Source: Syntrophales bacterium
GTDB taxonomy: Bacteria > Desulfobacterota > Syntrophia > Syntrophales > UBA2210
DNA length: 64,000 nt
Assembly: GCA_963662405.2 (NCBI GenBank)
Contig: CAXXKT010000001.1
Location: 1,568,001 to 1,632,000, forward strand
Direction: 5' to 3'
Positions 1 through 64,000 of this stretch are shown here, in pieces. How positions within the stretch are numbered: position 1 is the stretch's first letter; every line of letters begins with the position of its first letter. Below the pieces are notes generated by a model. The model saw nothing but the letters and a program-made list of their open reading frames with translations, was not told the origin of the DNA and ran no database searches. The translations under genes and the position numbers were made by a program.

Positions 1-1
1 C

Positions 2-1841
2 ATAGCAAATCAGGAGGGGAACCGGACCACACCGTCAGTGGTTGCCTTTACGGAAGGCGGTGAACGACTGGTCGGACAGGCTGCCAAGCGGCAGGCCATT
101 ACCAATCCGGAAAATACCGTATACGCGGTCAAAAGGTTGATCGGGAGGAGATTTTCGTCGAAGGAGGTACAGTACGATATCACCATCAGCCCTTTCAAGA
201 TCACGGAGGCGAAGAACGGTGACGCTCAAATAACGGTCAGAGGAAAAGATTACAGTACGCCGGAGATCTCTTCGATGGTTCTGGCGAAGATGAAACAAAC
301 CGCAGATGATTACCTGGGTGAAAAGGTGACCGATGCGGTGGTCACGGTCCCCGCCTATTTTAACGATTCGCAGCGGCAGGCAACGAAAGATGCCGGGAAG
401 GTCGCGGGTCTGAACGTGCTGCGCATCATCAACGAACCGACCGCGGCGGCCCTTGCCTATGGCCTCGACAAGAAAACGGACGAAAAGATTGCCGTCTTCG
501 ATCTGGGTGGCGGAACCTTCGATATCTCCATCCTGGAGCTGGGAGGGGGCGTCTTCGAAGTCAAATCGACCAATGGCGATACCCACCTGGGGGGTGAAGA
601 TTTTGACCAGAAACTGATCGACTACATCGCGGACGAGTTCAAGAAAGATCAGGGGATCGATCTGAGGACCGACAAGATGGCCCTCCAACGCATCAAAGAG
701 GCGGCGGAAAAGGCGAAGATGGAACTCTCCACGTCGATGGAGACGGATGTCAACCCTCCCCTTCGTTACGGCGGACGCGTCCGGTCCCAAGCACCTCAAC
801 ATGAAATTAACCCGGGCCAAGCTGGAGATGCTCGTTTCAGACCTGATCGATAAACTCGATGCCCCCTGTAAGATGGCACTGAAGGACTCGGGTCTGAGTG
901 CCTCGGACATCGGTGAGGTGATCCTTGTCGGCGGAATGACCCGTATGCCCCGGGTCCAGCAGAAGGTCAAGGAGATCTTCGGGAAGGAACCCCACAAGGG
1001 GGTTAACCCCGATGAGGTGGTCGCCATCGGGGCCGCTATCCAAGGGGGCGTGTTGACCGGCGATGTCAAGGATGTCCTCCTTCTCGACGTGACACCCCTG
1101 TCTCTCGGTATCGAGACCCTGGGGGGCGTCATGACGAAGCTGATCGAGAAGAACGCCACCATCCCGACCAAGAAGAGTCAGGTCTTCTCCACAGCAGCGG
1201 ATAACCAGCCCGCGGTCAGTATCCATGTCCTGCAAGGGGAGCGCTCCATGGCGGCCGACAACAGGACGCTGGGCCGGTTCGAGCTGACCGGAATACCGCC
1301 GGCACCCAGAGGGCTGCCGCAGATCGATGTCACCTTCGATATCGATGCCAACGGTATCGTCCATGTATCGGCCAAGGATCTCGGTACGGGGAAGGAACAG
1401 AGCATCAAGATCACCGCATCGAGCGGCCTCTCCGAGGACGAGATCGACAAGCTGGTCAAGGAGGCCGAGGCCCACGGAGAAGAGGACAAGAAGAAGAAAG
1501 AACTGATCGAGGTGAAGAACCAGGCCGATTCGATGGTATACGGCATCGAAAAGAACCTGAAGGAAATGGGAGACCAGATAGACGCCGATCAGAAAACCCG
1601 GATAGAAGAGGCCATCGCCAAGCTCAAGACGGCCCTGGAGGGGGACGATATCGACGCCATCAAGGCCGCCCAGGAAGAGGCAACCCAGGCTTCGCATAAA
1701 CTGGCGGAGGCCATGTACGCGAAGGCGACCAAAGAACAGGCGGCGGATGCGGGGGGCGCATCGGAAGAAGGCCCCCAGACCGGATCGGCAAAGCCCGACG
1801 ATGACGTTGTGGATGCCGATTTCGAAGAGGTCGACAAATAA
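2..1841 (+). CDS. dnaK: Chaperone DnaK (5'-truncated by window; apparent +1 frameshift at ~754-756)
   Basis: [42 protein letters not shown] in frame 2; continues in ORF 747-1841 ([14 protein letters not shown]...[12 protein letters not shown]). One extra C in AACCCTCCCC joins the frames. Confidence 0.97.
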
Positions 1842-1856
1842 CACTTTTCGTTCTTG

Positions 1857-1895
1857 CAATCAATGCCCGGGGGCATGTCCCCCGGGCATTGATTG
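1857..1895 (+). terminator. Probable terminator hairpin after dnaK
   Basis: Perfect 17-bp inverted repeat CAATCAATGCCCGGGGG-catgt-CCCCCGGGCATTGATTG. Confidence 0.75.
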
Positions 1896-1904
1896 TCTTC
1901 ATCC

Positions 1905-1933
1905 TTGACAGTCATTCGCCTTTTTGTCATAAT
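1905..1933 (+). promoter_or_regulatory. Sigma70-type promoter
   Basis: TTGACA-17 nt-CATAAT upstream of the ferritin-like gene. Confidence 0.6.
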
Positions 1934-2082
1934 CCCCTTCGGCGATACGTCACGATTCATATACAATATCCTCATCACATTATCACCTTCTGTCCCTACT
2001 GATTCTTTGTGCTTTGTGAGATTCACCGTCCGCGGGGTCTGAGTCCCATTGAGGAAACTTCCATCGAGGGAGGACCCACACC

Positions 2083-2532
2083 ATGAAGAAGATGATGGAG
2101 ACAGTGATCGACATCGCCATCGACCGGGAGATAGCGGCCGGTGACTTTTACCGGGACCTTGCCGGGAAAGTTGAGGATCGGGCCGTCAGGGACACCCTGA
2201 CCTTTCTTGCGGGGGAGGAACAGAACCACCGGGATTTCCTGATGGGATACCGTGACGGACGTTACGGGTCCGATGCGCTGTGCCTGACCGATACCGTCGA
2301 TTACAAGATAGCCGAGTACCTGGGAGAACCCGACACCAGCGGGGAGATGAAAAGCGCGGATGTGTATCTCGTCGCGACTCATCGGGAGTTCCAGTTATAC
2401 CTCTTCTACCGGGCGCTGGCCGACCTGCATCCGGACGGCGAGATCAGGGAGATGCTCCTTCGGATTGCCGGCGAGGAGATGCGGCACAAGGAGAAGGTGG
2501 GATACCTGTGCAGCAATGTGGCCTTTCCGTAG
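2083..2532 (+). CDS. Rubrerythrin/ferritin-like di-iron protein
   Basis: AIDREIAAGDFY, EEQNH, EEMRH ExxH motifs; RBS GGAGGA. Confidence 0.8.
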   Translation: MKKMMETVIDIAIDREIAAGDFYRDLAGKVEDRAVRDTLTFLAGEEQNHRDFLMGYRDGRYGSDALCLTDTVDYKIAEYLGEPDTSGEMKSADVYLVATHREFQLYLFYRALADLHPDGEIREMLLRIAGEEMRHKEKVGYLCSNVAFP

Positions 2533-2566
2533 ACGGCGGGAGGCTGAGAGACAAAAGGAGGGATCC

Positions 2567-2941
2567 ATGTTTCATGACCGGTTGTCACGGCAGGCGTGTG
2601 CGGTATTCTTTCTTCTCTTATTGTTGACCCTTGCCCTGTGGCCGACCATGGCCCGCGGCCACGGGCCGAAGGATGTCGTTCTGGCCTACGATCCAGGGTC
2701 CCGGACCCTGCGCGTCACTATTACCCATACCGTATCGAACCCTCAAAAACACTACGTTAAAACAGTCTCCATCGCCAGAAACGGAGAACTCGTCACAAAA
2801 GAAAAGTACACGGACCAACCGGTCCCCTCGTCCTTCTCATACACGTACACTGTCGAAGCAGAACCGGGAGATAGACTCGAGGTCACGGCCGACTGCAACT
2901 ATTTCGGATCGAAAACGGGAGAGTTCACTCTCGGCAGGTAA
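2567..2941 (+). CDS. Exported small metal-binding protein (desulfoferrodoxin/SOR ferrous-site-like Ig fold)
   Basis: RBS AAGGAGG, signal peptide, mature N-terminal His, H...HY...CNYFG pattern. Confidence 0.55.
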   Translation: MFHDRLSRQACAVFFLLLLLTLALWPTMARGHGPKDVVLAYDPGSRTLRVTITHTVSNPQKHYVKTVSIARNGELVTKEKYTDQPVPSSFSYTYTVEAEPGDRLEVTADCNYFGSKTGEFTLGR

Positions 2942-2978
2942 CAAGGTCATTGGAGGAAACGCGCACGGGAGGAGTCCT

Positions 2979-3365
2979 ATGATCTTCATCCATGCAGGGT
3001 GCATGTCTGCGGGTCTTCTGTTGCTGAGTGTCGGGGTTTCCGGAGCCATGATGATGCGAAAAAAGGAATGGTGGCTTCGCGTTCATCGGCGGTGCGGCAC
3101 CGCGGGAGTGGTCGGTGTCCTCCTCGGATTGGCGGTTGCCCTGTACATGGTTTCCGGGCAGACAGGACGGCATTGTGCCGTCCCGCACGCCTGGCTGGGG
3201 ATCATCACGGTTCTTGCCGTGGTGTGCACGTACCTGATCGGAGTGGCGCAGCTCAAGATGAGGGTACCCCGCATGCGACCGCTGCACCGGTGGGTCGGTC
3301 GTGTGACGCTCGCGCTGCTGGTCATCAATGTCCTGTCGGGACTGTCTCTGGTCGGGGTCATGTAG
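2979..3365 (+). CDS. 4-TM membrane protein with conserved His (cytochrome b561/DUF4079-like)
   Basis: Hydrophobic helices with IHAG, WLRVHR, PHAWLG, LHRWVGR. Confidence 0.6.
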   Translation: MIFIHAGCMSAGLLLLSVGVSGAMMMRKKEWWLRVHRRCGTAGVVGVLLGLAVALYMVSGQTGRHCAVPHAWLGIITVLAVVCTYLIGVAQLKMRVPRMRPLHRWVGRVTLALLVINVLSGLSLVGVM

Positions 3366-3457
3366 TTGGGGATCACGGGGAAAAGACTCTTTCAAGGTGG
3401 TGCGGTAAAACGGCAGGAAACCAGGGTTAAAATCGTCACGCAGAGGGAGGGTAAGGT

Positions 3458-3763
3458 ATGAATATCTATCATTTCTGTCTGGGAATCATGGTCTTTCCAC
3501 CGGCCTGTGCCTTCGCCGATGTCGGCGATGGCGGGTGTTGGTCCGGGTGGGGCCGTATGGGACCCGGGTTTGGAGGAATGTTTATGTGGATACTGCTTCT
3601 TGTCGCCGTCGGTCTGATCGCCTACTTTCTGGTGCGGGCGTCAAAAGAGGGGAACATCAGGGGCCCGCATGAGACGCCCCTCGATCTTCTCAAGAAACGA
3701 TACGCCCGGGGTGAGATCACCAAGGAGCAGTACGAAGAGATAAAGCAGGACCTGGAGGAGTGA
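3458..3763 (+). CDS. SHOCT domain membrane protein
   Basis: Gly-rich segment, TM helix, ETPLDLLKKRYARGEITKEQYEE. Confidence 0.85.
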   Translation: MNIYHFCLGIMVFPPACAFADVGDGGCWSGWGRMGPGFGGMFMWILLLVAVGLIAYFLVRASKEGNIRGPHETPLDLLKKRYARGEITKEQYEEIKQDLEE

Positions 3764-3867
3764 CGGTGTAAGCCGTTTCCTGCCGGGGCCCATGGCGCGT
3801 ATCAGTCCCGATGGTTGTTGTTGCGATCGTTTCCCGCAGAAGGAAACGGAAAATGGAGGTGTATCGC

Positions 3868-4089
3868 ATGGCTGAGATACGAGTGGACGTACGGGGAGAG
3901 ACCTGTCCGGTGCCCCTCGTGGAGACCCGCAAGGCGCTCAGGAAGGCCGTGGCGGGGGATACCCTGGAGATCACAGGAACGCATCCCGCTTCCAAGAAGG
4001 AGATACCCATGGCCCTGCAGGCGTTGGGTTTGGACGGGGTCGGGGTGCAGGAAGAGGGGGATGTGTGGACCATCAGGGTTCACGTTTGA
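3868..4089 (+). CDS. tusA: TusA-family sulfur carrier
   Basis: VDVRGETCPVP CPxP motif; RBS GGAGGT. Confidence 0.88.
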   Translation: MAEIRVDVRGETCPVPLVETRKALRKAVAGDTLEITGTHPASKKEIPMALQALGLDGVGVQEEGDVWTIRVHV

Positions 4090-4101
4090 AGGAGGGTACC
4101 T

Positions 4102-4521
4102 ATGGCAGATAAGGCAACCATCGTTGTTCACAGCGGGGATATGGACAAGGTGTACAGTGCCCTCATTATTGCCACCGGTGCTTTGTCCATGGGGATGGAG
4201 GCATCCCTCTACTTTACCTTCTGGGGACTCGAACGGCTCATCACGGGGAAACTGGAAGGGGGACGCCTCTCACGGATGCACCTCATGGGGATCGGGAAGT
4301 GGATGGTGCAAAGGCGGATGAAGGCGGCAAACGTGGCCTCCCTGGAACGGCTCCTTCAGGACTTCAAGGAACTGGGGGGGAAGATCATCGCCTGCGAAAT
4401 GACGATGCAGATCATGGGGATCAGACGGGAGGCCCTTCGCCGGGACCTGATCGACGAGTACGGTGCCGTGGGGACCTACGTGCAGGAGGCACGGGAGTCG
4501 AAGATCACCCTCTTCATATAA
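4102..4521 (+). CDS. DsrE/DsrF/DrsH-like sulfur relay protein
   Basis: LYFTFWGL, IIACEMTM, GAVGTYV motifs. Confidence 0.88.
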   Translation: MADKATIVVHSGDMDKVYSALIIATGALSMGMEASLYFTFWGLERLITGKLEGGRLSRMHLMGIGKWMVQRRMKAANVASLERLLQDFKELGGKIIACEMTMQIMGIRREALRRDLIDEYGAVGTYVQEARESKITLFI

Positions 4522-4533
4522 GGAGACGTTGCC

Positions 4534-5700
4534 ATGATTGAGAAGACCGTCTATCTCGACAATGCCGCGGCAACCCGGATGGACGAGCGGGTCCTGGAGG
4601 CCATGATACCGTACTTCTTCGAGACCTACCCGGTCGCCACGTCGGAGTTCGGCTATTCCCTCGGTATCGAGGCCCGGGAGGCACTGGAGAGGGCCCGGGA
4701 GGAGATCGCACACCGCCTCGGTGCCGACAGTGAGGAGTTCATCTTTACTTCGGGGAGCACCGAATCGAGTAACCTGGCCCTCAAGGGGGTGGCCCGCGCC
4801 CTCGGCGATAAGAAGGGGAGACATTTGATCATTTCCGCCATCGAGGACTTTCCCGTTCTTTACAGTGCCAGGGCCCTCGAGCGGCAGGGTTTCTCCGTCA
4901 CCTCCCTGGGAGTCGACCACGAGGGAGGTGTCGATCCCGAGAGGGTCCGGGATGCGATCACGGACGAGACTATCCTGGTCTCGATCCAGCACGCGAACCA
5001 GGAGATCGGGACGACCCAGGATATAAGAACCATCGGCCGCATCTGCCGCGAAAGAGGAGTCCTGTTCCACACCGACGCCACACACACCTTCACACGGGTA
5101 CCTCTCGATACCACCCAGGTGCCGGTGGACCTGATAACCCTCTCTCCCCATACGATCCACGGTCCGAAGGGGATCGGCGGCTTGTATATCCGGAAAGGAA
5201 CGCCCATCGCAAAATGGATGGACGGGGGGTTCCAGGAGTTCAATCTCAGGGCCGGTATGGAGAATATCCCGGGAGCTGTCGGTTTCGCGAAGGCGGTCGA
5301 TCTGGTTGTCCCCCGGGAGAACGAACAGATCGAGGCGATGCGGAATCACCTTATCGATCGCGTATCGGCCGAGGTACCGGACACGACCTTGAACGGACAC
5401 CGATCGAAGAGGACCCCGCAGAACGCGAACATCACCTTCCACTTCGTGGAGGGAGAATCAATTACCCTCCACCTCGACATGCGCGGCTTTGCCGTCAGCA
5501 CGGGTTCCGCCTGTTTCAGCCGGTCGCTGGAGGCGAGCCACGTGATCTTGGGGATCGGCGGGGATCATGAACGGGCGCACGGGTCGATTCGCCTCACCGC
5601 CGGTCGGTACAACACCATGGAAGAGATGGACTCGGTCGTAGACACGATCACCGAGGTGGTGGGAGAACTGCGGAAGATCAGCCCTTTGACCAGACAGTAA
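4534..5700 (+). CDS. IscS/NifS-like cysteine desulfurase homolog (PLP Lys replaced by Thr)
   Basis: YLDNAAAT, FTSGSTESSN, STGSACFS; SPHTIHGPKG instead of SxHKxxGPKG. Confidence 0.9.
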   Translation: MIEKTVYLDNAAATRMDERVLEAMIPYFFETYPVATSEFGYSLGIEAREALERAREEIAHRLGADSEEFIFTSGSTESSNLALKGVARALGDKKGRHLIISAIEDFPVLYSARALERQGFSVTSLGVDHEGGVDPERVRDAITDETILVSIQHANQEIGTTQDIRTIGRICRERGVLFHTDATHTFTRVPLDTTQVPVDLITLSPHTIHGPKGIGGLYIRKGTPIAKWMDGGFQEFNLRAGMENIPGAVGFAKAVDLVVPRENEQIEAMRNHLIDRVSAEVPDTTLNGHRSKRTPQNANITFHFVEGESITLHLDMRGFAVSTGSACFSRSLEASHVILGIGGDHERAHGSIRLTAGRYNTMEEMDSVVDTITEVVGELRKISPLTRQ

Positions 5701-5712
5701 GGAGGATCAACC

Positions 5713-6348
5713 ATGACTTTTCCATACAGCGACACGGTGTTGGAACACTTTCGTCACCCCCGCAACGTGGGGAAACTCGAAAACCCCGACGGAAATGCCT
5801 TGGAAGGGAGTCCGGCCTGTGGGGACATGGTGGGGGTCCAGATACAGGTCGATCCCGACACGAAGCAAATTACGGATATCAAATTCGAATCCTACGGCTG
5901 TGCCTCCAACATAGCAACGGGTTCCATCATTACCGAACTGGCAAAGGGGAAAACACTCGACGAGGCCAAGAAAATCACGTGGAAGGAGGCGTCGGAGGCC
6001 CTGGGGGGATTGCCCCCGATCAAGGCCCACTGCTCGGTCCTCGCCGTCGAGGGACTCCGCTCGGCGATCCGGAACTATGAGGAACGTCACGGCCTGATTA
6101 CGGATCAAGAACCCACTACCGTGGAGGGTGTCCGCAGGCGCCTCCAGAAGGTGATGAATCCCCTCTCGGGGCTCGATCTGGTTCGAACGGAACTGGTCAA
6201 AGAGATCTCGGTCGATCAGGGGATCGTCCGTGTGACGGTGGATATCCCCGCCGGCCATCAGTTCGCCCCTAATATCAGAGACGAGATCGTGGAGAAGATA
6301 CAGCCCCTCTGGGACGTGGAACGGGTGGAGGTCCTCTTCACGGAGTAA
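5713..6348 (+). CDS. IscU/NifU-N scaffold fused to a DUF59/MIP18-like domain
   Basis: HFRHPRNVG, PACGD, YGC, KAHC; C-terminal LQKVMNPLSGLDLVRTELV. Confidence 0.85.
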   Translation: MTFPYSDTVLEHFRHPRNVGKLENPDGNALEGSPACGDMVGVQIQVDPDTKQITDIKFESYGCASNIATGSIITELAKGKTLDEAKKITWKEASEALGGLPPIKAHCSVLAVEGLRSAIRNYEERHGLITDQEPTTVEGVRRRLQKVMNPLSGLDLVRTELVKEISVDQGIVRVTVDIPAGHQFAPNIRDEIVEKIQPLWDVERVEVLFTE

Positions 6349-6550
6349 CTGGGAACCGCACAAGCAGAACTACTTGCGACCCATCTCGTGGCGCAGGGTG
6401 ATCTCCGAGGGTGCGCCTGTACGTTGTTCCATTATATCCCGCCAAAGGATCCGCAATCAACCGCATTATTGAGATGATATCTGGGGGCTCGAATGAATAA
6501 AAATTCAAGTTTGGGGGGGTGGTGCCGATATATGAGGAAGGACAGGTACT

Positions 6551-9250
6551 ATGATTCTGAATGGAGATACAAAGACGGGACAACTTGAGAAAGACCGGCT
6601 GACCCCTCCGTCTTCCCCCGGTCACTCGGATACGTCTATTCAAAACATAGCCGTTCTTTTTACCGATATTATCGGATCAACCCAATTCTTCCAATCCCAC
6701 GGCAATCTTGCCGGGCGCACCATGCTCCAACAGCATGAAAGTCTTGTCTCAACGACCATTGCACGGTTCGGAGGAACGGTCGTTAAGAATCTGGGTGACT
6801 CTATTATGGCCTATTTCCTGAGTCCCCGGGAGGCGACGAAAACCGCCGTTCAGATACAAAAAGAGTTTCAGGATTATAATAAAGAGCACGGTGACGGTCA
6901 CAAGATCCACGTGAGGATCGGTATTCACTTCGATGAGGGAATTGTTGAGAACACAGACATATTCGGGAACGCAGTCAATATAGCGTCGAAGATTACCGAT
7001 CTTGCGGGGAGCAATGAGATCTGTATATCTGAGAACGTTTTCGCTCTGGCCAAAGCGCTCCCGTCCCTTACGTTTGAGCCGGTTAAAATCACGGATAACG
7101 ATAATGCCCGATTGGAATCGCTGGCCTATCGTGTCTGCTGGGAGAAGAGCGTTGGTTTTGCTCCTGCGCTGATGACGGTCCTCTATATGAAACCGTTCTC
7201 CCAAAAACGGGGGAGTGGCATCTTCGATCCACTCTGGAAGAGCTTAATCACGGCCAGGGCGCTTTTTTGGGAAGGACGGGTCCATAGCGAAACAATTTTG
7301 GAAGATCAGGCTGTTATCCTCACAACGAAAAACCTCTCGGTTGCCATGGATGTGGTCGCTGATGTGCTCACCTTTCTCAAAGAAAGCATAGGGGGGCAAT
7401 TTACCGTTCCGCTGCAGATCCTTGTTGACGCCGGCCCTCCTCAGATAATCGAAGGATTGATCCGTGAAGGGTTCAAACCTGAGTGGGATCATCTTCGGCC
7501 GGACACCATTTTCCTGACCACGGCCGCCCATTACCTTATAGCGGAGGAAAAGATTCATGTTGCCTCCATTACCCCCCCGGAACCGGGTACCCTTTATTCA
7601 TTCTATGCAATAGCACCCAACGACTACCAGCAGAACGGAAACGAGCTTCTTTTCCCGTATCAGGGTATGCTTTACAAGGGGGACCATGCCCCCTGTTTTT
7701 ACTGTGGCAGCAGAGATCACGCGATCAGCGACTGTCCGTCCAAACAACTGACGGTGGTCACCGATACCCTTGACCACTTGGGGTACCTCTCCTTTGAAGA
7801 GATCAGCGAAACCTTTCTCTCCTATCTCAAGAGTTCGGAAGAGGAAAAGGCCCGAACACTCCGATCTGATGAAGAAATGAACGGGCAGCCACCATCGGCC
7901 GGTCTTGGACTATACGAGCTTAATCAACTTTTCCAACTCCGCTTTCTGAGAAATATATGGGAGAGTGCGAGCAACGATTGGGATACGGTGGCACGGGCTC
8001 GGCAGAGGGGAGACGGCTCCGGGGATCTGATCTGGCTGGCGCAGGATTGTATCCGTGTCTCCAATCTCACAAAAGCGGAATCACTCCTGAGGAATTGCCT
8101 GGAAAAGTATCCTGATGACTACCGGACATATTGCGCACTGGCCTTTCTGAATATAGAGCAGGGAAAGTTTCCAAGGAGCGAACAGCACCTGAACAAGGCA
8201 CTCCGCTATACGCGAACCGTCCCTCAAAAGATCTACATCCTTTTTCTTCTTTCCCGATTACACAACCTCGCCGGTGATTTCGATGGTGCTCGGAGAAGGA
8301 CACGTGAAATAAGCATAATGCAACCCTACTGTCCCGAGGCGACCTACCAGGAAGTCGTTTTCAACTTCAGAGAGGGGCGCGAGGGCCCGGCGCTGAAACG
8401 GCTCATAAGCCTGATCCGGATGAACCGGGAATACTATGTCAAGACCCTGATCGATCCGGACCTGGCCCCTTACAGCCAGGTAACCCATCCTGTACTCAAA
8501 AATCTGTTTACGGAAATCAGGCAACAGGCACAAAGAAAGGCCTTTGAGGCCGGGAGGAAATTCACTTTCTTTGATCGGTTTTGGGTGAAAGGAGAAGAAG
8601 AGGACGCTCAAAAGATCAAAGCTTTCATGTCAAAGATGCAGTCCTTGGTGTCGACCGCCAGCTATTTCGGGTATTTGGATATTGCGGATTGCGCCGATTC
8701 TATAATCAGCATTTGTCGTCGGGCACAGATTCGTCGGAAGGAAAGGTTGATGGACAGCGTGCATGCCGTGCACAAGCGCATCGATTCCATCTTCGATTTC
8801 ACCGCGGATTATCGTCCCCAGCTTTCTTCCACGTCTCCCTATCGGCAACTGCAGGCTGTGCGATCACAGTTCGAGGAATTCGTGAGATCGGCGGCGTTAT
8901 ATGATCTGGCGCGATATAAGGAAATGTCCGAACAATGCCGGAAGATGCTCGGAGAACTGACTGAGATCGAAGTGAAGCTCCGTCAGCTGAGGACAATTCT
9001 GAATCTCAAGCGGTTCATTCTTGTTTTCACGAAAAATGCCATCTTCATCCTTTCCATCATCCTGTTTGCAGAGATTGTGATCCTCCCCACGATTGCCTAT
9101 TATCTGAATACATTTTTGCCGGACTTTGATTTGTTCACGGGGGGAGATCTCCGGGTCTACCACAAATACGCTCTTATCTTCGGGCTGTTGGGGGGTCTGG
9201 GGCTGACCTTTCTTAAATCCTTCAAGACCTTTTTCAAGGGCAAGGCCTGA
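6551..9250 (+). CDS. Class III adenylate/guanylate cyclase-domain protein with CCHC zinc knuckle, TPR-like region and C-terminal TM helices
   Basis: VLFTDIIGST, VKNLGD, RIGIH, DIFGNAVNIASK; CFYCGSRDHAISDC; two hydrophobic C-terminal segments. Confidence 0.8.
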   Translation: MILNGDTKTGQLEKDRLTPPSSPGHSDTSIQNIAVLFTDIIGSTQFFQSHGNLAGRTMLQQHESLVSTTIARFGGTVVKNLGDSIMAYFLSPREATKTAVQIQKEFQDYNKEHGDGHKIHVRIGIHFDEGIVENTDIFGNAVNIASKITDLAGSNEICISENVFALAKALPSLTFEPVKITDNDNARLESLAYRVCWEKSVGFAPALMTVLYMKPFSQKRGSGIFDPLWKSLITARALFWEGRVHSETILEDQAVILTTKNLSVAMDVVADVLTFLKESIGGQFTVPLQILVDAGPPQIIEGLIREGFKPEWDHLRPDTIFLTTAAHYLIAEEKIHVASITPPEPGTLYSFYAIAPNDYQQNGNELLFPYQGMLYKGDHAPCFYCGSRDHAISDCPSKQLTVVTDTLDHLGYLSFEEISETFLSYLKSSEEEKARTLRSDEEMNGQPPSAGLGLYELNQLFQLRFLRNIWESASNDWDTVARARQRGDGSGDLIWLAQDCIRVSNLTKAESLLRNCLEKYPDDYRTYCALAFLNIEQGKFPRSEQHLNKALRYTRTVPQKIYILFLLSRLHNLAGDFDGARRRTREISIMQPYCPEATYQEVVFNFREGREGPALKRLISLIRMNREYYVKTLIDPDLAPYSQVTHPVLKNLFTEIRQQAQRKAFEAGRKFTFFDRFWVKGEEEDAQKIKAFMSKMQSLVSTASYFGYLDIADCADSIISICRRAQIRRKERLMDSVHAVHKRIDSIFDFTADYRPQLSSTSPYRQLQAVRSQFEEFVRSAALYDLARYKEMSEQCRKMLGELTEIEVKLRQLRTILNLKRFILVFTKNAIFILSIILFAEIVILPTIAYYLNTFLPDFDLFTGGDLRVYHKYALIFGLLGGLGLTFLKSFKTFFKGKA

Positions 9251-9891
9251 GTGCCGGCGCAGCTGTCACCAGGCGATTTATGCCCGCATGTGTAGCTCAT
9301 CCGGGTACCGTGAAGGGGTCCCACTCTTGAAGAGTTGAGTGGAGGGTCCTTTTGCAGAAAATCCTTTTGATGGTACTCCTCCGCCGGGTGAAAATTCGAG
9401 GCGGGAAGGATCCGGGTGAAGATCCTCCCCGCTCTATCCGAGACGAGTCGATCGCGCCGATGCAGGATCATTTGTTTCTGATCGTCCGTATGGTAAAAAG
9501 CGGCGATCATGTACTGACGTGAAGCCGCTTGGTGTGTGGGATCGTGGCTGCTCCAGAATATGTCGACCAGTTCACGGTAAGAAACCGTATCCGGATCAAA
9601 TGCGATTTGAACCGTCTCGGTGTGGTCACCCGGGTCGTGGTAAGTGGGGCGCTTTTTTGTTCCCCCGGTGTACCCGACACGGGTCCGCGTGACCTCTTTG
9701 ATGCTCCCGAACTGAGCATCGGTACCCCAGACTCAGCCGAGTGCGAAGGTGGCGATTTGTGTATGGGATGCCGCAGGGGTGGTTTGAACAAATGTTATTC
9801 CCATGAAGAGGATTACAACACAGATTCTTGAGGCGATTCTCCTTCGGTATGAGAAAGGCGATTCGTCCGTACAATTTTGGTGTGACATCAT
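9157..9891 (-). CDS. msrA: Peptide methionine sulfoxide reductase MsrA, putative selenoprotein (in-frame TGA at 9733-9735); may be degenerate
   Basis: Manual translation: signal-like N-terminus, ATFALG-TGA-VWG, TRVGYTGG, PTY, GDHTE, FWSSHDPT, QY, AEEYHQK; RBS AGGAG. Confidence 0.8.
9700..9720 (-). promoter_or_regulatory. Candidate SECIS hairpin of msrA
   Basis: GATGCTC-AGTTCGG-GAGCATC after a 12-nt spacer 3' of the UGA. Confidence 0.6.
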
Positions 9892-9990
9892 CTTTCTCCT
9901 GAGATGGACACTGAGAAAAAAGAACGGGAATCATCTTCTATGGAAGATTGTTTCAAAGAAGTATCGCCATCCCTTGATGGGCGCGATTAT

Positions 9991-10485
9991 TTATAACCGG
10001 ATCTTGGCCATCATCTCCCGTGCGAATGTAGCGGCATCTTCCATATCTCCCTTGTCGGGGTGACCCTCGGCGCTCTGCGCCTCTTCGGCCCAGGTCTTGT
10101 GTTCCGGCTTTTGCATCAGTGCATCGATGATATTTTGATCCACGCGTCCCCGGCACCCAAAATGGCCAAGTATCGTTGCCCGTGAGGCGAGGCCGATGGC
10201 GTGATCGAACGCCTGCTTCGGCAGCCGGCCCCCGCGAAGGGAGCCATGGGTGGAGAAGAAGGCTATTTTTTGTCCCGCGGGGAGTCCCGTAATAAAGGGT
10301 TGAGCCTTCTCCGGGACGCTGTGAGCGAGAACCGGAAACCCGCAGAATATTATCTCATATCCGGCCGAAGTTTCCACATTCCGAATCGGCTTGAGCTCTT
10401 TGGCGGTGGGGATGACGTCGTATATCGCATGAGCGACTTTTTCCGTATTGCCTGTTTGTGAGTAGTACGTAACCAGCGTTCTCAT
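9991..10485 (-). CDS. Flavodoxin-family protein
   Basis: YYSQTGNTEKVA FMN-binding loop, FFSTHG. Confidence 0.88.
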   Translation of the reverse strand: MRTLVTYYSQTGNTEKVAHAIYDVIPTAKELKPIRNVETSAGYEIIFCGFPVLAHSVPEKAQPFITGLPAGQKIAFFSTHGSLRGGRLPKQAFDHAIGLASRATILGHFGCRGRVDQNIIDALMQKPEHKTWAEEAQSAEGHPDKGDMEDAATFAREMMAKIRL

Positions 10486-10724
10486 CCTCTCTCCCTTCGT
10501 CTCAGCAGTTTAAAAAAGAATTCTAACGGTTTTTCGAGCGCACCGCAAGCATGGGTTTTCATGTGGGGGCGGACCATTTTCCCCACTGAAATATCCTTGA
10601 CTCGCCTGCGTCTTATTCTTATACTTGCTCGGACTGCGGGGAGTTCTTGCCACAAGTTTTTTTCCGAGTACTGATAGCGTTACTGTTGCATCGATTATGG
10701 GCCGGGAAGGAGATTTGGGAGAAG

Positions 10725-13700
10725 ATGATTGATCGATCGCAATCATACGGCACGGAAAAGCAGGAGCAGGGTCCCGGAACGAGCGATATGTCCGGTCTTC
10801 CGGAAGTCATCCTGTCGCATGTCGGCGTCGGCATCTATATCGTACAGGATGGCGTGTTTGTGTATACCAGTCCGCTGTATCAAAGGATGACCGGTTATTC
10901 GGATCCCGATCTCATCGGTCGAAACTCCCTCGATTTTCTTCACCCCGACGACAGGACTTCCGTCAGAGACCATGCCACCGAAATCCTCAAGGGAAAACGC
11001 TCCGAACCATACGAATACCGATTTATCAAAAGCGATGGTGAAACGATGTGGATCCTGGAGATGGTCACCTCTGTCGCGTATCACGGCAAGCGGGCCACCC
11101 TGGGGAGTTTCATGGATATCACCGAACGCAGACGGATACAGGAGATGCTCCGCCAGTCCGAGGAAAAGTACCGGGCTATTATCGACAATATCCAGGACGG
11201 TTATTTCGAACTCGATCTTGCCGGGAACCATACCTTTTGCAACGGCGCCCTGTGCGAGATTCACGGGTATCCCAAAGATGAATTGCTGGGGATGAACAAC
11301 CGGCAGTACACCGATCAAACGAACGCAGAGAAGGTGTTTCATGCCTTTCGTTCCATCTACAGGACTGGAGACCCCGGCAGGGTATTTGATTATGAGATCA
11401 TACGCAGAGATGGCACCAGGAGACAGGTTGAGGTGTCGGCATCGCTCAAGAAAGACGCTTCCGGTACACCGATCGGATTCAGTGGGATTACCCGGGACAT
11501 CAGTGAACGCAAACAGGCAGAAGAGGCGGCTCGCCGCAGCGACGAGAGGGCCCGAAGTATCCTCGACTCCATAGAGGATGGCTACTGGGAGGTGAATCTT
11601 GAAGGACAGTTTACTTTCTTCAACGACGCCATGTGTAGAATGTCGCATCTGTCACGGGAAGAACTCCTGGGCACAAATCTCTCCACCGGTGCCGCGCCCG
11701 AGGCGGCGGAGAGGCTGGCCGAGGCATTTCGGGAGGTCTCCCGGACCGGTGTCCCCCTTCAGCTGGCCGACTACGGGATAACGAGGGGAGACGGAACGAG
11801 AGGTACCTATGAGATCAGTGCCTCGCTGATGAAGGATCAGGCGGGAGGGGCAATTGGTTTCCAGGGCATCACCCGTGACATCACGAAACGCAAAACGATG
11901 GAGGACCAAATCCGTCACTCCGAGGAGCGATACCGCACCATAGTGGAACAGATGGAGGACGGATACTTCGAAACGGATCTCCGTGGTCGTATGACCTTTG
12001 TGAATGACGCGGAATGCAGGAATATCGGATTTTCCCGGGAAGAATTGATCGGGAGGGACAGCCGATTATTCGCCGATAAGGACACCTTTCAAGACCTTTC
12101 AAACGCCTTTGCAGAGGTTTACCGGACGGGGATACCCGTTCGGGCGCATGCCTTCGCGGTTACCCAGAAAGGCGGGTCAGAGGCCTTTCACGAGATATCC
12201 GTTTCCCTCATAAAAGATTCGGAGGGAAAACCGACCGGATTTCGCGGCATCGCCAGGGATGTGACCGAACGGAAGGTCATGGAGGAGCAGATACGCCAGT
12301 CCGAAGAGCGGTATCGTACCATTATCGAAGAGATGGAAGAGTGGTATGTGGAGGCCGACCTGGCCGGGACGATTCTTTTCTGTAACGATATCTTTGCCAC
12401 CGGTTTGGGACATGCTCCCGGGGAGTTGGCGAGGGTAAATTTCCGTCGGTTCGTGAGACGGGAGGCGGTCGAGGCTATCTACCGGGAATTTCATAATGTC
12501 TATCAAACGGGCGAACCCTCCCGGAATTTGCCCTATGAGTTTGCACGGCCTGACGGCAGCACAACCTCCACCGAATTTTCCATTTTTCCAAGACGAAATC
12601 ATGAGGGGAAGATTGTCGGGTTTCGGGGGGTCGGACGGGACATCACGGAGCGCAAACGCGCCGAAGAGAGGATTCAATATCTCGCCACACATGATACCCT
12701 GACGGGGCTTCCCAATCGTTTGATGTTCGCCCAGCACCTGAACCATGCCATCCAGGCAGCCCGCCGGCACAAACGGCGGCTTGCGGTCCTCTTCTTTGAT
12801 CTGGACCGCTTCAAGGTTGTCAATGATACGCTGGGGCACGAGGCGGGTGATCAACTGCTCAGAGCGATCGCCGTGCGTTTGAGAGAGCGGTTGCGGGCGG
12901 TCGATGTCATCGCCCGTCTGGGGGGGGGATGAATTCGTGATCCTGGTCGAAGAGGTGGGCGATGAGGAGCAGGTCATCACCGTCGCCCAGCATGTCCTTG
13001 CGGCTATCATAAAACCGATTATGATTATGGAACAGGAGTGTCGCATAACGGCAAGTATCGGTATCAGCATCTATCCCCAGCACGGCGAGGATGAACAGTC
13101 ATTGATGAAAAATGCCGATATAGCCATGTACTTCGCCAAGGAAGAGGGAAAGAACAATTATCAACTGTACTCCACGGATATCAAGACCCAATCGATCGAA
13201 CGCCTCTCGATTGAGACGAATCTCCGCGAGGCACTGCAACGAGACGAATTTTCCCTCCATTACCAAGCCAAGCTGGATTTCAAGACCGGGGCGATTACCG
13301 GTGTGGAAGCCCTGCTTCGTTGGGACAACCCGGCTCTCGGTTCGGTCACCCCACTGCAATTCATACCGGTCGCTGAAGAAACGGGGTTGATCGTTCCCAT
13401 CGGCCGCTGGGTCCTGAAGACTGCCTGCGCCCAGAATATCGACTGGCAGCGCCAGGGCCTTCCCCCTCTCTGCATGGCGGTGAATCTGTCGCTGCGCCAG
13501 CTGACAGACGAGGGTCTCCTGAGCGACATCCAAACGACACTCGGGGAAACCGGGATGGCACCGCATCTGCTGGAACTCGAAATTACGGAAAGTATGGTCA
13601 TGCACGATCCTCCGCGCATGGTCAAGATACTCTCCGAAATCAAGAAGATGGGTGTACGACTTGCCCTCGACGATTTCGGGACCGGATACTCTTCTCTTGC

Positions 13701-13971
13701 ACAGCTCAAGCAATTCCCGATCGATACCCTCAAGGTGGACCGGTCCTTCATCAGAAATATACCGAATGATTCGGAAGAAAACGCGATTACCGAGGCGATC
13801 ATTTCCATGGGCAGGATCCTCGGCCTGACCGTTGTTGCTGAAGGCGTTGAAACACGGGATCAGATGGATTTTCTGCGGAAGAGGGCATGTGACGAGATGC
13901 AGGGATTTTACTTCAGCAAACCCATCCTTCCCGACCAGTTCGCCCGACTGATGGAAGCCCATAAACCGTAA
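10725..13971 (+). CDS. 5xPAS-GGDEF-EAL c-di-GMP enzyme (apparent +1 frameshift in G9 at 12920-12928)
   Basis: Five PAS/PAC units ending D(I/V)(T/S)(E/K)R; HDTLTGLPNR, DLDRFK, RLGG/DEF split across frames; EALLRW, DDFGTGYSS. Confidence 0.92.
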
Positions 13972-14149
13972 GTGATCGATTGGATGGGTATATCCCGAGG
14001 CATACCGAAGAAAATAAGATAAGGGGATTGTTCCCCGGAGGTGAGGTGCTCGTCCCGGTCTGATCAACCGACAGGATGACGGCCCACTCGAGGATCATGG
14101 TGATCCTCCCGCAGTGAACGGTGTGCGATATCCCTGGTGGTCGCCGGCC

Positions 14150-16570
14150 CTATGCCGACCTGTCGTGGCGCCGGGTCAGTCTTTCGACCACCCGGATCGC
14201 CTCTACGCCGTCTCTGGCGTAATGGGCACCGATCGACTCCGCGTACGACTTCGTTACCACCGCCCCACCGACCATGAATCGGCAGTCGAGAGAACGTTGC
14301 CGCGCCAGTTCAATGACCTCCTCCATCTTCACCATGGTGGTGGTCATCAGGGCGGAGAGGCCGATGACGGAGGGATTGATACGGGCCGCTTCATTGATGA
14401 TCACCGCGGTGGGGACATCCTTCCCCAGATCGGTCACCTCAAAACCGTGGTTTTTCAGCATCAGGGCAACGATATTTTTCCCGATATCGTGGACATCCCC
14501 CTCGACCGTCGCGATCACAATCCGCCCTTTTTGCCTCTCCGGTGCCCCGGCATCGGCAAGGTGAGGCTCCAGGAAGGCGATCCCCCGCTTCATTGCCTCC
14601 GCGCTCGCGATCAATTGGGGAAGGAAATATTCCTTCCGGTCGAAAAGGACGCCGACCTCTGTAATCGCGGCGATCATACTCCCGTCGACGATCATCCGCG
14701 CCTCTTTCCCCGCCTCCATTGCCTGAGTAATAACGGCCTCTATACCGTCTTTGTTTCCCTCCATGATTGCCTGAAAGACGCGGTCCTCAGGGGTGCTTTT
14801 GTCGGTGGGGGGAGGTTGTTCGCCCGGCGCGGTTCTGCGCGAGAAATGGCCAATGTAGGCCGTAGCGTCTGTGTCCCTCCCCGCCAGGAGATCTGCGGCG
14901 ATGGCGCTGTTCATCAACTCTTCCACGCCGGGGTTGGCGATTGCCATGGTCAACCCCTTCGAAACCGCCATGGCGAGGAAGGCGGCATTCAGCCACGACC
15001 GCTCCGGCATCCCGAAGGAGACGTTGGAAAGACCGACAATGGTGTTGACTTTGAATCCGGCACTGGCCCACTCGACCGTCCGGAGGGTCTCCGTCGGGGC
15101 CGTCAGGTCGGAAGAGGCCGCCATGACGAGCCCGTCGATCACGATGTCATCCTTGGTAAACCCCCGTGCCGTGGCCTTTTCAAATACCTCCTCGACGATG
15201 AGCTTCCTCTCGTCGGCTGTTTTGGGGAGAGCCCCTCCGGCCAGGGGGAGGAGGATAAACATCGCTCCATACTTCGCCGCGACGGGGAGGAGCCGCTCCA
15301 GCTTCTCCCGCTCCCCCGATATGGAGTTGATCAGTGCTCGACCGGGATAGAGACGGAGCGCCGCCTCAATCACATCGCTGTCGGATGAGTCGATTACCAG
15401 GGGCAGATCGGAGGCCACGGAGAGGGTCCCGATCACCTCAACCATCATCTCCTTCTGGTCGATTCCCGGCATCCCCACGTTGATATCGAGAAGCGAGGCC
15501 CCGTTCTGTTCCTGTTCCTTCGCCATGGTCCTGACGCGTGACATCTTTCCCTCGCGGAGTTCCGCTTGGAGATCCTTTTTCCCCGTGGGGTTGATTCGTT
15601 CCCCGACGATGGCGAGGGGGCGGTTTCCTTCGAGGATGACCGATGATCGTGCAGAACTGACGGCACTGATGGCTTCCCGTACCGGGGTGAGGGGAGATGC
15701 CCCGGCGATTTCATTTTTCAATCGTCGGATATATTCCGGAGTGGTGCCGCAGCACCCACCGAGGAGATTGGCGCCTCTCTCCACAAACTGAGTCGCAAAC
15801 GACGCAAACCGCTCCGCTCCCATGTTAAAACAGGTCACGCCGTCGATCAGCTCGGGCATCCCCGCGTTTGGTTTTGCCACCAACGGTACCGTGGCCCATG
15901 GTTTCATCGCCTTGATGATCCCCAGCATCTCCTCCGGTCCGGTGGAGCAGTTGCAGCCGACGGCATCCGCCCCGAGGCTCTGGAGGGTAATCAGGGCTGC
16001 GACGGGATCCGTTCCGTTCAGTGTCCTGCCGTATGTCTCATATGTCATGGTGACGCTGGTGAAGGCGTCGGTCAGTTCCTTCACGGCGATCAGGGCCGCC
16101 CGGGTCTCTTGAATATCGATCATCGTCTCGATGGTGAAGAGATCAACCCCCCCCTCGAGAAGCCCCCGCACCTGTTCCTTGTAAATCGAGACGGCCTCTT
16201 CGAAGGCCAGGTCGCCGAAGGGCCTGACAAAGCGCCCCGTAGGACCGATATCGCCCCCGATGAGGACCCCATCACCCCCCGCGCGGCGCGCCAGGAGGGC
16301 CAGTTCTCGATTGACCCGGGCAGCATCCCGCTCACCGTACTGGTTGAGCTTGACACGATTCGCCCCGAAGGTGGCCGTGAGAATGATGTCCGCTCCCGCA
16401 TCCCGATAAGAGGCGTGGATCCCCTCCACGATCTCCGGGTTGCCCAGGCACCAGAGCTCGGGGCAGACCCCCGCCGGCATCCCCTTCTTTTGAAATTCCG
16501 TCCCCGTGGCACCGTCCAGTATGATAACCCGCTCTCGGATCTTTTTCTTGAGTGATGTATTCTCTTCCAT
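14150..16570 (-). CDS. metH: Cobalamin-dependent methionine synthase core (Hcy, pterin and B12-binding domains)
   Basis: LDGATGT, GGCCGTTP, GERINPTG, EGDVHDIGKNIV. Confidence 0.93.
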   Translation of the reverse strand: MEENTSLKKKIRERVIILDGATGTEFQKKGMPAGVCPELWCLGNPEIVEGIHASYRDAGADIILTATFGANRVKLNQYGERDAARVNRELALLARRAGGDGVLIGGDIGPTGRFVRPFGDLAFEEAVSIYKEQVRGLLEGGVDLFTIETMIDIQETRAALIAVKELTDAFTSVTMTYETYGRTLNGTDPVAALITLQSLGADAVGCNCSTGPEEMLGIIKAMKPWATVPLVAKPNAGMPELIDGVTCFNMGAERFASFATQFVERGANLLGGCCGTTPEYIRRLKNEIAGASPLTPVREAISAVSSARSSVILEGNRPLAIVGERINPTGKKDLQAELREGKMSRVRTMAKEQEQNGASLLDINVGMPGIDQKEMMVEVIGTLSVASDLPLVIDSSDSDVIEAALRLYPGRALINSISGEREKLERLLPVAAKYGAMFILLPLAGGALPKTADERKLIVEEVFEKATARGFTKDDIVIDGLVMAASSDLTAPTETLRTVEWASAGFKVNTIVGLSNVSFGMPERSWLNAAFLAMAVSKGLTMAIANPGVEELMNSAIAADLLAGRDTDATAYIGHFSRRTAPGEQPPPTDKSTPEDRVFQAIMEGNKDGIEAVITQAMEAGKEARMIVDGSMIAAITEVGVLFDRKEYFLPQLIASAEAMKRGIAFLEPHLADAGAPERQKGRIVIATVEGDVHDIGKNIVALMLKNHGFEVTDLGKDVPTAVIINEAARINPSVIGLSALMTTTMVKMEEVIELARQRSLDCRFMVGGAVVTKSYAESIGAHYARDGVEAIRVVERLTRRHDRSA

Positions 16571-16577
16571 CGTTTCT

Positions 16578-17201
16578 CTATCTCTGAATCCCCATCACCG
16601 CCGTGACGGATTTTTCCGGGATGAGGATGCAGTGTTCGTTGATTATTACACCGATACGGTCAAGGCCCAGGAGGGCATACATGCTTCTCTGGCTTTCCAG
16701 GAGAAAATCACCGTACCCTGCGGAGAAGCGCCCCTGTGTCAGACGTGCCTGCTCTCTGGTCAGAAGGCGGTTGAAATAGCCGGCGACCCAGTCAAGCGCC
16801 GCATCCGTCATCTCGCTCGCCACCGCGTCGATGATCACGCCGCGCGTCATCTTCTCCCCCTGGGTGTCGCTTCGTATGGCCTCCATGACCGCATCCCCAG
16901 CGGTTGCCCCCATGAGGAGGATCTCCGTGCATCCCCTCAGGAACCGGGCGAGCCTTTTGCTCTTGAACTCATCGCCGGTTCCGAGAACAACCGTATGAGG
17001 GGTCACCTCCCTGAGGGATATCCGTCGCCCGGCCCCCTTCAGTGAGATGAGGGAGAGGGCATACTCGATATCCCGCCCGATTTCTTCCTCCCTGTGGGCG
17101 TCGATTCTCGTCGTTCCCCTCCGGTAGCCGAGACGCCGGTAGATGGCATCCCGGGGTGTCGGGATCAAGAGCGACGGGAAGATTTGCTCCATGCCCTGCA
17201 T
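16578..17201 (-). CDS. Stand-alone methionine synthase reactivation domain
   Basis: RFSAGYGDF, LIPEKSVTAV; adjacent to metH lacking this domain. Confidence 0.85.
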   Translation of the reverse strand: MQGMEQIFPSLLIPTPRDAIYRRLGYRRGTTRIDAHREEEIGRDIEYALSLISLKGAGRRISLREVTPHTVVLGTGDEFKSKRLARFLRGCTEILLMGATAGDAVMEAIRSDTQGEKMTRGVIIDAVASEMTDAALDWVAGYFNRLLTREQARLTQGRFSAGYGDFLLESQRSMYALLGLDRIGVIINEHCILIPEKSVTAVMGIQR

Positions 17202-17210
17202 CTTCCCTCC

Positions 17211-19277
17211 TCAGGAGCGGGAAATCAATTTTCTTGCGGTTTCAATCACATGCTGCACGGTAATGCCGAACTTTTCATACAGGACCGAACCGGGGGCGCT
17301 GGCTCCGAACCCATCCATGCCGACAATTGCCCCCTCATGGCCCACGTAGTGTTCCCATCCCAGCCGGATCCCCGCCTCCACGGCCACGCGCGCCTTCACC
17401 GATGAAGGAAGGACCACTTCCTGGTACGCCGCCGGCTGTGCGTCAAACAGTTCCCATGACGGGAGCGAAACGACGCGGACCTTGATCCCTTCCTCTTCGG
17501 ACAGGATCTTCCCGGCGCCGAGGGCGACCTGCAGTTCAGAACCGGTCCCGATCAGGATTATCTCCGGCAGGCCGGTCCATGTCTCCCATACGGCATATCC
17601 TCCCCTGTGCAGACCATCCGCCGGTTCGTAGACTGAACGATCGATAATCGGGATGTCCTGGCGCGAGAAGACCAGCGCGGTGGGCCCGCTGTTGTTGAGG
17701 AGGGCCCGGCGCCACGCCTCCACCGCCTCCGTCGCGTCGGAGGGTCGAATTACCGTCAGGCCGGGCATGGCCCGCAGGCTCATCAGGTGCTCGATGGGCT
17801 GGTGGGTGGGGCCGTCTTCTCCCACACCGATGCTGTCATGGGTCAGAACATAGATGACGGGGGCACCCATCAGGGCCGCGAGGCGCATTGAGGGGCGCAT
17901 ATAATCCGAGAAGACAAAGAAGGTGCCGACGAAGGGGATGATCCCCCCGTGGAGCGCCATGCCGTTGGCGATCGCCGTCATCGCGTGCTCGCGGACGCCG
18001 AAGTGCAGGTTTCGCCCTTCGTATCCCCACGTATCCCCCACGGCCCCCTGGACATCCTTTGATCCCGTTCCGGGAGCCTGGAAATCACCACACCCCTTGA
18101 GCCAGGTCAGTGTTGAGGGATTGAGGTCGGCCGAGCCCCCCACCAGCTCCGGGAGGACCGGGGCGAGGGTCTGAAGGACCGCCTCGGAGACTTTCCGGGT
18201 GGAGACGGGTTTCTGCGTGCCGTCAAACACCGGGAGAAAATCCTCCCAATTTGGTGGCAGGATCCCCGCCTGGACGCGTTCGAATTGAGAAACGGCCTCA
18301 GGATCTTCATTCCTGTATTGCTCAAGGGTCGACTGCCATGCTGCCTCCTCCTTCTTCCCTTGATCGACAGCGCCGCGCATATGCCGTGTGACCTCCGGCG
18401 GGACAACAAACGGCTGTTCAGGCCAGCAGAGATGCTCCCGTGTGGCCGAAACCTCTTCCCCCCCAAGGGGGGACCCGTGGCAGGAGGCGGTCCCCTGCTT
18501 GGCCGGCGATCCGTACCCGATTACCGTTCGTACCGCGATCATTGAGGGGCGCTGTGTCTCCCCCTTCGCATTCGTGATGGCCCGGTCTATCGCCTCAACG
18601 TCGTTTCCATCCGCGACCTGTTGCACGTGCCAGCCGCACGAATCGAACCGTTTCTTCACATCCTCGGTGAAAGAAAGTCGCGTCTCGCCGGCGAGGGATA
18701 TCAGGTTGTCATCGTACAAGACAATTAATTTGCCGAGCCCCAGGTGCCCGGCCAGTGAGCAGGCCTCGTAGGAGAGCCCCTCCATCAGGTCGCCGTCCCC
18801 GGCGATGACGTAGGTATAGTGGTCCACGATCTTTGTGCCAGGACGGTTGTGCACGGCGGCGAGGTGGGCCTCAGCGATCGCCATTCCGACCGCATCACCG
18901 ATCCCCTGACCAAGTGGCCCGGTTGTCACCTCAACACCCGGGGTCACACCAAACTCCGGGTGCCCCGGGGTCTTGCCCTTCCACGTGCGAAAAGCCCTGA
19001 TGTCGTCGATGGAAAGATCGTAGCCGGTCAGATGGAGGAGGGCGTAGAGGAGCATGGATCCGTGACCCGCGGAGAGGACGAAGCGGTCTCGATCGATCCA
19101 CCCCGGGTTCGAGGGATTGTGCTTCAGGTGACGGGTCCAGAGGGTGTAGGCCATCGTCGCTCCTCCCATGGGGAGGCCCGGGTGTCCTGATCGTGCCCCC
19201 TGTATCGCATCAATCGCGAGGAAACGGATCGTATTGATGGAAAGTTCTGCCAACTGCCTGATGTCGTTATTATCCAT
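17211..19277 (-). CDS. tkt: Transketolase
   Basis: [38 protein letters not shown]. Confidence 0.97.
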
Positions 19278-19449
19278 GCTCTCTGTGTCAACTCCTTGAA
19301 AGATATTTAGAGGAACAACCCCGTGGGAAGGTGCGGGGAATCACCCCGCTCTCATGATACGAACATTTGGCTGCCGCTCTGCGGAAAACGCCCCCTATCC
19401 GGGCACTACTACTTGATTTGGCGGCAATTCTCAAGAAAAATGTCGGACA

Positions 19450-20244
19450 TCACGGTATGTCCTGGAACTCGGCTATCATTACGGTGTGGTCGGAGGGTTT
19501 TTCTGCGCGTCTTGGTCCCAGATCGATCCGGCAATCAACCGATTGGCCAACCATAGGGTGGGTTGCAATGATGTGATCGACACGCCACCCGAGTCCCCGA
19601 TCCAGGGCAGCGGGGACCCGGTAGTCGAAAAAGGCGAACTGCCCCGCTTCCCCCGGGTGGTGTTTTCTGAAAAGGTCGGTCAGGCCCCATGACGTGAGGA
19701 GGTCAAAGGCCTCCCATACCTCCGGGGTGAAATCGACATGTCCCATGAGTCGCCGGGGATCATGGACGTCAATCTCTTCGCGGGCGACGTTGAGGTCTCC
19801 ACAGCAGACCAAGAGATCATCCGGTGAATAGTGCCGCTCCAGGAAGGCGCGCAGGCGGGCAAACCACTCGATCTTGTATTGGAACTGGGGCAGTTCCCGG
19901 TCACGCCCCTGAGGGACGTACAGATTCAGGACCGATACCCCGGAGAAGATCCCCCTGATCAGGCGGTCGGTATCGAATGGCTCTGCATCGTCCAGACCGG
20001 ACGCAACCGCTTCGGGCTTTTCCAAGGACGCAATGGCGACACCGTTGTATCGTTTTTCACCGCTGAAAGCCACATGGTACCCGATCTCCTCGAACGCTCC
20101 CGCCGGAAATTTGGCATTCTCGACCTTTGTCTCCTGCAGGCACAGGACATCGGGGCGATTTTCCCGCAACCACGGGATGACGATGTGGAGGCGGGAACGG
20201 ATGGAATTGACATTGTAGGTCGCAACCCGGAACATAGGTATCAC
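19450..20244 (-). CDS. xth: Exodeoxyribonuclease III
   Basis: ATYNVNSIR, LQETK, GDLNVA, WRVDH, SDH. Confidence 0.95.
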   Translation of the reverse strand: MIPMFRVATYNVNSIRSRLHIVIPWLRENRPDVLCLQETKVENAKFPAGAFEEIGYHVAFSGEKRYNGVAIASLEKPEAVASGLDDAEPFDTDRLIRGIFSGVSVLNLYVPQGRDRELPQFQYKIEWFARLRAFLERHYSPDDLLVCCGDLNVAREEIDVHDPRRLMGHVDFTPEVWEAFDLLTSWGLTDLFRKHHPGEAGQFAFFDYRVPAALDRGLGWRVDHIIATHPMVGQSVDCRIDLGPRRAEKPSDHTVMIAEFQDIP

Positions 20245-20261
20245 CGTTTCATCACTGTGCC

Positions 20262-20714
20262 CTATCCGGGCATCAGGGTCTTCAGGATATCCTCCTTCCC
20301 GATAACACCGACCAATTTCCCCTGATCAATGACCGGGATGGTATGTATGTTGTGCTTGACCATCAGGGTGGCGATCTCTTCCAACTCCGTGTCACGTTCG
20401 ACCGTCACGGGATTGGTGGACATGGCCTCAGCGACGGTGACCGCCGCCATCTTTTTCAGTGCCTTTTCGATATCCCGTTGGGAGGTCAGGGGGATCAGGG
20501 CGTCGAGGAGGATGAAATAGGATGGCAGAGGGATCTTTTTCTGCTGGGTGATCAGGTCATCCTGGCAGATCATCCCCTCCAGCTTTCCGTCCTTGCCGAC
20601 AACGGGCAGGCCGTTGATGTGATGCGCAAGGAGCAGGCGGGCGGCCTGGGTAATTTCCGTCTCGGGATCAACCACGATGATATCCTTTGTCATGATGTCA
20701 GCGGCGGTGAACAT
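20262..20714 (-). CDS. CBS-domain pair protein
   Basis: AADIMTKD, INGLPVV, IPVIDQGKLVGVI; RBS GGAGGAG. Confidence 0.9.
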   Translation of the reverse strand: MFTAADIMTKDIIVVDPETEITQAARLLLAHHINGLPVVGKDGKLEGMICQDDLITQQKKIPLPSYFILLDALIPLTSQRDIEKALKKMAAVTVAEAMSTNPVTVERDTELEEIATLMVKHNIHTIPVIDQGKLVGVIGKEDILKTLMPG

Positions 20715-20751
20715 AACGTCTCCTCCCCTCATTTTTTTTCTATTGTACCTG

Positions 20752-22752
20752 TTACGCCCCCTGTTTGTCACCTGGATTATGGAGGAGACCCATGACACCG
20801 GCGATCTTTTCCGATGATCCGACGGCGAAGAGGACATCGTCCTCCTCAAAGGGCGTATCCACATCAAGATGTGAGATGATCTCTTTCCCCCTGCGTATTG
20901 CCAGCACGGTCACACCGTATCGTTTCCTCAGCTCGATCTGAGCGAGTGATTTTCCGATGAGCGGCGCTGTGTGACCGATGCGCAGGGCGCTGATCTCGAT
21001 ATCGGGGACCTGGAGCTTTAGATCCCCGAAGGAAGCGGTCTTCCGGGCAAGTGACCGGAACATCTCGTAGCCGTCCGCCCGTACCTCGGCGACGAATCTC
21101 TTGATGACATCGTGAGACACCAGATACTTGGTCAGGACACGGCTGAAGATTTCCACTGAGGTCTCAAACTCTTCCGGAATGACATCGTCGGCACCCAAAT
21201 CATAAAGAGGGGCCATCTCCTGAAAAAAACGCGTCCGAACGATGAGGTACACGTGCGGATTCAATCTCCGCGCAATTTCCGTAATCCCCCGGGTCGCCGC
21301 CGGATCGTTGATCGCAACTACGACGATCTTGGCATCCCGGACCCCCGCGTATTGAAATACCGCCTCCTGGGTCGCATCGCCGTAACAGATCGGCTCACCC
21401 TTTGCCTGTTCGGAGCGGACCGTCTCGGGATTCATCTCGACGATGACGTACGGGATATCCGCCACCTTCGCGGCCCGCGCAACGTTTCTCCCGTTTACCC
21501 CGAAGCCGACGATGATCACGTGATCGTTGATGCCCCCCGTTAGCGGTTCCGGGACGGGGTACAAACCGGTTCTGAGCCATTCCGGAACGGGGCCCCGCAT
21601 GGCGAACTCCGCCAGACGGGGGGCAAACCCCATGATGAACGGGGTTGCCGCCATACTGAGGACGGAGAATGACAGGAAGGTCTGATACCCATTGCCGGTG
21701 AGGAGACCATGTTCGATGCCCGCCTTGGAGAGGATGAAGGAAAACTCACCGATCTGGCTGAGGGCGAGTCCGATCAGGATCGCGGCGCGCAATTGAAGGC
21801 CCAGCAGCACCGCGGCTCCCCCGGCAATAATTGCTTTGAGGAGAAAGACCCCCCCTGTTATCAAGAGGATCAGGCCCAGATGCCGGAAGAGAAAACCGAT
21901 ATCCAGCAGCATCCCGATGGAGACAAAAAAGAAGCTCATGAAGACATCACGGAAGGGGAGTATATTGCCGAGCGCCTGATGGCTGTATTCCGATTCGGAG
22001 ATGATCAGTCCCGCCAGAAACGCCCCGAGGGCGAGGGAAAGGCCGATGCTGGAGGTCAACCACGCGACGGCGAAGCATATGACGACAATGGTCAGCAGAA
22101 AGAGTTCCGGGCTCCTGGTCCGGGCGATCTGATACAGGATCCGGGGGACGATCCACCGGGCGCAGACGATAACCAGGGCGATAATCCCGATCCCCTTGGT
22201 GACAAGGAGCAGAGAGGTGCTGGTCAGGTCACCCGTCGCCCCGGTCAGGAGGGGTGTCACCAAGATCATCGGTACGATGATGATATCCTGGAAGATCAGG
22301 ATCCCCAGCGTGGTTTGTCCGTGGGGGGTGTCGATCTCGGCCCGTTCCTGGGTCAGCTTCAGGACAATGGCCGTACTGCTGAGGGCCACGAGAAACCCCA
22401 AGAAGACGGATTCTCCGGTCGGCTGCCCCATTCTTCCGGCCACGGCGAAGACTGCCAGGATTGTCAGTGATACCTGCAGAAGTCCTCCGACGAGGACGAG
22501 CTTTTTGATCTGCAACAATCTGTTCAGTGAAAACTCAATCCCGATGGTGAAGAGGAGGAGGACGACACCGATCTCGGCAAGCAGCTCGACCTCTCCGACT
22601 ACCCCGACAAGTCCCAGTCCGTGGGGGCCCGCCAAGACACCGGTCAGGAGAAAGCCCACGATAGTCGGCACGTGGATCTGATGACAGACAAAGACGACGA
22701 GGACCGACAGGCCCAATATTGTGATACCGTAATTCAGCAGGTGGCTTTCCAT
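20752..22752 (-). CDS. CPA2/KefC-type cation:proton antiporter with TrkA-N and TrkA-C domains
   Basis: LSSTAIV, LIFQD, HVIIVGFGVNG, YGDAT, VLAIRRG. Confidence 0.92.
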   Translation of the reverse strand: MESHLLNYGITILGLSVLVVFVCHQIHVPTIVGFLLTGVLAGPHGLGLVGVVGEVELLAEIGVVLLLFTIGIEFSLNRLLQIKKLVLVGGLLQVSLTILAVFAVAGRMGQPTGESVFLGFLVALSSTAIVLKLTQERAEIDTPHGQTTLGILIFQDIIIVPMILVTPLLTGATGDLTSTSLLLVTKGIGIIALVIVCARWIVPRILYQIARTRSPELFLLTIVVICFAVAWLTSSIGLSLALGAFLAGLIISESEYSHQALGNILPFRDVFMSFFFVSIGMLLDIGFLFRHLGLILLITGGVFLLKAIIAGGAAVLLGLQLRAAILIGLALSQIGEFSFILSKAGIEHGLLTGNGYQTFLSFSVLSMAATPFIMGFAPRLAEFAMRGPVPEWLRTGLYPVPEPLTGGINDHVIIVGFGVNGRNVARAAKVADIPYVIVEMNPETVRSEQAKGEPICYGDATQEAVFQYAGVRDAKIVVVAINDPAATRGITEIARRLNPHVYLIVRTRFFQEMAPLYDLGADDVIPEEFETSVEIFSRVLTKYLVSHDVIKRFVAEVRADGYEMFRSLARKTASFGDLKLQVPDIEISALRIGHTAPLIGKSLAQIELRKRYGVTVLAIRRGKEIISHLDVDTPFEEDDVLFAVGSSEKIAGVMGLLHNPGDKQGA

Positions 22753-23074
22753 TGTAATCGTATGTCCTTATGCCCCGGCAGTAACCATTTCCACAATCAA
22801 GAAAAACGATAGTAGCACCCTGGGCTGATATTTTCAAAGATATGATGCGGATCGGGTCATTTTCGACACAACGGCCCGAGGATCCCGTGGGGCTGATTCG
22901 GGATAGAGGAATACGAACAGGACCTGCTTCTTGACTTCCTAGGTGTTTCGTGTAAGAATCATTCGACTAAGAATATTTATACGTGGCAACGATTGAGGAA
23001 GTAATTTAAAACAGGGAAGCCGCCAGGCGGTAGATGACCGGTCCCCGGATGCCGCTGGAGGCTGCGTGACGGAG

Positions 23075-23626
23075 ATGCCTTTTCATAAAAAAGATAAATC
23101 GGAGAATTTGGAATCCCTTCCCGTATTTTTTGAACATACCGGAATCGATGAAACGTTCGACATCGGGCAAGATGGATCGGACGAAGGCTGCAGTTTCCGG
23201 ATCCTGGTTGCCCTGCGCCGGATCATGCATTTTGTCGATGCCTATTCCAAGAAACTCGCAGTTGATTACCATATAACAGGGCCACAGCTCATCTGTCTCT
23301 ATTCCATCGTGAAGGAAGGACCCCTGACCCTTTCGGATCTGGGGAGGCGAGTCAGCCTGAGCATGAGCACCGTGAACGGAATTGTCGATCGCCTTGATTA
23401 TAAGGAACTTGTCGTGCGTGAGCGGAGGGATCGGGACCGCCGCAAGGTGCTCATTTCGGCTACTGATTCCGGAAGGCAATTGGCGTCACAGGCCCCGCTC
23501 CCCCTGCAAGATCGGCTTGCCCAAGCGATTACACGATTGCCTGAGGAGGAGCAGGCTTCAATTGCCCTTTCATTTGAAAGGGTCGTGGAGATGATGGAGG
23601 TGAAGAGTTCATTTCCCCGTACCTGA
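23075..23626 (+). CDS. MarR-family regulator (EctR-like context)
   Basis: ITGPQLICL, STVNGIVDRL, DRRKV; upstream of compatible-solute transporter. Confidence 0.88.
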   Translation: MPFHKKDKSENLESLPVFFEHTGIDETFDIGQDGSDEGCSFRILVALRRIMHFVDAYSKKLAVDYHITGPQLICLYSIVKEGPLTLSDLGRRVSLSMSTVNGIVDRLDYKELVVRERRDRDRRKVLISATDSGRQLASQAPLPLQDRLAQAITRLPEEEQASIALSFERVVEMMEVKSSFPRT

Positions 23627-23793
23627 CGGTGCGCACCTGGGTGATGGATCCGGGCACTGAAAAGGTTTACAGGCAAGGGATCACACCTGTCCGGTATACC
23701 CGTCGGCTTACTCCGAATTCCTCCCAAAATTAAAGATACGGTGTATACGAGACAAACCCGTTTGTCTCATCATCATGAGGAGATTGCAGAAAC

Positions 23794-24993
23794 ATGGCTG
23801 AGAAAATTATTGTTGAACATCTGTTCAAGATCTTTGGAGATCATCCCGAAAAGGCGCTCAAGCTCTACAAGGAGGGCCTTTCCAAGGACGATATCATGGA
23901 AAAAACCCGTCAGACGATTGGGGTCGCCGATGTCTCTTTTACGGTTAACGAAGGTGAGATCCTTGTAATAATGGGGCTTTCAGGGAGCGGAAAATCGACC
24001 CTGGTCCGCTGTATCAATCGGCTGATCGAGCCGTCGTACGGAAAGATCACCCTTGACGGGGTTGATGTTACCACCCTCTCCAGCGAAGCGCTTCGCAAGC
24101 TGCGGCAGGAGCGCTTCGGGATGGTATTTCAGCATTTTGCCCTTTTCCCCCGGCGGACCGTCATCAAAAATGTGGAATACGGACTGGAGATCCAGAAGGT
24201 TCCCCCCCCCGTTCGCGAGGAAAAGGCAATCCAGGCCTTGGAACAGGTTGGTCTCAAGGGGTGGGAAGATTCATATCCCGGCCAACTCAGCGGGGGGATG
24301 CAGCAGCGAGTGGGGCTGGCGCGGGCACTGGCGCTTGATCCGGATATCATGCTGATGGACGAGGCCTTCAGCGCCCTGGATCCCCTTATCAGGAGAGACA
24401 TGCAGGACGAACTCCTCGACCTTCAGGAACGGGTACAGAAGACGATCATCTTCATCAGTCATGATCTCGATGAGGCCCTCAAGCTGGGGGATCGGATTAT
24501 CCTCATGAAGGACGGGAAGATTGTCCAGGAAGGGACCGCGGAGGATATCCTGACGAATCCGGCTGATGAATATGTGGAAAAATTTGTTGAGGATGTGGAC
24601 CTTTCCAAGGTGATCACCGCCGAGACCGTTATGAAAAACCCGTTGGAGGTGGCCAGTTTTGCCCATGACGGCCCCAAGGCCGCCCTGTGGAAGATGAAGA
24701 AGGCGGGGATATCCAGTATCTTTGTCCAACACAAGGGAAAGGTACAGGGGATCGTCAACGCCGATGACGCCGCCCGGGCCCTCAAAAACGGTGAGAAGGA
24801 CCTGACCGGGATCCTGCGGACGGATATCGTCACTGTAACGCCCGATACACTTGCATCGGAGCTGTTCCCCCTCTTGGCGGAGTCGAGCCCGGTTGCCGTG
24901 GTGAATACCGAAGGGAAACTGAAAGGGGTCATCGTCAAGGGATCTCTGATAGCAGCGCTTTCTGAAGGAGTAAACAACAATGGAACAACTTAG
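23794..24993 (+). CDS. proV: Glycine betaine/proline ABC ATPase
   Basis: GLSGSGKST, LSGGMQQRVGLAR, DEAFSALDP, CBS tail. Confidence 0.95.
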   Translation: MAEKIIVEHLFKIFGDHPEKALKLYKEGLSKDDIMEKTRQTIGVADVSFTVNEGEILVIMGLSGSGKSTLVRCINRLIEPSYGKITLDGVDVTTLSSEALRKLRQERFGMVFQHFALFPRRTVIKNVEYGLEIQKVPPPVREEKAIQALEQVGLKGWEDSYPGQLSGGMQQRVGLARALALDPDIMLMDEAFSALDPLIRRDMQDELLDLQERVQKTIIFISHDLDEALKLGDRIILMKDGKIVQEGTAEDILTNPADEYVEKFVEDVDLSKVITAETVMKNPLEVASFAHDGPKAALWKMKKAGISSIFVQHKGKVQGIVNADDAARALKNGEKDLTGILRTDIVTVTPDTLASELFPLLAESSPVAVVNTEGKLKGVIVKGSLIAALSEGVNNNGTT

Positions 24994-25825
24994 AATACCG
25001 ATCGGTAAGACAATCGAGTGGCTGATCGAGCTCTTTACCGAGCATTTCTCATTTATCACCATCGCCTTTTCCCAGGTAACGGAAAACGGGATCAAATATC
25101 TCGTAAAGGTGATGATGTTTCCCCCGCCATGGGTACTCATTGTGATCTTTACCGGACTGGCCTGGTATTTGAGCAAGAGGAGGGGGATTGCCCTCTTTAC
25201 TGTTATCGGCCTGTCCCTGATCTGGAACATGGGGTTGTGGCACCCGACGGTGAGCACGATAGCCCTGGTCCTCATCTCGACCCTGATAGCAATATTGATC
25301 GGCATGCCTTTGGGGATTGTCTCGGCGCTGAATCAGACCGCCTATCGGGTCATCATGCCGATCCTGGATGTAATGCAGACGATGCCTGCCTTTGTCTATC
25401 TCATCCCGGCCATCCCGCTCTTTGGTCTCGGTCCGGTGGGCGCGATATTTTCGACGGTCATCTTTGCCATGCCGCCAGCGATCCGGCTGACCTGTCTGGG
25501 CATCAGGCAGGTCCCCGTTGAGCTGATCGAGGCCGCAGACGCCTTTGGAAGTACCAAGGGACAGAAGCTGTTCAAGCTTCAGCTTCCCATGGCAACCCCC
25601 ACCATCATGGCCGGAATCAATCAGACCATCATGCTGGCGCTGTCCATGGTAGTGATCGCCGCGATGATTGGTGCCAAGGGCCTCGGCGGCGAGGTGTGGA
25701 AGGCGATTCAGCGGCTCCAGCCCGATCGGGGGTTTGAGGCGGGTATCGCCATCGTCATTATTGCCATGATCCTTGATCGCATCATGCAGAGGATCGGGGG
25801 CAAGGCGGAGGGGACACCGGAGTGA
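24980..25825 (+). CDS. proW: Glycine betaine ABC permease
   Basis: DVMQTMPAFVYLIP, EAADAFG, GINQTIMLALSMVV. Confidence 0.95.
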   Translation: MEQLRIPIGKTIEWLIELFTEHFSFITIAFSQVTENGIKYLVKVMMFPPPWVLIVIFTGLAWYLSKRRGIALFTVIGLSLIWNMGLWHPTVSTIALVLISTLIAILIGMPLGIVSALNQTAYRVIMPILDVMQTMPAFVYLIPAIPLFGLGPVGAIFSTVIFAMPPAIRLTCLGIRQVPVELIEAADAFGSTKGQKLFKLQLPMATPTIMAGINQTIMLALSMVVIAAMIGAKGLGGEVWKAIQRLQPDRGFEAGIAIVIIAMILDRIMQRIGGKAEGTPE

Positions 25826-25894
25826 TAGAGCGAGGGTATACACAAAAACAGAAAAAGGATGATTCGGAGAAACAAACACAAAGAGGAGGAAGGT

Positions 25895-26746
25895 ATGAAA
25901 AAGATCGGCTTAGTGGTTATTATTGTAGCACTGGCTTTGGTCCTGGGGCCCATTTCCAGTACGTATGCGGCAAAGGGAGAGGTTGAGCTGGCCTATGTTG
26001 AATGGTCATGCGCGACGGCGAGCGTGAATGTGGTGAAGGCGGTGTTGGAGGAGAAGCTGGGATACACGGTAGAGATTACCCCCGTGAGCGCGGCCGCCAT
26101 GTGGCAGGCCCTTGCCAGCGGAGATGTGGACGGGATAACGACGGCCTGGCTCCCGGTCACGCACGCCCATTACATCGCGAAGGTCAAGGACAAGGTCGTC
26201 GACCTGGGATCCAACTGTGAAGGTGCGGGGATCGGCCTGGTGGCACCCACCTATGTGACGATCGATTCCATCGGTGAGATGAATGCCGTCGCCGATAAAT
26301 TCGACGGCAAGATCATCGGTATCGATCCCGGTGCGGGGCTCATGAGTAAGACCGAAAAGGCCATCAAGGAGTACGGACTGACCAAGTTTGAGCTGATGGA
26401 GGGGACCGGGGCCATCATGACCGCCGTCTTGAAGAATAAGATAAAGAAAAAAGAATGGGTTGTTGTGACCGGATGGACTCCGCATTGGAAGTTTGCCCGG
26501 TGGGACCTGAAATATCTCAAGGATCCCAAGGGTATTTTCGGCGGGGCCGAGGAGATCAGGACGATCGTCCGCACGGGACTCGACAAGGATATGCCGGAGG
26601 TATACCGCTTCCTCGATAAATTTCACTGGAACCTGGCGGAGATCGGCCAGGTAATGGGGTGGAACGCCGACGGCGCTGATCCCTATGAATCCGCCAAACG
26701 CTGGATCAAGGAAAATCCGGACCGTGTCAATGAGTGGTTGAAATAA
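25895..26746 (+). CDS. proX: Glycine betaine ABC substrate-binding protein
   Basis: Signal peptide, AWLP, IIGIDPGAG, GWTPHW. Confidence 0.92.
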   Translation: MKKIGLVVIIVALALVLGPISSTYAAKGEVELAYVEWSCATASVNVVKAVLEEKLGYTVEITPVSAAAMWQALASGDVDGITTAWLPVTHAHYIAKVKDKVVDLGSNCEGAGIGLVAPTYVTIDSIGEMNAVADKFDGKIIGIDPGAGLMSKTEKAIKEYGLTKFELMEGTGAIMTAVLKNKIKKKEWVVVTGWTPHWKFARWDLKYLKDPKGIFGGAEEIRTIVRTGLDKDMPEVYRFLDKFHWNLAEIGQVMGWNADGADPYESAKRWIKENPDRVNEWLK

Positions 26747-26784
26747 GGCGCACGCGAAGATCGTGCGCGGCACGCTGTAACATG

Positions 26785-26818
26785 ACGGCCGCCCCGGACG
26801 GGGGGGCCGTTTTTTTTA
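26785..26818. terminator. Rho-independent terminator between proX and the convergent small ORF
   Basis: ACGGCCGCCCC-ggac-GGGGGGGCCGT followed by a T-run. Confidence 0.8.
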
Positions 26819-26820
26819 TG

Positions 26821-26976
26821 TTATGTGTTCCTATCGGACTTTTCATTCGGGTTCCTTTTGTCCGCCACCTGGCAGGTCTGATTCATTCAGGTGGGTATCC
26901 CCATCTTCGGGAATATATAGGACTGAAGAACAACCCAGACAGTGACAATCCCCAGAAGAATCAATATGTCGTGCAT
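26821..26976 (-). CDS. Small membrane-anchored putative selenoprotein, 51 aa (UxxxxC)
   Basis: MHDILILLGIVTVWVVLQSYIFPKMGIPT-TGA-MNQTCQVADKRNPNEKSDRNT-TAA; RBS GAGGGAG; own promoter; hairpin after the UGA. Confidence 0.72.
26862..26875 (-). promoter_or_regulatory. Candidate SECIS hairpin
   Basis: CTGCC-AGGT-GGCGG after an 11-nt spacer 3' of the UGA; loop resembles the E. coli fdhF SECIS (AGGU). Confidence 0.6.
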
Positions 26977-27002
26977 GCTCTCCCTCGCCACTCTTTTTCC
27001 GT

Positions 27003-27031
27003 AAGATAGTGTCCTGTTTCTTCCTTGTCAA
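27003..27031 (-). promoter_or_regulatory. Sigma70-type promoter of the small ORF
   Basis: TTGACA-17 nt-TATCTT on the minus strand. Confidence 0.7.
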
Positions 27032-27173
27032 ATCCCCCGCCACGGAGCACTGGTATCGTCCTCTCTCACTTCAAACACCATTTTCAAGGGACACTAGCCC
27101 GGAAACGTGTGTCCGTTATCGTTCCGGGTCTCCATTCCGGGAGGGAGGAGACATGGTCTTGGTGGAGATAAAC

Positions 27174-27202
27174 TTGACCTCGCCGGTTTGAGTGATTATA
27201 CT
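27174..27202 (+). promoter_or_regulatory. Sigma70-type promoter
   Basis: TTGACC-17 nt-TATACT. Confidence 0.6.
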
Positions 27203-27239
27203 TGAAAGAAATATTATAAAATTGGGGGGGTTTGTTCCT

Positions 27240-28940
27240 ATGGTTCATCAGAAAAAAATCATCGTAATCGGTGGTTCGGCCGCAGGTCCCAAAGCGGCCG
27301 CCAAGGCACGAAGGTTGGATTACCATGCTGATATCGTCATCCTGCAAAAGGCGCCCGATCTCTCCATGGCCTCCTGCGGATATCCGTACTATGTCGGTGG
27401 GTATTTCGACGACCGGAATATGCTTCTGTGTACACCGACGGGTGTGACACGAGATCCCCTCTATTATCTCAACGCAAAGGGGATCGAGGCGCAGACGAAC
27501 ACCGAGGTAACGGCAATCGACCGGAAGGCCAGGATCGTCTCCTGTACGAACCTGTTGACGGGAGAGAAACAACAGCTCGCGTACGACAAGCTCGTTATCG
27601 CCACGGGTGCCGTCCCCAAGATGCCGCCGGTTCCGGGGACCGATCTCGACGGGGTTACCACGCTCCAGTCAATGAGGGATGCTGATTTTCTTCGAAAGGT
27701 TCGTGACGAGGGGAAGATCAAGAAGGCCGTCGTGATCGGAGGGGGTCTGATCGGGATCGAGACCTGCGAGGCCCTCCAACTGGCAGGGATAGAAATTACG
27801 GTGGTCGAACTTCTTCCCCAGCTCCTGACCTTTCTCGACTGGGAACTCGCCAAGCTGGTTGAGAACCACGTGAGGGCCAAATCGGCGAATGTCATCACCG
27901 ATAACGGTGTTGTTCAGTTTCTCGGACAGGATGGAAAACTGAGTGGCGTGAAACTTCAAAACGGCGCCGAACTGGCCTGTGAGCTGGCCGTCATCGCCAT
28001 CGGTGTGTCGCCCAATGTGCGTCTCGCGAAGGAGGCGGGGCTGAAGATCGGTGAGACGGGTGGGATCGAGGTCAATGAATATATGCAGACCTCGGACGAG
28101 GATATCTATGCCGTGGGAGATTGTGTCGAATCGTTCAATCGCATCACGGGGAAGAAGGTCCTGGCCCCCTATGGAGATGTCGCCAATCTGCAGGGGCGTA
28201 TTGCCGGTGAAAATGCGGCGGCCGGAAACAGTGTTGTCTTCCCGGGAGTCATCCAGACGGGGATCTGCAAGGTATTCGATTACGCCGCCGGCTCGACGGG
28301 TCTCTCCGAAACGGTAGCTAAAAGGCTGGGGTACGATGATATCATCACGGCAGTCAACGCGAGCCCCGATAAACCCGGTTTCATGGAGGGACAACTCCTG
28401 GTTACCAAGCTGGTTGCCGACCGGAAGACCGGCAAGGTCCTCGGGGCGCAGTGCATGGGCCCGGGAAATGTGAGTAAACAGATCGCCCAGTGGGCAATGG
28501 CCATCCAGGGAGGTCTCACGGTTGAGGATATCGTCAATTCCGACCTGCCCTACGCGCCGCCCTTCTCTCTCGCGATAGATCATTTCATCGCGACGGCCCA
28601 CATCATGCAGAATAAGATCAAGGGGAGAATGAAGGGCATATCGGTGACGGAGGTCAAGCAGAAACTGGAAAACCATGAAAAACCCTTCATGCTGGATACG
28701 CGCGGGCCGGACGAGTATGAAGAGATGCGCCTCGGTATCGGAGAGTCCATTATCCCTCTCGGCGCCCTGCGCAGACGCCTGAACGAACTCCCCGAAGATA
28801 AGGATCAGGAGATCATCTGTTTCTGCAAGATATCTCTCAGGGGGTACGAGGCGGCGCTCGTTCTCGAGGCGAACGGATGGAAGAACGTCAAGGTAATGGA
28901 AGGCGGTATCATGGCGTGGCCCTACGCGCGTGATAAATAA
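27240..28940 (+). CDS. CoA-disulfide/persulfide reductase-like flavoprotein with C-terminal rhodanese
   Basis: VIGGSAAG, SMASCGYPY, GGGLIGIE, YAVGDC, YAPPFS, FCKISLRG. Confidence 0.9.
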   Translation: MVHQKKIIVIGGSAAGPKAAAKARRLDYHADIVILQKAPDLSMASCGYPYYVGGYFDDRNMLLCTPTGVTRDPLYYLNAKGIEAQTNTEVTAIDRKARIVSCTNLLTGEKQQLAYDKLVIATGAVPKMPPVPGTDLDGVTTLQSMRDADFLRKVRDEGKIKKAVVIGGGLIGIETCEALQLAGIEITVVELLPQLLTFLDWELAKLVENHVRAKSANVITDNGVVQFLGQDGKLSGVKLQNGAELACELAVIAIGVSPNVRLAKEAGLKIGETGGIEVNEYMQTSDEDIYAVGDCVESFNRITGKKVLAPYGDVANLQGRIAGENAAAGNSVVFPGVIQTGICKVFDYAAGSTGLSETVAKRLGYDDIITAVNASPDKPGFMEGQLLVTKLVADRKTGKVLGAQCMGPGNVSKQIAQWAMAIQGGLTVEDIVNSDLPYAPPFSLAIDHFIATAHIMQNKIKGRMKGISVTEVKQKLENHEKPFMLDTRGPDEYEEMRLGIGESIIPLGALRRRLNELPEDKDQEIICFCKISLRGYEAALVLEANGWKNVKVMEGGIMAWPYARDK

Positions 28941-29085
28941 AAGGTGTCCTGAACTCGGCGGCCACCGTCACAGGGGTCGGTGGCCGCATCCGGTCGACGC
29001 GGCACGCATTAAAGCCGCAGTTCAACACATTCTTTCCGGGGGTGAGCGCTTCTCATTCGATAATCGAGAGGCGCTCATACCATAA

Positions 29086-29219
29086 TTATTCCCAACCCTT
29101 AGCCGGTGCAATCGTTGCGACGTTCATTCCTTCCTCCGTGAGCCTGAAAGAGGCGTGCCCCCGTATTCCTAGTACATGTCTTTGACGAAGAGACAGGCGC
29201 ATCTCCCGGTGAGTCTCAT
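29086..29219 (-). pseudogene. PfpI/DJ-1 family N-terminal remnant
   Basis: RBS AAGGAGG, MRLTGRCACLFVKDMY-stop, then a shifted frame FRLTEEGMNVATIAPAKG resembling the PfpI N-terminus. Confidence 0.5.
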
Positions 29220-29408
29220 ACTGCTTCCTCCTTTCATTTCTTCTTGTTGGTGTTTGCATGGAGATTGCGATCCGCTCTTCTGAGAATGCCGGCACCGCCG
29301 GATGACGGAAGGGCCGAAGGATTGTTTGGACTTCACAGATGGTGACGACATCTGGTATGACGATCCCTGGAAAACGAGCGAATACGAAAAGAGGAAAGGA
29401 GAGTGTAT

Positions 29409-30173
29409 ATGGATGTGGTAAAAATCATGCCCTGCCTCGACATGAAAGACGGCAGGGTGGTGAAGGGGATTCACTTTGTTGAGCTGAAAGATGCCGGTGA
29501 TCCAGTCGAAAATGCAGCCTATTACCAGGCAGAGGGTGCCGATGAACTGGCCATGCTGGATATTGCCGCGACCGTCGAGAACCGGAAGACACGGCTTGAA
29601 TGGATTGGGAATGTTGCCGCGGTGATCGACATACCACTGACGGTGGGAGGGGGGATTGCCAGCCTGGATGACATCCAAATGGTTCTCGATGCCGGGGCCG
29701 ATAAGATATCCATGAACAGCGCGGCCGTCAAAGCCCCGGAACTGGTGAGACAGGCATCGGAACGGTTCGGGAAGGAGCGGGTGACCGTCGCCGTCGATGC
29801 CCGGAGAAGCAAAGAGATGCCCTCCGGTTTTGAACTGGTCGTGTCCGGTGGCACGAAACCGGTCGGGAAAGATGCGATTGCCTGGGCACAAGAATGCCAG
29901 AGCCTGGGTGCGGGGGTAATCCTCCCGACAAGCATGGACGGAGACGGGACCAGGGCGGGATATGACCTGGAATTCACCCGCGCGATTTCGGATGCGGTGG
30001 ATCTCCCCGTGATAGCATCAGGCGGGGCGGGTATCCTGGAGCACTTCTACGAGGGTGTGGCCAAAGGGGGGGCGCGGATCCTTCTCGCCGCGTCGGTCTT
30101 TCACTATCGAACCCTGCGGATCAGGGAGGTGAAGGAATATCTGAGGGGAAAAGGGCTCTCCGTTATCCTCTGA
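29409..30173 (+). CDS. hisF: Imidazole glycerol phosphate synthase cyclase subunit
   Basis: IMPCLD, GRVVKG, DAGDPVE, TVGGGI, TSMDGDGT, VIASGGAG, LAASVFH. Confidence 0.93.
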   Translation: MDVVKIMPCLDMKDGRVVKGIHFVELKDAGDPVENAAYYQAEGADELAMLDIAATVENRKTRLEWIGNVAAVIDIPLTVGGGIASLDDIQMVLDAGADKISMNSAAVKAPELVRQASERFGKERVTVAVDARRSKEMPSGFELVVSGGTKPVGKDAIAWAQECQSLGAGVILPTSMDGDGTRAGYDLEFTRAISDAVDLPVIASGGAGILEHFYEGVAKGGARILLAASVFHYRTLRIREVKEYLRGKGLSVIL

Positions 30174-30187
30174 AATCGGTTCATCCT

Positions 30188-30216
30188 GATGGGGCAGGCC
30201 TTCAGCCTGCCCCATC
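30188..30216. terminator. Hairpin between convergent hisF and SDR genes
   Basis: GATGGGGCAGGC-cttca-GCCTGCCCCATC. Confidence 0.7.
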
Positions 30217-30225
30217 TCTGTAAGA

Positions 30226-31035
30226 TTATGTCGTTACAAATTCTGGTGAGGCGACGGTACATCCGCCGTCCATCAGGATCGTCTCGCCCGTCGTGAAACT
30301 CGATGCATCCGATGCCAGGTAGATGGCCGCTCCCGCCATCTCGTCGGGTTCGCCGATCCTGCCCAGGGGGACATGCTTCGCCATCTCGGCCTTTTCCGCC
30401 TTGGCCTGTTCCTCGGGGAGGTGGAACCAGTGCGAGTCGAGCATCTTCGTGGTCACCGGACCCGGTGCGATGGCATTTACCCTGACATTGAACGGCGCCA
30501 GCTCGAGGGCCATCGATTTGGTCGCCATAATGACGGCTGCCTTCGAGATCGAGTAGATCCCCACGTATGGCTCCGGTTTGTAGCCGTCCATCGAGGCCGT
30601 ATTGATGATGGATCCGCCTCCCTGCTCCTTCATGACGCGCGCGACGGCCTGACTCATGAAGTAGAGCCCCTTCAGGTTGAGATTCATGATGGTATCCCAG
30701 AGGCGTTCTTCGTTATCCAGGATCGTTCCCATCGCCGGCGAAGCCCCCGCATTGTTGACCAGGATGTCGATTCTCTTGAATTCCGACATTATCGTGTCCA
30801 CCAGAGGTTTTATATTGTCCATCTTTCCGATGTGGGCCGCGATGGGCATGGCCTTTCTGCCCAGTTTCCGTATTTCCGCCGCGACCTCTTCAAGATCCGG
30901 CAGCTTTCTGCTGGTGACGACGACGTCGGCCCCCGCCTGTGCCATGCCGAGCGCAATCGCCCGTCCGATTCCTCTGCTCCCACCCGTGACGACGGCTACT
31001 TTTCCTTCAAGGGAAAAACGCGATAAATCTGTCAT
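30226..31035 (-). CDS. SDR oxidoreductase
   Basis: TGGSRGIG, NNAG, YSISK. Confidence 0.93.
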   Translation of the reverse strand: MTDLSRFSLEGKVAVVTGGSRGIGRAIALGMAQAGADVVVTSRKLPDLEEVAAEIRKLGRKAMPIAAHIGKMDNIKPLVDTIMSEFKRIDILVNNAGASPAMGTILDNEERLWDTIMNLNLKGLYFMSQAVARVMKEQGGGSIINTASMDGYKPEPYVGIYSISKAAVIMATKSMALELAPFNVRVNAIAPGPVTTKMLDSHWFHLPEEQAKAEKAEMAKHVPLGRIGEPDEMAGAAIYLASDASSFTTGETILMDGGCTVASPEFVTT

Positions 31036-31135
31036 AGTATAACCTCCATTTATGATGTGTGCTTAGGTCACATACCTCCCCGCGCCACGGAGAGGGGCGA
31101 TTCCGGTCGACGTCGGAAACGGCAGGGAGATGCCT

Positions 31136-32440
31136 CTACTTTGAAGATTCGATGTATTCCACGATCTTCTTTGCCAGCGTGTTTACCGTTTCCTCGAACT
31201 TGACCTCGTCTTTCTCCAGGAGCGTCAACCGGAATCCCGGAAGGGCGGTGAAGAATGATGTCAGCGGTACCACGCAGATCCCCGTGGCCCCGAGGAGGTA
31301 GTAAACGAAACGCTTGTCGTTTTCTATATTGGCGTTTGTTATCTCCTCGACGTATGTCTTGATAGGGGCATTCTTGATGCGCAACTTCTGTCGGTCGTTG
31401 AGGACGGCTTCATTGAATACGATCGTCATATAGAAGGCACCATTGGTTCGGTTCACCACGATATAGGGGACATCCTTGAGGATGTTGTACGCCATGTTGG
31501 AGAGTCTCTCGTAGTTCTTGATCCTGGTGTTCAGGTAGTTCTGATATTCGGGATGGTGCATGATCCGCGGTATGGACATCTGCGGCAGCGTCGTGGAACA
31601 GACTTCCGACATCTTCTGCGTCAGGATCGCCCCAATGTAACGCGAAAATATCTCGTCCTTATCGGCGTTATACACCTCGATCCACCCGCACCGCGAACCG
31701 GGCCAGGGGAATTCCTTCGATATCCCCTTCATGCTCATCCCGGGGACGTCACCGATGATGTCCGAGAGGGGGAGGGTCTTGTAGCCGTTGTACAGGATGT
31801 TTCGGTACGTCTCGTCGAAGATAAGGAAGAGGTCGTATTTCCGGGCGATCTCCACGATTCTCTGGAGACTCTCCTCGGGATAGACAAACCCGGTCGGGTT
31901 GTCGGGATTGATGACCAGGACCCCGACGATACTGTCGTGACTCTTCACTTTCCGTTCCAGTTCAGCGAGGTCCGGGTGCCAATTGTGATACGGGTTCATC
32001 CGGTAGGTGTTCGGCGGAAAGGAGGCGTGGTGGATCTCCGCGAGAAGATGAGTCGAGTAGGTCGGCTCCGGCATGATGATCCGGGCGTCGATTCGTATGG
32101 AGCTGTATGCCCTCGCGATGGCGTCGCCGAGACCGTTGAAGAAGATAATATCTTCCTTGGTCATCTGGTACTTTCCCCGTTTGTTGACCTCTTCCGCGAG
32201 GAATGCCCTGGTCTCGTCTATCCCCTTGGTGGGTGAATAGGCGTAGGAGCTGTCGTCGTTGATGATCTCCGTCAGGGTTTCCTTCATCCACTCGGGGATC
32301 TTTTCTCCCTTCACCACCGGATCGCCGATATTTTCCCACGTAACCTCGATGCCGTATTCCTTCAGTTTTTCCGCTATATTAACGATATTCCGTATCTCGT
32401 ACGATATCCCCGTCCCACTTTTTGCAATATCAAATCTCAT
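31136..32440 (-). CDS. PLP-dependent class I aminotransferase (AlaA-like)
   Basis: ENIGDP, INPDNPTG, DETY, GISKEFPWPGSRCGW. Confidence 0.9.
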   Translation of the reverse strand: MRFDIAKSGTGISYEIRNIVNIAEKLKEYGIEVTWENIGDPVVKGEKIPEWMKETLTEIINDDSSYAYSPTKGIDETRAFLAEEVNKRGKYQMTKEDIIFFNGLGDAIARAYSSIRIDARIIMPEPTYSTHLLAEIHHASFPPNTYRMNPYHNWHPDLAELERKVKSHDSIVGVLVINPDNPTGFVYPEESLQRIVEIARKYDLFLIFDETYRNILYNGYKTLPLSDIIGDVPGMSMKGISKEFPWPGSRCGWIEVYNADKDEIFSRYIGAILTQKMSEVCSTTLPQMSIPRIMHHPEYQNYLNTRIKNYERLSNMAYNILKDVPYIVVNRTNGAFYMTIVFNEAVLNDRQKLRIKNAPIKTYVEEITNANIENDKRFVYYLLGATGICVVPLTSFFTALPGFRLTLLEKDEVKFEETVNTLAKKIVEYIESSK

Positions 32441-32754
32441 GGCCGTGTTCTCTCCCGATAATTTATCTATAATCGTAAACCTATAGTATATGTTGCAAAA
32501 TAATTCTACAAAAATCTCCCTGAGTCTGAAATTGCCCCGAAGAAAGGTCGTTTTGTCTGTGTTTGGCTGATATGGACTATTCACATCCGGTCGATTTGCT
32601 GAGTGGGGATCCGAATGTATCGCCGGCAGGGCGCCGTTTCTGTCCCATGATGCCACTCTGCGGCAGAAAGGACAGGATCTCAGCAACCAGGCCGTAATTG
32701 TGGAAGGGGGAACATCCTTGACAGGGCCTTGACCGGAGGGGTATAAGCGTATTT

Positions 32755-32910
32755 TCAATGTACGGGTGGATGTGAGGAAGAGGGGTGCAATTCCCCCGCT
32801 GCCCCGCAGCCGTGAAGGGAGCGAACACCCACATAAGCCACTGTTCCGAGATAATCGGGGCGGGAAGGCGGGTTAGTAGGTCGCCCTGAGCCGGAAGACC
32901 GGTCCGCTCG
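32755..32910 (+). ncRNA. Cobalamin riboswitch
   Basis: AGGAAGAGGGGTGCAATTCCCCCGCTGCCCCGCAGCCGTGA...AGCCACTG...GGGAAGGC...GAGCCGGAAGACC; upstream of btu/cob genes. Confidence 0.92.
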
Positions 32911-33030
32911 CAGATCCTCGAGGGAGGCGTATCGCGAAGTGGTTGTATTTTGTTGTGACCCCGGGAGGTATATCGCCGTTTTGCCCTGTCGCGATGGTGC
33001 CATGTCCTCGTCCTGTTGCAAGGATGTGTC

Positions 33031-34056
33031 ATGGAAAAGTTGGTTGTTACCCCGTCGAGGATAGCCAGGGTCAGTGTGCTTCTGGCCGTTTTTTTTGTGA
33101 TCGTGGGGGGGGGCTCTGTTTTGACGGGTACCGCCGGTGTCGGTGCCGTTCGGGTTATGAATGGTATCGTATCTTGGTGGCGAGACGGTTCTCTTGCACT
33201 CGATCCCTCTGAACGGACCATCCTCTTTGAGATCCGCCTGCAGCGGGTCATCTTTGCCGGGATCGTCGGCGCGGCCCTCTCCACCGCCGGTGTCGTATTC
33301 CAGGCACTCCTCCGGAATCCCCTGGCTGATCCCTATATCCTGGGGGTGTCTGGGGGGGGCGCAGTGGGGGCGATTATCGGTATCCTCATCGGGGCGGGGG
33401 CCGTTCCCTTCGGCATCCCCGCGCTGGCCTTTCTCGGGGCGATCCTGACGGTAGCCCTGGTTTTCATGATCGGAAGCAGGGAAGGGGGCCTCGACTCCAA
33501 CACCCTCCTCCTTGCCGGGGTCATCGTCAACGCCTTCTTTTCGGCCGTTATCATGTTCTTCATGTCCACCAGTTCCAGCGCTGAGCTGCACACCATCACC
33601 TTTTGGCTGATGGGGGACATGGGTATGGCAGATGGCGGGAAGAACATGCTCATGATTTTTCCTCTCGCCGGGGGAGGCGTTCTCGTATATCGCTATGCTC
33701 GGTCTCTGAATCTGATCGTGAGCGGTGAAGAGACCGCCATGCAACTCGGCGTGGATGTGAGGCGCGTAAAGATTATTTTGTTTGTCGTTGCCTCATTGAT
33801 TACCGCTGTCGCCGTCTCGTTTGCCGGGATGATCGGATTCGTCGGTCTCGTGATCCCCCACATGATGAGGATGGTGCTGGGGACGGATCACCGGCTCCTG
33901 CTCCCGGCGTCCTTGCTCTTCGGGGCGTCGTTCATGGTGATTGCCGATACGGTGGCACGGGTGATATTTGCCGGCATGGAACTGCCGGTCGGCGTGATTA
34001 CCGCCCTGTGCGGGGCACCCTACTTTGTCGTTCTCCTGAGAAAGAGGAGGCTATAA
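33031..34056 (+). CDS. btuC: Cobalamin ABC permease (FecCD family)
   Basis: EIRLQR, RNPLADPYILGVSGG, GMIGFVGLVIPH; riboswitch context. Confidence 0.88.
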   Translation: MEKLVVTPSRIARVSVLLAVFFVIVGGGSVLTGTAGVGAVRVMNGIVSWWRDGSLALDPSERTILFEIRLQRVIFAGIVGAALSTAGVVFQALLRNPLADPYILGVSGGGAVGAIIGILIGAGAVPFGIPALAFLGAILTVALVFMIGSREGGLDSNTLLLAGVIVNAFFSAVIMFFMSTSSSAELHTITFWLMGDMGMADGGKNMLMIFPLAGGGVLVYRYARSLNLIVSGEETAMQLGVDVRRVKIILFVVASLITAVAVSFAGMIGFVGLVIPHMMRMVLGTDHRLLLPASLLFGASFMVIADTVARVIFAGMELPVGVITALCGAPYFVVLLRKRRL

Positions 34057-34058
34057 CC

Positions 34059-34904
34059 GTGTCAATTATCACCGTGACGGATGTCGATTTCCGGTACAAT
34101 GATATCCTGGCATTGCAGGCTGTCTCCTTCGATGTTCGCCGGGGGGAGTTTCTCGGGGTCATCGGTCCCAACGGTTCCGGAAAGACTACCCTCATCCGGG
34201 TGCTCGACGGCATCCTTGCGCCGGAGAGGGGTGTGGTCAGCGTGCACGACACTGCGATCCGGGGGATGAAGCGGAGAGATATTGCCCGGGTGATCGCTGT
34301 TGTCCCTCAGGAGTCCCCCATGGTTTTCCCCTTCAGGGTCATCGAGGTCGTCATGATGGGACGATCGCCGCACCTGGGGATGCTCCGATTTGAGGGGGAA
34401 AGCGACCTCCGGATCGTCGAGAAGGCGATGGAGATGACGGATACGACTCCCCTGGCGGATCGCAGCATGAACGGCCTGAGCGGCGGGGAACGACAGCGGG
34501 TCCTGATAGCGAGAGCCCTGGCACAGGAGCCGGAGGTAATCCTCCTCGATGAGCCGACCGCCTTCCTGGATATACGGCATCAGGTGGAATTGTTTGATCT
34601 CATGAAGGCCCTCAACAGAGAGCGGGAACTGACCGTTCTCGCCGTTACCCACGATATAAATCTTGCGGCATCATATTGTGACCGGGTTCTTTTGTTAAAA
34701 GAAGGAAATATCCACCGGATGGGGACGCCGGGAGAGGTCGTCACGGAGACGAACATCAGAACGGTATATGAGACCGATGTCCTTGTCGATGCCAATCCGT
34801 TAAGCGGGCTGCCGCGCGTGACGCTCGTAGGCCCGGACCTGTCGCACGAGGAAAGGATCGTATCTCGAGGGACACGGCAGGTCTCTATGGAACGGAACCG
34901 ATAG
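34059..34904 (+). CDS. btuD: Cobalamin ABC ATPase
   Basis: GPNGSGKTT, LSGGERQR, LLDEPT. Confidence 0.88.
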   Translation: MSIITVTDVDFRYNDILALQAVSFDVRRGEFLGVIGPNGSGKTTLIRVLDGILAPERGVVSVHDTAIRGMKRRDIARVIAVVPQESPMVFPFRVIEVVMMGRSPHLGMLRFEGESDLRIVEKAMEMTDTTPLADRSMNGLSGGERQRVLIARALAQEPEVILLDEPTAFLDIRHQVELFDLMKALNRERELTVLAVTHDINLAASYCDRVLLLKEGNIHRMGTPGEVVTETNIRTVYETDVLVDANPLSGLPRVTLVGPDLSHEERIVSRGTRQVSMERNR

Positions 34905-35863
34905 TGACCGTTATGCATACAGGTGAAGGATATCTCTCCGGTGAGCTCCAAGAACGTTTTGCGGCGGCCGTCGCCCGGAACCGGGGTGGGGGACTGCTCT
35001 TCTCCGGCGGTCTGGACTCGGTCCTGGTAGGTGCCTGTGCGGGGACCTGCACGGCCGTCTCCGTACACCTTGCCTCATACGGAGGGGATCGATGGTATGC
35101 GGAAAGAGGGGCGACCTTTTTGGGACTGGACCACCACCCGGTGACCGTTACGGTGGAGGAGGCCCTCTCGGTCGTACCGGAAGTTGTCGGGATCATGAAG
35201 AGTTTCGATCCGGTCATCCCCAACGATATCACCGTCTACCTCGGGCTCCGGCGGGCGAAGGGCATGGGGATCGCGAAGGTAATGACGGGGGACGGGAGTG
35301 ACGAACTCTTTGCGGGGTACGATTTTATGCAGAAGATACCGGATTTGACGGGGTATATGACTCGGATGCACGCCGCCATGCGTTTCAGCTCCAACACCCT
35401 TGGAGATTCTCTCGGAATCGTGATACGGCAGCCGTTTCTGGATGCGGAGTTTTTCGAATTCAGCCGGGAAATCGGACTTGATCTGAAGATCAGGGATGAA
35501 GGGGGAAAACGATGGGGGAAATGGATCCTCCGCAAGGCCTTTGCCGGTGTGCTCCCGCCGGAGATCCTCTGGCAGACCAAGAGACCCCTCGAATACGGTT
35601 CCGGCATGACACGACTGCGGGGGATCATCGAAAAGCGGGTGACGGATGAGGAGTTTGAGGAGGGGAAGCGTGCCTTTCCCGTCCGATTCTGGAACAAGCA
35701 GCATTATTACTATTACCGTCTCTACCGGGAGGTGGTGGGGAAGATCCCGCCCCCCGAAGATAATGAGAAAGAATGTGACTGCTGCGGAGCGGGAATGCCC
35801 CGAGGGGCTTTTCACTGCAGGGTCTGTGGAGATGTTGTTGCATGGAACGAACGGAAGAGCTAA
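34904..35863 (+). CDS. Asparagine synthase C-terminal-domain protein (no glutaminase domain) with C-terminal Zn ribbon
   Basis: LFSGGLDS PP-loop, TGDGSDELFAGY, PFLD, KWILRKAF; CDCCG...CRVCG. Confidence 0.82.
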   Translation: MTVMHTGEGYLSGELQERFAAAVARNRGGGLLFSGGLDSVLVGACAGTCTAVSVHLASYGGDRWYAERGATFLGLDHHPVTVTVEEALSVVPEVVGIMKSFDPVIPNDITVYLGLRRAKGMGIAKVMTGDGSDELFAGYDFMQKIPDLTGYMTRMHAAMRFSSNTLGDSLGIVIRQPFLDAEFFEFSREIGLDLKIRDEGGKRWGKWILRKAFAGVLPPEILWQTKRPLEYGSGMTRLRGIIEKRVTDEEFEEGKRAFPVRFWNKQHYYYYRLYREVVGKIPPPEDNEKECDCCGAGMPRGAFHCRVCGDVVAWNERKS

Positions 35864-36567
35864 AGGCCTTTGTCTCATGGAGCGGTGGCAAGGACGCCGC
35901 TCTGTCCTGCTGGCGGGCGCTGAAAGAGGGATACCGGATTACCCACCTCTTGAACATGATCGACGAGGATGGTCACCATTCACGATCACACCATCTCAGG
36001 GCTGAAATCCTGAGATTGCAGGGAGAGGCGATGGGGGTCCCGGTTGTTCAGGTCCCCAGCTCGTGGGAGACATATGAAGAGAGATTTAAGAGCGCCCTTG
36101 CCGACCTCAAACAGACAGGGGTGAAGGCGGGGGTCTTCGGTGATATCGACCTGGAAGAACACCGGCAGTGGGTTGAACGGGTCAGCAAAGAATCGGGAGT
36201 GGATGCCCTCCTGCCGCTCTGGGGGGAATCGACGCGGGAGGACCTGCTGGAGGAACTGATCGCTGCGGGTTTTGAAGCGGTTGTCGTCGCGGTCAGGAGG
36301 GATCTTGTGGGACCGGAGTGGCTGGGGCGGCGGATAGATCAGGACTTTATCCACGATATCAAGGGGGTAAAGGGCGTCGATATCTGTGGTGAAGGAGGGG
36401 AATACCATACCGTTATCCTGTCGGCCCCCTTTTTCAAAGGGAGGATCAGTATCGAAGAAACTGAGACACTGTTTCATGAAGACAACATCTTCCTTGAGAT
36501 CACGCGGTGTGCCTTGGCAGGAGGGGAAGAGGCACCGACAGGGCGCCCAGTACAACGAGCGGGGTGA
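35842..36567 (+). CDS. Diphthine-ammonia ligase (Dph6/MJ0570)-family PP-loop ATPase
   Basis: SWSGGKDA, VFGDIDL, PLW, DICGEGGEYHT. Confidence 0.85.
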   Translation: MERTEELKAFVSWSGGKDAALSCWRALKEGYRITHLLNMIDEDGHHSRSHHLRAEILRLQGEAMGVPVVQVPSSWETYEERFKSALADLKQTGVKAGVFGDIDLEEHRQWVERVSKESGVDALLPLWGESTREDLLEELIAAGFEAVVVAVRRDLVGPEWLGRRIDQDFIHDIKGVKGVDICGEGGEYHTVILSAPFFKGRISIEETETLFHEDNIFLEITRCALAGGEEAPTGRPVQRAG

Positions 36568-36571
36568 TGAC

Positions 36572-37087
36572 ATGATGGTATTTGTAACGGGCGGTGCACG
36601 GAGCGGAAAGAGTACCTTCGCCCAGAATCTCGGAGAATCACGTCCGGGGAGAAGGCTCTTTATCGCGACCGCCGAGGCCTTTGACGAAGAGATGGAACGA
36701 AGGATCAAAATACACCGCGAACAGCGGGGGGACCGGTGGGACACCTGTGAAGAGGCGATCGATCTGGGCGGTGTTATCGGATCGGCCCGAGGAGAATATG
36801 AGACCATCCTGATCGATTGTCTGACCGTCTGGATGTCCAACCTGATGCACCGATATGAAGGAAGGGATAAAGAAATGTCGCGTATGACCGATGCCTTCTT
36901 TCAAGCGCTGGATCCGTTTCCGGGGGTCGCGATCGTGGTTTCCAATGAGGTCGGAATGGGAATTGTTCCGGACAATAGGCTTGCGCGGGAATACCGGGAT
37001 CTCCTCGGCTTTCTCAACCAGCGGGCCGCGCGAATCGCGGACGAGGTATACCTCCTCTGTTCCGGGATACCCGTGAAGGTCAAATAA
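36572..37087 (+). CDS. cobU: Adenosylcobinamide kinase/phosphate guanylyltransferase
   Basis: GGARSGKS, IATA, LIDCLTVW, VSNEVGMG. Confidence 0.95.
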   Translation: MMVFVTGGARSGKSTFAQNLGESRPGRRLFIATAEAFDEEMERRIKIHREQRGDRWDTCEEAIDLGGVIGSARGEYETILIDCLTVWMSNLMHRYEGRDKEMSRMTDAFFQALDPFPGVAIVVSNEVGMGIVPDNRLAREYRDLLGFLNQRAARIADEVYLLCSGIPVKVK

Positions 37088-37102
37088 TAGACAGGAGAAA
37101 CG

Positions 37103-38161
37103 ATGCGAAGATTGCAGTCTGTCCTGAACCGTATCCGCCCTCTGGACGAAAGATTCCTGGAACGGGCGCAGCAAAAGATCGACAGCCTCACCAAGCCGCG
37201 GGGGTCTCTCGGCAGGCTGGAAGAGTGTGCCCGGCGGTACGCGGCCATCAGGGAGGATCTGGCCCCTGCCGTTAACAGAAAAGTAATCTTCACCTTTGCC
37301 GGTGATCACGGGATTGTCGAGGAGGGGGTGAGTGCCTATCCGGGGCAGGTGACCGTCCAGATGGTCTTGAACATGCTTGCCGGTGGCGCCGGCGTCAATG
37401 CCCTCGCCCGTCATGTAGGGGCGGAGGTTGTCGTCGTGGATATCGGTGTCAATCATGACTTTGTCCCGCCCGGGAATTTGATCGTCAGGAAGGTGGGATA
37501 CGGCACGCGGAACTTTACAAAGGGACCCGCCATGACCCGTGACGAGGCCCTCCGTTCGATCCGGGTCGGTATCGATCTGGCCGATGAATATGCGAAGAAA
37601 GGGATGGATATCGCGGGGACAGGGGAGATGGGGATCGGGAACACGACCCCTTCCAGTGCCATCCTGGCCGTGTTGGGGGGGATCGAACCCGAGGCAGTGA
37701 CGGGGCGGGGAACCGGGATCGATGATCGAACACTCGGGGTGAAGACGAGCGTTATCGAAAGGGCCATCGCCGTCAACCGTCCTGACCCCGGAGATCCCCT
37801 CGATGTCCTTGCCCGGGTGGGCGGTTTTGAGATCGGGGGAATAACGGGGCTGATTATCGGTTGTGCCGCCCGTCGGATACCGGTGGTGGTGGACGGTTTC
37901 ATATCGACGGCGGGTGCCCTGATAGCCACGCGGATGAGCCCGGTAATCAACGAATACCTGTTTTACTCGCATCTCTCCGCCGAGGCGGGACACCGCCAGA
38001 TGCTCGAAGCGATAGGGGGGCGACCGATTCTGGATCTCGGTATGAAGCTGGGGGAGGGAACGGGGGCGGCGCTGGCGATGTCGGTTATCGAGGCATCGGT
38101 AAAGGTCATGAATGAGATGGCTACCTTTGCGTCGGCAGGCGTGGATACGGAGACGGTATAG
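37103..38161 (+). CDS. cobT: Nicotinate-nucleotide-DMB phosphoribosyltransferase
   Basis: [34 protein letters not shown]. Confidence 0.96.
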
Positions 38162-38180
38162 CGATGGAAGGGACGACGAG

Positions 38181-38925
38181 ATGATTCAGCGATTCCTGAC
38201 CGCACTGCGGTTTCTGACGATCATACCGGTGCCGGGGGGACAAATCCTCAGTGATGAGGATATGGGGAGGTCGATGGCCCTGTTCCCCCTGATCGGTCTC
38301 CTGATCGGTCTGTTCCTGGCGGGGGGCAGGTATGTCCTGGGGATGATTTTCCCCGCCCCCCTGGCGGATATCCTCGTGATCGCCGTCCTGGTGGTGGTGA
38401 CCGGAGCCCTGCACCTGGACGGTGTTGCCGATACGATCGATGGTCTGGCGGGCGGAACGGACCGGGAACGGACCCTTGCCATTATGAGGGACAGCCGAAT
38501 CGGTTCATTCGGAGTCGTGGGGCTGGTGATCATCCTCATGCTGAAGGTGGTGGCCCTGATAGAGATCCCCGATGGGATGAAGGGAAGGGCCCTCATGCTC
38601 ATGCCTGTCTTGGGGAGGTGGTCGGCGGTTCAACTGGCTGCGTGGCTCGATTATGCCAGGATGGGAGAGGGAACGGGTCGTGCCTTTGCCCGATCCACGG
38701 GGAGAGGGGAATCCATCATCTCCACCGGCATCGCTGCCAGTGATCGCTGCGGGGATCTTCGGTATGGAGGGTATGGTTATGTTTCTTGGCATCGCCGTAC
38801 TGACTCTGTGCCTCGGATTGTTTTTCAGGAGGCGGATCGGCGGGGTGACCGGGGATGTTATGGGCGCGGCTTGTGAGATGAACGAGGTTGCCGTTTTGAT
38901 ACTGATATGTGCGTTCTTTATGTAA
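38181..38925 (+). CDS. cobS: Cobalamin synthase (apparent +1 frameshift at ~38737)
   Basis: TGALHLDGVADTIDG, IMRDSRIG; C-terminus GGVTGDVMGA in the shifted frame. Confidence 0.92.
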
Positions 38926-38953
38926 AGGACCATAAACCTGACGGGAGTGGATT

Positions 38954-39571
38954 GTGGAAACACCGACACGGATGTACCTGATACGGCACGGCCAGGTAAT
39001 GAATTATGAGAAATGTGCCTACAATGGCCACCGCGATGTGGATATCACCGAGCATGGCGTCCGGCAGATGGAAGCGGTGGCGGAGAGACTCAGGGGTAAA
39101 CCCCTGGCGGGGATTTACTGCAGCGATCTGATCAGGGCACGAAGGGGAGCCGATATCATTGCGGCTCCCCACGGCCTGACCCCCCGATCCCTTCCCGCCC
39201 TGCGGGAACTGGATGTCAAGCTGTGGGAGGGCCTGAATGCGGATGGTGTGGAGGAAAGGTTCCCGGGGGCCTTTGACGCCTGGATGAAACAGGGAATCGA
39301 CTACCGCATCCCCGGAGGAGAACGCGTCCGGGATCTGGTGAACAGGGTGATTCCTGCTCACCGGGAAATTTTGAATACACACAGGAGAGAGTCCGTTGTC
39401 CTGGTGGTACATGGAGGGGTCAATCGGGTGATCCTGGCGGATGCCCTGGGGGCCGGGTTCGATCGTCTCTATTCGATCGAGCAGGATTACGGTTGTATGA
39501 ACATTATCGATTATTTTGCCGACTATGCGGTCGTCAAGCTCGTCAACAAACGACTGCTCGACGGAGAGTGA
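38954..39571 (+). CDS. cobC: Alpha-ribazole phosphatase (histidine phosphatase)
   Basis: LIRHG, SDLIRA, LRE, VHGGV; cob operon context. Confidence 0.85.
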   Translation: METPTRMYLIRHGQVMNYEKCAYNGHRDVDITEHGVRQMEAVAERLRGKPLAGIYCSDLIRARRGADIIAAPHGLTPRSLPALRELDVKLWEGLNADGVEERFPGAFDAWMKQGIDYRIPGGERVRDLVNRVIPAHREILNTHRRESVVLVVHGGVNRVILADALGAGFDRLYSIEQDYGCMNIIDYFADYAVVKLVNKRLLDGE

Positions 39572-39577
39572 GGAAGA

Positions 39578-40493
39578 GTGCTTATCCGTACATCGCTCCG
39601 ATATCCGGGCCTCCTTTCGATGCTGCTCCTTGCGATCTTCTCGTTTCTGCGGGAGGCCGACGCCGTTCTGTACACCGACGAGGTGGGAAGGGATGTTGCC
39701 GTTTCTTCCCCCCCCCGACGGATCGTTTCTCTCGCCCCCAGCATCACCGAGACCCTCTTTGCCCTCGGCCTGGATCGGGAGATCGTCGGGGTGACCAGGC
39801 TGAGCGACTACCCAGAGGCGGCTCGATCGAAACCGCGGGTGGGTACTTTCATCAACATCTCTCTCGAACGGGTTGTTTCTCTGAACCCCGATCTGGTGAT
39901 CGGGACTGCCGATGGAAACCGGAAGGAGACGGTCTTACAACTGGAACGGGTCGGTATCCCCGTCTATGTCGTCAACCCGAAGAGCTGTGAAGAGATATTC
40001 CATACGATTCTGGATATCGGCAAGATAACGGGGCGGGAGAAAAGGGCGGAGGAACTCGTCACCGATCTGCGGGGAAGGATCGATCAGATTGCCTCGTCCT
40101 TGGAGGGCCTGAAAAGGCCCCGTGTCTTTCTTCAAATAGGGGTCAGTCCGATTATTACCGTCGGGAGCGGTACCCTCCATAATGAGCTGATACTCCGTGC
40201 CGGCGGGGGGAATGTCTACGATGGAGTAGCGGTGTCTTACCCTCGGTGTGGGATTGAGGATGTCATTGCCAGAAAGCCGGACATTATTATCCTTTCGTCC
40301 ATGAAGGAGGGGGGGAGATTTTCTCGAGGTCAGGGACGAGTGGAAGAGATGGAAGACTATCCCCGCAGTCAGCCATGAGAGGATTTACATTATCGATACG
40401 GACCTGATCGATCACGCATCACCCCGGATCGTCGACGGGTTGGAGAGGATGGCCGAGCTTATCCACCCGGAAGTCACCTGGAAGAAACGGTAG
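39578..40493 (+). CDS. btuF: Cobalamin-binding periplasmic protein (apparent +1 frameshift in G7 at 40309-40315)
   Basis: RIVSLAPSITETLFALG; shifted frame continues IPAV...SPRIVDGLE to TAG at 40493. Confidence 0.88.
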
Positions 40494-40508
40494 AAAGGAT
40501 CTCTTATT

Positions 40509-41135
40509 ATGTTAGATTACTTTTATCAGGGAGGACCGGTTATGTACCCGCTCCTCGTCTGCTCCCTCGTATCCCTCACGATTGTTATAGAGAGGACCAT
40601 CTTCTGGATACGGGAGAAGCGGCGGCGTGATACAGAAATCCTGGACCGCTTTATGTCTTTTCTTGAGAGGGGGGAACTGGAAGCGGCGAAGACCCTGGTG
40701 ATGGACTGTCACGATCCCGTTGTCCGGGTTTTGGTATGTGGTATTGTCCACCGTGAGTTTTCACTCAGAGACGCCCTTCGGATGAGTGCCGATCAGGAGA
40801 TGGCGCGGATGAGACGATATCTTCCTATTCTCGACACGATGATAACCCTCGCCCCCCTGCTTGGTATCCTGGGAACCGTTACGGGGATCATATATTCTTT
40901 CAATATGCTCGGGACCGTGGGTGTAGAGAATCCGATGATAATAACGGCGGGAATCGGTCAGGCCCTCCTCACCACCGCTTTCGGCCTGACGATAGCGATC
41001 TTCAGTCTCATTCCGTACAATTATTTTCAGTCCAGGGTTGAGAAGACCGCGCAGGATATGGAGAAATACGGAACGACTCTTGAGATTCTCTTTGAAAGGA
41101 TTCAAAAAACGGAAAACGGCAAGCCTGGTCGGTAA
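40509..41135 (+). CDS. exbB: MotA/TolQ/ExbB proton channel
   Basis: GGPVMYPL, APLLGILGTVTGII, ALLTTAFGL. Confidence 0.9.
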   Translation: MLDYFYQGGPVMYPLLVCSLVSLTIVIERTIFWIREKRRRDTEILDRFMSFLERGELEAAKTLVMDCHDPVVRVLVCGIVHREFSLRDALRMSADQEMARMRRYLPILDTMITLAPLLGILGTVTGIIYSFNMLGTVGVENPMIITAGIGQALLTTAFGLTIAIFSLIPYNYFQSRVEKTAQDMEKYGTTLEILFERIQKTENGKPGR

Positions 41136-41141
41136 GTCCTT

Positions 41142-41591
41142 ATGAAGATTACACGAAAAGAGAATGGTCGGGCGCGGATCGAGATGGTACCACTCATTGA
41201 TGTGGTTTTTCTCCTCCTTGTGGCGTTCATATTTTTTGCCATGTCGATGACCGTATACCGGGGAATCCCCGTCGATCTGCCGGTCTCAGCGGCCTCCCTT
41301 GTTGAAGGTGAGGACTTTTTAGAGATCACGGTAAAGAACGATGGAATGGCGTATTTCAATGGGGAAGGGGTCGACCTCCAGGGCCTTCGATTGAGACTTG
41401 CCCGCCTCCACCGTGCATCTCCGGAGATACGGATTGTTGTCGCGGGCGACCGGGAGGCACCGTACGTATCGATCATATCGGTGATCGATGTGGTCAAAAG
41501 GGCCGGCATCACCGGGTTATCGTTGCGGACGGGGTTTCCCGATGAGGAACCGGACATGGTGTCGAGACAGACCGGGCGAGTCCGAGAATGA
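41142..41591 (+). CDS. exbD: ExbD/TolR
   Basis: IEMVPLIDVVFLLLVAF. Confidence 0.9.
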   Translation: MKITRKENGRARIEMVPLIDVVFLLLVAFIFFAMSMTVYRGIPVDLPVSAASLVEGEDFLEITVKNDGMAYFNGEGVDLQGLRLRLARLHRASPEIRIVVAGDREAPYVSIISVIDVVKRAGITGLSLRTGFPDEEPDMVSRQTGRVRE

Positions 41592-42361
41592 TGCAGGGGA
41601 GAGATTTTGCAATTGCGGCTGTTCTTGCCGTTGCGCTTCACTGCGGCATCGCGCTGGTGCGTATGCCGGTATCCGGGGCACCGCCACTTCTTACCAATCA
41701 GACGATCGCCATTTCTTTTCTTTCCCATGACTCACTGCCGGATGTCTTAGAGGATACAGCCCATGAAAATGAAGATAATGCGGCAAAGAGATGCCCTCCG
41801 AAAACAGCGGCGAAACACGATACGGTGAGGAAACAGGAACCGGTAACGGAAAGAGTGGCGCAGCAGATCGCGGAAAAGGGAGAAAAAAAAGCAGAAAAGA
41901 CGATCGCAAAGGAGGAGAAACAACGAAAACCGGTGGAACAGGCCGGGCCGGTGGAAAAAGACAGTATGCTCCTGGTTGAGACTCACGAAAGATCAGATCC
42001 TTCATTCGAAGGTCCGATCACGAAAACATCTCACCACGCACCGCCCCTACAAGAGACGAAAACGGCTCAACACATGCAATCGGAATCGGTTGCACCTCAT
42101 TACAGAAGCGCCCCGCCTCCGAAATACCCTGCGATCGCGCGCAGGAGAGGGTATGAAGGCGAGGTCCTTCTTGCCGTGGTAGTTTCGATTGATGGTACGG
42201 TTTCGAAAGTGACGGTGAAAAAGCCCTCCGGGCATTCTCTGCTGGATCGTGCCGCTGTGGAGGCTGTTAGCCGGTGGCGATTCGAGCCGGCCCGGCGGAT
42301 GGGCGTTTCCGTTTCATTGGAAGTGGATATTCCGGTGCGATTTGTGTTAGAAACGCCGTAG
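41588..42361 (+). CDS. tonB: TonB energy transducer
   Basis: N-terminal TM with His, PKYPAIARRRGYEGEV, SGHSLLDRAA, WRFEPA. Confidence 0.9.
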   Translation: MMQGRDFAIAAVLAVALHCGIALVRMPVSGAPPLLTNQTIAISFLSHDSLPDVLEDTAHENEDNAAKRCPPKTAAKHDTVRKQEPVTERVAQQIAEKGEKKAEKTIAKEEKQRKPVEQAGPVEKDSMLLVETHERSDPSFEGPITKTSHHAPPLQETKTAQHMQSESVAPHYRSAPPPKYPAIARRRGYEGEVLLAVVVSIDGTVSKVTVKKPSGHSLLDRAAVEAVSRWRFEPARRMGVSVSLEVDIPVRFVLETP

Positions 42362-42387
42362 TTTTTCTGAAAAGAGGGATCGTGTTG

Positions 42388-43332
42388 ATGAAAGCATTCG
42401 TTTGTAAAACAGGGGCACTGGTTCTCTTGGTGTCCCTGCTTTTCGCGACCGAGGCGTACTGCGTTTCGTCAAAGACTTACTATCGCCAGGGGAACAGTTT
42501 ATTCATCAAGAAAAAATATGACCGTGCGATAGAAAAATATCGAAAGGCAATTCAAGTAAATTCTCATGTCGCCGATTATCACTACAAGCTGGCTGAAGCA
42601 TACCGACTGAAGGAACTCGAAGATAAAGCCGTTGGGTGTTACAAAGATGCGATCGAGATCGATGCCCGATACTACGCGGCATACGCGGGTCTCGGCGAGA
42701 TATATTTCCAAATGGGACAATGCAAAGAGGCCGTCAGCCATTACAGACAAGCCATAAGGGTCTGTCCCACCGCAAGCAAGGACCACTTTTTCCTTGGCAG
42801 GATATGTGAGATACAAAAAGATACGGACGGTGCCATCAGGGAGTATGAACGTGCCATAAAGATAAACTCGGGCTATTTCGAAGCCCTTTCCAACCTCGCC
42901 ATGCGTTATGCCGATAAGGAGGAGTTCAGGAAGGCCGTGCGTTACTACGTGGAGGCGAGAAAGATACGGCCGTACGATGAAGATATTGTTGTGGGACTGG
43001 GTATAGCGTATACGCGGCTACGCGCTTTCAATGAAGCACAGGACATCTTTAACACGGCTCTTAGGATCAATCTCTTCAATCGTGACACTCGTTTTTACCT
43101 CGGGAAGGCCTATTATGGGATGGGAAACCTTGACCAGGCGATACGGCAAACGGAAAGGGCCCTGGAGATAGAGCCTAATAACCCGGAAACACATTTCACA
43201 TTGGGGCTCTACTATGCTAAAAAAGGCTGGGCCGATTTGGCCGTTGCGGAATATCGTGAGGCCCAGTTATTAGATCCGAATTATATCATGAACGCGGTTC
43301 AGAAGATTGAAGAAAGAACGGAACAACCGTAG
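42388..43332 (+). CDS. Exported TPR protein
   Basis: Signal peptide plus serial TPR motifs. Confidence 0.85.
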   Translation: MKAFVCKTGALVLLVSLLFATEAYCVSSKTYYRQGNSLFIKKKYDRAIEKYRKAIQVNSHVADYHYKLAEAYRLKELEDKAVGCYKDAIEIDARYYAAYAGLGEIYFQMGQCKEAVSHYRQAIRVCPTASKDHFFLGRICEIQKDTDGAIREYERAIKINSGYFEALSNLAMRYADKEEFRKAVRYYVEARKIRPYDEDIVVGLGIAYTRLRAFNEAQDIFNTALRINLFNRDTRFYLGKAYYGMGNLDQAIRQTERALEIEPNNPETHFTLGLYYAKKGWADLAVAEYREAQLLDPNYIMNAVQKIEERTEQP

Positions 43333-43352
43333 ATAAAAGAGGGAGATGTTAT

Positions 43353-43943
43353 ATGGACCATAACACAATGAGGGCACGCCTGGCAGAGATGATCGTGGAA
43401 CGAACCTTTCGTTACAGTGATGATCCGCCGTTTACACTTGCCTCTGGAAAACAGAGCAGTTTTTATTTCAATTGCAAACCCACGACACTCGACCCGGAGG
43501 GGATGAACCTGATAGGGAATATCATCTTTGATATGCTTGCGGGTACAGAGGTGACCGCCGTTGGGGGGCTTACTCTGGGAGCCGACCCGATGGCAAATGC
43601 TGTTTCCGTGATATCGTTTCAGAGAAACCGGCCCATCAATGCCTTCATCGTCAGGAAGGATGTGAAGGGGCATGGCACGCGGAGCGCAATCGAGGGGAAT
43701 GTCAAAAAAGGAGATCGAGTTGCCATCCTGGACGATGTAATTACCACGGGGCAATCCACCCTGCTTGCCATTCAAAAGGCTCGGGAAGAGGGACTGATTG
43801 TAGATCATGTGGTTACTCTCATTGATCGCCAGGAAGAGCGGGGAAGGGAGAATATAGAAAAAGAGATTCCGAGGGTCGAGTCTATCTTTACCCGGGCCGA
43901 TATCATGGGTCTCTATGAACGACGAAAGGAAACTCAGGCATGA
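43353..43943 (+). CDS. pyrE: Orotate phosphoribosyltransferase
   Basis: FTLASG, GGLTLGADP, VRKDVKGHG, LDDVITTG. Confidence 0.95.
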   Translation: MDHNTMRARLAEMIVERTFRYSDDPPFTLASGKQSSFYFNCKPTTLDPEGMNLIGNIIFDMLAGTEVTAVGGLTLGADPMANAVSVISFQRNRPINAFIVRKDVKGHGTRSAIEGNVKKGDRVAILDDVITTGQSTLLAIQKAREEGLIVDHVVTLIDRQEERGRENIEKEIPRVESIFTRADIMGLYERRKETQA

Positions 43944-44644
43944 GGTATCTGAAATGTCTCATGATGTTGTCCTGCCTGATGTTTTTTGTCTTTTTGGATG
44001 TCACTCAAGCTGGGGAAGGCGGTGCCCTGATCGTTGCCGGGTTTGAATCGGGGGAGATGAAAGACGGGGCGCCGGTGGGCTGGGAACTGGTTGAGAAGGG
44101 TGGAACCCCAAACCTTGTCCTTGAGAAACAAGGAACGCATTATGCCCTGCATTTGAAAAGTGACCGGCGTTCCTCCTTCGGAATAAAGAAAGAAATCAAC
44201 CTGAAGGTGGGTGAATATTCCTTCCTGAATTGGGACTGGAGGGCACTCCGTCTTCCGGATGGGGCGGATGTCAGGAATGCCGATACCGATGATCAGGCCA
44301 TCCAGGTCTATGTCGGATTCGAACCAACAGGCTGGCCCGCCAAACTGAATACCCCCGTTATCGGATATATCTGGGATGTTGAATGCCCCAAGGGCAGCAT
44401 GGTTACCAGTTCGCAACTCTTTGCGGGTAAGGTGCGACATATTGTTCTCAGAAACAAAAGCGACACCCTGGGGCAGTGGTACCGTGAGAAGAGAAATCTG
44501 GCGGAAGACTTCCGGAAACTGTTCCCCGATATCGATGGAGGTAAACCGAGAGATATCAATGGGATAGTGGTTTATATTGATTCCCAGGACACGGAAAGCG
44601 AGGCGGAAAGCTCTATCTATAATATTCGTTTCAGCAAAGAATAG
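43940..44644 (+). CDS. Exported protein, DUF3047-like
   Basis: Signal peptide; LNWDW, DDQA, GYIWD, WYREKRNLAEDF. Confidence 0.7.
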   Translation: MRYLKCLMMLSCLMFFVFLDVTQAGEGGALIVAGFESGEMKDGAPVGWELVEKGGTPNLVLEKQGTHYALHLKSDRRSSFGIKKEINLKVGEYSFLNWDWRALRLPDGADVRNADTDDQAIQVYVGFEPTGWPAKLNTPVIGYIWDVECPKGSMVTSSQLFAGKVRHIVLRNKSDTLGQWYREKRNLAEDFRKLFPDIDGGKPRDINGIVVYIDSQDTESEAESSIYNIRFSKE

Positions 44645-44731
44645 ATCATAGCACCAGATCAACCGATCTCCTCTGGAACGGTTGAGGGTGATGCATATAT
44701 TACGTTGGGCAAAAACAGAGGCTGTTCTCCT

Positions 44732-46072
44732 ATGAAAAGAAAAAGCGCGTCGTGGCTCGGTTCAAAAAGCTGGATTTTCCCCCTCATCATCTTTCTTTCC
44801 ATTGGTTTCCTGAACCCTGTCCCGGGGGCCGGACTGGAAACCGTTGATGAAACAGCCTCGTTCATACCGGATTCCCTCGTTGTCCTGACCGGTGCCCCGG
44901 TTATTGTTGTCGATAAGACGATGCAGCGACTCTTCGTCTATCGATTCGACGGCAACTCGTTCCAGCGTTTGTACGAGGCGGCCTGTTCGACCGGTAAAAA
45001 CCAGGGGACGAAGGTTCAATCAGGTGATGCCAGAACACCGGAGGGGATCTACTTTCCCACCCAGTTATTTCAGGATAGTGAGCTGAGCGCTACCTATGGC
45101 CCCCTCGCCTTTGATCTCAGTTATCCGAATGCTCTCGACAGGAAAGAGGGGAAGAACGGCAACAATATATGGCTTCACGGGACCGACAAATCCTTGAAAC
45201 CCTTCCAATCAAATGGCTGCATCGCCCTCGGCAATGGTGATATCACCGCCATTGCCGATTTCATTACCCTCAATGCGACGCCTGTTATTATTCACGACTA
45301 TATCAGGTGGGTCAATCCATCGATACGGATGGCCCAGAAAAAAGATATCATATCATGTATCGATACTTGGTCCCGAGGTGTCTGCAGTGGAGATGTTCAA
45401 CAGATGACCGAACTTTATGGGAAGGATTGTCGGCACGAAGAGGAGAGACACGGTCGATTTGCCGAGCAGATGCTGACATTGAAACGATACGGGGGGCAGG
45501 TGGCCCTGATCCCGGAAGACCTGATGCTGCTGAAACACGATAAGTATGTCGTAGCGCTTTTCCGACAGCAGTTTACGGTAAACGATCATTCCTACGACGC
45601 AGGATTACGGAAGCTGTTTCTGAAGAAACGGCAGAACGATTGGTACATCGCAGGTGACGTGCCGGTAGAGTCCGGGAAGGAACGCCGGTTCATGGCGGTT
45701 CTTGAAAAAATCAATGCCGACAGGGCGTATCGCGATGACGTGCGCAGGCTGATCGATACGTGGGCTACCAGCTGGCAGGAGGGAGATATGGAGAAATACG
45801 CCTCCTTTTATGCCAAGGATTTTCGATCCAGGAAGATGAACCGTAACGCGTGGCTTGCCTATAAGGAACGCCTCTCCCGGCTCAACAGTAACATTCGAAT
45901 CGATATCAAAGACCTCACGATCCGCCACCAGTCGCACCACAGAGCTATCGCGATCTTTGAGCAACACTATCGTTCGTCACGGGTACAAGATGTGGGGATG
46001 AAGACACTGTACCTGAAATATGTTGATAATTCTTGGAAAATATGCCAGGAAGTATGGCGTGTAAAGAGATAG
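44732..46072 (+). CDS. YkuD L,D-transpeptidase/carboxypeptidase-domain protein with NTF2-like domains (Csd6-like)
   Basis: GDARTPEGIY, YPNALD, IWLHG...SNGCIAL; two Wxxx(W)xxGD repeats. Confidence 0.82.
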   Translation: MKRKSASWLGSKSWIFPLIIFLSIGFLNPVPGAGLETVDETASFIPDSLVVLTGAPVIVVDKTMQRLFVYRFDGNSFQRLYEAACSTGKNQGTKVQSGDARTPEGIYFPTQLFQDSELSATYGPLAFDLSYPNALDRKEGKNGNNIWLHGTDKSLKPFQSNGCIALGNGDITAIADFITLNATPVIIHDYIRWVNPSIRMAQKKDIISCIDTWSRGVCSGDVQQMTELYGKDCRHEEERHGRFAEQMLTLKRYGGQVALIPEDLMLLKHDKYVVALFRQQFTVNDHSYDAGLRKLFLKKRQNDWYIAGDVPVESGKERRFMAVLEKINADRAYRDDVRRLIDTWATSWQEGDMEKYASFYAKDFRSRKMNRNAWLAYKERLSRLNSNIRIDIKDLTIRHQSHHRAIAIFEQHYRSSRVQDVGMKTLYLKYVDNSWKICQEVWRVKR

Positions 46073-46088
46073 GAACAGGCTTCCTGCA

Positions 46089-46868
46089 ATGGAAAACAAT
46101 ACAAAAGCAAAAAGCTGGTTTGTCATTGTAATCGGAGAGCGAGAACGTCATGGGCCCTATGAGATTACACGAAAGGCCCTCATCTGCTTGTGTCTTTGCC
46201 TGATGGCGATTCTTGCTGTGACGGTGGTGGGTAGCTCCTGGTTTTGGAGCCGGTCACAGATAGCTACCGGCAACGAACTGAAGGGGGAGCTTGCAGCCGC
46301 CAGGCAGGCCATCGATTTGATCAGTCGTGAAAGGGAGGATTTGTTAGGAGAAAACGGTCAGTTGAAGAAACAGATCGCACGGTCTCTCACAAAGAAGGAT
46401 GATCACGTAAAGGCCTCAAAGAACGAGGATCACGTAACGGTGGTTGTCGATAAGGAAAAGGAAGAGGCCCCCGTCTCCATGAAGAAAGACGCTGTGGTGC
46501 TCTCTCCCGGACCGTTTGTTTCCGTTGAGGACATTCAGATTACACACAACGCCGAAAACAAGAAACTCAAGATCAGATTTGTCATCAGAAAAGAGAGTGA
46601 TGATGAGAACTACATTTCAGGGTATGTATTTATCATTCTTAATCCTGCTCCCGGTTCCTCCGATCCGCGCAAGATTTATCCGACGGTTGAACTTACTGAA
46701 GGATACCCTCAATCATATGACAAAGGGGAGAACTTTTCCATCGCTCGTTTCAAATACATTGAGGGCGCTTTTCATTCGATAGCGGACAGGGGTACATATG
46801 CCTCGTTCTCTGTTCTGGTCTATGGGGATAACGGGACGCTCAGACTGAAAAAAGAGGTGCCGTTATAA
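46089..46868 (+). CDS. Single-TM coiled-coil protein of unknown function
   Basis: TM helix, heptad region, C-terminal FSIARFKYIEG beta domain. Confidence 0.65.
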   Translation: MENNTKAKSWFVIVIGERERHGPYEITRKALICLCLCLMAILAVTVVGSSWFWSRSQIATGNELKGELAAARQAIDLISREREDLLGENGQLKKQIARSLTKKDDHVKASKNEDHVTVVVDKEKEEAPVSMKKDAVVLSPGPFVSVEDIQITHNAENKKLKIRFVIRKESDDENYISGYVFIILNPAPGSSDPRKIYPTVELTEGYPQSYDKGENFSIARFKYIEGAFHSIADRGTYASFSVLVYGDNGTLRLKKEVPL

Positions 46869-46885
46869 CGTTCCTCGATGATCCC

Positions 46886-48718
46886 ATGAACATATTGAGC
46901 CATACCACACGGTGGTTTCCCCTCAGATTCAAAACAGTATGTATTACGCTCTGTCTCTGCTTTCTTGCATCCCTGGTGGCAATGACCCCGGTCTGTCACG
47001 GGAAGAACACCATGGAGACCTTTTTTCGGGATACCGACTATGAATTAAACGTTTACCGGATTAACGGAAAACTGCATGGCAAAACACTGCTGATCATAGG
47101 AGGTATCCAAGGGGACGAACCCGGAGGTTTCCTGTCCGCCGATCTGTATGCGGATATGGAACTCGTGCGGGGAAATCTTATCGTGGTTCCGCGGGCAAAC
47201 TTCTATTCCATTATCCTCAACAGACGTCAGGTAAACGAGGATATGAACCGTACATTTTCCGGATCGTCGCGGGAAAACTATGAGACACAGGTGGTTTCCA
47301 TCCTGAAACGGCTGATATCGGAGAGCGATTGTCTCTTGAATCTTCATGACGGATCCGGTTTCTACCGGGATACGTGGCAGGGTGAGATGAAAAACCCGGC
47401 AAGATATGGGCAGTCGATCATTGTCGACTCTGAAAGCTATAGTGATCTGGCCGGACATGAGATCCCTCTCGGCGAGATGGCGCGAAAGGCCATCTCAAAG
47501 ATCAATGAACAGATCGATAATTCCGATCATTTGTTCCACTTCAACAACCACCGGACCAGGGCCCCCGATTCCTCGCATCCGGAGCAGAGAAAGTCGGCGA
47601 CGTACTATGCCCTGTACGAGTGCGGTATACCGGCATTCGGAATCGAAACGAGTAAATCTCTCCCCCTGGAGACCCGAATCTACCATCACAATCTCGCGGT
47701 CAATTCGTTCATGGAAATGTTTGATATTATGCCGGAGATACCGGGGATCGGTCTGGCAGAGCCGCAGATAAGGTATGCCGTGGTAAAGATCAACGACGGT
47801 TCCCCGGTCGTTGTGGCAAACGGAGAAACACTGCACATCTGTTCGCATGACACCATAAAGATCGTTCATCTCGAAGGGAATTACACCCGTGGGCTCAGTG
47901 CCGATATAGAAGGGTGCGGTTCGGTGAACGACATGAATAAACCGTTTGTCTTAGACGCCCCCACGCGTGTTCTCATCAAAAAAGACCACCTGCTCTGTGG
48001 TATCTTTGACATTGCCTTGGGTGAGCGGTCTCCTCCCGGGCGGCTAACCACGGCGAAGCACGTTGTGGTCCTGTTCAAAGTCAAAATCAACGGAAAAGAG
48101 GGGTATTATCCCAACGGTTCTCATGTAGACATTGTCCGGGGCGATCTTCTGGAGTTGGTTGATGTCACCACAAATCCCGAATCACTGGCTGATATTGTCT
48201 GTAACTTCAAGGGATTCGTCGGCAACAGGAAAACCAATACCGGGGAGGACAGAGGGTATATCATAGACACGGCCGCAGACCTCTGGGAGCGTTACTCCCT
48301 GTATAATAAGGGAAGGGCCTATCAGGTCGTTGCCTCTGAAGGTGACGATACGGTCATTGGCCACCTTTTTTTCGACATACATCCCCCCCTCTTTGAATAT
48401 CTCCTTTTGTGCCTCAATGAAACGGATAAGAGATGGTTTTCTCACAACGAACGGATACGGTTGAAACGAACGGATACGATGAAGATCGTGGATGTCAAGA
48501 GTAACCTATCCCCCCAGCGGTTAACGATAGTGATCGAGGGGATGAAACGGTCCCTTCCGATAGATCTGGGGGAAATCGTTACCGGTGAACGGATCGTTTC
48601 CCTCCTTGAGAAAATGGATGCCGAATGCAGTATCCGCATTGGCTGTGATGAAATCCCTCTTGCGCTGTTACCGATAACCATTGTAGATTACCGATCAGCT
48701 TCGACCGGGGGGGGTTGA
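46886..48718 (+). CDS. M14/M99 D,L-carboxypeptidase (Csd4/Pgp1-like)
   Basis: GGIQGDEPGG, VPRAN, DMNR, LNLHDGSGFY, GQSII, FGIETSK. Confidence 0.85.
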   Translation: MNILSHTTRWFPLRFKTVCITLCLCFLASLVAMTPVCHGKNTMETFFRDTDYELNVYRINGKLHGKTLLIIGGIQGDEPGGFLSADLYADMELVRGNLIVVPRANFYSIILNRRQVNEDMNRTFSGSSRENYETQVVSILKRLISESDCLLNLHDGSGFYRDTWQGEMKNPARYGQSIIVDSESYSDLAGHEIPLGEMARKAISKINEQIDNSDHLFHFNNHRTRAPDSSHPEQRKSATYYALYECGIPAFGIETSKSLPLETRIYHHNLAVNSFMEMFDIMPEIPGIGLAEPQIRYAVVKINDGSPVVVANGETLHICSHDTIKIVHLEGNYTRGLSADIEGCGSVNDMNKPFVLDAPTRVLIKKDHLLCGIFDIALGERSPPGRLTTAKHVVVLFKVKINGKEGYYPNGSHVDIVRGDLLELVDVTTNPESLADIVCNFKGFVGNRKTNTGEDRGYIIDTAADLWERYSLYNKGRAYQVVASEGDDTVIGHLFFDIHPPLFEYLLLCLNETDKRWFSHNERIRLKRTDTMKIVDVKSNLSPQRLTIVIEGMKRSLPIDLGEIVTGERIVSLLEKMDAECSIRIGCDEIPLALLPITIVDYRSASTGGG

Positions 48719-48743
48719 AGAGAAGCAATTAAGGAGAACAGAT

Positions 48744-49097
48744 GTGAAAGAAAAGGATGTTTCCATTATCAATAAAGGGTGCACGCTCAAGGGGTCGCTG
48801 GATTTTAAGGGATATCTCATGATAGCAGGCACGGTGGAAGGTATCCTTCATGCCGAGTCTGTCATTACGGAAGAGGGGAGCGTCGTCAAAGCGGATATCA
48901 CATCGGAAAATCTGACCGTTGCCGGCGCCTTCGAAGGGAACATCATGGTGACCGGACTGTTGACCCTCCTCGGTACTTCTCATGTCCGGGCAGAGATACG
49001 GTGCGGCAGGCTGGTGATGGAAGAAGGGAGTATCCTAAACGGGAAAATCCTGCCTCCCTCAAGCGCAGACCCCACCTTTGGCCAAGCCACACTCTAG
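48744..49097 (+). CDS. Bactofilin (polymer-forming cytoskeletal protein)
   Basis: SIINKG...IAGTVEG...VAGAFEGNI...LVMEEGSILNG. Confidence 0.88.
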   Translation: MKEKDVSIINKGCTLKGSLDFKGYLMIAGTVEGILHAESVITEEGSVVKADITSENLTVAGAFEGNIMVTGLLTLLGTSHVRAEIRCGRLVMEEGSILNGKILPPSSADPTFGQATL

Positions 49098-49150
49098 CGA
49101 TTACCAATGAAGTGCCTTTCCCTCGGTTTCAGAACGTCTTGACTTTTCGG

Positions 49151-49864
49151 TTATGGGGAAGCGGTGGCGGGCAGTCTTTGATGCTCGTGGAGCAGCCTGA
49201 TTTCTCCCGCCGCCAGGTGTGCCCTCCGTGTCGGTTCGGGCAGCCGGTATCCCCTACAACTTGCCAAGGTTACCGCTATGGCCTTCTCGCAACCGATCTT
49301 GTGTCCCGGTGAGATAAAAACGGGTTTCACGTTCTTCTTTGTCCGCAGAACGGCCCCCGTGATCTTTGCCTTGAAGAACAGGGGAGAATAATCGCCCACG
49401 TCGTTTCCCGGTTCATCGTACGATCCCACCAGTCGTGTCTTCCCGCACCCTATGGAGGGTGCGTCAAGGAAGAGCCCCATGTGTGATGCGAGACCCATCC
49501 CTCTCGGATGGGCGATTCCCTGCCCGTCGAAAATGATGATATCGGGCGAAGATGTAAGCTTCCGGAAGGCCTCCAACAGGATAGGACCTTCTCTAAAGGT
49601 AAGCAATCCCGGGATATAGGGAAAATCCGCAACGCCACTGGAGGATGCCTGTTCGATAATCTCCATGGTTTCAAAATCGAAAAGGACGACGGCGGCAAAA
49701 AAGGTGTTGGTGCTCTTGGCATACGATATATCGGCGCCGGCTATGGTTTGTATCGTGAGGGGGAGATCTTTGCTACGGAGGATAAGCCGTTCCCTGAGAC
49801 GGAGCTGTATCTCACGAGCTTTTTCATAGCTGAGGTCCCAGTCATGCAGGTGGTTTATCTTCAT
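49151..49864 (-). CDS. nfi: Endonuclease V
   Basis: AGADISY, FPYIPGLLTFRE, DGQGIAHPR, YRLPEPTR. Confidence 0.95.
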   Translation of the reverse strand: MKINHLHDWDLSYEKAREIQLRLRERLILRSKDLPLTIQTIAGADISYAKSTNTFFAAVVLFDFETMEIIEQASSSGVADFPYIPGLLTFREGPILLEAFRKLTSSPDIIIFDGQGIAHPRGMGLASHMGLFLDAPSIGCGKTRLVGSYDEPGNDVGDYSPLFFKAKITGAVLRTKKNVKPVFISPGHKIGCEKAIAVTLASCRGYRLPEPTRRAHLAAGEIRLLHEHQRLPATASP

Positions 49865-49881
49865 CTTGTGATTCGATGGTT

Positions 49882-50820
49882 CTAGGGTGTGCTATTGCTT
49901 GACAGGACAGCTTTGGCCTTTTCGATATCCCTTTGTATCTGCCGTGTCAGTTCCTCGGGTCCTTTAAACTTTCGCTCGTCCCGCAGCCGGTCTATGAAGA
50001 AGAGGGTGATGTTTTTATCGTATATGTCACCCTCAAAATCGAGAAGATGGACCTCCGCCGAGGTTTCTTCGTTGCCAAACGTGGGGTTATTCCCTATATT
50101 GATCACCCCCCGGTACCTGATGCCTTCGAGCTCGGCAAAAACAGCATAAACACCTGCCGCGGGGATGACCTTTTCAGATTTTATGTTCGCCGTTGGGTAC
50201 CCCACTATATCGGTGCCTCGGCGATATCCCTTGACAATGGTACCGCTGACGCTGTAAGGCCTCCCCAGCATCTCCGATGCCAGGCTGACATTTCCCGCAA
50301 GGATCGAAAGGCGAATATTGGTGCTGCTGGCAATCATCCCGTCTGTCCTGACAACGCCGATTTCCTCAACCGCAAACCCGAATTTTTCGGCTGATTTTCT
50401 GAGAAATGCTGCGTTTCCACCCTTCCCCTTCCCAAAGACATAATCATATCCGATAAACAGTTTGCTCAGGTGCAATTTCTCCCACAATATATCCTCCACG
50501 AACCTGTCGGCTATGATATCGGCAAATACGGGAGAGAAGGTAAGCAGAATAACCGCATCAACCCCGCATGATGCGATGAGGTCGAGTTTTTCCTGCAAGG
50601 GGGTCAAGAGAAAGAAAGGTCTCCTCTCCGGGTGTATGATCTTCTGGGGGTGGGGATCAAAAGTGATCACCACGGCCTTTGTATTTTGCCCCTGGGCCTC
50701 AGCGACGATTTTTCGAAAAATCTCCCTATGGCCCAGGTGTACGCCATCGAAGTTGCCTATCGTTACGATGGCACCTGTCAGATCTTCGAGGGGGGTATCA
50801 GGATCTCTTATAATATTCAT
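49882..50820 (-). CDS. ribF: Riboflavin kinase/FAD synthetase
   Basis: IGNFDGVHLGH, TFDPHP, SSTNIR, GYPTAN, EVHLLDF. Confidence 0.95.
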   Translation of the reverse strand: MNIIRDPDTPLEDLTGAIVTIGNFDGVHLGHREIFRKIVAEAQGQNTKAVVITFDPHPQKIIHPERRPFFLLTPLQEKLDLIASCGVDAVILLTFSPVFADIIADRFVEDILWEKLHLSKLFIGYDYVFGKGKGGNAAFLRKSAEKFGFAVEEIGVVRTDGMIASSTNIRLSILAGNVSLASEMLGRPYSVSGTIVKGYRRGTDIVGYPTANIKSEKVIPAAGVYAVFAELEGIRYRGVINIGNNPTFGNEETSAEVHLLDFEGDIYDKNITLFFIDRLRDERKFKGPEELTRQIQRDIEKAKAVLSSNSTP

Positions 50821-50908
50821 AACGCGTCCCGTCGGATTTGAGGAATAATCGCTCAATTATAAAAAAGCAGCATAGCATGTATGGAGTTATTTTCAAGGGG
50901 AATTTCTC

Positions 50909-50937
50909 TTGACAATCTCCGGGTCCATCAGTATAAG
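50909..50937 (+). promoter_or_regulatory. Sigma70-type promoter of tRNA-Leu
   Basis: TTGACA-17 nt-TATAAG. Confidence 0.65.
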
Positions 50938-50957
50938 CGTTCGTAAGATTTTCTTGT

Positions 50958-51044
50958 GCCGAAGTGGCGGAATTGGTAGACGCGCTAGGTTCAGGGTCTA
51001 GTGGGCGTACGCCTGTCCGGGTTCAAATCCCGGCTTCGGCACCA
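50958..51044 (+). tRNA. tRNA-Leu(CAG)
   Basis: GCCGAAG acceptor stem pairing CTTCGGC-ACCA, D-loop GGAATTGGTAGAC, anticodon loop TTCAGGG, long variable arm, GGTTCAAATCC. Confidence 0.96.
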
Positions 51045-51054
51045 TTTGAACGTA

Positions 51055-51093
51055 AGAGGGCGCAATCTGTAGGGGTTGCGCCCCTTTTGTTTT
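51055..51093 (+). terminator. Terminator after tRNA
   Basis: GGGCGCAATC...GGTTGCGCCC followed by T-rich tract. Confidence 0.7.
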
Positions 51094-51189
51094 GACAGGG
51101 TGCGGATGAGTGCACATCCAAATAGTTTACCGCATTCCTGCTCTGGCTTGGTATCCACCTTGGTCTTTATTGCTCCAGAATACTTCCTT

Positions 51190-51475
51190 ATTATAGGAGC
51201 GCTTTGTTTCGGTATTGACTATACCAATCAATGGTATCCTTCCTGAGGGCCAAGACCTCTCCGAATTTCATTCCCGTGTGTAGCGCGCAAAGGAAAACTA
51301 GCTTTTAACGTGTTGTTGGCGAGAGGGTTGATGCCCCCCCCCCCCCCCATGTCATGGGTCCAACGGGAGCCCTTTCTTTCTTCAGGTACAGCATTTTCGT
51401 AATACTTGGTGCCGGGTTTACAGTGATGATCTCTTTATCAAGGGCATATTACGAAGGTTCGTTTATGCAGACGTG
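51190..51475 (-). pseudogene. Tyrosine integrase remnant
   Basis: Minus-strand fragments YALDKEIITVNP and FLCALHTGMKFGEVLALRKDTIDW (box I-like, Arg->Lys), broken by stops and a C15 run. Confidence 0.7.
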
Positions 51476-51512
51476 ATTAATGATGATCATACTGTTGTTC
51501 AATAGTACCTAT

Positions 51513-52127
51513 TTAGAATTGTTTCAGTATCACGTCAAGGTATGTCTGCAATGTTTCTCGATCAATTTTTTTGATACTGTCATCTTTAACCGTTTCATTA
51601 AGCGCAAGCTGAATCATGCCCCTTATGCACCATGCCATTGCGTTCTGGTTACCAGGTTTGAATTCTTTTGCCTTAATACCTTCTAATATGGTTTTTCTAA
51701 TGTACGTATGCATCTTCAGTTGAATGTCAACAACGATATAATCTTTGAAATTGAGAGACGGATTGCCCTTGGGAGGACCATAATAAATGCTAAACATGAG
51801 TCGTGAAAAATCCCTATGTTCCGTCACAAAAGAGAATGTCCTGTCAGCCATGTTCTTGAGCTTGATTTTAGCGCTGGGTGAATCATCTTCATGAGAGTCA
51901 AAAACAAGATAATGGAATTCTTCAAGATGTGTTCTCGCCAATTCTTGAAAGAGGCCCTCTTTATTTTTAAAATAATGATAAAGAGATGGAGCTGATGTCC
52001 CGGATGCATCAAGTATATTGCGGATAGTGGTTGAAGAATAGCCTTTCTGAGAAAAAATCCGTAAGGCCGCCATCATGATTTGTTGTTTTGTTCCGTTTTC
52101 GTCAGGTGTTTTCTTGCTTTCGTTCAT
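51513..52127 (-). CDS. TetR/AcrR regulator
   Basis: IFSQKGYSSTTIRNI...SLYHYFKNKEGL. Confidence 0.92.
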   Translation of the reverse strand: MNESKKTPDENGTKQQIMMAALRIFSQKGYSSTTIRNILDASGTSAPSLYHYFKNKEGLFQELARTHLEEFHYLVFDSHEDDSPSAKIKLKNMADRTFSFVTEHRDFSRLMFSIYYGPPKGNPSLNFKDYIVVDIQLKMHTYIRKTILEGIKAKEFKPGNQNAMAWCIRGMIQLALNETVKDDSIKKIDRETLQTYLDVILKQF

Positions 52128-52245
52128 AAATCCCTCTCCATATTATATATAACGTTTATTATCTATCGGTTTTGGCTATGATTGTCAATACATAAGGAAC
52201 ACTCTCTGGTAAAGATACTGTCGATTTTTTATGCGGTCGTAGACA

Positions 52246-52430
52246 GAATGCCACGGGTTTACCCGTGGATGAATGAGCCCGGAGGCGGTATAATGCTGTC
52301 ATGGAATACACAACAACAGCTCACAGCATATACTATTTTCGGTACTATGTGGTTTAGGTTTGCAAATACCGCCGACGGATCCTAGATCCTGGCATGTGTG
52401 TTTACCAAACATTACAAGTATTATAGCAAT
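52246..52430 (+). mobile_element. IS200/IS605-family remnant (end hairpin plus broken tnpA N-terminus)
   Basis: CCACGGG-ttta-CCCGTGG hairpin then AHSIYYFRYYVV*VCKYRRRILDPG. Confidence 0.7.
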
Positions 52431-52666
52431 TGATATAATAATTGTGAGCATATTTTTTAGTTGTTAAAACGCAAAAAATGCTTTTTTGCGTATAATACGC
52501 TCGAAGTGAATCCGCCACAATATTCTCATAATTTATCAAGTTAATACAGATAATTATACGGTACAGGCACATCATCATTTGTACATATGGCATCCGTTCG
52601 TATCATTGGTACCATTCTAATAATACATGAATTTTTGTAAATAATAAATGAGAGGAAAAAAATACC

Positions 52667-52696
52667 TTGACACAATTATAACGAGCGTTATATAAG
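52667..52696 (+). promoter_or_regulatory. Promoter with overlapping palindromic operator (probably TetR)
   Basis: TTGACA; TATAACG-ag-CGTTATA at 52677-52692 spanning the spacer and -10. Confidence 0.6.
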
Positions 52697-53489
52697 GTCA
52701 AATACGTTCTAATGCTTTTGAAATTGCCATAAGCCTTCGATAATAAATAATTGATAGCATGTTATACACTTTTGTGCTGATATTATATCATATGATATGA
52801 AAAAGAGGGTATCGTTATGGACAGTCTGAAAGAAAGCATCACTTCTATACGAAATACCAACAAAATTCGTACCTGCGTCTTAACGATTGCGTTTTTCAAG
52901 ACGTTGAGAGAAACGCAGCAAAGTGTCCCTCTGCTTTGCATGTGACATGATGGACTGTCATTTTGTCGGCATGTAGCTATGGCTCGGAACACGGAGTGGA
53001 AAATGGGGGGGCAGTAACAAATTTTCCCATGTCTAATTGTATGTTCACTTTTGGTCTTACCCTTCTTTAGGAAGAAGGTGTTTTCGATCGAAAGCTTGAT
53101 GTCAGCGTTCGGGGTAAGGCAAAGGAAGATGCCACAAAGTTTAGGCAGTCTCTGATGCGAATCCCTTTTGGGAACCATGAAGCCGTTGCTGTTTCATCTG
53201 TTGCTTTTGAGAGACAAGGTGACGTTATGGATGTGAATGGTTCACCGAAGCACTTGTGGAAGATAGCCACGTGGTTAGTGAATTTGAAAAAGGTAGGGAC
53301 AACTGGTTGTCCGTTCACTTCTTACGGGTCAGGTGCTTGCTGATACCTGTGATCATGATGGCGTATGCGGAACCTGGTGAGTATATTGCCGCCATTGACC
53401 GTGAAGAGTTTCAGAAATAATCCTTGGATAAGAAGAGGGTTCGTCACAAGTGATCCATGGATAATTATTTTGAGCACTGGAGGTTGCCG

Positions 53490-54977
53490 ATGGAAAAGAA
53501 AAGGGAAATAGAAAGTGCGTTAAAAGCAATTGTTGGGGCGGATTATGTTTCTTCGGATAGCCCGGATTTGATCCCGTATATCGAAGATTCATACTCTGCA
53601 ATGATGGGGAAAGGTGTGCCATTACCAGAGTTTGTTGTGTTGCCCAAAGATGAGAATGAAGTGCAAAAGATTGTCTTCCTGGCAAACGAGTTCGGATTCC
53701 CGATTTATCCCCGCAGTTTTGGTGTGAATATCGCCGGATCCGCATTGCCGTATAAAGGGGGCGTGGTAATCGACCTGAAGCGTATGAATCGTATATGGGA
53801 AGTTAACGAAGAAACGATGACAGCGACCATTGAACCCGGTGTCGCATGGGGAACTCTTCGTAAAGAGGCTAAGAAAAAAGGTATGGATATCATTGCTATT
53901 GCTGGACCGTACCCGGTGAGTCCGGTGGGAAATTTTTTGCTGACCAATATTACGCCGTATTCTTCGAAGTACAGCTGTGATCGAGCTGTATCATTAACGG
54001 TTGTCTTGCCAAATGGAGAAATCGTCAGGACCGGTTCATGGGCCAGCGCAGTAGGAGGTGATATCAATCCGTATTTCAGATGGGCCTACGGTCCTGACGT
54101 AACCGGCATGTTCAGGGGATCTATGGGAAATTTTGGTATCATCACAAAGATGATCATACGTTTACGCAAGATGGCTGAGGTTGAAAAAAACGTGTTCTAT
54201 GGTTTTGATCAACTCGAGCAATGCATGGAAGCTTACAAGGCCATTGAACGTCTCGATATTCCCCGAAGCAGCTTGGTCATGAATAGGAAAATGGCATCAC
54301 AGTGCGTGTTGTCTCCTCAAAAAATCTATGATGCTGATAAACGAGAGTGGTGGTTGAAGGAATTGCCCGCTTTTATGATTTCGTTTGGATACGGCGGGAC
54401 CGAGGAAATGATTGCGTTGTACGAAAAGATCGCTGCACAGAAGATCATTGAGTTTGGAGGCCGCATATACAAGTTTCCGGACACGGAAGAAGGTCAGATG
54501 GCTCATAACAAAATCAATCAAGCTGTGGAAGGAAATAGCCGAACGGCTCTCAACATGTATGCTCCGCTGTCGGGATTTGCCGCAATTATTGGGTGCTTAC
54601 CGATTAAAGGGGTGCCGGAAGTGTATAAGACAGTCAGTGAAGTTATTAAAAAATATAATATCAAAGACGCAATTACGGGTGAAGCGCTCGAGCAGGAACT
54701 CATTATTATGTCCTATGAGCGAACCTCCACCGTCTATGTGGAGCAGGAAATATTATACGATCCTGCCGGTCCAAAAGATGATTTGAAAACGGTCATGAAA
54801 TGCTTGCGTGAATGTTATACGGAAATTGTCGGAAAGCATGGGGCAGCTCACACCATCCCCAACAAAACCATGCTGAATATGATGGTTCCAGCCTACACAA
54901 GTATTTTAAAGGGTTTCAAGCGAATGATTGATCCCAACAATATTATGTTGCCGGGGGGACCATACTCGTTGGAATAG
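53490..54977 (+). CDS. FAD-linked oxidoreductase (GlcD/VAO superfamily)
   Basis: VVLPKDENEV, VIDLKRMN, IEPGV, GNFGIITK, IDPNNIMLPG. Confidence 0.85.
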   Translation: MEKKREIESALKAIVGADYVSSDSPDLIPYIEDSYSAMMGKGVPLPEFVVLPKDENEVQKIVFLANEFGFPIYPRSFGVNIAGSALPYKGGVVIDLKRMNRIWEVNEETMTATIEPGVAWGTLRKEAKKKGMDIIAIAGPYPVSPVGNFLLTNITPYSSKYSCDRAVSLTVVLPNGEIVRTGSWASAVGGDINPYFRWAYGPDVTGMFRGSMGNFGIITKMIIRLRKMAEVEKNVFYGFDQLEQCMEAYKAIERLDIPRSSLVMNRKMASQCVLSPQKIYDADKREWWLKELPAFMISFGYGGTEEMIALYEKIAAQKIIEFGGRIYKFPDTEEGQMAHNKINQAVEGNSRTALNMYAPLSGFAAIIGCLPIKGVPEVYKTVSEVIKKYNIKDAITGEALEQELIIMSYERTSTVYVEQEILYDPAGPKDDLKTVMKCLRECYTEIVGKHGAAHTIPNKTMLNMMVPAYTSILKGFKRMIDPNNIMLPGGPYSLE

Positions 54978-55022
54978 CGGTCAAAAATAAATACCTTACC
55001 GTCGTTTTGATAGGAGGTTGCA

Positions 55023-56171
55023 ATGCTCAAAGACTATCGGGAAATAATTATGCACTGCTTGAAGTGCGGCGCTTGCCGGCTTGCTTGGGAAATCTACACC
55101 CCCATATGTCCATCGGGTGTAAGATACGGTTACGATTCACATTACGCTATCGGTCGTATTGCACTGGCAAAGGCGCTTCTGGAAAATCGGGTATCTTTGG
55201 ATTCTGACCTCATGCGCCGGGTATATACGTGCACGAGCTGCGGCGCTTGTGATGAACAATGCCATGAGGCAGTGGGCGTGGACCCACTGAGAGTCATTGA
55301 GGCGCTAAAACGTATGGCCGTCGAGAATGGGTGCGTGCCTCCTGAAGTGCGCGATTATCTTAAGTCTATGACTGTTTATGGCAATCCTTATATGTTGCCG
55401 GCGACAAAGCGGGGAGACTGGTCCGAGAAAAGTCATGTGGAGAAATATAACGGGCAGGAGTTTCTGCTGTATATAGGCGACACCGCTTCCTATGACAACC
55501 GGGGCCACCAGATAGCCGCTGCTGTTGCGAATATCTTTTCACAGTCTGGAGTGTCTTTCGGCTGTCTTTTGGCCGAAGAACTGAGCGACGGGAATGAGGT
55601 CATGAGGGTCGGAGACAAGTGGCAGTATGAATTAATGGCCCAATCGAACATCGAATTGTTCAAGGAGCTGAAGGTGCGGAAGATTGTGACCCTCTCCCCC
55701 CATGCCTTCAATGCCTTCAAAAATGATTATTCACAGTGGGGTGCCGATTTTGAAGTATTGCACTACACAGAATTGATCGCAGGATTAATCAAAGAAGGGG
55801 CGTTAAAGCTCACTTTGCCCCACGGCAAAAGGATAACGTATCACGATCCCTGTTTTCTGGGGCGTCACAACGGTATTTATGATGCGCCGCGGGAAGTATT
55901 ATCTTCAATCCCCGATGTAACGCTGGTTGAGATGGAACGCAATCGAAACAACGCCTTTTGTTGCGGTGGCGGCGGGGGAAACTTTTTTACCGACATGCTG
56001 GGTTCCGGTGAACGGAGCCCGGGCAGAATCAGAGTGAGGGAGGCATTGGAAACCGGGGCCGAAATTATAGCCACGTCATGCCCTAAGTGCTTAATAATGT
56101 TAGACGATGCAATCAAAGCCGAGGGTGCGGAGAACCGTATAGAAGTGAAGGACATTTCGCAGCTTTTATAG
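55023..56171 (+). CDS. Fe-S oxidoreductase subunit (GlpC/HdrD-like, CCG domain)
   Basis: CLKCGAC...CP, CTSCGAC...C, YHDPCFLGR, CCGGGGG, TSCPKC. Confidence 0.9.
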   Translation: MLKDYREIIMHCLKCGACRLAWEIYTPICPSGVRYGYDSHYAIGRIALAKALLENRVSLDSDLMRRVYTCTSCGACDEQCHEAVGVDPLRVIEALKRMAVENGCVPPEVRDYLKSMTVYGNPYMLPATKRGDWSEKSHVEKYNGQEFLLYIGDTASYDNRGHQIAAAVANIFSQSGVSFGCLLAEELSDGNEVMRVGDKWQYELMAQSNIELFKELKVRKIVTLSPHAFNAFKNDYSQWGADFEVLHYTELIAGLIKEGALKLTLPHGKRITYHDPCFLGRHNGIYDAPREVLSSIPDVTLVEMERNRNNAFCCGGGGGNFFTDMLGSGERSPGRIRVREALETGAEIIATSCPKCLIMLDDAIKAEGAENRIEVKDISQLL

Positions 56172-56184
56172 AAAGGATAGAGCT

Positions 56185-57819
56185 ATGATCAAAAAATATT
56201 ATGGCAATGACTCCGTTGTGAAGGCTATTTTACAAGACAAAGCAGAAACCTTAGGTGATAAACCATTTATGAAATTCCGCGACATGACGGTGAGTTATCG
56301 TTTTGTGAATGATACTGCGACCCGAGTTGCCAATGGGCTGTTGAATCTGGGGATGAAGCAGGGAGACCATATCCTCATTATGTTGCCCAACGGTTTCGAG
56401 ATCCTCTACAGCTGGTTCGGATCGGCAAAGATCGGTGTTGTGGAGGTGCCCGTAAACTTCAATCTCAAAGGCAATCCGTTGCTGCATATTATCAATGATT
56501 CGCGGGCCAAGGTGATGATCATTGATCACCAGTATCTGGATAGGCTTGAGTCCATCAAGGATAACACCACCGAATTACAAACGGTTGTTGTGCTGGGGGA
56601 AGACAGCGAACATGCGGCATTGAGTAAAAAGTTCAATGTTCTTAATTTCGATGCGCTGCTGGAGAGCGACAATCAGATACCGGATGTACTGGTGAAAGCG
56701 GGAGATCCGGCCACGATCATGTATACATCCGGTACTACAGGTGCGCCGAAGGGTGTTGTTCAGCCTCAGGCATTCGCATATAATTATGTAAAATTGTCCC
56801 TGTATCCTGTTTCAGACAATCCCGAAGACATCTTCCTGATGGAGAATACAATCCATTATTCCTATCTGCCGCTGTATCACACGGCTGCAAAATATGTCGA
56901 TGTGCTGGGAACAATGCTTGCCAATGGCACTTTTGTCCTTGCCGACGGATTCCATCCGTCGACTTTCTGGGAAGAATGTACCAAGAACGGGGCAACGACG
57001 GCGTATGTTCTTTTCACTGCTGCGTTCCTGATGATGATGCCTCCCCAGTCGACCGACGCCGATAATTCGGTAAAACGAGTGATGTGTCTGCCGCTTATCC
57101 CGGAGATCGGCGAATTCTCAAAGCGTTTTGGGGTCGATGTATGGACGTGCTACGGATTGAGCGAGGGAAGCGCCCCCTTTATAGGGAGGGTTCCTGAAAA
57201 GTTAAAGGATACCGCGTTAATGGGCAAGGCGGTCAGAGATGATATTGATATACGACTTGCCGATCAAGAAGGGTATGAAGTCCCCAGTGGTCAGATCGGC
57301 GAGGTCCTCCAAAGACCGAAAACACCTTATTCATGTATGCTTGGCTATTTCAATCAACCTGATAAAACTGTGGAGATCTGGCAGGATCTTTGGATGCACA
57401 CAGGGGACCTGGCTTACAGAGATAATGACGGATTTTACTATTTTGCCGGACGAGCCAAAGAAAGGATCCGTCGTCGGGGGGAGAATATTTCTCCGGAAAG
57501 CATAGAGAAAGAGGTAAATACCCATGCTGCAATAGCTGAATCTGCTGTGATTCCCGTACCATCTGATTTCGGAATGGCTGGCGAGAACGAGATCATGGCT
57601 GTAGTTGTGCTTGCTCAGGGAGAGAAATTGGAACCGGCGGATCTGATTGTTTATTTAGAGTCGCGGCTTCCTCGCTTCATGATTCCCCGTTATATCAAAT
57701 TTGTAACCGATCTGCCGCGTACTGCAACGGCTAAGGTTAAGCGAGTTCTGTTGCAGGAGAATTGGTCGGAAGGGGAAGTCTGGGATCTAAATCTGAATAA
57801 AGCGGACGTAAAAAAATAG
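56185..57819 (+). CDS. Acyl-CoA ligase (CaiC-like)
   Basis: YTSGTTGAPKG, YGLSE, HTGD, RRRGENIS. Confidence 0.9.
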   Translation: MIKKYYGNDSVVKAILQDKAETLGDKPFMKFRDMTVSYRFVNDTATRVANGLLNLGMKQGDHILIMLPNGFEILYSWFGSAKIGVVEVPVNFNLKGNPLLHIINDSRAKVMIIDHQYLDRLESIKDNTTELQTVVVLGEDSEHAALSKKFNVLNFDALLESDNQIPDVLVKAGDPATIMYTSGTTGAPKGVVQPQAFAYNYVKLSLYPVSDNPEDIFLMENTIHYSYLPLYHTAAKYVDVLGTMLANGTFVLADGFHPSTFWEECTKNGATTAYVLFTAAFLMMMPPQSTDADNSVKRVMCLPLIPEIGEFSKRFGVDVWTCYGLSEGSAPFIGRVPEKLKDTALMGKAVRDDIDIRLADQEGYEVPSGQIGEVLQRPKTPYSCMLGYFNQPDKTVEIWQDLWMHTGDLAYRDNDGFYYFAGRAKERIRRRGENISPESIEKEVNTHAAIAESAVIPVPSDFGMAGENEIMAVVVLAQGEKLEPADLIVYLESRLPRFMIPRYIKFVTDLPRTATAKVKRVLLQENWSEGEVWDLNLNKADVKK

Positions 57820-57838
57820 ATATAAGGAGGATGCGACG

Positions 57839-58357
57839 ATGAGCAAAGTTGAAGTTCCAAAACTGGATTGGTACGAGAGATACAAGAGAATGGTTGATAT
57901 GGCCTATTCGCTTTTTATTACCGCAGAGTTACAAATTCACGCGGATTTTAAGGATCCGGAAGAGGCCCAACCAAGGATCAAGGCCCTGCACGGAAACTGC
58001 AGCAGTACGTGCGGCAGCAAGCTGGTAAAAGCACATGAGCTCAAGCCGACCGTTGAAGACGCTTTGAAACTTTTTATGCTCTATAGCTGCGAGGTGTGGG
58101 GATTCGGTTCTTATGAAACAGTCGCTGTGGATCTCAAGAACGACAATAAGGGGACCTTCGCGAATCTTGTTTGCCGCGGATGGGAGCTTGCCACAAGACA
58201 AGGTATCGTAGAAGAATTGAAGAAAACGAATTGCAGCAAAGGCTGTACCGCCGAATATGAAGCACTGCTCAGGACCCTTTCACCGGATTTGAAAATTACC
58301 ATGACCAAGGCGCGTCCCTTGGGTGATGATTGTTGCGAGTTCACGGTTGAAAGATAA
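57839..58357 (+). CDS. Small Cys-containing V4R/ATC-hydrolase-like protein
   Basis: CRGWE, CSKGC, GDDCCEF. Confidence 0.6.
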   Translation: MSKVEVPKLDWYERYKRMVDMAYSLFITAELQIHADFKDPEEAQPRIKALHGNCSSTCGSKLVKAHELKPTVEDALKLFMLYSCEVWGFGSYETVAVDLKNDNKGTFANLVCRGWELATRQGIVEELKKTNCSKGCTAEYEALLRTLSPDLKITMTKARPLGDDCCEFTVER

Positions 58358-58437
58358 AGCGGTATTCACTGTCGCTGATGCAGGTGGGTGAGGCGACGAA
58401 TACGGTGCCGGATGTATTGCGATCAAGGGACCTCGAT

Positions 58438-59325
58438 ATGAATGTTGAGAAATTTGGCCGAATAGTATTTGTTCCCGGATTAAATAAATCCCGTTATCCG
58501 TTCTGCAACTCAGTTTTCATCGATGATGACAGAAAGGTTGTTATCGATCCTGCATCAGATGATAAACTTTTACAAGAGATTGCTCCCGAGGAAGGGTTCG
58601 ATATCCTGATCAATTCTCATTATCACGAAGATCATTTTGCCTTTAATTATCTGTTCCCTCGATCTGAATTGTATGTTCCCATCAACGATGCGCCATGCTT
58701 TCAATCGATGGATACAATGCTTGAGTATTATGGAATGAAAGATACCCCGTATGAGCAGGTGTGGAAACGTGTTCTTATTGATTCATTTCATTATCAGGAA
58801 CGCGCTTCCGACAGGTTGCTTGAAGATGGAGAGATTCTTGATTTCGGACATACTCAATTAGAGGTGGTGCATACACCGGGTCATACCATCGGACATTGCA
58901 GTTTCTACTGTCCGCAAGAGGGTGTCTTGATACTCGGAGATTATGACCTCACCAGTTTTGGCCCATGGTATGGTGACGCATCTTCCGATATCAGACAGAC
59001 CAGGGAATCTGTGCACAAACTTCTGAATATCCCTGCGGATGTCTATATTACCTCCCATGAAGAAGGAATCATCAAGGGAGATATCAAGGTATTGGCCGAG
59101 GCTTATCTTGATATTATTGATCAACGGCAAAATGAAATAATGAAATTCTTGAGGAAATCGAGATCATTAGACGATATCGTCAGGCAATGGATCATATATA
59201 AAAAACCGAGGGAACCAAAGCAATTTTATGAATTCAGTGAACAGGCAATGATCAAAAAACACCTCGATCTTCTCATGGAAGACGGCAAATTGGAGATTCG
59301 GCAAGGAAAATACGTTTGCATATAA
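58438..59325 (+). CDS. MBL-fold metallo-hydrolase
   Basis: SHYHEDH, HTPGHT, GD, TSH. Confidence 0.88.
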   Translation: MNVEKFGRIVFVPGLNKSRYPFCNSVFIDDDRKVVIDPASDDKLLQEIAPEEGFDILINSHYHEDHFAFNYLFPRSELYVPINDAPCFQSMDTMLEYYGMKDTPYEQVWKRVLIDSFHYQERASDRLLEDGEILDFGHTQLEVVHTPGHTIGHCSFYCPQEGVLILGDYDLTSFGPWYGDASSDIRQTRESVHKLLNIPADVYITSHEEGIIKGDIKVLAEAYLDIIDQRQNEIMKFLRKSRSLDDIVRQWIIYKKPREPKQFYEFSEQAMIKKHLDLLMEDGKLEIRQGKYVCI

Positions 59326-59869
59326 TTCTATCGGTTTGGTTGGGGAAAATAAAGTTTCATGTTCATGCCTGTTTTCGCAGGGTGGTGCTGTTGAGCTGTT
59401 AGGATATATCATGCCTTTGCAGAGAGAGATGGCACGATGGTTTTTCAAATAAATTTTTTTGCCCGAAAATGAATGTAACGTACGATCAATAACAATAATT
59501 GGTAAAGATTAACGGATATTCTTTTAATTACAAAGTTATATAGAATAGGATGATGCTTGTAAACAATATAACAATAGATACAATACGTGGCGTAATCTTC
59601 AGCTTCCGCAATAAAGATTTATGCCGTGAAAGGTATCGCGTTAAAGGAATATCTCAAAAAAACCGGAGAAAAACATTGATGCTGGACGGGTTTTGACGCG
59701 CAGGTGATTTGGAGATGTATGATGAGCGGCTTTCTCTGCCAAGTCGGCAGGGTGTTATTGACAAAAGATCCGGGACAACTCGTCTTTTAACTCGCCTGCC
59801 GTCAGTTATGTACAGCCGATCGATTGCGTGAAGATCACGCGTAATTTACTAATGGAAGGAGAAAACACT

Positions 59870-60661
59870 ATGAGTCTACCAAATTTTTCGCTGGAGGGTA
59901 AAGTTGCACTGATTACTGGAGGCAGCCGCGGAATCGGCAGATCAATTGCCTTGGCGTTTGCGGATGCCGGTGCGGATATCGCGATTACCAGCCGGAAGGT
60001 AGATGCTTTGGAAGCTGTTGCCAATGAATGCCGGGCCTTTGGAAGGCGTGCACTGAGTGTTGCTGCTCATGCTGGCAAATTAGACGAACTATCAAACATG
60101 GTAAAGCAGGTTATGGAGGAATATGGCCGCATTGATATCCTGGTGAACAACGCCGGGACCAATCCGATGAATGTTCCTATTATGAAATATGAAGAAAAGT
60201 TGTGGGATTCGATCATGAATCTCAACCTCAAAGGTGCCTTCTTTCTCGGTAAAGAGGTGGCCAATATCATGAAAGAGCAAGGAGGCGGAAGCATTATCAA
60301 TATCGCATCCGTCGAGGGATTCATGGTGGGAGATCTGTCGAGTGCATACGACATCAGCAAGGCGGGGATCATTCATTTTACGAAAACTGCGGCTGCTGAA
60401 ATGGCCTTGAGCAATATCAGGGTGAATGCCATTGCCCCGGGCGGCACGAAAACGGCTCTGGTTCACGCATTGTGGGAAGATCAACAGATGTCAGATTTTG
60501 TTACACAGTTTGTCCCGATGCACAGATTTGCGGATCCCGATGAGATGGCGGGTGCCGCTGTTTACTTGGCGTCTGATGCTGCGAGTTATACGACCGGTAC
60601 CTGTATCGTTATTGATGGTGGTGCCAGTCTTGCCGTAATGTATCATGATCCTTTTGTGTAA
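59870..60661 (+). CDS. SDR oxidoreductase
   Basis: TGGSRGIG, NNAG, YDISK. Confidence 0.92.
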   Translation: MSLPNFSLEGKVALITGGSRGIGRSIALAFADAGADIAITSRKVDALEAVANECRAFGRRALSVAAHAGKLDELSNMVKQVMEEYGRIDILVNNAGTNPMNVPIMKYEEKLWDSIMNLNLKGAFFLGKEVANIMKEQGGGSIINIASVEGFMVGDLSSAYDISKAGIIHFTKTAAAEMALSNIRVNAIAPGGTKTALVHALWEDQQMSDFVTQFVPMHRFADPDEMAGAAVYLASDAASYTTGTCIVIDGGASLAVMYHDPFV

Positions 60662-61348
60662 AGAGGTGATGCCCACGGTTGAATGTCATGCAGGGAGCTA
60701 TAACGGCTGAAATGACATCTCATTTAAAGATGAGCACAGATGCGAGGAAGAAGCTGACACGAATGGCTCGTGATATCTTGGGGATGCTCACTGGGAATGA
60801 AAGGATCTCAGGAAACAAGTCTTCGTTGTGTGTCGTGGACTGAGTGCCATGGATTCACGTGTAGATAAGGAGATGAACTCGGCGGCGGTATGACGTGGAG
60901 ATGGTATATGTGCTCACCCCCCCCCAGCAGTGCTTACTGTCTCTGTTGCCATGGAGTTGTTATATCCACATACCGTCGCCATAGTCTTAAATCTCAGGAT
61001 GTGGAGGAGTGTCCGGTAGATGCTTAAATTGATTAGCTGTAACGATCTCACACATAATTCCTCGAGTCTCTGCATCCGGTTCTCCCCGGGGAAGCGGTGT
61101 GAGCACATCGGCGTTTGCCATATGTGTCTAGATCGTGAAACCGGTGAATTGAGGATAGCGAATACAAAATACCGTTATACAGCCAGCATGCTGGAGCCGG
61201 ATAGACGTGTGTTTCCCGATTTTCACAATCACATCGAAGAAATCGGAGTGGCAATGTATGGGGGGTCAGGCGTTATAAAAGAGACGCCAACTAGGAATAA
61301 TAACACGGGTCATAAGATGATGAGGCCCATTTGAAAGGAGGTATGCTG

Positions 61349-62893
61349 ATGAAATTTCAAGAACTTCTCGAAGATTATGCCCAGAAGAAGGAAAAGGCCC
61401 TTGGACAGGGGGGACCGGAAAAGATCAAAAAACAACATGACCGCGGCGCTCTCACTGCCCGTGAACGGGTGGCAACGATCCTGGATAAAGACTCCTTTAT
61501 GGAGTGGGGCCTCTTTGCAACCTCAGACAGACCCGGGATGGAAGACAAGACGCCTGCAGACGGAGTTGTGATGGGTTACGGTACCATCAATGATCGACGG
61601 GTAGGAGTGGTCGCCAATGATTTTACGGTGCTTGCATCCACCAATGCAAGAATCAACCTGAAGAAGAGTATCCAGTTCAAGACCCAGGTAAATAAAAACC
61701 TGGTTCCCCTCATCTGGTTCGGGGAGGCTGGTGGAGCCCGCATGCCCGACGTCCAAGGTTCAAAGGGGATCTGTTCGATAGGGGGAGGAGGTACTGACAC
61801 TCTTCGGGTAGAGTACGGACACATCAGAAACTATCCCTTTATCATGGCCGCCATGGGAGAATGCTACGGTATACCCGATTTTCAAGCCTGTCTTGCCGAT
61901 TTTGTTGTTCAGGTCAAGGGGAGTGCGATCTCAATCTCCGGTCCTCGAGCCCTTTCGAAGGCCATTGGTCAATCTTTTTCCGGAGAAGAACTCGGGGGCT
62001 GGGAGGTCCATGATAAGATCACTGGAATGGCCGACCGGATTGCCGAGAACGAGGGAGAATGTTTCGAAATCATTAAGGAATTCCTCGATTACATGCCGTC
62101 AAATAACCAAGAATTGCCACCGGTTCGTCCGGTACCGGAAGGTTCTGGTGACAACATGAATGGCATCCTTGAGTTTCTGCCGGAAAAGCGCACGCGTACC
62201 TACGATATGCACAAGATTATCGAATGCATCGTTGACGGGGGAAAACTGTTCGAACTGAAACCGAACTTCGGCAAGATGCTCATCACCAGCCTCTGCAGGA
62301 TCAATGGGGAAACCGTCGGCGTTATTGCCAACAACCCGGCCCATAATCTGGGGGCCATGAATACGGATGGTCTTGAAAAGCTTGCCAGTTTCATGTGCCT
62401 GTGTGATTCCTTCAACATTCCTCTCTTGTTCCTCCACGATACACCAGGCCACTGGGTAGGAAAGGAGGCTGAAGAGAAACGGGTGGGAGCCAAGGTGATG
62501 AATGCCCTTCAGGCCCTGTACCAGGTTACGGTCCCGAAGATATCGATTGTGATTCGGAAATCATATGGTCAGGCCGCGGCGAACATGTGCGCTCAAGGCA
62601 GCGGTCCCGATTACTTCGTTGTGTGGCCTACGGCGGAGGTGGGGTTCATGGATCCCACGATAGCCGCAGATGTGGTATTCGGCAAGCTTCCCGAAGAAGA
62701 GCGGAATAAGTTGACCGAGGCCATGGTCCAGGATTGTTCGCCATATCCAATGGCACAGGAATTCTATGCGCAAGACATACTTGATCCGCGTGAAACTCGC
62801 AACTATCTGATCGGTGTGCTAAAAATCATTCGTGATTCGGCAAACAGAGGGATGAGTGAACATCTCTTGTCGGGATGGCCCACCAAGTTTTGA
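61349..62893 (+). CDS. Acyl-CoA carboxyltransferase subunit
   Basis: GGPEKIKKQH, LTARER, NDFTVL, GGARMPD, CDSFNIPL, DTPG, RKSYG. Confidence 0.88.
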   Translation: MKFQELLEDYAQKKEKALGQGGPEKIKKQHDRGALTARERVATILDKDSFMEWGLFATSDRPGMEDKTPADGVVMGYGTINDRRVGVVANDFTVLASTNARINLKKSIQFKTQVNKNLVPLIWFGEAGGARMPDVQGSKGICSIGGGGTDTLRVEYGHIRNYPFIMAAMGECYGIPDFQACLADFVVQVKGSAISISGPRALSKAIGQSFSGEELGGWEVHDKITGMADRIAENEGECFEIIKEFLDYMPSNNQELPPVRPVPEGSGDNMNGILEFLPEKRTRTYDMHKIIECIVDGGKLFELKPNFGKMLITSLCRINGETVGVIANNPAHNLGAMNTDGLEKLASFMCLCDSFNIPLLFLHDTPGHWVGKEAEEKRVGAKVMNALQALYQVTVPKISIVIRKSYGQAAANMCAQGSGPDYFVVWPTAEVGFMDPTIAADVVFGKLPEEERNKLTEAMVQDCSPYPMAQEFYAQDILDPRETRNYLIGVLKIIRDSANRGMSEHLLSGWPTKF

Positions 62894-63042
62894 TAACTGT
62901 TGGTTATCCAAGATATCATGGCGATTATATCGCGGCAAGGGGCTGTTACATAATGTATTTTATTGGCGTATACCTGTAAATAAAAAGAATATCCATGGCT
63001 GGTAGTGGAAGGCTTTAAACAAAATAATCAGGAGGAGTAGAA

Positions 63043-63258
63043 ATGAGCGTAGAGATTACGGCCCCGATGCCGGGGAACATTGTCGAGATTATGGTGAAAG
63101 TCGGCGATACGGTCAGTGAGGGTGATGAGGTGATCATCCTGGAGGCGATGAAGATGGAGAACCCCATCTTTGCCCCGGCGGACGGTGCGGTCAAAGAGAT
63201 CAAGGTCAAGGAAAAGGATGCCGTTGAAGCCGACCAGGTGCTGATGATCCTGGAATAG
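63043..63258 (+). CDS. Biotin carboxyl carrier subunit
   Basis: APMPG, EAMKME. Confidence 0.95.
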   Translation: MSVEITAPMPGNIVEIMVKVGDTVSEGDEVIILEAMKMENPIFAPADGAVKEIKVKEKDAVEADQVLMILE

Positions 63259-63373
63259 ATGAAAGGTGAGAAGGGATAAGGGGGGTAGGTGCTTCACTTA
63301 TCCCTTCTCTTGTGTTTGATCCCGGTAAATCGCCAGAGAACGGTTTATCCGGGCGAGAGGAGTCGATAGTGAT

Positions 63374-63508
63374 ATGATTGACTGGGGATTAGCGATTAAG
63401 ACGGCCTGTGGTGGATTCGGCTTAGTCTTCGGGATACTGGTGCTGCTGTGGGGATCGGTGGAACTGACACGAGTGATTACCAACAAGATTGCCGGAGACA
63501 AGAAATAG
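63374..63508 (+). CDS. OadG-like small membrane subunit (44 aa)
   Basis: MIDWGLAIKTACGGFGLVFGILVLLWGSVELTRVITNKIAGDKK; between biotin carrier and beta subunit. Confidence 0.7.
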   Translation: MIDWGLAIKTACGGFGLVFGILVLLWGSVELTRVITNKIAGDKK

Positions 63509-63541
63509 ATGCAGTGATGGTGCTGAAGAGGAGGAGCGGAC

Positions 63542-64000
63542 GTGTTATTCGGATTACTTGAGACGGGATTTCCCCTTTTTTACTGGGGGAATGCCCTGAT
63601 GATCGTGATAGGTCTCGGCTTTATATATCTGGCCATTGCCAAGAAGATGGAGCCCCTTTTGCTAGTTCCGATCGGGTTCGGCATGATACTGGTCAACCTG
63701 CCCCTCGGGGGTATGATGGATTATGAGATGAAGATGAGGGCCCCCCAGGCCGGCACGGTGATGGAGGTGTCGATGCGGGAAGGGGATTCCTTCCAGAAGG
63801 GTGGGGTCATCTATAAACTCGACTCGGGGGAGATACGGACCCCCGTCTTCGGGCAGGTTGACAGCCTGAAGATATCCACGGGTCAGCATATCGAGAAGGG
63901 GCAGGTGATTGCCTCTCTCATTACGATGGAACAGACCAACCAGGCGGAGTACTCCACCCGTCCCGTGGGACTCCTTTCCCGGATCTTCCAGTTCGGTGTG
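63542..64000 (+). CDS. Na+-translocating decarboxylase beta subunit (3'-truncated by window)
   Basis: YLAIAKKMEPLLLVPIGFGMILVNLP; RBS GAGGAGG, GTG start. Confidence 0.9.
   Translation, partial: MLFGLLETGFPLFYWGNALMIVIGLGFIYLAIAKKMEPLLLVPIGFGMILVNLPLGGMMDYEMKMRAPQAGTVMEVSMREGDSFQKGGVIYKLDSGEIRTPVFGQVDSLKISTGQHIEKGQVIASLITMEQTNQAEYSTRPVGLLSRIFQFGV

Follow-up and report, generated by a model that had tools for sequence, protein, structure and literature searches.

The four-gene cluster tusA-dsrE-iscS-iscU, found here in an anaerobic bacterium of the Syntrophales and common to many anaerobic bacteria and archaea, is a real and widespread variant of the IscS-IscU minimal system in which the cysteine desulfurase homologue carries threonine in place of the PLP Schiff-base lysine. 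Residue comparisons make it very likely that normal desulfurase chemistry has been lost from this Thr-type IscS, which is probably a docking and sulfur-relay protein and not an enzyme. The lysine loss and the gene cluster are already in print for the isc1 operon of Methanosarcina acetivorans (PMC7585200). New here are the matched presence of Thr-type IscS and DsrE in 26 of 251 archaeal genomes, even when the operon is split, and the finding that TusA/DsrE genes flank 25 of 27 Asp-type IscS genes against 1 of 96 Lys-bearing ones. On the strength of co-occurrence, a neighbourhood scan and the conservation of docking residues, TusA and DsrE appear to belong to the Lys-less IscS-IscU system, and since Thr-type IscS is probably unable to cut sulfur from cysteine, the carriers are likely to supply the sulfur. 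We propose a cysteine-independent relay from DsrE through TusA and the IscS loop cysteine to IscU, with the direction inferred; in our judgement the chances for and against this proposal are evenly balanced. The module probably serves alongside other routes, as an auxiliary or under particular conditions.

The operon and its desulfurase homologue

The cluster lies on the + strand of the window, the whole stretch of 64,000 nucleotides from Syntrophales bacterium that was analysed (GCA_963662405.2 CAXXKT010000001.1:1568001-1632000). Its features are as follows.

3868..4089, + strand: tusA, sulfur carrier of 73 aa (Pfam TusA PF01206, E 5e-20)
4102..4521, + strand: dsrE2-type gene, 139 aa (Pfam DrsE_2 PF13686, E 3e-33)
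4393-4395, + strand: DsrE Cys98 codon, the single Cys of the 139-aa protein
4534..5700, + strand: iscS (Thr-type), group I desulfurase homologue of 388 aa without the PLP lysine (Aminotran_5)
4846..4848, + strand: Asp105 codon, for His104 (homologue alignment)
5083..5085, + strand: His184 codon, for Gln183 (homologue alignment)
5152..5154, + strand: Thr207 codon ACG, for the Schiff-base Lys206 (motif SPH-T-IHGPKG)
5512..5514, + strand: Cys327 codon, retained loop cysteine (STGSACFS)
5590..5592, + strand: Arg353 codon, the E. coli Arg354 equivalent, retained (homologue alignment)
5713..6348, + strand: iscU fused to DUF59, 211 aa (NifU_N plus C-terminal FeS_assembly_P/DUF59)
5713..6129, + strand: IscU scaffold domain (Pfam NifU_N, E 2e-41)
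6130..6348, + strand: DUF59 (FeS_assembly_P) domain (Pfam PF01883, E 1e-13, residues 140-207)

The genes of each pair are separated by 12 bases and their starts are preceded by GGAG. An operon at 3868-6348 had been proposed from the sequence, and the four open reading frames and their Pfam domains bear it out; the ACG codon for Thr in the lysine motif, the motifs AIEDFPV, DATH and GSAC and the three IscU cysteines are likewise all as first described. A scan for promoters and terminators found 2 and 5 sites where 1.1 and 2.0 would be expected, and no site falls at an end of the operon.

Conservation was examined in the best 120 of 7,980 matches, three of which are the window's own protein or near-identical to it. 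In this set the Lys206 position is occupied by Thr in 118 proteins, by Pro in 1 and by Ile in 1, and by Lys in none; Asp105, Asn155, Asp181, Cys327 and Arg353 are each found in 120/120, His184 in 119/120 and His206 in 116/120, Thr243 is replaced in 120/120, and Asp105, Phe106, Gln156, His209 and Phe328 are new fixed residues. Among Lys-bearing controls from the same genome sets (n=71), the equivalents of His104, Gln183, His205, Thr243 and Arg354 are each present in 71/71. The Arg354 equivalent kept here is replaced in all seven other Lys-less types compared (7/7), and position 75 in the phosphate loop is acidic (Asp or Glu) in 13 of 26 archaeal members. At the nucleotide level the codon at the Thr position, readable in 78 of 80 loci, is ACC in 42, ACG in 17, ACT in 12, ACA in 6 and AGC in 1.

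The original prediction had allowed for a strain-specific error at the threonine, and this the 120 closest homologues, with Lys in none, disprove. Sequencing error or a decaying pseudogene as the cause of the lysine loss is refuted by conservation and is almost certainly wrong: nothing supports it directly, although apparent frameshifts do occur elsewhere in the window (dnaK), and against it stand the conservation of homologues and codons, the kept gene order, the archaeal members and the transcription of the M. acetivorans orthologues. Contigs from four runs compared with the window gave nothing further on the Thr codon; one was identical and may be its source.

Thr-type IscS retains group I features, namely a class V PLP fold and the loop motif STGSAC with its invariant cysteine, but of the group I catalytic set Lys206, His104 and Gln183 have become Thr, Asp and His. 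In E. coli IscS the substitutions H104Q, Q183E and K206A each abolish desulfurase activity (PMC9978102), and the judgement that activity is very likely lost is drawn from the change of all three positions here. NifS is the best-scoring NCBIfam model, yet it falls under its cut-off, as does the IscS model. A structure model of the protein matches the NFS1/IscS fold (mean pLDDT 69.6) and leaves the PLP pocket unresolved, with active-site loops below pLDDT 50.

The scaffold is intact by comparison. Tyr5, Cys36, Asp38, Cys63, Lys104, His106 and Cys107 of IscU are each present in 73/73 proteins, including the equivalents of the three Cys, Asp39, Lys103 and His105 of a scaffold protein. On the other side of the interface, Glu308, Ser309, Glu346 and Arg380 of Thr-type IscS, at positions where E. 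coli IscS contacts IscU (PMC2854127), are kept in 78 of 80 rows, the other two being gaps. The DUF59 domain on the IscU C-terminus, absent from the earlier description, is cysteine-free and bears the motif NPLSG...PAGHQF; a structure search with this domain alone gave no solved relative.

Sulfur carriers and Lys-less IscS across genomes

The TusA of the window scores 71.5 bits against PF01206 (cut-off 28.6) and has the CPxP cysteine, and it falls under the NCBIfam TusA/YedF/YeeD equivalog cut-offs. Cys13 (CPVP) is present in 72/73 TusAs, and Arg21, Arg25 and His39 in 73/73 each, Asp standing in the place of His39 in the TusAs beside Asp-type IscS. DsrE Cys98 is found at 74/74 loci; the protein is recognised by PF13686, but its NCBIfam DsrE2 score is 60 against a cut-off of 210, and its nearest solved structure is 2QS7, named DsrE2B in PMC4175335. 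A second cysteine at TusA position 8 and DsrE position 121, absent from the window, tends to co-occur (both in 42, neither in 16 and mixed in 13 of 71 loci), which may reflect kinship.

Genomes yielded 493 relatives of all kinds, and gene order was compared at the best 80 loci. The arrangement tusA-dsrE-iscS-iscU is kept in 67 of these 80, in bacteria and archaea alike, with tusA present at 73, dsrE at 74 and a three-Cys IscU at 73. At the remaining loci a contig end interrupts the cluster, the genes are rearranged (Anaerolineae) or the flank contains no partners (L067, L083, L089). Hosts of the 80 loci include, among others, Syntrophales, Dehalococcoidia, Anaerolineae, Nitrospirae, Atribacterota and Actinomycetota, and in the archaea Methanofastidiosum, Methanohalophilus and Methanomassiliicoccales. 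The closest named relatives are mostly Syntrophales or Syntrophaceae, with 82-88% identity in Thr-type IscS, and at 12 loci checked in bacteria and archaea all four proteins are 59-89% identical to those of the window. The distribution is scattered: the clade is present in 2 of 401 genomes of the window's own phylum, in 11 of 41 near relatives and in 26 of 251 genomes of the archaeal phylum to which G082 belongs. Taken with an identity of about 70% between bacteria and archaea, this suggests that the cluster has spread horizontally.

Thr-type IscS forms a single starred clade (support 100/100) and essentially one cluster at 50% identity. A non-Lys residue occupies the lysine position in 18 of the best 150 cluster representatives, so further Lys-less types exist; the Thr-type and Asp-type are sister clades in one tree (68/93, not starred). 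A single origin of all Lys-less types is retained on a set of 46 rows (AU p 0.44) and weakly rejected on one of 42 (p 0.039), both tests being made under LG+G4 without a mixture model.

The carriers follow Thr-type IscS closely. Of the 251 archaeal genomes, the 26 with Thr-type IscS, and no others, have a DsrE at 66-72% identity; two weaker matches (58-61%) come from genomes without Thr-type IscS. The carriers adjoin the gene in 22 of the 26, and in the four genomes with a split operon the tusA-dsrE pair is kept together 111-128 kb away. In the 41 near relatives the same 11 genomes carry Thr-type IscS and DsrE, counting one IscS that is a contig-end fragment and one dsrE in two pieces (G021). 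One host, G061, gave no carrier match in a search of its genome.

The original prediction had also proposed surveying the neighbourhoods of Lys-less homologues, and the survey speaks for a link. When the flanks of 149 loci were searched out to about 1.2-1.5 kb with small profiles for TusA and DsrE, tusA and/or dsrE lay near 9/9 Thr-type, 25/27 Asp-type, 5/17 Asn/Pro/Gln-type and 1/96 Lys-bearing genes, the profiles having been seeded from one Asp-type and one Pro-type locus that are both counted among the matches, and the loci being top matches of directed searches with kin among them and hence non-independent. At the lone Lys-bearing match the carrier is TusA-like and its neighbour is a different desulfurase; none (0/34) of the Lys-bearing loci with both flanks of at least 1.4 kb has a carrier. 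This profile scan found no carrier nearby at 12/17 Asn/Pro/Gln-type and 2/27 Asp-type loci. A scan for the motif G..CP.P agrees (22/27 Asp-type against 2/96 Lys-bearing), and all 10 of the carriers that were checked with Pfam were confirmed.

For the docking comparison, TusA residues were mapped by spacing from the CPxP cysteine, which we take to be number 19 in E. coli TusA. The residues that dock TusA and IscU in the E. coli complexes are largely kept in the window's proteins. Equivalents of the E. coli salt bridges Arg27-Glu49-Arg31-Asp52 (PMC2854127) are found in the invariant TusA Arg21/Arg25 pair (73/73) and in Glu49 of Thr-type IscS (26/26 against 14/71 Lys-bearing controls). The interface is lost in part, IscS Trp45 being replaced by Ile and TusA Glu21 by Val/Ile.

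Relation to known IscS-IscU systems

Although Archaeoglobus fulgidus IscS had been offered as the nearest case, the closest known one is M. acetivorans isc1, of which the window operon is the bacterial orthologue, nothing of substance differing between them. The genes run in the same order (MA0810, SirA/TusA-like; MA0809, DsrE; MA0808, IscS1; MA0807, IscU1 of 24 kDa; PMC7585200), IscS1 has the same motifs (YAVATSEFGYS, IEDFPV, DATH, HTIHGP and STGSACFSRSL, compared by eye in the printed alignment of Fig. S1-S3 of PMC7585200), and IscU1 has a C-terminal extension as in the window's IscU. Deere et al. (2020) noted the lysine loss in IscS1 and suggested an A. fulgidus-like role; IscS1 expressed alone was insoluble, in inclusion bodies, and the available parts of that paper give no role for the TusA/DsrE carriers (PMC7585200). 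All four genes are transcribed (PMC5112694, supplementary rows), and across 61 libraries their RPKM values rise and fall together (Spearman 0.95-0.99) but not with iscS2 (0.00-0.09); the source is an RNA half-life study, and its decay series may account for part of the correlation. An apparent induction on acetate over methanol (edgeR log2 0.85-2.6) was given no weight, per-cell counts being similar or lower. The isc1 cluster was not found in the available parts of two sources on expression by sulfur source (PMC10846266, PMC9124975), and no isc1 deletion was found in the literature surveyed.

The parallel with A. fulgidus IscS2-IscU (PDB 4EB5, 4EB7, 4HVK; D199K, 4R5F) holds for the missing lysine, the kept loop cysteine and the pairing with IscU, but the two are of different types. 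They are about 42% identical; the A. fulgidus protein has Asp (SND) at the lysine position, keeps His104 and loses Arg354 and His205, whereas Thr-type IscS loses His104 and keeps Arg353. The A. fulgidus IscU is without DUF59, and the DsrE there scores best with PF02635, the window's with PF13686. The genome with the gene for the 4EB5 protein (379/380 residues identical) has carriers next to both of its copies: that gene sits after a dsrE cut at the 5' end, and the paralogue lies in a tusA-dsrE-iscS-iscU arrangement. The A. fulgidus protein is cited as being without desulfurase activity and as contributing its Cys as a ligand to the IscU cluster (PMC7585200).

The MIS system (MisS-MisU) and E. 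coli IscS-IscU share the group I fold and the IscU scaffold with the window's proteins. A 2026 review (PMC13066941) describes MIS as consisting of nothing beyond a desulfurase and a scaffold, and the present cluster departs from that definition in that its catalytic residues are gone and two carriers are added (67/80 loci). The relays of sulfur oxidisers (M. cuprina DsrE3A-DsrE2B-TusA) also have a dsrE-tusA pair with conserved cysteines (PMC4175335, PMC11094781), but they feed Dsr or sHdr oxidation, and no such genes lie beside Thr-type IscS loci. A full-text literature search, with most subscription papers outside its scope, found no account of the carrier role, the breadth of the clade or the carrier link at Asp-type loci.

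Direction of sulfur flow and competing explanations

In the relay that we propose, DsrE Cys98 would capture or mobilise inorganic or sulfane sulfur and hand it to TusA Cys13; TusA, at its usual site on Thr-type IscS, would load Cys327, opposite to the direction known from E. coli; and the Cys327 loop would deliver the sulfur to IscU and may also provide a ligand for the forming [2Fe-2S] cluster, as it does in A. fulgidus, with the fused DUF59 domain helping to pass the cluster on. There is precedent for a DsrE protein passing sulfur to TusA (PMC4175335, PMC11094781). We favour inward flow because Thr-type IscS probably cannot form its own persulfide and the IscU scaffold is intact, because both docking surfaces are kept, and because the carriers track Lys-less and not Lys-bearing IscS. 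We also count for the relay the co-expression of MA0807-MA0810 and the report that deletion of sufBC or iscSU2 in M. acetivorans gives no sulfide phenotype, whose authors call for further factors (PMC10500019). The original suggestion of an Fe-S module fed by sulfide or persulfide through the carriers gains partial support from the probable loss of desulfurase chemistry and from the tie of TusA and DsrE to the system across genomes.

Several findings count against the relay. Another assembly route is available to most hosts, either SufB (43/54) or an ordinary IscS-IscU pair in which iscU adjoins a Lys-bearing IscS (22/50). Neither A. fulgidus iscS2U2, even with sulfide, nor the M. thermoacetophila pair complemented E. 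coli, the A. fulgidus construct being without the carriers (bioRxiv 10.1101/2024.03.20.586028). M. cuprina DsrE2B, of the same type as the nearest solved DsrE, was inert toward every sulfur compound tried, and neither TusA nor DsrE3A from that organism was reactive toward NaSH, persulfide, polysulfide or thiosulfate (PMC4175335). The partial loss of the TusA interface, the Lys-less loci without nearby carriers, G061 and the split dsrE of G021 weigh in the same direction, as do the non-independence of kin and the fact that co-occurrence gives no direction. A pure relay does not account for the retention of Arg353, Asn155, Asp181, Thr76 and His206, and PLP binding and cysteine adduct formation persist in E. 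coli K206A (PMC9978102).

These last points fit a remodelled enzyme or sensor that binds PLP or an amino-acid ligand without lysine, another sulfur donor (e.g. cysteine persulfide or S-sulfocysteine) feeding IscU and TusA. Such a protein would account for the near-invariant pocket residues, for the new fixed ones and for an Arg354 equivalent lost in other Lys-less types; it is nevertheless improbable, given the absence of His104 and Thr243 from all 120 homologues, the acidic phosphate loop in half of the archaeal members and a model pocket that is not resolved. Sulfur might instead flow outward, from an IscU cluster made with free sulfide (or a damaged cluster) through Cys327 to TusA/DsrE and on to thio-cofactor/tRNA pathways or storage. 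The E. coli direction is from IscS to TusA over the same, kept interface (PMC2854127), SufBC in most hosts means that cluster assembly is already covered, and Thi4, HcyBio and fdhD flank three Dehalococcoidia loci. We nonetheless regard outward flow as unlikely: no client-enzyme neighbour is conserved among the flanks of the Thr-type loci, IscU retains every assembly residue and the DUF59 domain, and HcyBio (sulfide-dependent homocysteine synthesis) does not track the operon (36/54 hosts against 25/26 relatives without it), so that this candidate link was rejected.

Quite unlikely, too, is a role as ligand or platform only, with IscU taking free sulfide and TusA/DsrE, under shared regulation but outside the sulfur path, assisting a stress or repair module in redox control or sulfur buffering. 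It is the published view for A. fulgidus (cited in PMC7585200), and rubrerythrin/ferritin-like, SOD, Crp-type, glutaredoxin, FTR and heavy-metal ATPase neighbours recur in some lineages, but each is found at no more than 9 of 80 loci within 2.2 kb, and both the fixed TusA-docking set Glu49/Arg21/Arg25 and the repeated link of the carriers to Lys-less but not Lys-bearing IscS go unexplained.

The window's own genome also encodes sufC-sufB, a solitary Lys-bearing group I enzyme and a Lys-bearing enzyme beside YedF, and the only IscS that adjoins an IscU is the Lys-less one. A selenium link was rejected on the placing of YedF, which adjoins that different, Lys-bearing enzyme, and a search of the genome for SepCysS gave nothing over the cut-off. 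A lone IscU-like gene adjoins what its motifs lead us to take for an Mrp-like gene.

For A. fulgidus IscS-IscU, a cluster is held without a known sulfur source, and the carrier link makes this puzzle testable; the isc1 operon does the same for the sulfide route of M. acetivorans, whose growth on sulfide is normal in the absence of either SufBC or IscSU2 (PMC10500019). We can envisage, though we lean somewhat against it, a distinct cysteine-independent Fe-S system of anaerobic bacteria and archaea (TusA-DsrE-pseudoIscS-IscU), recruited at least twice onto Lys-less IscS, that is both the missing Methanosarcina sulfide route and the missing sulfur supply of A. fulgidus IscS-IscU. Many proteins of anaerobes annotated as cysteine desulfurases are probably not desulfurases; Thr-type IscS is the only class V match in 12 of 50 host genomes, and 11 of these 12 have SufB.

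Sulfur and iron-sulfur genes around the operon

The tusA-dsrE-iscS*-iscU operon, whose iscS* encodes a cysteine desulfurase homologue with Thr for the Schiff-base Lys206 (E. coli IscS numbering), lies elsewhere beside other genes of Fe-S and sulfur metabolism. At locus L070, sufC-sufB (2891-4875) is immediately upstream on the same strand, and at L041, L047 and L108 the operon is flanked by Thi4/HcyBio, fdhD and a normal iscS-iscU pair, with a cysK-like gene in addition at L047; these last three surroundings are sulfur-metabolism islands.

Rearranged cassettes and other IscS types

One or two Asp/Glu racemase-family genes separate iscS* from iscU in seven Chloroflexota loci (L063, L068, L073, L075, L080, L082, L087). 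The cassette is reshuffled in Anaerolineae (L049, L083, L089, L091, L110), where it comes with genes for a Crp-type regulator, ferredoxin, ferritin, glutaredoxin, FTR and a stand-alone, Cys-containing version of DUF59, the C-terminal domain of the window's IscU.

The subclade with Pro or Gln in place of the Lys (L024/L179, L224, L225, L237) has the order iscS-iscU-dsrE2-tusA, unlike tusA-dsrE-iscS-iscU, and this difference suggests that its TusA and DsrE-type carriers were recruited separately. Further IscS-like cluster representatives without the Lys (P0124, P0135, P0136, P0142, P0177, P0188, P0189) carry residues other than His and Lys where E. coli IscS has His104 and Lys206. Lys-bearing IscS domains lie within open frames of ~1,130-1,230 aa, an apparently recurrent fusion (L140, L142, L143, L146, L148-L152, L156, L160).

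Neighboring genes and split frames in the window

Outside the operon, the window contains:

2-1841: dnaK-like gene in two frames (2-853 and 747-1841)
2083-3763: small genes upstream of the operon for rubrerythrin-like, cytochrome b561-like and SHOCT proteins
10647-12932: PAS-rich protein with a C-terminal GGDEF-like start
12904-13971: EAL-containing frame

The SHOCT gene is also a neighbor of the operon at 9 of the 80 loci with the closest iscS*. The dnaK-like gene is unbroken at L035 (638 aa), and its split in the window is probably an assembly indel. The two frames in 10647-13971, whose motifs suggest PAS, GGDEF-like and EAL domains, overlap in a frameshift-like manner.

Follow-up and report, generated by a model that had tools for sequence, protein, structure and literature searches.

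A small gene on the minus strand (26976-26821) of the window, the whole 64,000-nt stretch of a Syntrophales bacterium contig that we analysed, encodes, with a probability of about 0.93, a genuine selenoprotein with selenocysteine (Sec) at an in-frame UGA. The read-through protein is 51 residues long and carries U30 and C35. The parts of the gene as originally predicted, from promoter, ribosome-binding site and ATG through the transmembrane (TM) segment, TGA, hairpin and Cys to the TAA, were all found where they had been placed:

27003..27031, minus: sigma-70-like promoter TTGACA-17-TATCTT (consensus match only, 10/12)
26980..26986, minus: Shine-Dalgarno-like GAGGGAG (from sequence)
26821..26976, minus: coding sequence for the read-through protein of 51 aa, or for 29 aa should the UGA terminate (ATG at 26976, TAA at 26823-26821)
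26905..26973, minus: single TM helix, residues 2-24 (AlphaFold; N-out/C-in orientation suggested by the positive-inside rule)
26887..26889, minus: in-frame UGA, predicted Sec30 (codon 30; conserved TGA, with TGC/TGT in Cys homologs)
26862..26875, minus: SECIS-like hairpin CTGCC-AGGT-GGCGG with a 5-bp stem and an AGGU loop (folding and bSECIS criteria)
26872..26874, minus: Cys35 codon, the UxxxxC partner, inside the 5′ arm of the SECIS stem (from sequence)
26785-26810 (hairpin) and 26810-26817 (T-run), plus: GC-rich hairpin and T8 run, resembling a proX terminator
27240..28940, plus: divergent CoA-disulfide/persulfide-reductase-like gene with a C-terminal rhodanese domain (profile match below the TIGR03385 cut-off)

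Promoter-like sites occur at 4 per 2.5 kb, against 1.6 ± 1.1 in shuffles. An ATG or GTG lies 28-30 codons 5′ of the TGA in all 31 loci examined, with a purine-rich stretch before most of them. The divergent CoA-persulfide reductase/rhodanese gene had been foreseen and is present as a CoA-disulfide-reductase-like gene, below the TIGR03385 cut-off, but a terminator common to the small gene and proX was not borne out. Since the T-run lies on the plus (proX) strand and the minus strand has no U tail, the hairpin beyond the TAA resembles a terminator of proX; a terminator scan gave a weaker, separate minus-strand terminator-like site at 26768-26748. In the neighbouring segment (23066-26746), a MarR-like gene precedes a glycine betaine/choline ABC transporter operon of the proVWX type, which converges on the small gene (proX was named by family match, the other genes by eye). 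A second copy of the family is present in the source genome (C1:2475316-2475465; L009:5317-5475, plus strand). It is 37% identical, with the TGA in the same register and a 53-aa read-through product.

Conservation of the UGA and its hairpin

The family gene was found in 139 of 301 genomes of the source's phylum, Desulfobacterota, and each listed match includes a TGA. At the aligned site, TGA stands in 142 of 143 phylum loci (one locus is unparsed), while the final stops of the same 143 loci are mixed (TAA 56, TGA 46, TAG 41). An ordinary stop would vary, so this uniformity favours a recoded UGA. Homologs ending in TAA or TAG at the site, which would have spoken against recoding, were not seen in any parsed locus; L158, which has an unparsed site but one TGA in its match, and L223, a weak and unparsed match, were left out. 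Beyond the UGA, the read-through frame runs on for 11 or more codons in all 190 TGA loci (4 of them duplicates), and the other two frames close before 11 codons in 92 and 80 of these loci. A Cys at +4 to +7 after the UGA appears in 169 of the 190 in the read-through frame vs. 0 and 11 in the other frames. The in-frame UGA is thus conserved in homologs with coding conservation beyond it, the pattern that marks a bacterial selenoprotein.

The predicted UxxxxC motif, U30/C35 in the window, recurs with some play in its spacing: 124 of the 143 phylum loci have a Cys at +4 to +7, most often at +5 (96 loci) or +6 (27 loci). In 15 of the 143, the first 12 residues past the UGA include no Cys, so a resolving Cys is not universal. 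One divergent subgroup, f35 (L086, L090, L096, L150 and L172), keeps the TGA with Gly or Gln at +1 and has its nearest Cys far downstream.

The hairpin in the window starts 11 nt after the UGA, with a predicted energy of −7.6 kcal/mol and its loop 16 nt from the UGA. The bSECIS rules in section 5 of PMC13188914 call for a loop of 3-9 nt, a stem of 4-16 bp, a G in the first two loop positions, a spacing of 16-37 nt and a minimum free energy of at most −7.5. Applied directly, they fit this hairpin throughout (AGGU loop, 5 bp, 16 nt, −7.6 kcal/mol), with spacing and energy at their limits. Taken alone, the hairpin does not exceed dinucleotide shuffles in stability (z = −0.62); its significance comes from comparison across the family. 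Measured against synonymous shuffles, which preserve the protein sequence, positions +7 to +39 of 143 phylum TGA genes gave a mean z of −2.01, with 139 of the 143 below 0, and 131 hairpins with a G in the loop and at most −3 kcal/mol were observed vs. 29.5 expected. TGA genes of a second phylum behaved in the same way (mean z = −1.83, n = 17), whereas Cys genes gave means of only −0.43 (n = 14) and −0.20 (n = 20). Among 27 family-level relatives, third-position differences stood at 0.59 upstream of the UGA and at 0.23 across the hairpin codons. Of 40 same-register hairpins, 28 have C-G and 11 have T-A at the pair +15/+22; because these hairpins were chosen for pairing, the count is supporting only. 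SECIS-type selection is thus seen in TGA genes, and not in Cys genes.

Homologs with a Cys codon (TGC/TGT) at the Sec site exist. A search for a Thr-Cys pattern gave 14 GTDB loci, from Planctomycetes, Myxococcales/Polyangia, Deltaproteobacteria, Chloroflexota, Cyanobacteriota and Bacteroidota, and 29 metagenome loci, of which 28 were parsed. Many of the Cys forms have an extra Cys in the tail. selB was found in 134 of the 139 TGA-carrier genomes of the phylum, and the remaining 5 have selA and tRNA-Sec; in contrast, it was found in 2 of the 14 Cys-carrier genomes (MAGs, completeness not given). Because the background of selB in the phylum is itself high (280 of 301 genomes), the contrast with the Cys carriers is the informative part.

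As predicted, the source genome has the full Sec machinery: selA, selB, selD and tRNA-Sec (selC). Its selD (C3:552135-553065, L014), which has an in-frame TGA and hairpin of its own, is assembled as two pieces in different frames. At the frameshift, a depth-4.1 contig from sequencing run X1, which may be the source sample, is shorter by one base; an assembly error is therefore the probable cause. Sec read-through, the core of the original prediction, is upheld by the conserved UGA, by Sec/Cys interchange, by SECIS-type selection and by this machinery, and the homologs show both coding conservation 3′ of the UGA and Cys in its place.

Range of the family and its earlier listing

The family gene is present in 28 of 41 close relatives of the source. 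In the second phylum, that of the Planctomycetaceae MAG G301, it was found in 20 of 201 genomes, 19 of them with TGA at the site; selA was found in 17 of these 19 vs. 146 of the 201 overall, a modest excess, and not in the one Cys carrier. A wider search gave 1,779 clusters at 50% identity (E ≤ 0.001), most of which were not inspected. Desulfonema ishimotonii (DENIS_2149) is a named cultured carrier. Two matches to viral contigs span 9-13 residues only and were treated as chance.

Gene callers had been expected to truncate the protein at 29 aa, and many 29-aa "hypothetical protein" entries in databases are indeed this family cut at the UGA. Of 259 stored proteins, 252 were parsed: 114 of these stop at this position, and the others have Cys (91), Trp (36) or another residue (11) there; the Trp forms would be code-4 mis-calls. 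Protein collections mostly give the family in a 29-aa truncated form or with a mistaken Trp, so it is probably overlooked when selenoproteins are counted in sulfate reducers, syntrophs and some planctomycetes. Found in 139 of 301 sampled genomes, it would be among the commonest selenoproteins of its phylum, yet no family model or description of it was found.

The novelty that the original prediction implied in assigning the protein to no named family does not extend to Sec itself, because the family is already labelled a predicted selenoprotein in six entries of deep-Sep Data S1. These entries share with our protein the TM helix, the motif ILP[KR][LM]G[IV]xT, U at the same site and a Cys five residues on, and one of them nearly matches L031/P0242; the comparison was made by eye, and the family has no formal definition. 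By its TM helix and its P-x-x-G-x-x-T-U-x4-C motif, with U in the same register, the window's protein belongs to this labelled family.

The deep-Sep listing is a label on six sequences only. The family is not among the 9 "Hypothetical" rows of Table S1 of that paper, and a motif search of the table was empty. In the accessible part of a 2026 review (PMC13188914), including its 119-family table, the family name does not appear, and that table as accessible shows no UxxxxC motif. Nor does the name appear in the accessible main texts, to which the search was confined, of PMC9312934, PMC2398784 and PMC5029168; PMC1914089, as far as accessible, lists other Geobacter candidates. The family may be among the 111 of BSepDB (PMC13326102). 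Our search of the full-text literature found no functional description of the family, nor an account of its topology, Cys orthologs, range or context, nor the first prediction behind the deep-Sep label. New here, then, are the family's breadth, its Cys orthologs, the Sec/Cys pairing with SECIS selection, the probable cytoplasm-facing topology and the thioredoxin/sulfur neighbours.

Membrane topology and possible relatives

The membrane anchor foreseen for the protein is evident as a hydrophobic segment at residues 4-22 (mean Kyte-Doolittle 2.38) and, in the AlphaFold model, as a helix at residues 2-24 followed by an unstructured tail (pLDDT 70.9, pTM 0.40). Trp14, Pro23 and Gly26 are invariant in a 31-row alignment. 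Lys and Arg are commoner C-terminal of the helix in 150 of the 150 loci for which a start was found. Positively charged residues favour the cytoplasmic side of a membrane (the positive-inside rule), and we therefore infer from the sequence an N-out/C-in topology that puts U30 and C35 on the cytoplasmic side, some six residues from where the helix ends.

Pfam and NCBIfam scans of the protein and 31 homologs gave nothing above noise, and a search of PDB sequences with an 86-row profile gave a best E of 0.12. In the ESM Atlas, a Cys homolog retrieved one unnamed cluster at 0.88, a lead only. Several small selenoproteins modelled in NCBIfam (KCU-star, NF033934; dual-CXXC, NF041197; UXX-star; SaoC; LULAXC TsoA) are likewise small, routinely truncated at UGA and have Sec near Cys, but neither these models nor any other selenoprotein model matches any of 31 family members at E ≤ 0.1.

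Two other families of small membrane proteins with a Cys beside a helix, the YgaP-like TM domain (PF11127) and DUF6132 (PF19628), occur in the same gene clusters. Homology to them was considered and rejected: profile-profile probabilities were 1.8 and 14.1% for PF11127 and 2.4% for PF19628, none of them significant, over alignments of 8-12 columns only, and no profile match was obtained. The likeness of motifs is short (GxxTC in the small protein, CxxGxC in the others), and both families have two helices (a two-helix hairpin with GxCP in the YgaP-like domain, helix-GCxxGxCP-helix in DUF6132) where the small protein has one. Separately, one DUF6132 gene (L194; G052:C30:8270-8419, minus strand), in 1 of 61 genomes searched, has two in-frame TGAs, each with a hairpin 3′ of it (−14.1 and −22.2 kcal/mol). 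The second TGA replaces the second Cys of GCxxGxCP (CSGST-TGA), and the gene is a candidate Sec form of DUF6132, for which no entry was found in deep-Sep Table S1 or in the accessible part of the 2026 selenoprotein table.

Gene context and proposed role

The commonest neighbour of the gene encodes a zinc ribbon of the FmdB type, present at 35 of 143 loci from 12 of 51 families; at 32 of these loci it lies within 700 nt, always in the orientation of the small gene. Thioredoxin/CcdA genes lie nearby at 21 loci in 10 of the 51 families and also at 7 of 14 Cys loci; ArsR genes do so at 14 loci in 6 of the 51. The complete cassette, ArsR-small gene-FmdB-thioredoxin-CcdA, occurs in L029 and L108. 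Cys forms lie near genes for rhodanese-YgaP, MBL-rhodanese, TauE and SQR-like flavoproteins, or between thioredoxin, DUF6132 and CcdA-thioredoxin genes.

A thiol or sulfur marker lay within 1.5 kb at 58 of the 143 loci in the phylum and, among Cys loci, at 10 of 14 from GTDB and 21 of 28 from metagenomes, compared with 1.5% of random windows of the source genome; these counts include related loci, which are not independent, and metagenome Cys loci that are highly redundant. The markers were chosen after the neighbours had been viewed, their profiles were built from those neighbours, the background is one genome, and L266, which does show TGA, was excluded from the count. Loci with no marker number 85 of 143 in the phylum, 15 of 19 in the second phylum and 22 of 25 among near relatives. 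The window's copy, too, stands alone. The CoA-persulfide reductase gene, to which the original prediction linked it, does adjoin it here, but that arrangement is kept in only 3 of the 25 near-relative loci, all in the same genus.

In two TGA loci, L139 (G241:C100) and L163 (G269:C183), and in two Cys proteins (P0260 and P0261), the frame runs on into a WCGPC thioredoxin. These fusions keep an internal Met at the thioredoxin start, and a stop is present in four sister loci of the same family; the fusions may be lost stop codons.

We favour, at slightly better than even odds, a membrane-surface Sec/Cys redox peptide that becomes oxidised or persulfidated and is recycled by thioredoxin. Its topology, chemistry and partnership with thioredoxin are deduced, the role being based on gene context and the fusions, and the same odds apply to them. 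SelB bound to the hairpin just 3′ of the UGA would insert Sec30, giving a product with a short outside N-terminus and one helix; the sequence P-x-x-G-x-x-T-U-x-x-x-x-C would follow on the inner side of the membrane, ahead of a tail that is charged and variable. Sec would attack an oxidant or sulfane sulfur (persulfide, polysulfide or disulfide), the Cys would resolve the Sec adduct to a selenenylsulfide, and a cytoplasmic thioredoxin would reduce this again. The setting would be a module for thiol and reactive-sulfur homeostasis made up of thioredoxin, CcdA, an ArsR-type regulator, the FmdB zinc ribbon and rhodaneses.

The eukaryotic SELENOK and SELENOS are single-pass membrane proteins with Sec in a cytoplasmic, largely unstructured tail; they are larger, have Sec near the C-terminus and use a SECIS in the 3′-UTR. 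Our protein resembles them in its single pass and its predicted cytoplasmic-tail Sec, an architectural analogy only. A tentative extension of the redox reading, which we hold to be rather doubtful, makes it a minimal membrane-tethered Sec redox peptide, analogous in architecture to SELENOK/S, that captures reactive sulfur or oxidants on the cytoplasmic side of the membrane and passes them to thioredoxin and the CcdA or rhodanese relay. If true, reactive-sulfur homeostasis in anaerobes would gain a component that had so far gone unrecognised; should the thioredoxin/sulfur link alone hold, a very small membrane redox component would still join the handling of reactive sulfur in these organisms. 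Being only some 50 residues long and occurring naturally in both Sec and Cys forms, the peptide lends itself readily to experiment.

The same neighbourhoods could be read as pointing to a membrane-anchored binder or sensor of metals or metalloids (Zn, Cu, Hg or As), with U and C as ligands, working with FmdB and a metal-sensing ArsR/SmtB. The prevalence of the FmdB gene, close by and co-directional, and the ArsR genes suit metal handling equally well, and many Cys forms have the extra tail Cys. We nevertheless think this unlikely: the fusions join thioredoxin and not metal proteins, the Cys forms keep the company of thioredoxin, CcdA, rhodanese, TauE and SQR-like genes listed above, and Pfam identified no metal pump among 43 representatives of neighbour clusters.

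It is also improbable that the protein is a small accessory subunit whose Sec would serve a membrane enzyme or transporter with its gene at another locus (CcdA/DsbD, for example, or a respiratory complex). The single TM helix with its invariant Trp, Pro and Gly does suggest a packing surface, the gene stands alone in most loci, and CcdA is encoded within 1.5 kb at 7 phylum loci and 5 GTDB Cys loci, but no one partner accompanies the gene across families. Even less credible is a regulatory ORF, in which Sec read-through would sense selenium and translational coupling would set expression of the downstream gene, the peptide itself being minor. Such coupling would fit several families in which the read-through stop overlaps or abuts a downstream start (thioredoxin in f49, an ECF sigma factor in L026 and L033); however, the Cys forms retain the protein motif with no read-through to sense, the window's copy, like many others, is not followed by a gene on the same strand, and the TM helix is conserved at the protein level. 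Finally, a UGA acting as a plain stop, leaving a 29-aa membrane peptide and perhaps a separate tiny ORF, would agree with the finding that 86 of 142 loci have an ATG directly 3′ of the UGA, with the unexceptional single hairpin and with the 29-aa database entries, but is scarcely tenable given a site with no TAA or TAG in any parsed locus, Cys homologs that read on through it with the same Met, 56 loci that have no Met at +1, SECIS-type selection confined to TGA genes and co-occurrence with the Sec machinery.

Two further features of the neighbours were observed. The adjacent FmdB proteins (e.g. L029:1145-1327, minus strand; L037; L068) form a subtype with a Ser/Gly-rich tail, one more Cys and a terminal G-F-S/T. 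At six loci from three families (L035:1673-1864, plus strand, and five others), a 63-aa Cys-rich protein with no Pfam match is encoded directly 3′ of the small gene.

Follow-up and report, generated by a model that had tools for sequence, protein, structure and literature searches.

We describe a distinct family of glutaminase-less, Zn-ribbon-containing relatives of asparagine synthetase, here denoted ASL (asparagine-synthetase-like), whose link to vitamin B12 is strongly supported by gene neighborhoods, riboswitches and domain fusions. One member is encoded in the analyzed window, a 64,000-nucleotide stretch of a Syntrophales genome, within a riboswitch-run operon for B12 uptake and salvage, and we give roughly even chances to the reading in which this protein re-amidates the hydrolyzed side chains of scavenged cobamides. 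The ASL family is the new part of the locus; the other half of the gene pair, a member of the DUF71-B12 subgroup, has already been predicted.

The cobalamin operon and its asparagine-synthetase-like protein

The btu/cob operon lies on the forward strand and is headed by a cobalamin riboswitch (32751..32921; Rfam RF00174, 76.2 bits, E 5.2e-17), which is in line with the salvage operon proposed in the preliminary description of this DNA. The riboswitch is followed by genes for a BtuC-like ABC permease (33031..34056; PF01032; best NCBIfam match to BtuC NF007081, below the cut-off) and a BtuD-like ABC ATPase (34008..34904, with GTG 34059 as the probable start; PF00005; best NCBIfam match to the corrinoid ABC ATPase NF007082, below the cut-off). 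Next come the ASL gene (34904..35863), a candidate cobamide side-chain amide ligase according to its PF00733 match, AsnB-fold model and family analysis, and the gene for a predicted PP-loop ATPase of the DUF71-B12 subgroup, a Dph6 paralog (35842..36567; PF01902). Further downstream are cobU (36572..37087; PF02283; NF004469 above the cut-off), cobT (37103..38161; TIGR03160 above the cut-off), cobS (38181..38925; TIGR00317), a gene for a CobC-like alpha-ribazole phosphatase (38954..39571; TIGR03162, 148 bits, slightly below the cut-off), btuF (39578..40493; PF01497; best NCBIfam match to BtuF NF002894), and exbB, exbD and tonB (40509..42361; PF01618, PF02472, PF03544). The ASL and DUF71 reading frames overlap by 22 nt, 1 nt of the btuD stop lies within the ASL frame, and cobU follows the DUF71 gene at a distance of 4 nt, the tight packing that had been described initially. 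An independent short-read contig (run X2, possibly the source sample) matches positions 32600-37628 with 0 differences. The frameshifts in cobS (at 38739) and btuF (at 40309/40310) do not mark pseudogenes: the former is an extra assembly base missing from short-read contigs of three runs, and the latter is likewise an extra assembly base as judged from short-read contigs.

Profile searches found no cbiP, cbiB or cbiZ within the operon, as claimed originally. The absence of cbiB and cbiZ here amounts to no gap because both occur elsewhere in the genome: another riboswitch locus, on contig C2, contains cbiB as well as a fusion of btuF with cbiZ. Neither a match to cobQ/cbiP (TIGR00313) nor any ring-synthesis genes were found in the host genome, which is 100% complete, and the host comes out of the genome profile searches as a pure B12 scavenger.

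The ASL reading frame encodes 319 amino acids from a GTG codon, or 316 from the probable start, ATG 34913; a 97% identical protein (P0001) is 316 amino acids long as well. The sole Pfam match is to PF00733 (Asn_synthase, E 6.6e-39), the N-terminal class II glutaminase domain is absent, and the C-terminus contains a CxxC..CxxC Zn ribbon, the architecture that was recognized from the outset. On NF006949, the protein scores 137 bits against a cut-off of 499. The predicted structure (pLDDT 89) matches the synthetase domain of AsnB, and the closest solved folds are AsnB and human ASNS (PDB 1ct9 and 6gq3; TM 0.72).

Like these enzymes, ASL possesses the PP-loop and the catalytic lysine: the ATP-site residues S34-G-G-x-D38 and K226, the latter equivalent to Lys466 of ASNS, are present in 81 of 81 ASL sequences, and D133 and E134, the equivalents of Asp367/Glu368, in 80 of 81. 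Where human ASNS has Glu364, 79 of the 81 sequences have Asp, and the positions of Asp400 and Arg403 are occupied by Met and Ser (D130, M159 and S162 are the three aligned residues in the window protein); the E364A and E364Q variants of ASNS are inactive. Judging from the alignment, the adenylation site is preserved in ASL, and residues of the aspartate site are gone. Asp367/Glu368 of ASNS have been modeled as binding the amino group of aspartyl-AMP, so that, with D133 and E134 kept, ASL might still act on an amino-acid-like substrate. Precedent for AsnB synthetase domains turned to other carboxylates is provided by beta-lactam synthetase, CarA and lasso-peptide cyclases, which differ from ASL in context and show lower similarity; the solved chains of the first two are about 500 amino acids long compared with about 320 for ASL.

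In an IQ-TREE analysis with the Zn ribbon removed, which like the other IQ-TREE tree was a quick search, a single 99% branch parts 30 Zn-ribbon proteins from 12 glutaminase-bearing AsnB, and in a larger set, 116 and 22 rows separate at 100%. These sequence data place ASL in a family of its own, apart from true AsnB, although databases often label its members asparagine synthase. No description of the family was found in the literature searched, mostly outside subscription journals, and the word 'asparagine' occurs neither in PMC8085122, main text or supplement, nor in three supplements of PMC3541065.

Genomic context, fusions and spread of the ASL family

Of 80 bacterial GTDB loci, which span many phyla and have shuffled gene order, 73 contain a B12 marker gene on the ASL strand, whereas none of 50 loci of ordinary full-length AsnB obtained by the same kind of BLAST had a B12 label. 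Where upstream regions were scanned, a riboswitch preceded ASL in 31 of 33 loci, and ASL was the first gene after it in four. The neighborhood check suggested in the preliminary description thus came out in favor of a B12 linkage for ASL; given that DUF71 is missing beside ASL in 12 of the 80 loci and in 2 of 16 ASL genomes of the host's class, the pair is not obligate. In a metagenome scan, B12 neighbors were found at just 8 of 29 ASL-family loci; 7 of the 29 were single-gene contigs, and 14 multi-gene loci had no B12 neighbors, several of these in an archaeal housekeeping context. No relatives were found in viral contigs or, at E 1e-30, in PLSDB, and no RNA holder was listed; three longer matches contained no ASL-DUF71 fusion, which is weak evidence.

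In oomycetes, ASL is fused to an N-terminal domain that is CblC. The CblC family PF16690 is above the cut-off in P0311 (OQS04116.1; 44.8 bits) and P0313 (27.4 bits); of the nine named oomycete fusions scanned, seven are below it or show no match. The profile of the fusion domain matches MMACHC in the PDB (E 7e-6), the domain agrees with an MMACHC model at TM 0.78, and the supplement of PMC8085122 lists OQS04116.1 under CblC. CblC takes off the upper ligand (PMC8085122), and no side-chain repair partner for it was found in the literature searched, mostly outside subscription journals. Archaeal members P0274, P0392, P0402 and P0245 are fused to CobY-like domains, for which the best NTP-transferase families are below their cut-offs (TIGR00454, 125-138 against 174.7 bits; NF045495, 93-110 against 250 bits). 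Among the best 120 of 209 matches of 345-1101 amino acids, all 44 named fungal proteins are non-Dikarya, and no match is from animals, although animals use B12 and CblC. The fungal spread agrees with the use of B12 in fungi, which is confined to non-Dikarya (PMC8085122). The CblC fusions and the fungal members belong to subclade DPMELRN and the window protein, at 30% identity, to DPAIPND, so that their substrates may differ.

The DUF71-B12 neighbor

The 241-amino-acid product of the adjacent gene matches PF01902 (183 bits, E 6.3e-54) and contains the SWSGGKD motif. Its assignment to the Dph6 family stands at this level, whereas on the archaeal Dph6 model TIGR03679 it scores 139 bits, below the cut-off of 197.3, and His189 occupies the position of Dph6 Glu188 (His in 63 of 63 rows of this column). 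That histidine and the location beside btu/cob genes in a bacterium are shared with the DUF71-B12 subgroup of COG2102/PF01902, which was defined by de Crecy-Lagard et al. in 2012 and proposed to salvage pseudo-B12 in place of CbiZ (PMC3541065); the subgroup motif is ENGE[FY]H as opposed to GEGGEYH in the window protein, with Asn at this position in 14 of the 63 rows. By these sequence criteria, the Dph6-like gene is a DUF71-B12 member and hence not new, and of the supposedly uncharacterized pair, only ASL still deserves that description. A glutaminase-less AsnB-like partner is not described in the accessible part of PMC3541065, where AsnB comes up only as part of GAT-II-AsnB-DUF71 fusions from a small number of archaea.

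The same source reports strict anti-correlation of DUF71-B12 with CbiZ in bacteria, whereas here CbiZ occurs alongside the ASL locus in 9 of 59 distinct ASL genomes, the host and eight more. This co-occurrence weakens the role of DUF71 as a strict replacement of CbiZ, which fits poorly in a host that has CbiZ, but not its sequence-level assignment to the subgroup. In one locus, DUF71 is fused to a BtuF-like domain without a signal. Like ASL, DUF71-B12 is predicted to act on corrinoids at the expense of ATP, in the simplest case on another side chain or on the nucleotide loop.

Candidate reactions and implications

From the genomic context, we infer the substrate and the reaction of ASL, and the corrinoid amidation or repair put forward in the preliminary description is the reading that we, too, favor for this protein. 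The substrate would be a corrinoid. Given that the eukaryotic holders do not make B12 themselves and that cbiB is missing from 8 of 16 ASL genomes of the host's class (92-99% complete), it is probably a complete cobamide or cobinamide. To our knowledge, eukaryotes neither build B12 nor assemble the nucleotide loop, and so cobyric acid would be of no use to them. By analogy with other N-type ATP pyrophosphatases, ASL may form an acyl-adenylate that is then attacked by free ammonia, and the Zn ribbon could contribute to substrate binding or stabilize the fold. Deamidation of B12 side chains yields inactive B12 acids (PMC9822362), and no description of an enzymatic repair of these side chains was found in the literature searched, mostly outside subscription journals.

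The strong B12 context leaves the reaction unnamed, and ASL might instead perform other ATP-dependent B12 chemistry, such as c-lactam or c-lactone opening, conjugation of amines to corrinoids, or modification of B12-linked peptides or proteins, with possible differences among subclades. CbpB-like radical SAM peptide maturases in 9 of 80 ASL loci (one of nine scanned is above the TIGR04163 cut-off), the weak profile match of lasso-peptide cyclases to ASL, and the many archaeal members without B12 neighbors are compatible with such roles, which nevertheless appear unlikely to us, given that 71 of the 80 loci lack CbpB and that the CblC and BtuF-like fusions indicate a corrinoid small molecule.

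CbiP/CobQ catalyzes ATP-dependent amidation of corrin propionates, and ASL, with or without DUF71, could be its non-orthologous stand-in, converting cobyrinate a,c-diamide-type precursors, rather than finished cobamides, to cobyric acid for CbiB. Full cobQ is present in just 5 of 67 distinct ASL genomes and in 0 of 80 ASL loci; among cbiB-positive genomes of the host's class, the counts are 2 of 8 with ASL against 37 of 50 (p 0.012), from fragmented MAGs and non-independent kin, and after removal of producers, 2 of 8 against 14 of 27 (p 0.24), a weak avoidance. In genomes G009 and G012, ASL-DUF71 ends a cbiK-C-L-D-ET-FG-H operon, cobQ was not seen in 4 of the 5 ASL genomes with cbiD, and one locus (L094) has a stand-alone CobQ-type glutaminase domain upstream. 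However, cbiD is missing in 62 of the 67 genomes, the class genomes without cbiB could not use the product, nor could eukaryotic members use cobyric acid, and genome G266 has a true cobQ elsewhere in addition to a contig on which cbiD and ASL are about 5 kb apart; G266 and the confounding with non-producers weaken a strict replacement of CbiP, and we rate this role slightly lower than the preceding one. Like ASL, CbiP/CobQ is often part of salvage operons that have no ring-synthesis genes (among class genomes with cobQ but not ASL, cbiD is missing in 20 of 45), but it belongs to an unrelated sequence family, depends on glutamine, acts on a precursor, and coexists with ASL in the five genomes. 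The cbiA matches (17 of 51) were left out of the argument because they may represent the siroheme amidase DsrN.

No more probable is remodeling of the nucleotide loop, whereby DUF71-B12 would cleave the loop, as proposed in 2012, and ASL would re-ligate an amine, for example, aminopropanol-phosphate, instead of CbiB. The lack of CbiZ in 50 of the 59 ASL genomes, the anti-correlation reported in PMC3541065, the use of amines by AsnB-fold enzymes such as beta-lactam synthetase, and the CobY-like fusions, which place ASL near loop assembly, all fit. Conversely, CbiZ is found in the other nine genomes, including the host, and lies within 7 of the 80 ASL loci, the CblC fusions of eukaryotes would make little sense, and cbiB shares the locus with ASL in 34 of 80 cases, so that we reject ASL as a replacement of CbiB. 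That ASL is an ammonia-dependent asparagine synthetase that found its way into B12 operons by chance, as the nearest solved folds and database names might suggest, is very improbable because the aspartate-site residues are changed, the host has a separate full-length AsnB-type gene, and neither the B12 riboswitch control nor the CblC fusion would be explained; compared with AsnB and ASNS, ASL lacks the glutaminase, has an extra Zn ribbon, falls on its own side of the tree and resides in B12 contexts.

Restoration of side-chain amides by ASL might hold beyond bacteria: somewhat more tentatively than for the operon itself, we suggest that ASL is a B12 damage-repair enzyme in all three domains of life, in bacteria, archaea and those microbial eukaryotes that use B12. 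In oomycetes it would act within the same polypeptide as CblC, in Dikarya it would have disappeared along with B12 use, and DUF71-B12 would be its counterpart, serving other side chains. B12 is in short supply and costly, and it is exchanged via the environment. If the suggestion is correct, a repair step would be added to cobamide salvage, and more of the B12 in sediments and soils would become usable; a family commonly labeled asparagine synthase would receive a function; and a new B12 gene would be named for fungi, amoebae, red algae and oomycetes.

The cobalamin-controlled operon and its genome

The operon is headed by a cobalamin riboswitch (32751-32921) that is followed by btuC, btuD, the gene for the asparagine synthetase-like (ASL) protein, a DUF71 gene, cobU, cobT, cobS, cobC, btuF, exbB, exbD and tonB. 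Domain searches of the window confirmed that the two ligase-fold ORFs described from the sequence are real and lie between btuD and cobU: the ASL protein (34904-35863) matches PF00733 only and carries a C-terminal CxxC..CxxC Zn ribbon, and the DUF71 protein (35842-36567) matches PF01902. The segment 32600-37628 is identical to a short-read contig, and the breaks in cobS (38739) and btuF (40309-40310) are single extra bases of the assembly that are not present in the short-read contigs. The nearest named loci, from Syntrophaceae/Syntrophales, show 67-72% identity; in two relatives (L018, L134), btuB and a second riboswitch separate btuD from the ASL gene, and the genome under study has neither at this position. 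Elsewhere in the window, a tRNA gene (Rfam RF00005) occupies 50958-51041.

The genome is 100% complete and contains five cobalamin riboswitch matches and six B12-binding domains. Its second B12 locus (L013, G000:C2:230644-237500) encompasses tandem cobalamin riboswitches, a btuB-like receptor, cbiB, cobD and a BtuF-CbiZ fusion of 702 aa that seems to carry a signal peptide; cobA lies outside both loci. CbiZ frames of similar length (670-710 aa) are found in G002, G009, G012 and G180. Searches of the complete genome found none of cobQ/cbiP (cobyric acid synthase), cbiA, cbiD, cbiK, cbiC, cbiET and cbiH. Thus, the reported lack of cbiP, cbiB and cbiZ holds for the operon but is not a gap in the case of cbiB and cbiZ, which are encoded elsewhere; only cbiP was not found genome-wide. 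With no ring-synthesis genes found but cbiZ and cbiB present, the organism is a scavenger, and one already equipped for remodelling through CbiZ and CbiB. Two further loci are of note: a metE-like gene preceded by two cobalamin riboswitches (L014, G000:C3:162786-163784), and a full-length AsnB-type gene (L015:8570-15984; G000:C1, about 2.11 Mb) directly behind genes for a corrinoid protein, MttB-family methyltransferases and a pterin-binding methyltransferase, a context that is unexpected for asparagine synthesis.

The DUF71 family

The Dph6-like gene, which the preliminary description linked to an uncharacterised corrinoid step, belongs to a group with an already published prediction. According to PMC3541065, the DUF71-B12 subgroup, with 75 of 102 genes located beside B12 transporters, is marked by a His in place of Glu188, is strictly anti-correlated with bacterial CbiZ, and was predicted to function in pseudo-B12 salvage instead of CbiZ. 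The window protein has this His, as do all 63 of 63 aligned rows, but contains Gly where the motif given in that text has Asn. The strict anti-correlation stated there fails in our set: CbiZ is present in 9 of the 59 distinct ASL genomes searched (65 handles less 6 duplicates) and within the ASL locus itself in 7 of 80 loci. Given that most of the ASL genomes searched lack CbiZ, the replacement proposal is weakened rather than refuted. Three loci from genomes without ASL (L119, L121, L123) each contain two divergent DUF71 genes in tandem, and in two of these loci the pair follows cobU; the arrangement is compatible with more than one side-chain-specific enzyme. BtuF-like domains without signal peptides that either form fusions with DUF71 or have their genes next to DUF71 or ASL (L084:4962-6398; L048:10828; L062:9315; L158:7044; L164:3923), are likely to be cytoplasmic corrinoid binders; two further DUF71/BtuF fusions (P0121, P0123) may be read-through artefacts. 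The accessible portions of PMC8305020 and PMC5481537 name DUF71 solely in their reference lists.

The ASL family and its genomic context

In its AlphaFold model (pLDDT 89), the ASL protein shares the fold of the AsnB, ASNS, beta-lactam synthetase and CarA synthetase domains. All 81 sequences compared have the PP-loop and K226, and nearly all have D133 and E134; the Zn ribbon is present in 77 of the 80 locus proteins. By alignment, the equivalents of human ASNS Glu364, Asp400 and Arg403 are Asp, Met and Ser, respectively, and the TTIRAS stretch of Escherichia coli AsnB is replaced by PAIPND; the Glu364 to Ala and Gln variants of ASNS are inactive (PMC6748925). In trees built from the synthetase domain alone, with the Zn ribbon removed, a single branch separates Zn-ribbon from glutaminase-bearing AsnB proteins (FastTree: 116 versus 22 rows, 100%, with 34 partial rows dropped and 5 unclassed; IQ-TREE quick search: 30 versus 12 rows, 99%), and the full-length AsnB-type protein of this genome groups with AsnB. 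On this comparative sequence evidence, ASL is classified as a family separate from AsnB.

The preliminary description proposed a neighbourhood analysis for co-occurrence with btu/cob genes and riboswitches, and the association was indeed found. Among the best 80 of 256 ASL relatives in a GTDB scan (two sharing one assembly), which span Desulfobacterota, Omnitrophota, Planctomycetota, Nitrospirota, Aerophobetes, Clostridia and others, a strict B12 marker lies on the ASL strand in 73 loci; DUF71 is present in 68 and sits directly downstream in 59; cobT (46), btuB (45), cobU (40), cbiB (34) and cobA (31) are frequent, in variable order. One of the seven marker-less loci has a riboswitch directly upstream, and in five the ASL gene is less than 1.2 kb from a contig edge. 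A cobalamin riboswitch precedes ASL in 31 of the 33 loci scanned, picked for long upstream flanks, with ASL as the first gene in 4, whereas a control set of 50 ordinary AsnB loci, examined with a BLAST of the same type, gave no B12 label. In a metagenome scan that included more distant members, only 8 of 29 loci had B12 neighbours; 7 were single-gene contigs and 14 were multi-gene loci without such neighbours, several of them in the company of Rpb6, Alba and deoxyhypusine synthase (of 103 ORFs without a label, 86 were run against Pfam). Some ASL operons encode a CbpB-like peptide-modifying radical SAM enzyme (L075:8051-9424, TIGR04163, and 8 more loci), and another small radical SAM family occurs in 8 loci.

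Of 67 distinct ASL genomes, mostly fragmented MAGs, five yielded a full cobQ and five a cbiD (seven duplicate handles merged by coordinates). In a sample of 201 genomes of the class, ASL was detected in 16, cobQ in 47, cbiB in 58 and PF01902 in 45; one genus (g24, 8 genomes) has cbiB, with cobQ, CbiZ, DUF71 and ASL not found. Among the cbiB holders, cobQ accompanies ASL in 2 of 8 genomes versus 37 of 50 without ASL (p 0.012); with known cbiD holders removed, this becomes 2 of 8 versus 14 of 27 (p 0.24), the relatives being non-independent and 13 cobQ-negative genomes lying outside the cbiD search. No cbiB was found in 8 of the 16 ASL genomes of the sample (92-99% complete). These counts indicate that ASL is mainly a scavenger's gene, and that it neither replaces CbiB nor strictly replaces CbiP; in G266, cbiD lies near ASL and a genuine cobQ is encoded at another site.

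Fusions, eukaryotic members and predicted role

The strongest clue to the role of ASL comes from fusions and eukaryotes. When 1.84 billion representatives were searched with a profile, members were recovered from bacteria, archaea and eukaryotes. Four proteins combine ASL with a CobY-like nucleotidyltransferase (domain scores below cut-offs), and P0399 with the Cys-rich small domain PF04071, which occurs among archaeal B12 genes. The best 120 of 209 matches include 44 named fungal rows, which belong to Mortierellomycota, Umbelopsis, Kickxellomycotina or chytrids and in no case to Dikarya; ASL is also found in Acytostelium, Galdieria and Pyropia, and no animals are among the matches listed (range 345-1101 aa, 8000 candidates). 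In 20 named proteins of oomycetes as diverse as Saprolegniales, Pythium and Phytophthora, ASL follows an extra N-terminal region, alignable across the 17 rows tested. In Thraustotheca and Achlya, the MMACHC/CblC match of this region exceeds the Pfam cut-off, while in 7 further named rows it falls short of the cut-off or is absent. The region also matches MMACHC of known structure in a profile comparison (E 7e-6) and MMACHC by predicted structure (TM 0.78). The CblC-fused and fungal members form their own subclade, with 30% identity to the window protein and an Arg kept where the latter has Pro. According to PMC8085122, fungi outside the Dikarya possess B12 enzymes, as do Oomycota, Amoebozoa and red algae; its supplement, which does not contain the word 'asparagine', gives the Thraustotheca fusion, OQS04116.1, as CblC.

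N-type ATP pyrophosphatases activate an acid by adenylation and then join it to an amine or to ammonia (PMC6594144), and hydrolysis of B12 side-chain amides yields inactive mono- to heptacarboxylic acids (PMC9822362). ASL would restore the amides on such acids, with free ammonia as the probable nitrogen donor because the protein lacks a glutaminase domain. A stand-alone CobQ-type glutaminase domain (PF07685; L094:2533-3204) just upstream of one cobA and ASL operon, with a similar partial match in G043, is a possible ammonia source. Given the B12 regulation, the holders without ring synthesis or cbiB, and the fusion to CblC, which processes imported cobalamin in eukaryotes, a repair enzyme is the simplest reading, to which we assign an even chance. 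Context, fold, residues, fusions and distribution are observed, and the substrate, nitrogen donor and reaction are inferred.

Some other B12-linked chemistry is an unlikely alternative. Slightly less probable is CbiP-like action on a precursor: G009 and G012, two genomes without a detected cobQ, have de novo operons that end in ASL-DUF71, but G266 retains cobQ. An equally small chance attaches to nucleotide-loop remodelling. Asparagine synthesis is highly improbable, considering the substituted residues.

The DUF71 half of the pair is a published prediction. Among the open-access papers listed in our searches, none was seen to link the ASL family to B12 or to describe the CblC-ASL fusion or an enzymatic repair of B12 side chains. 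The bacterial ASL subclade very probably serves cobamide metabolism in some way.
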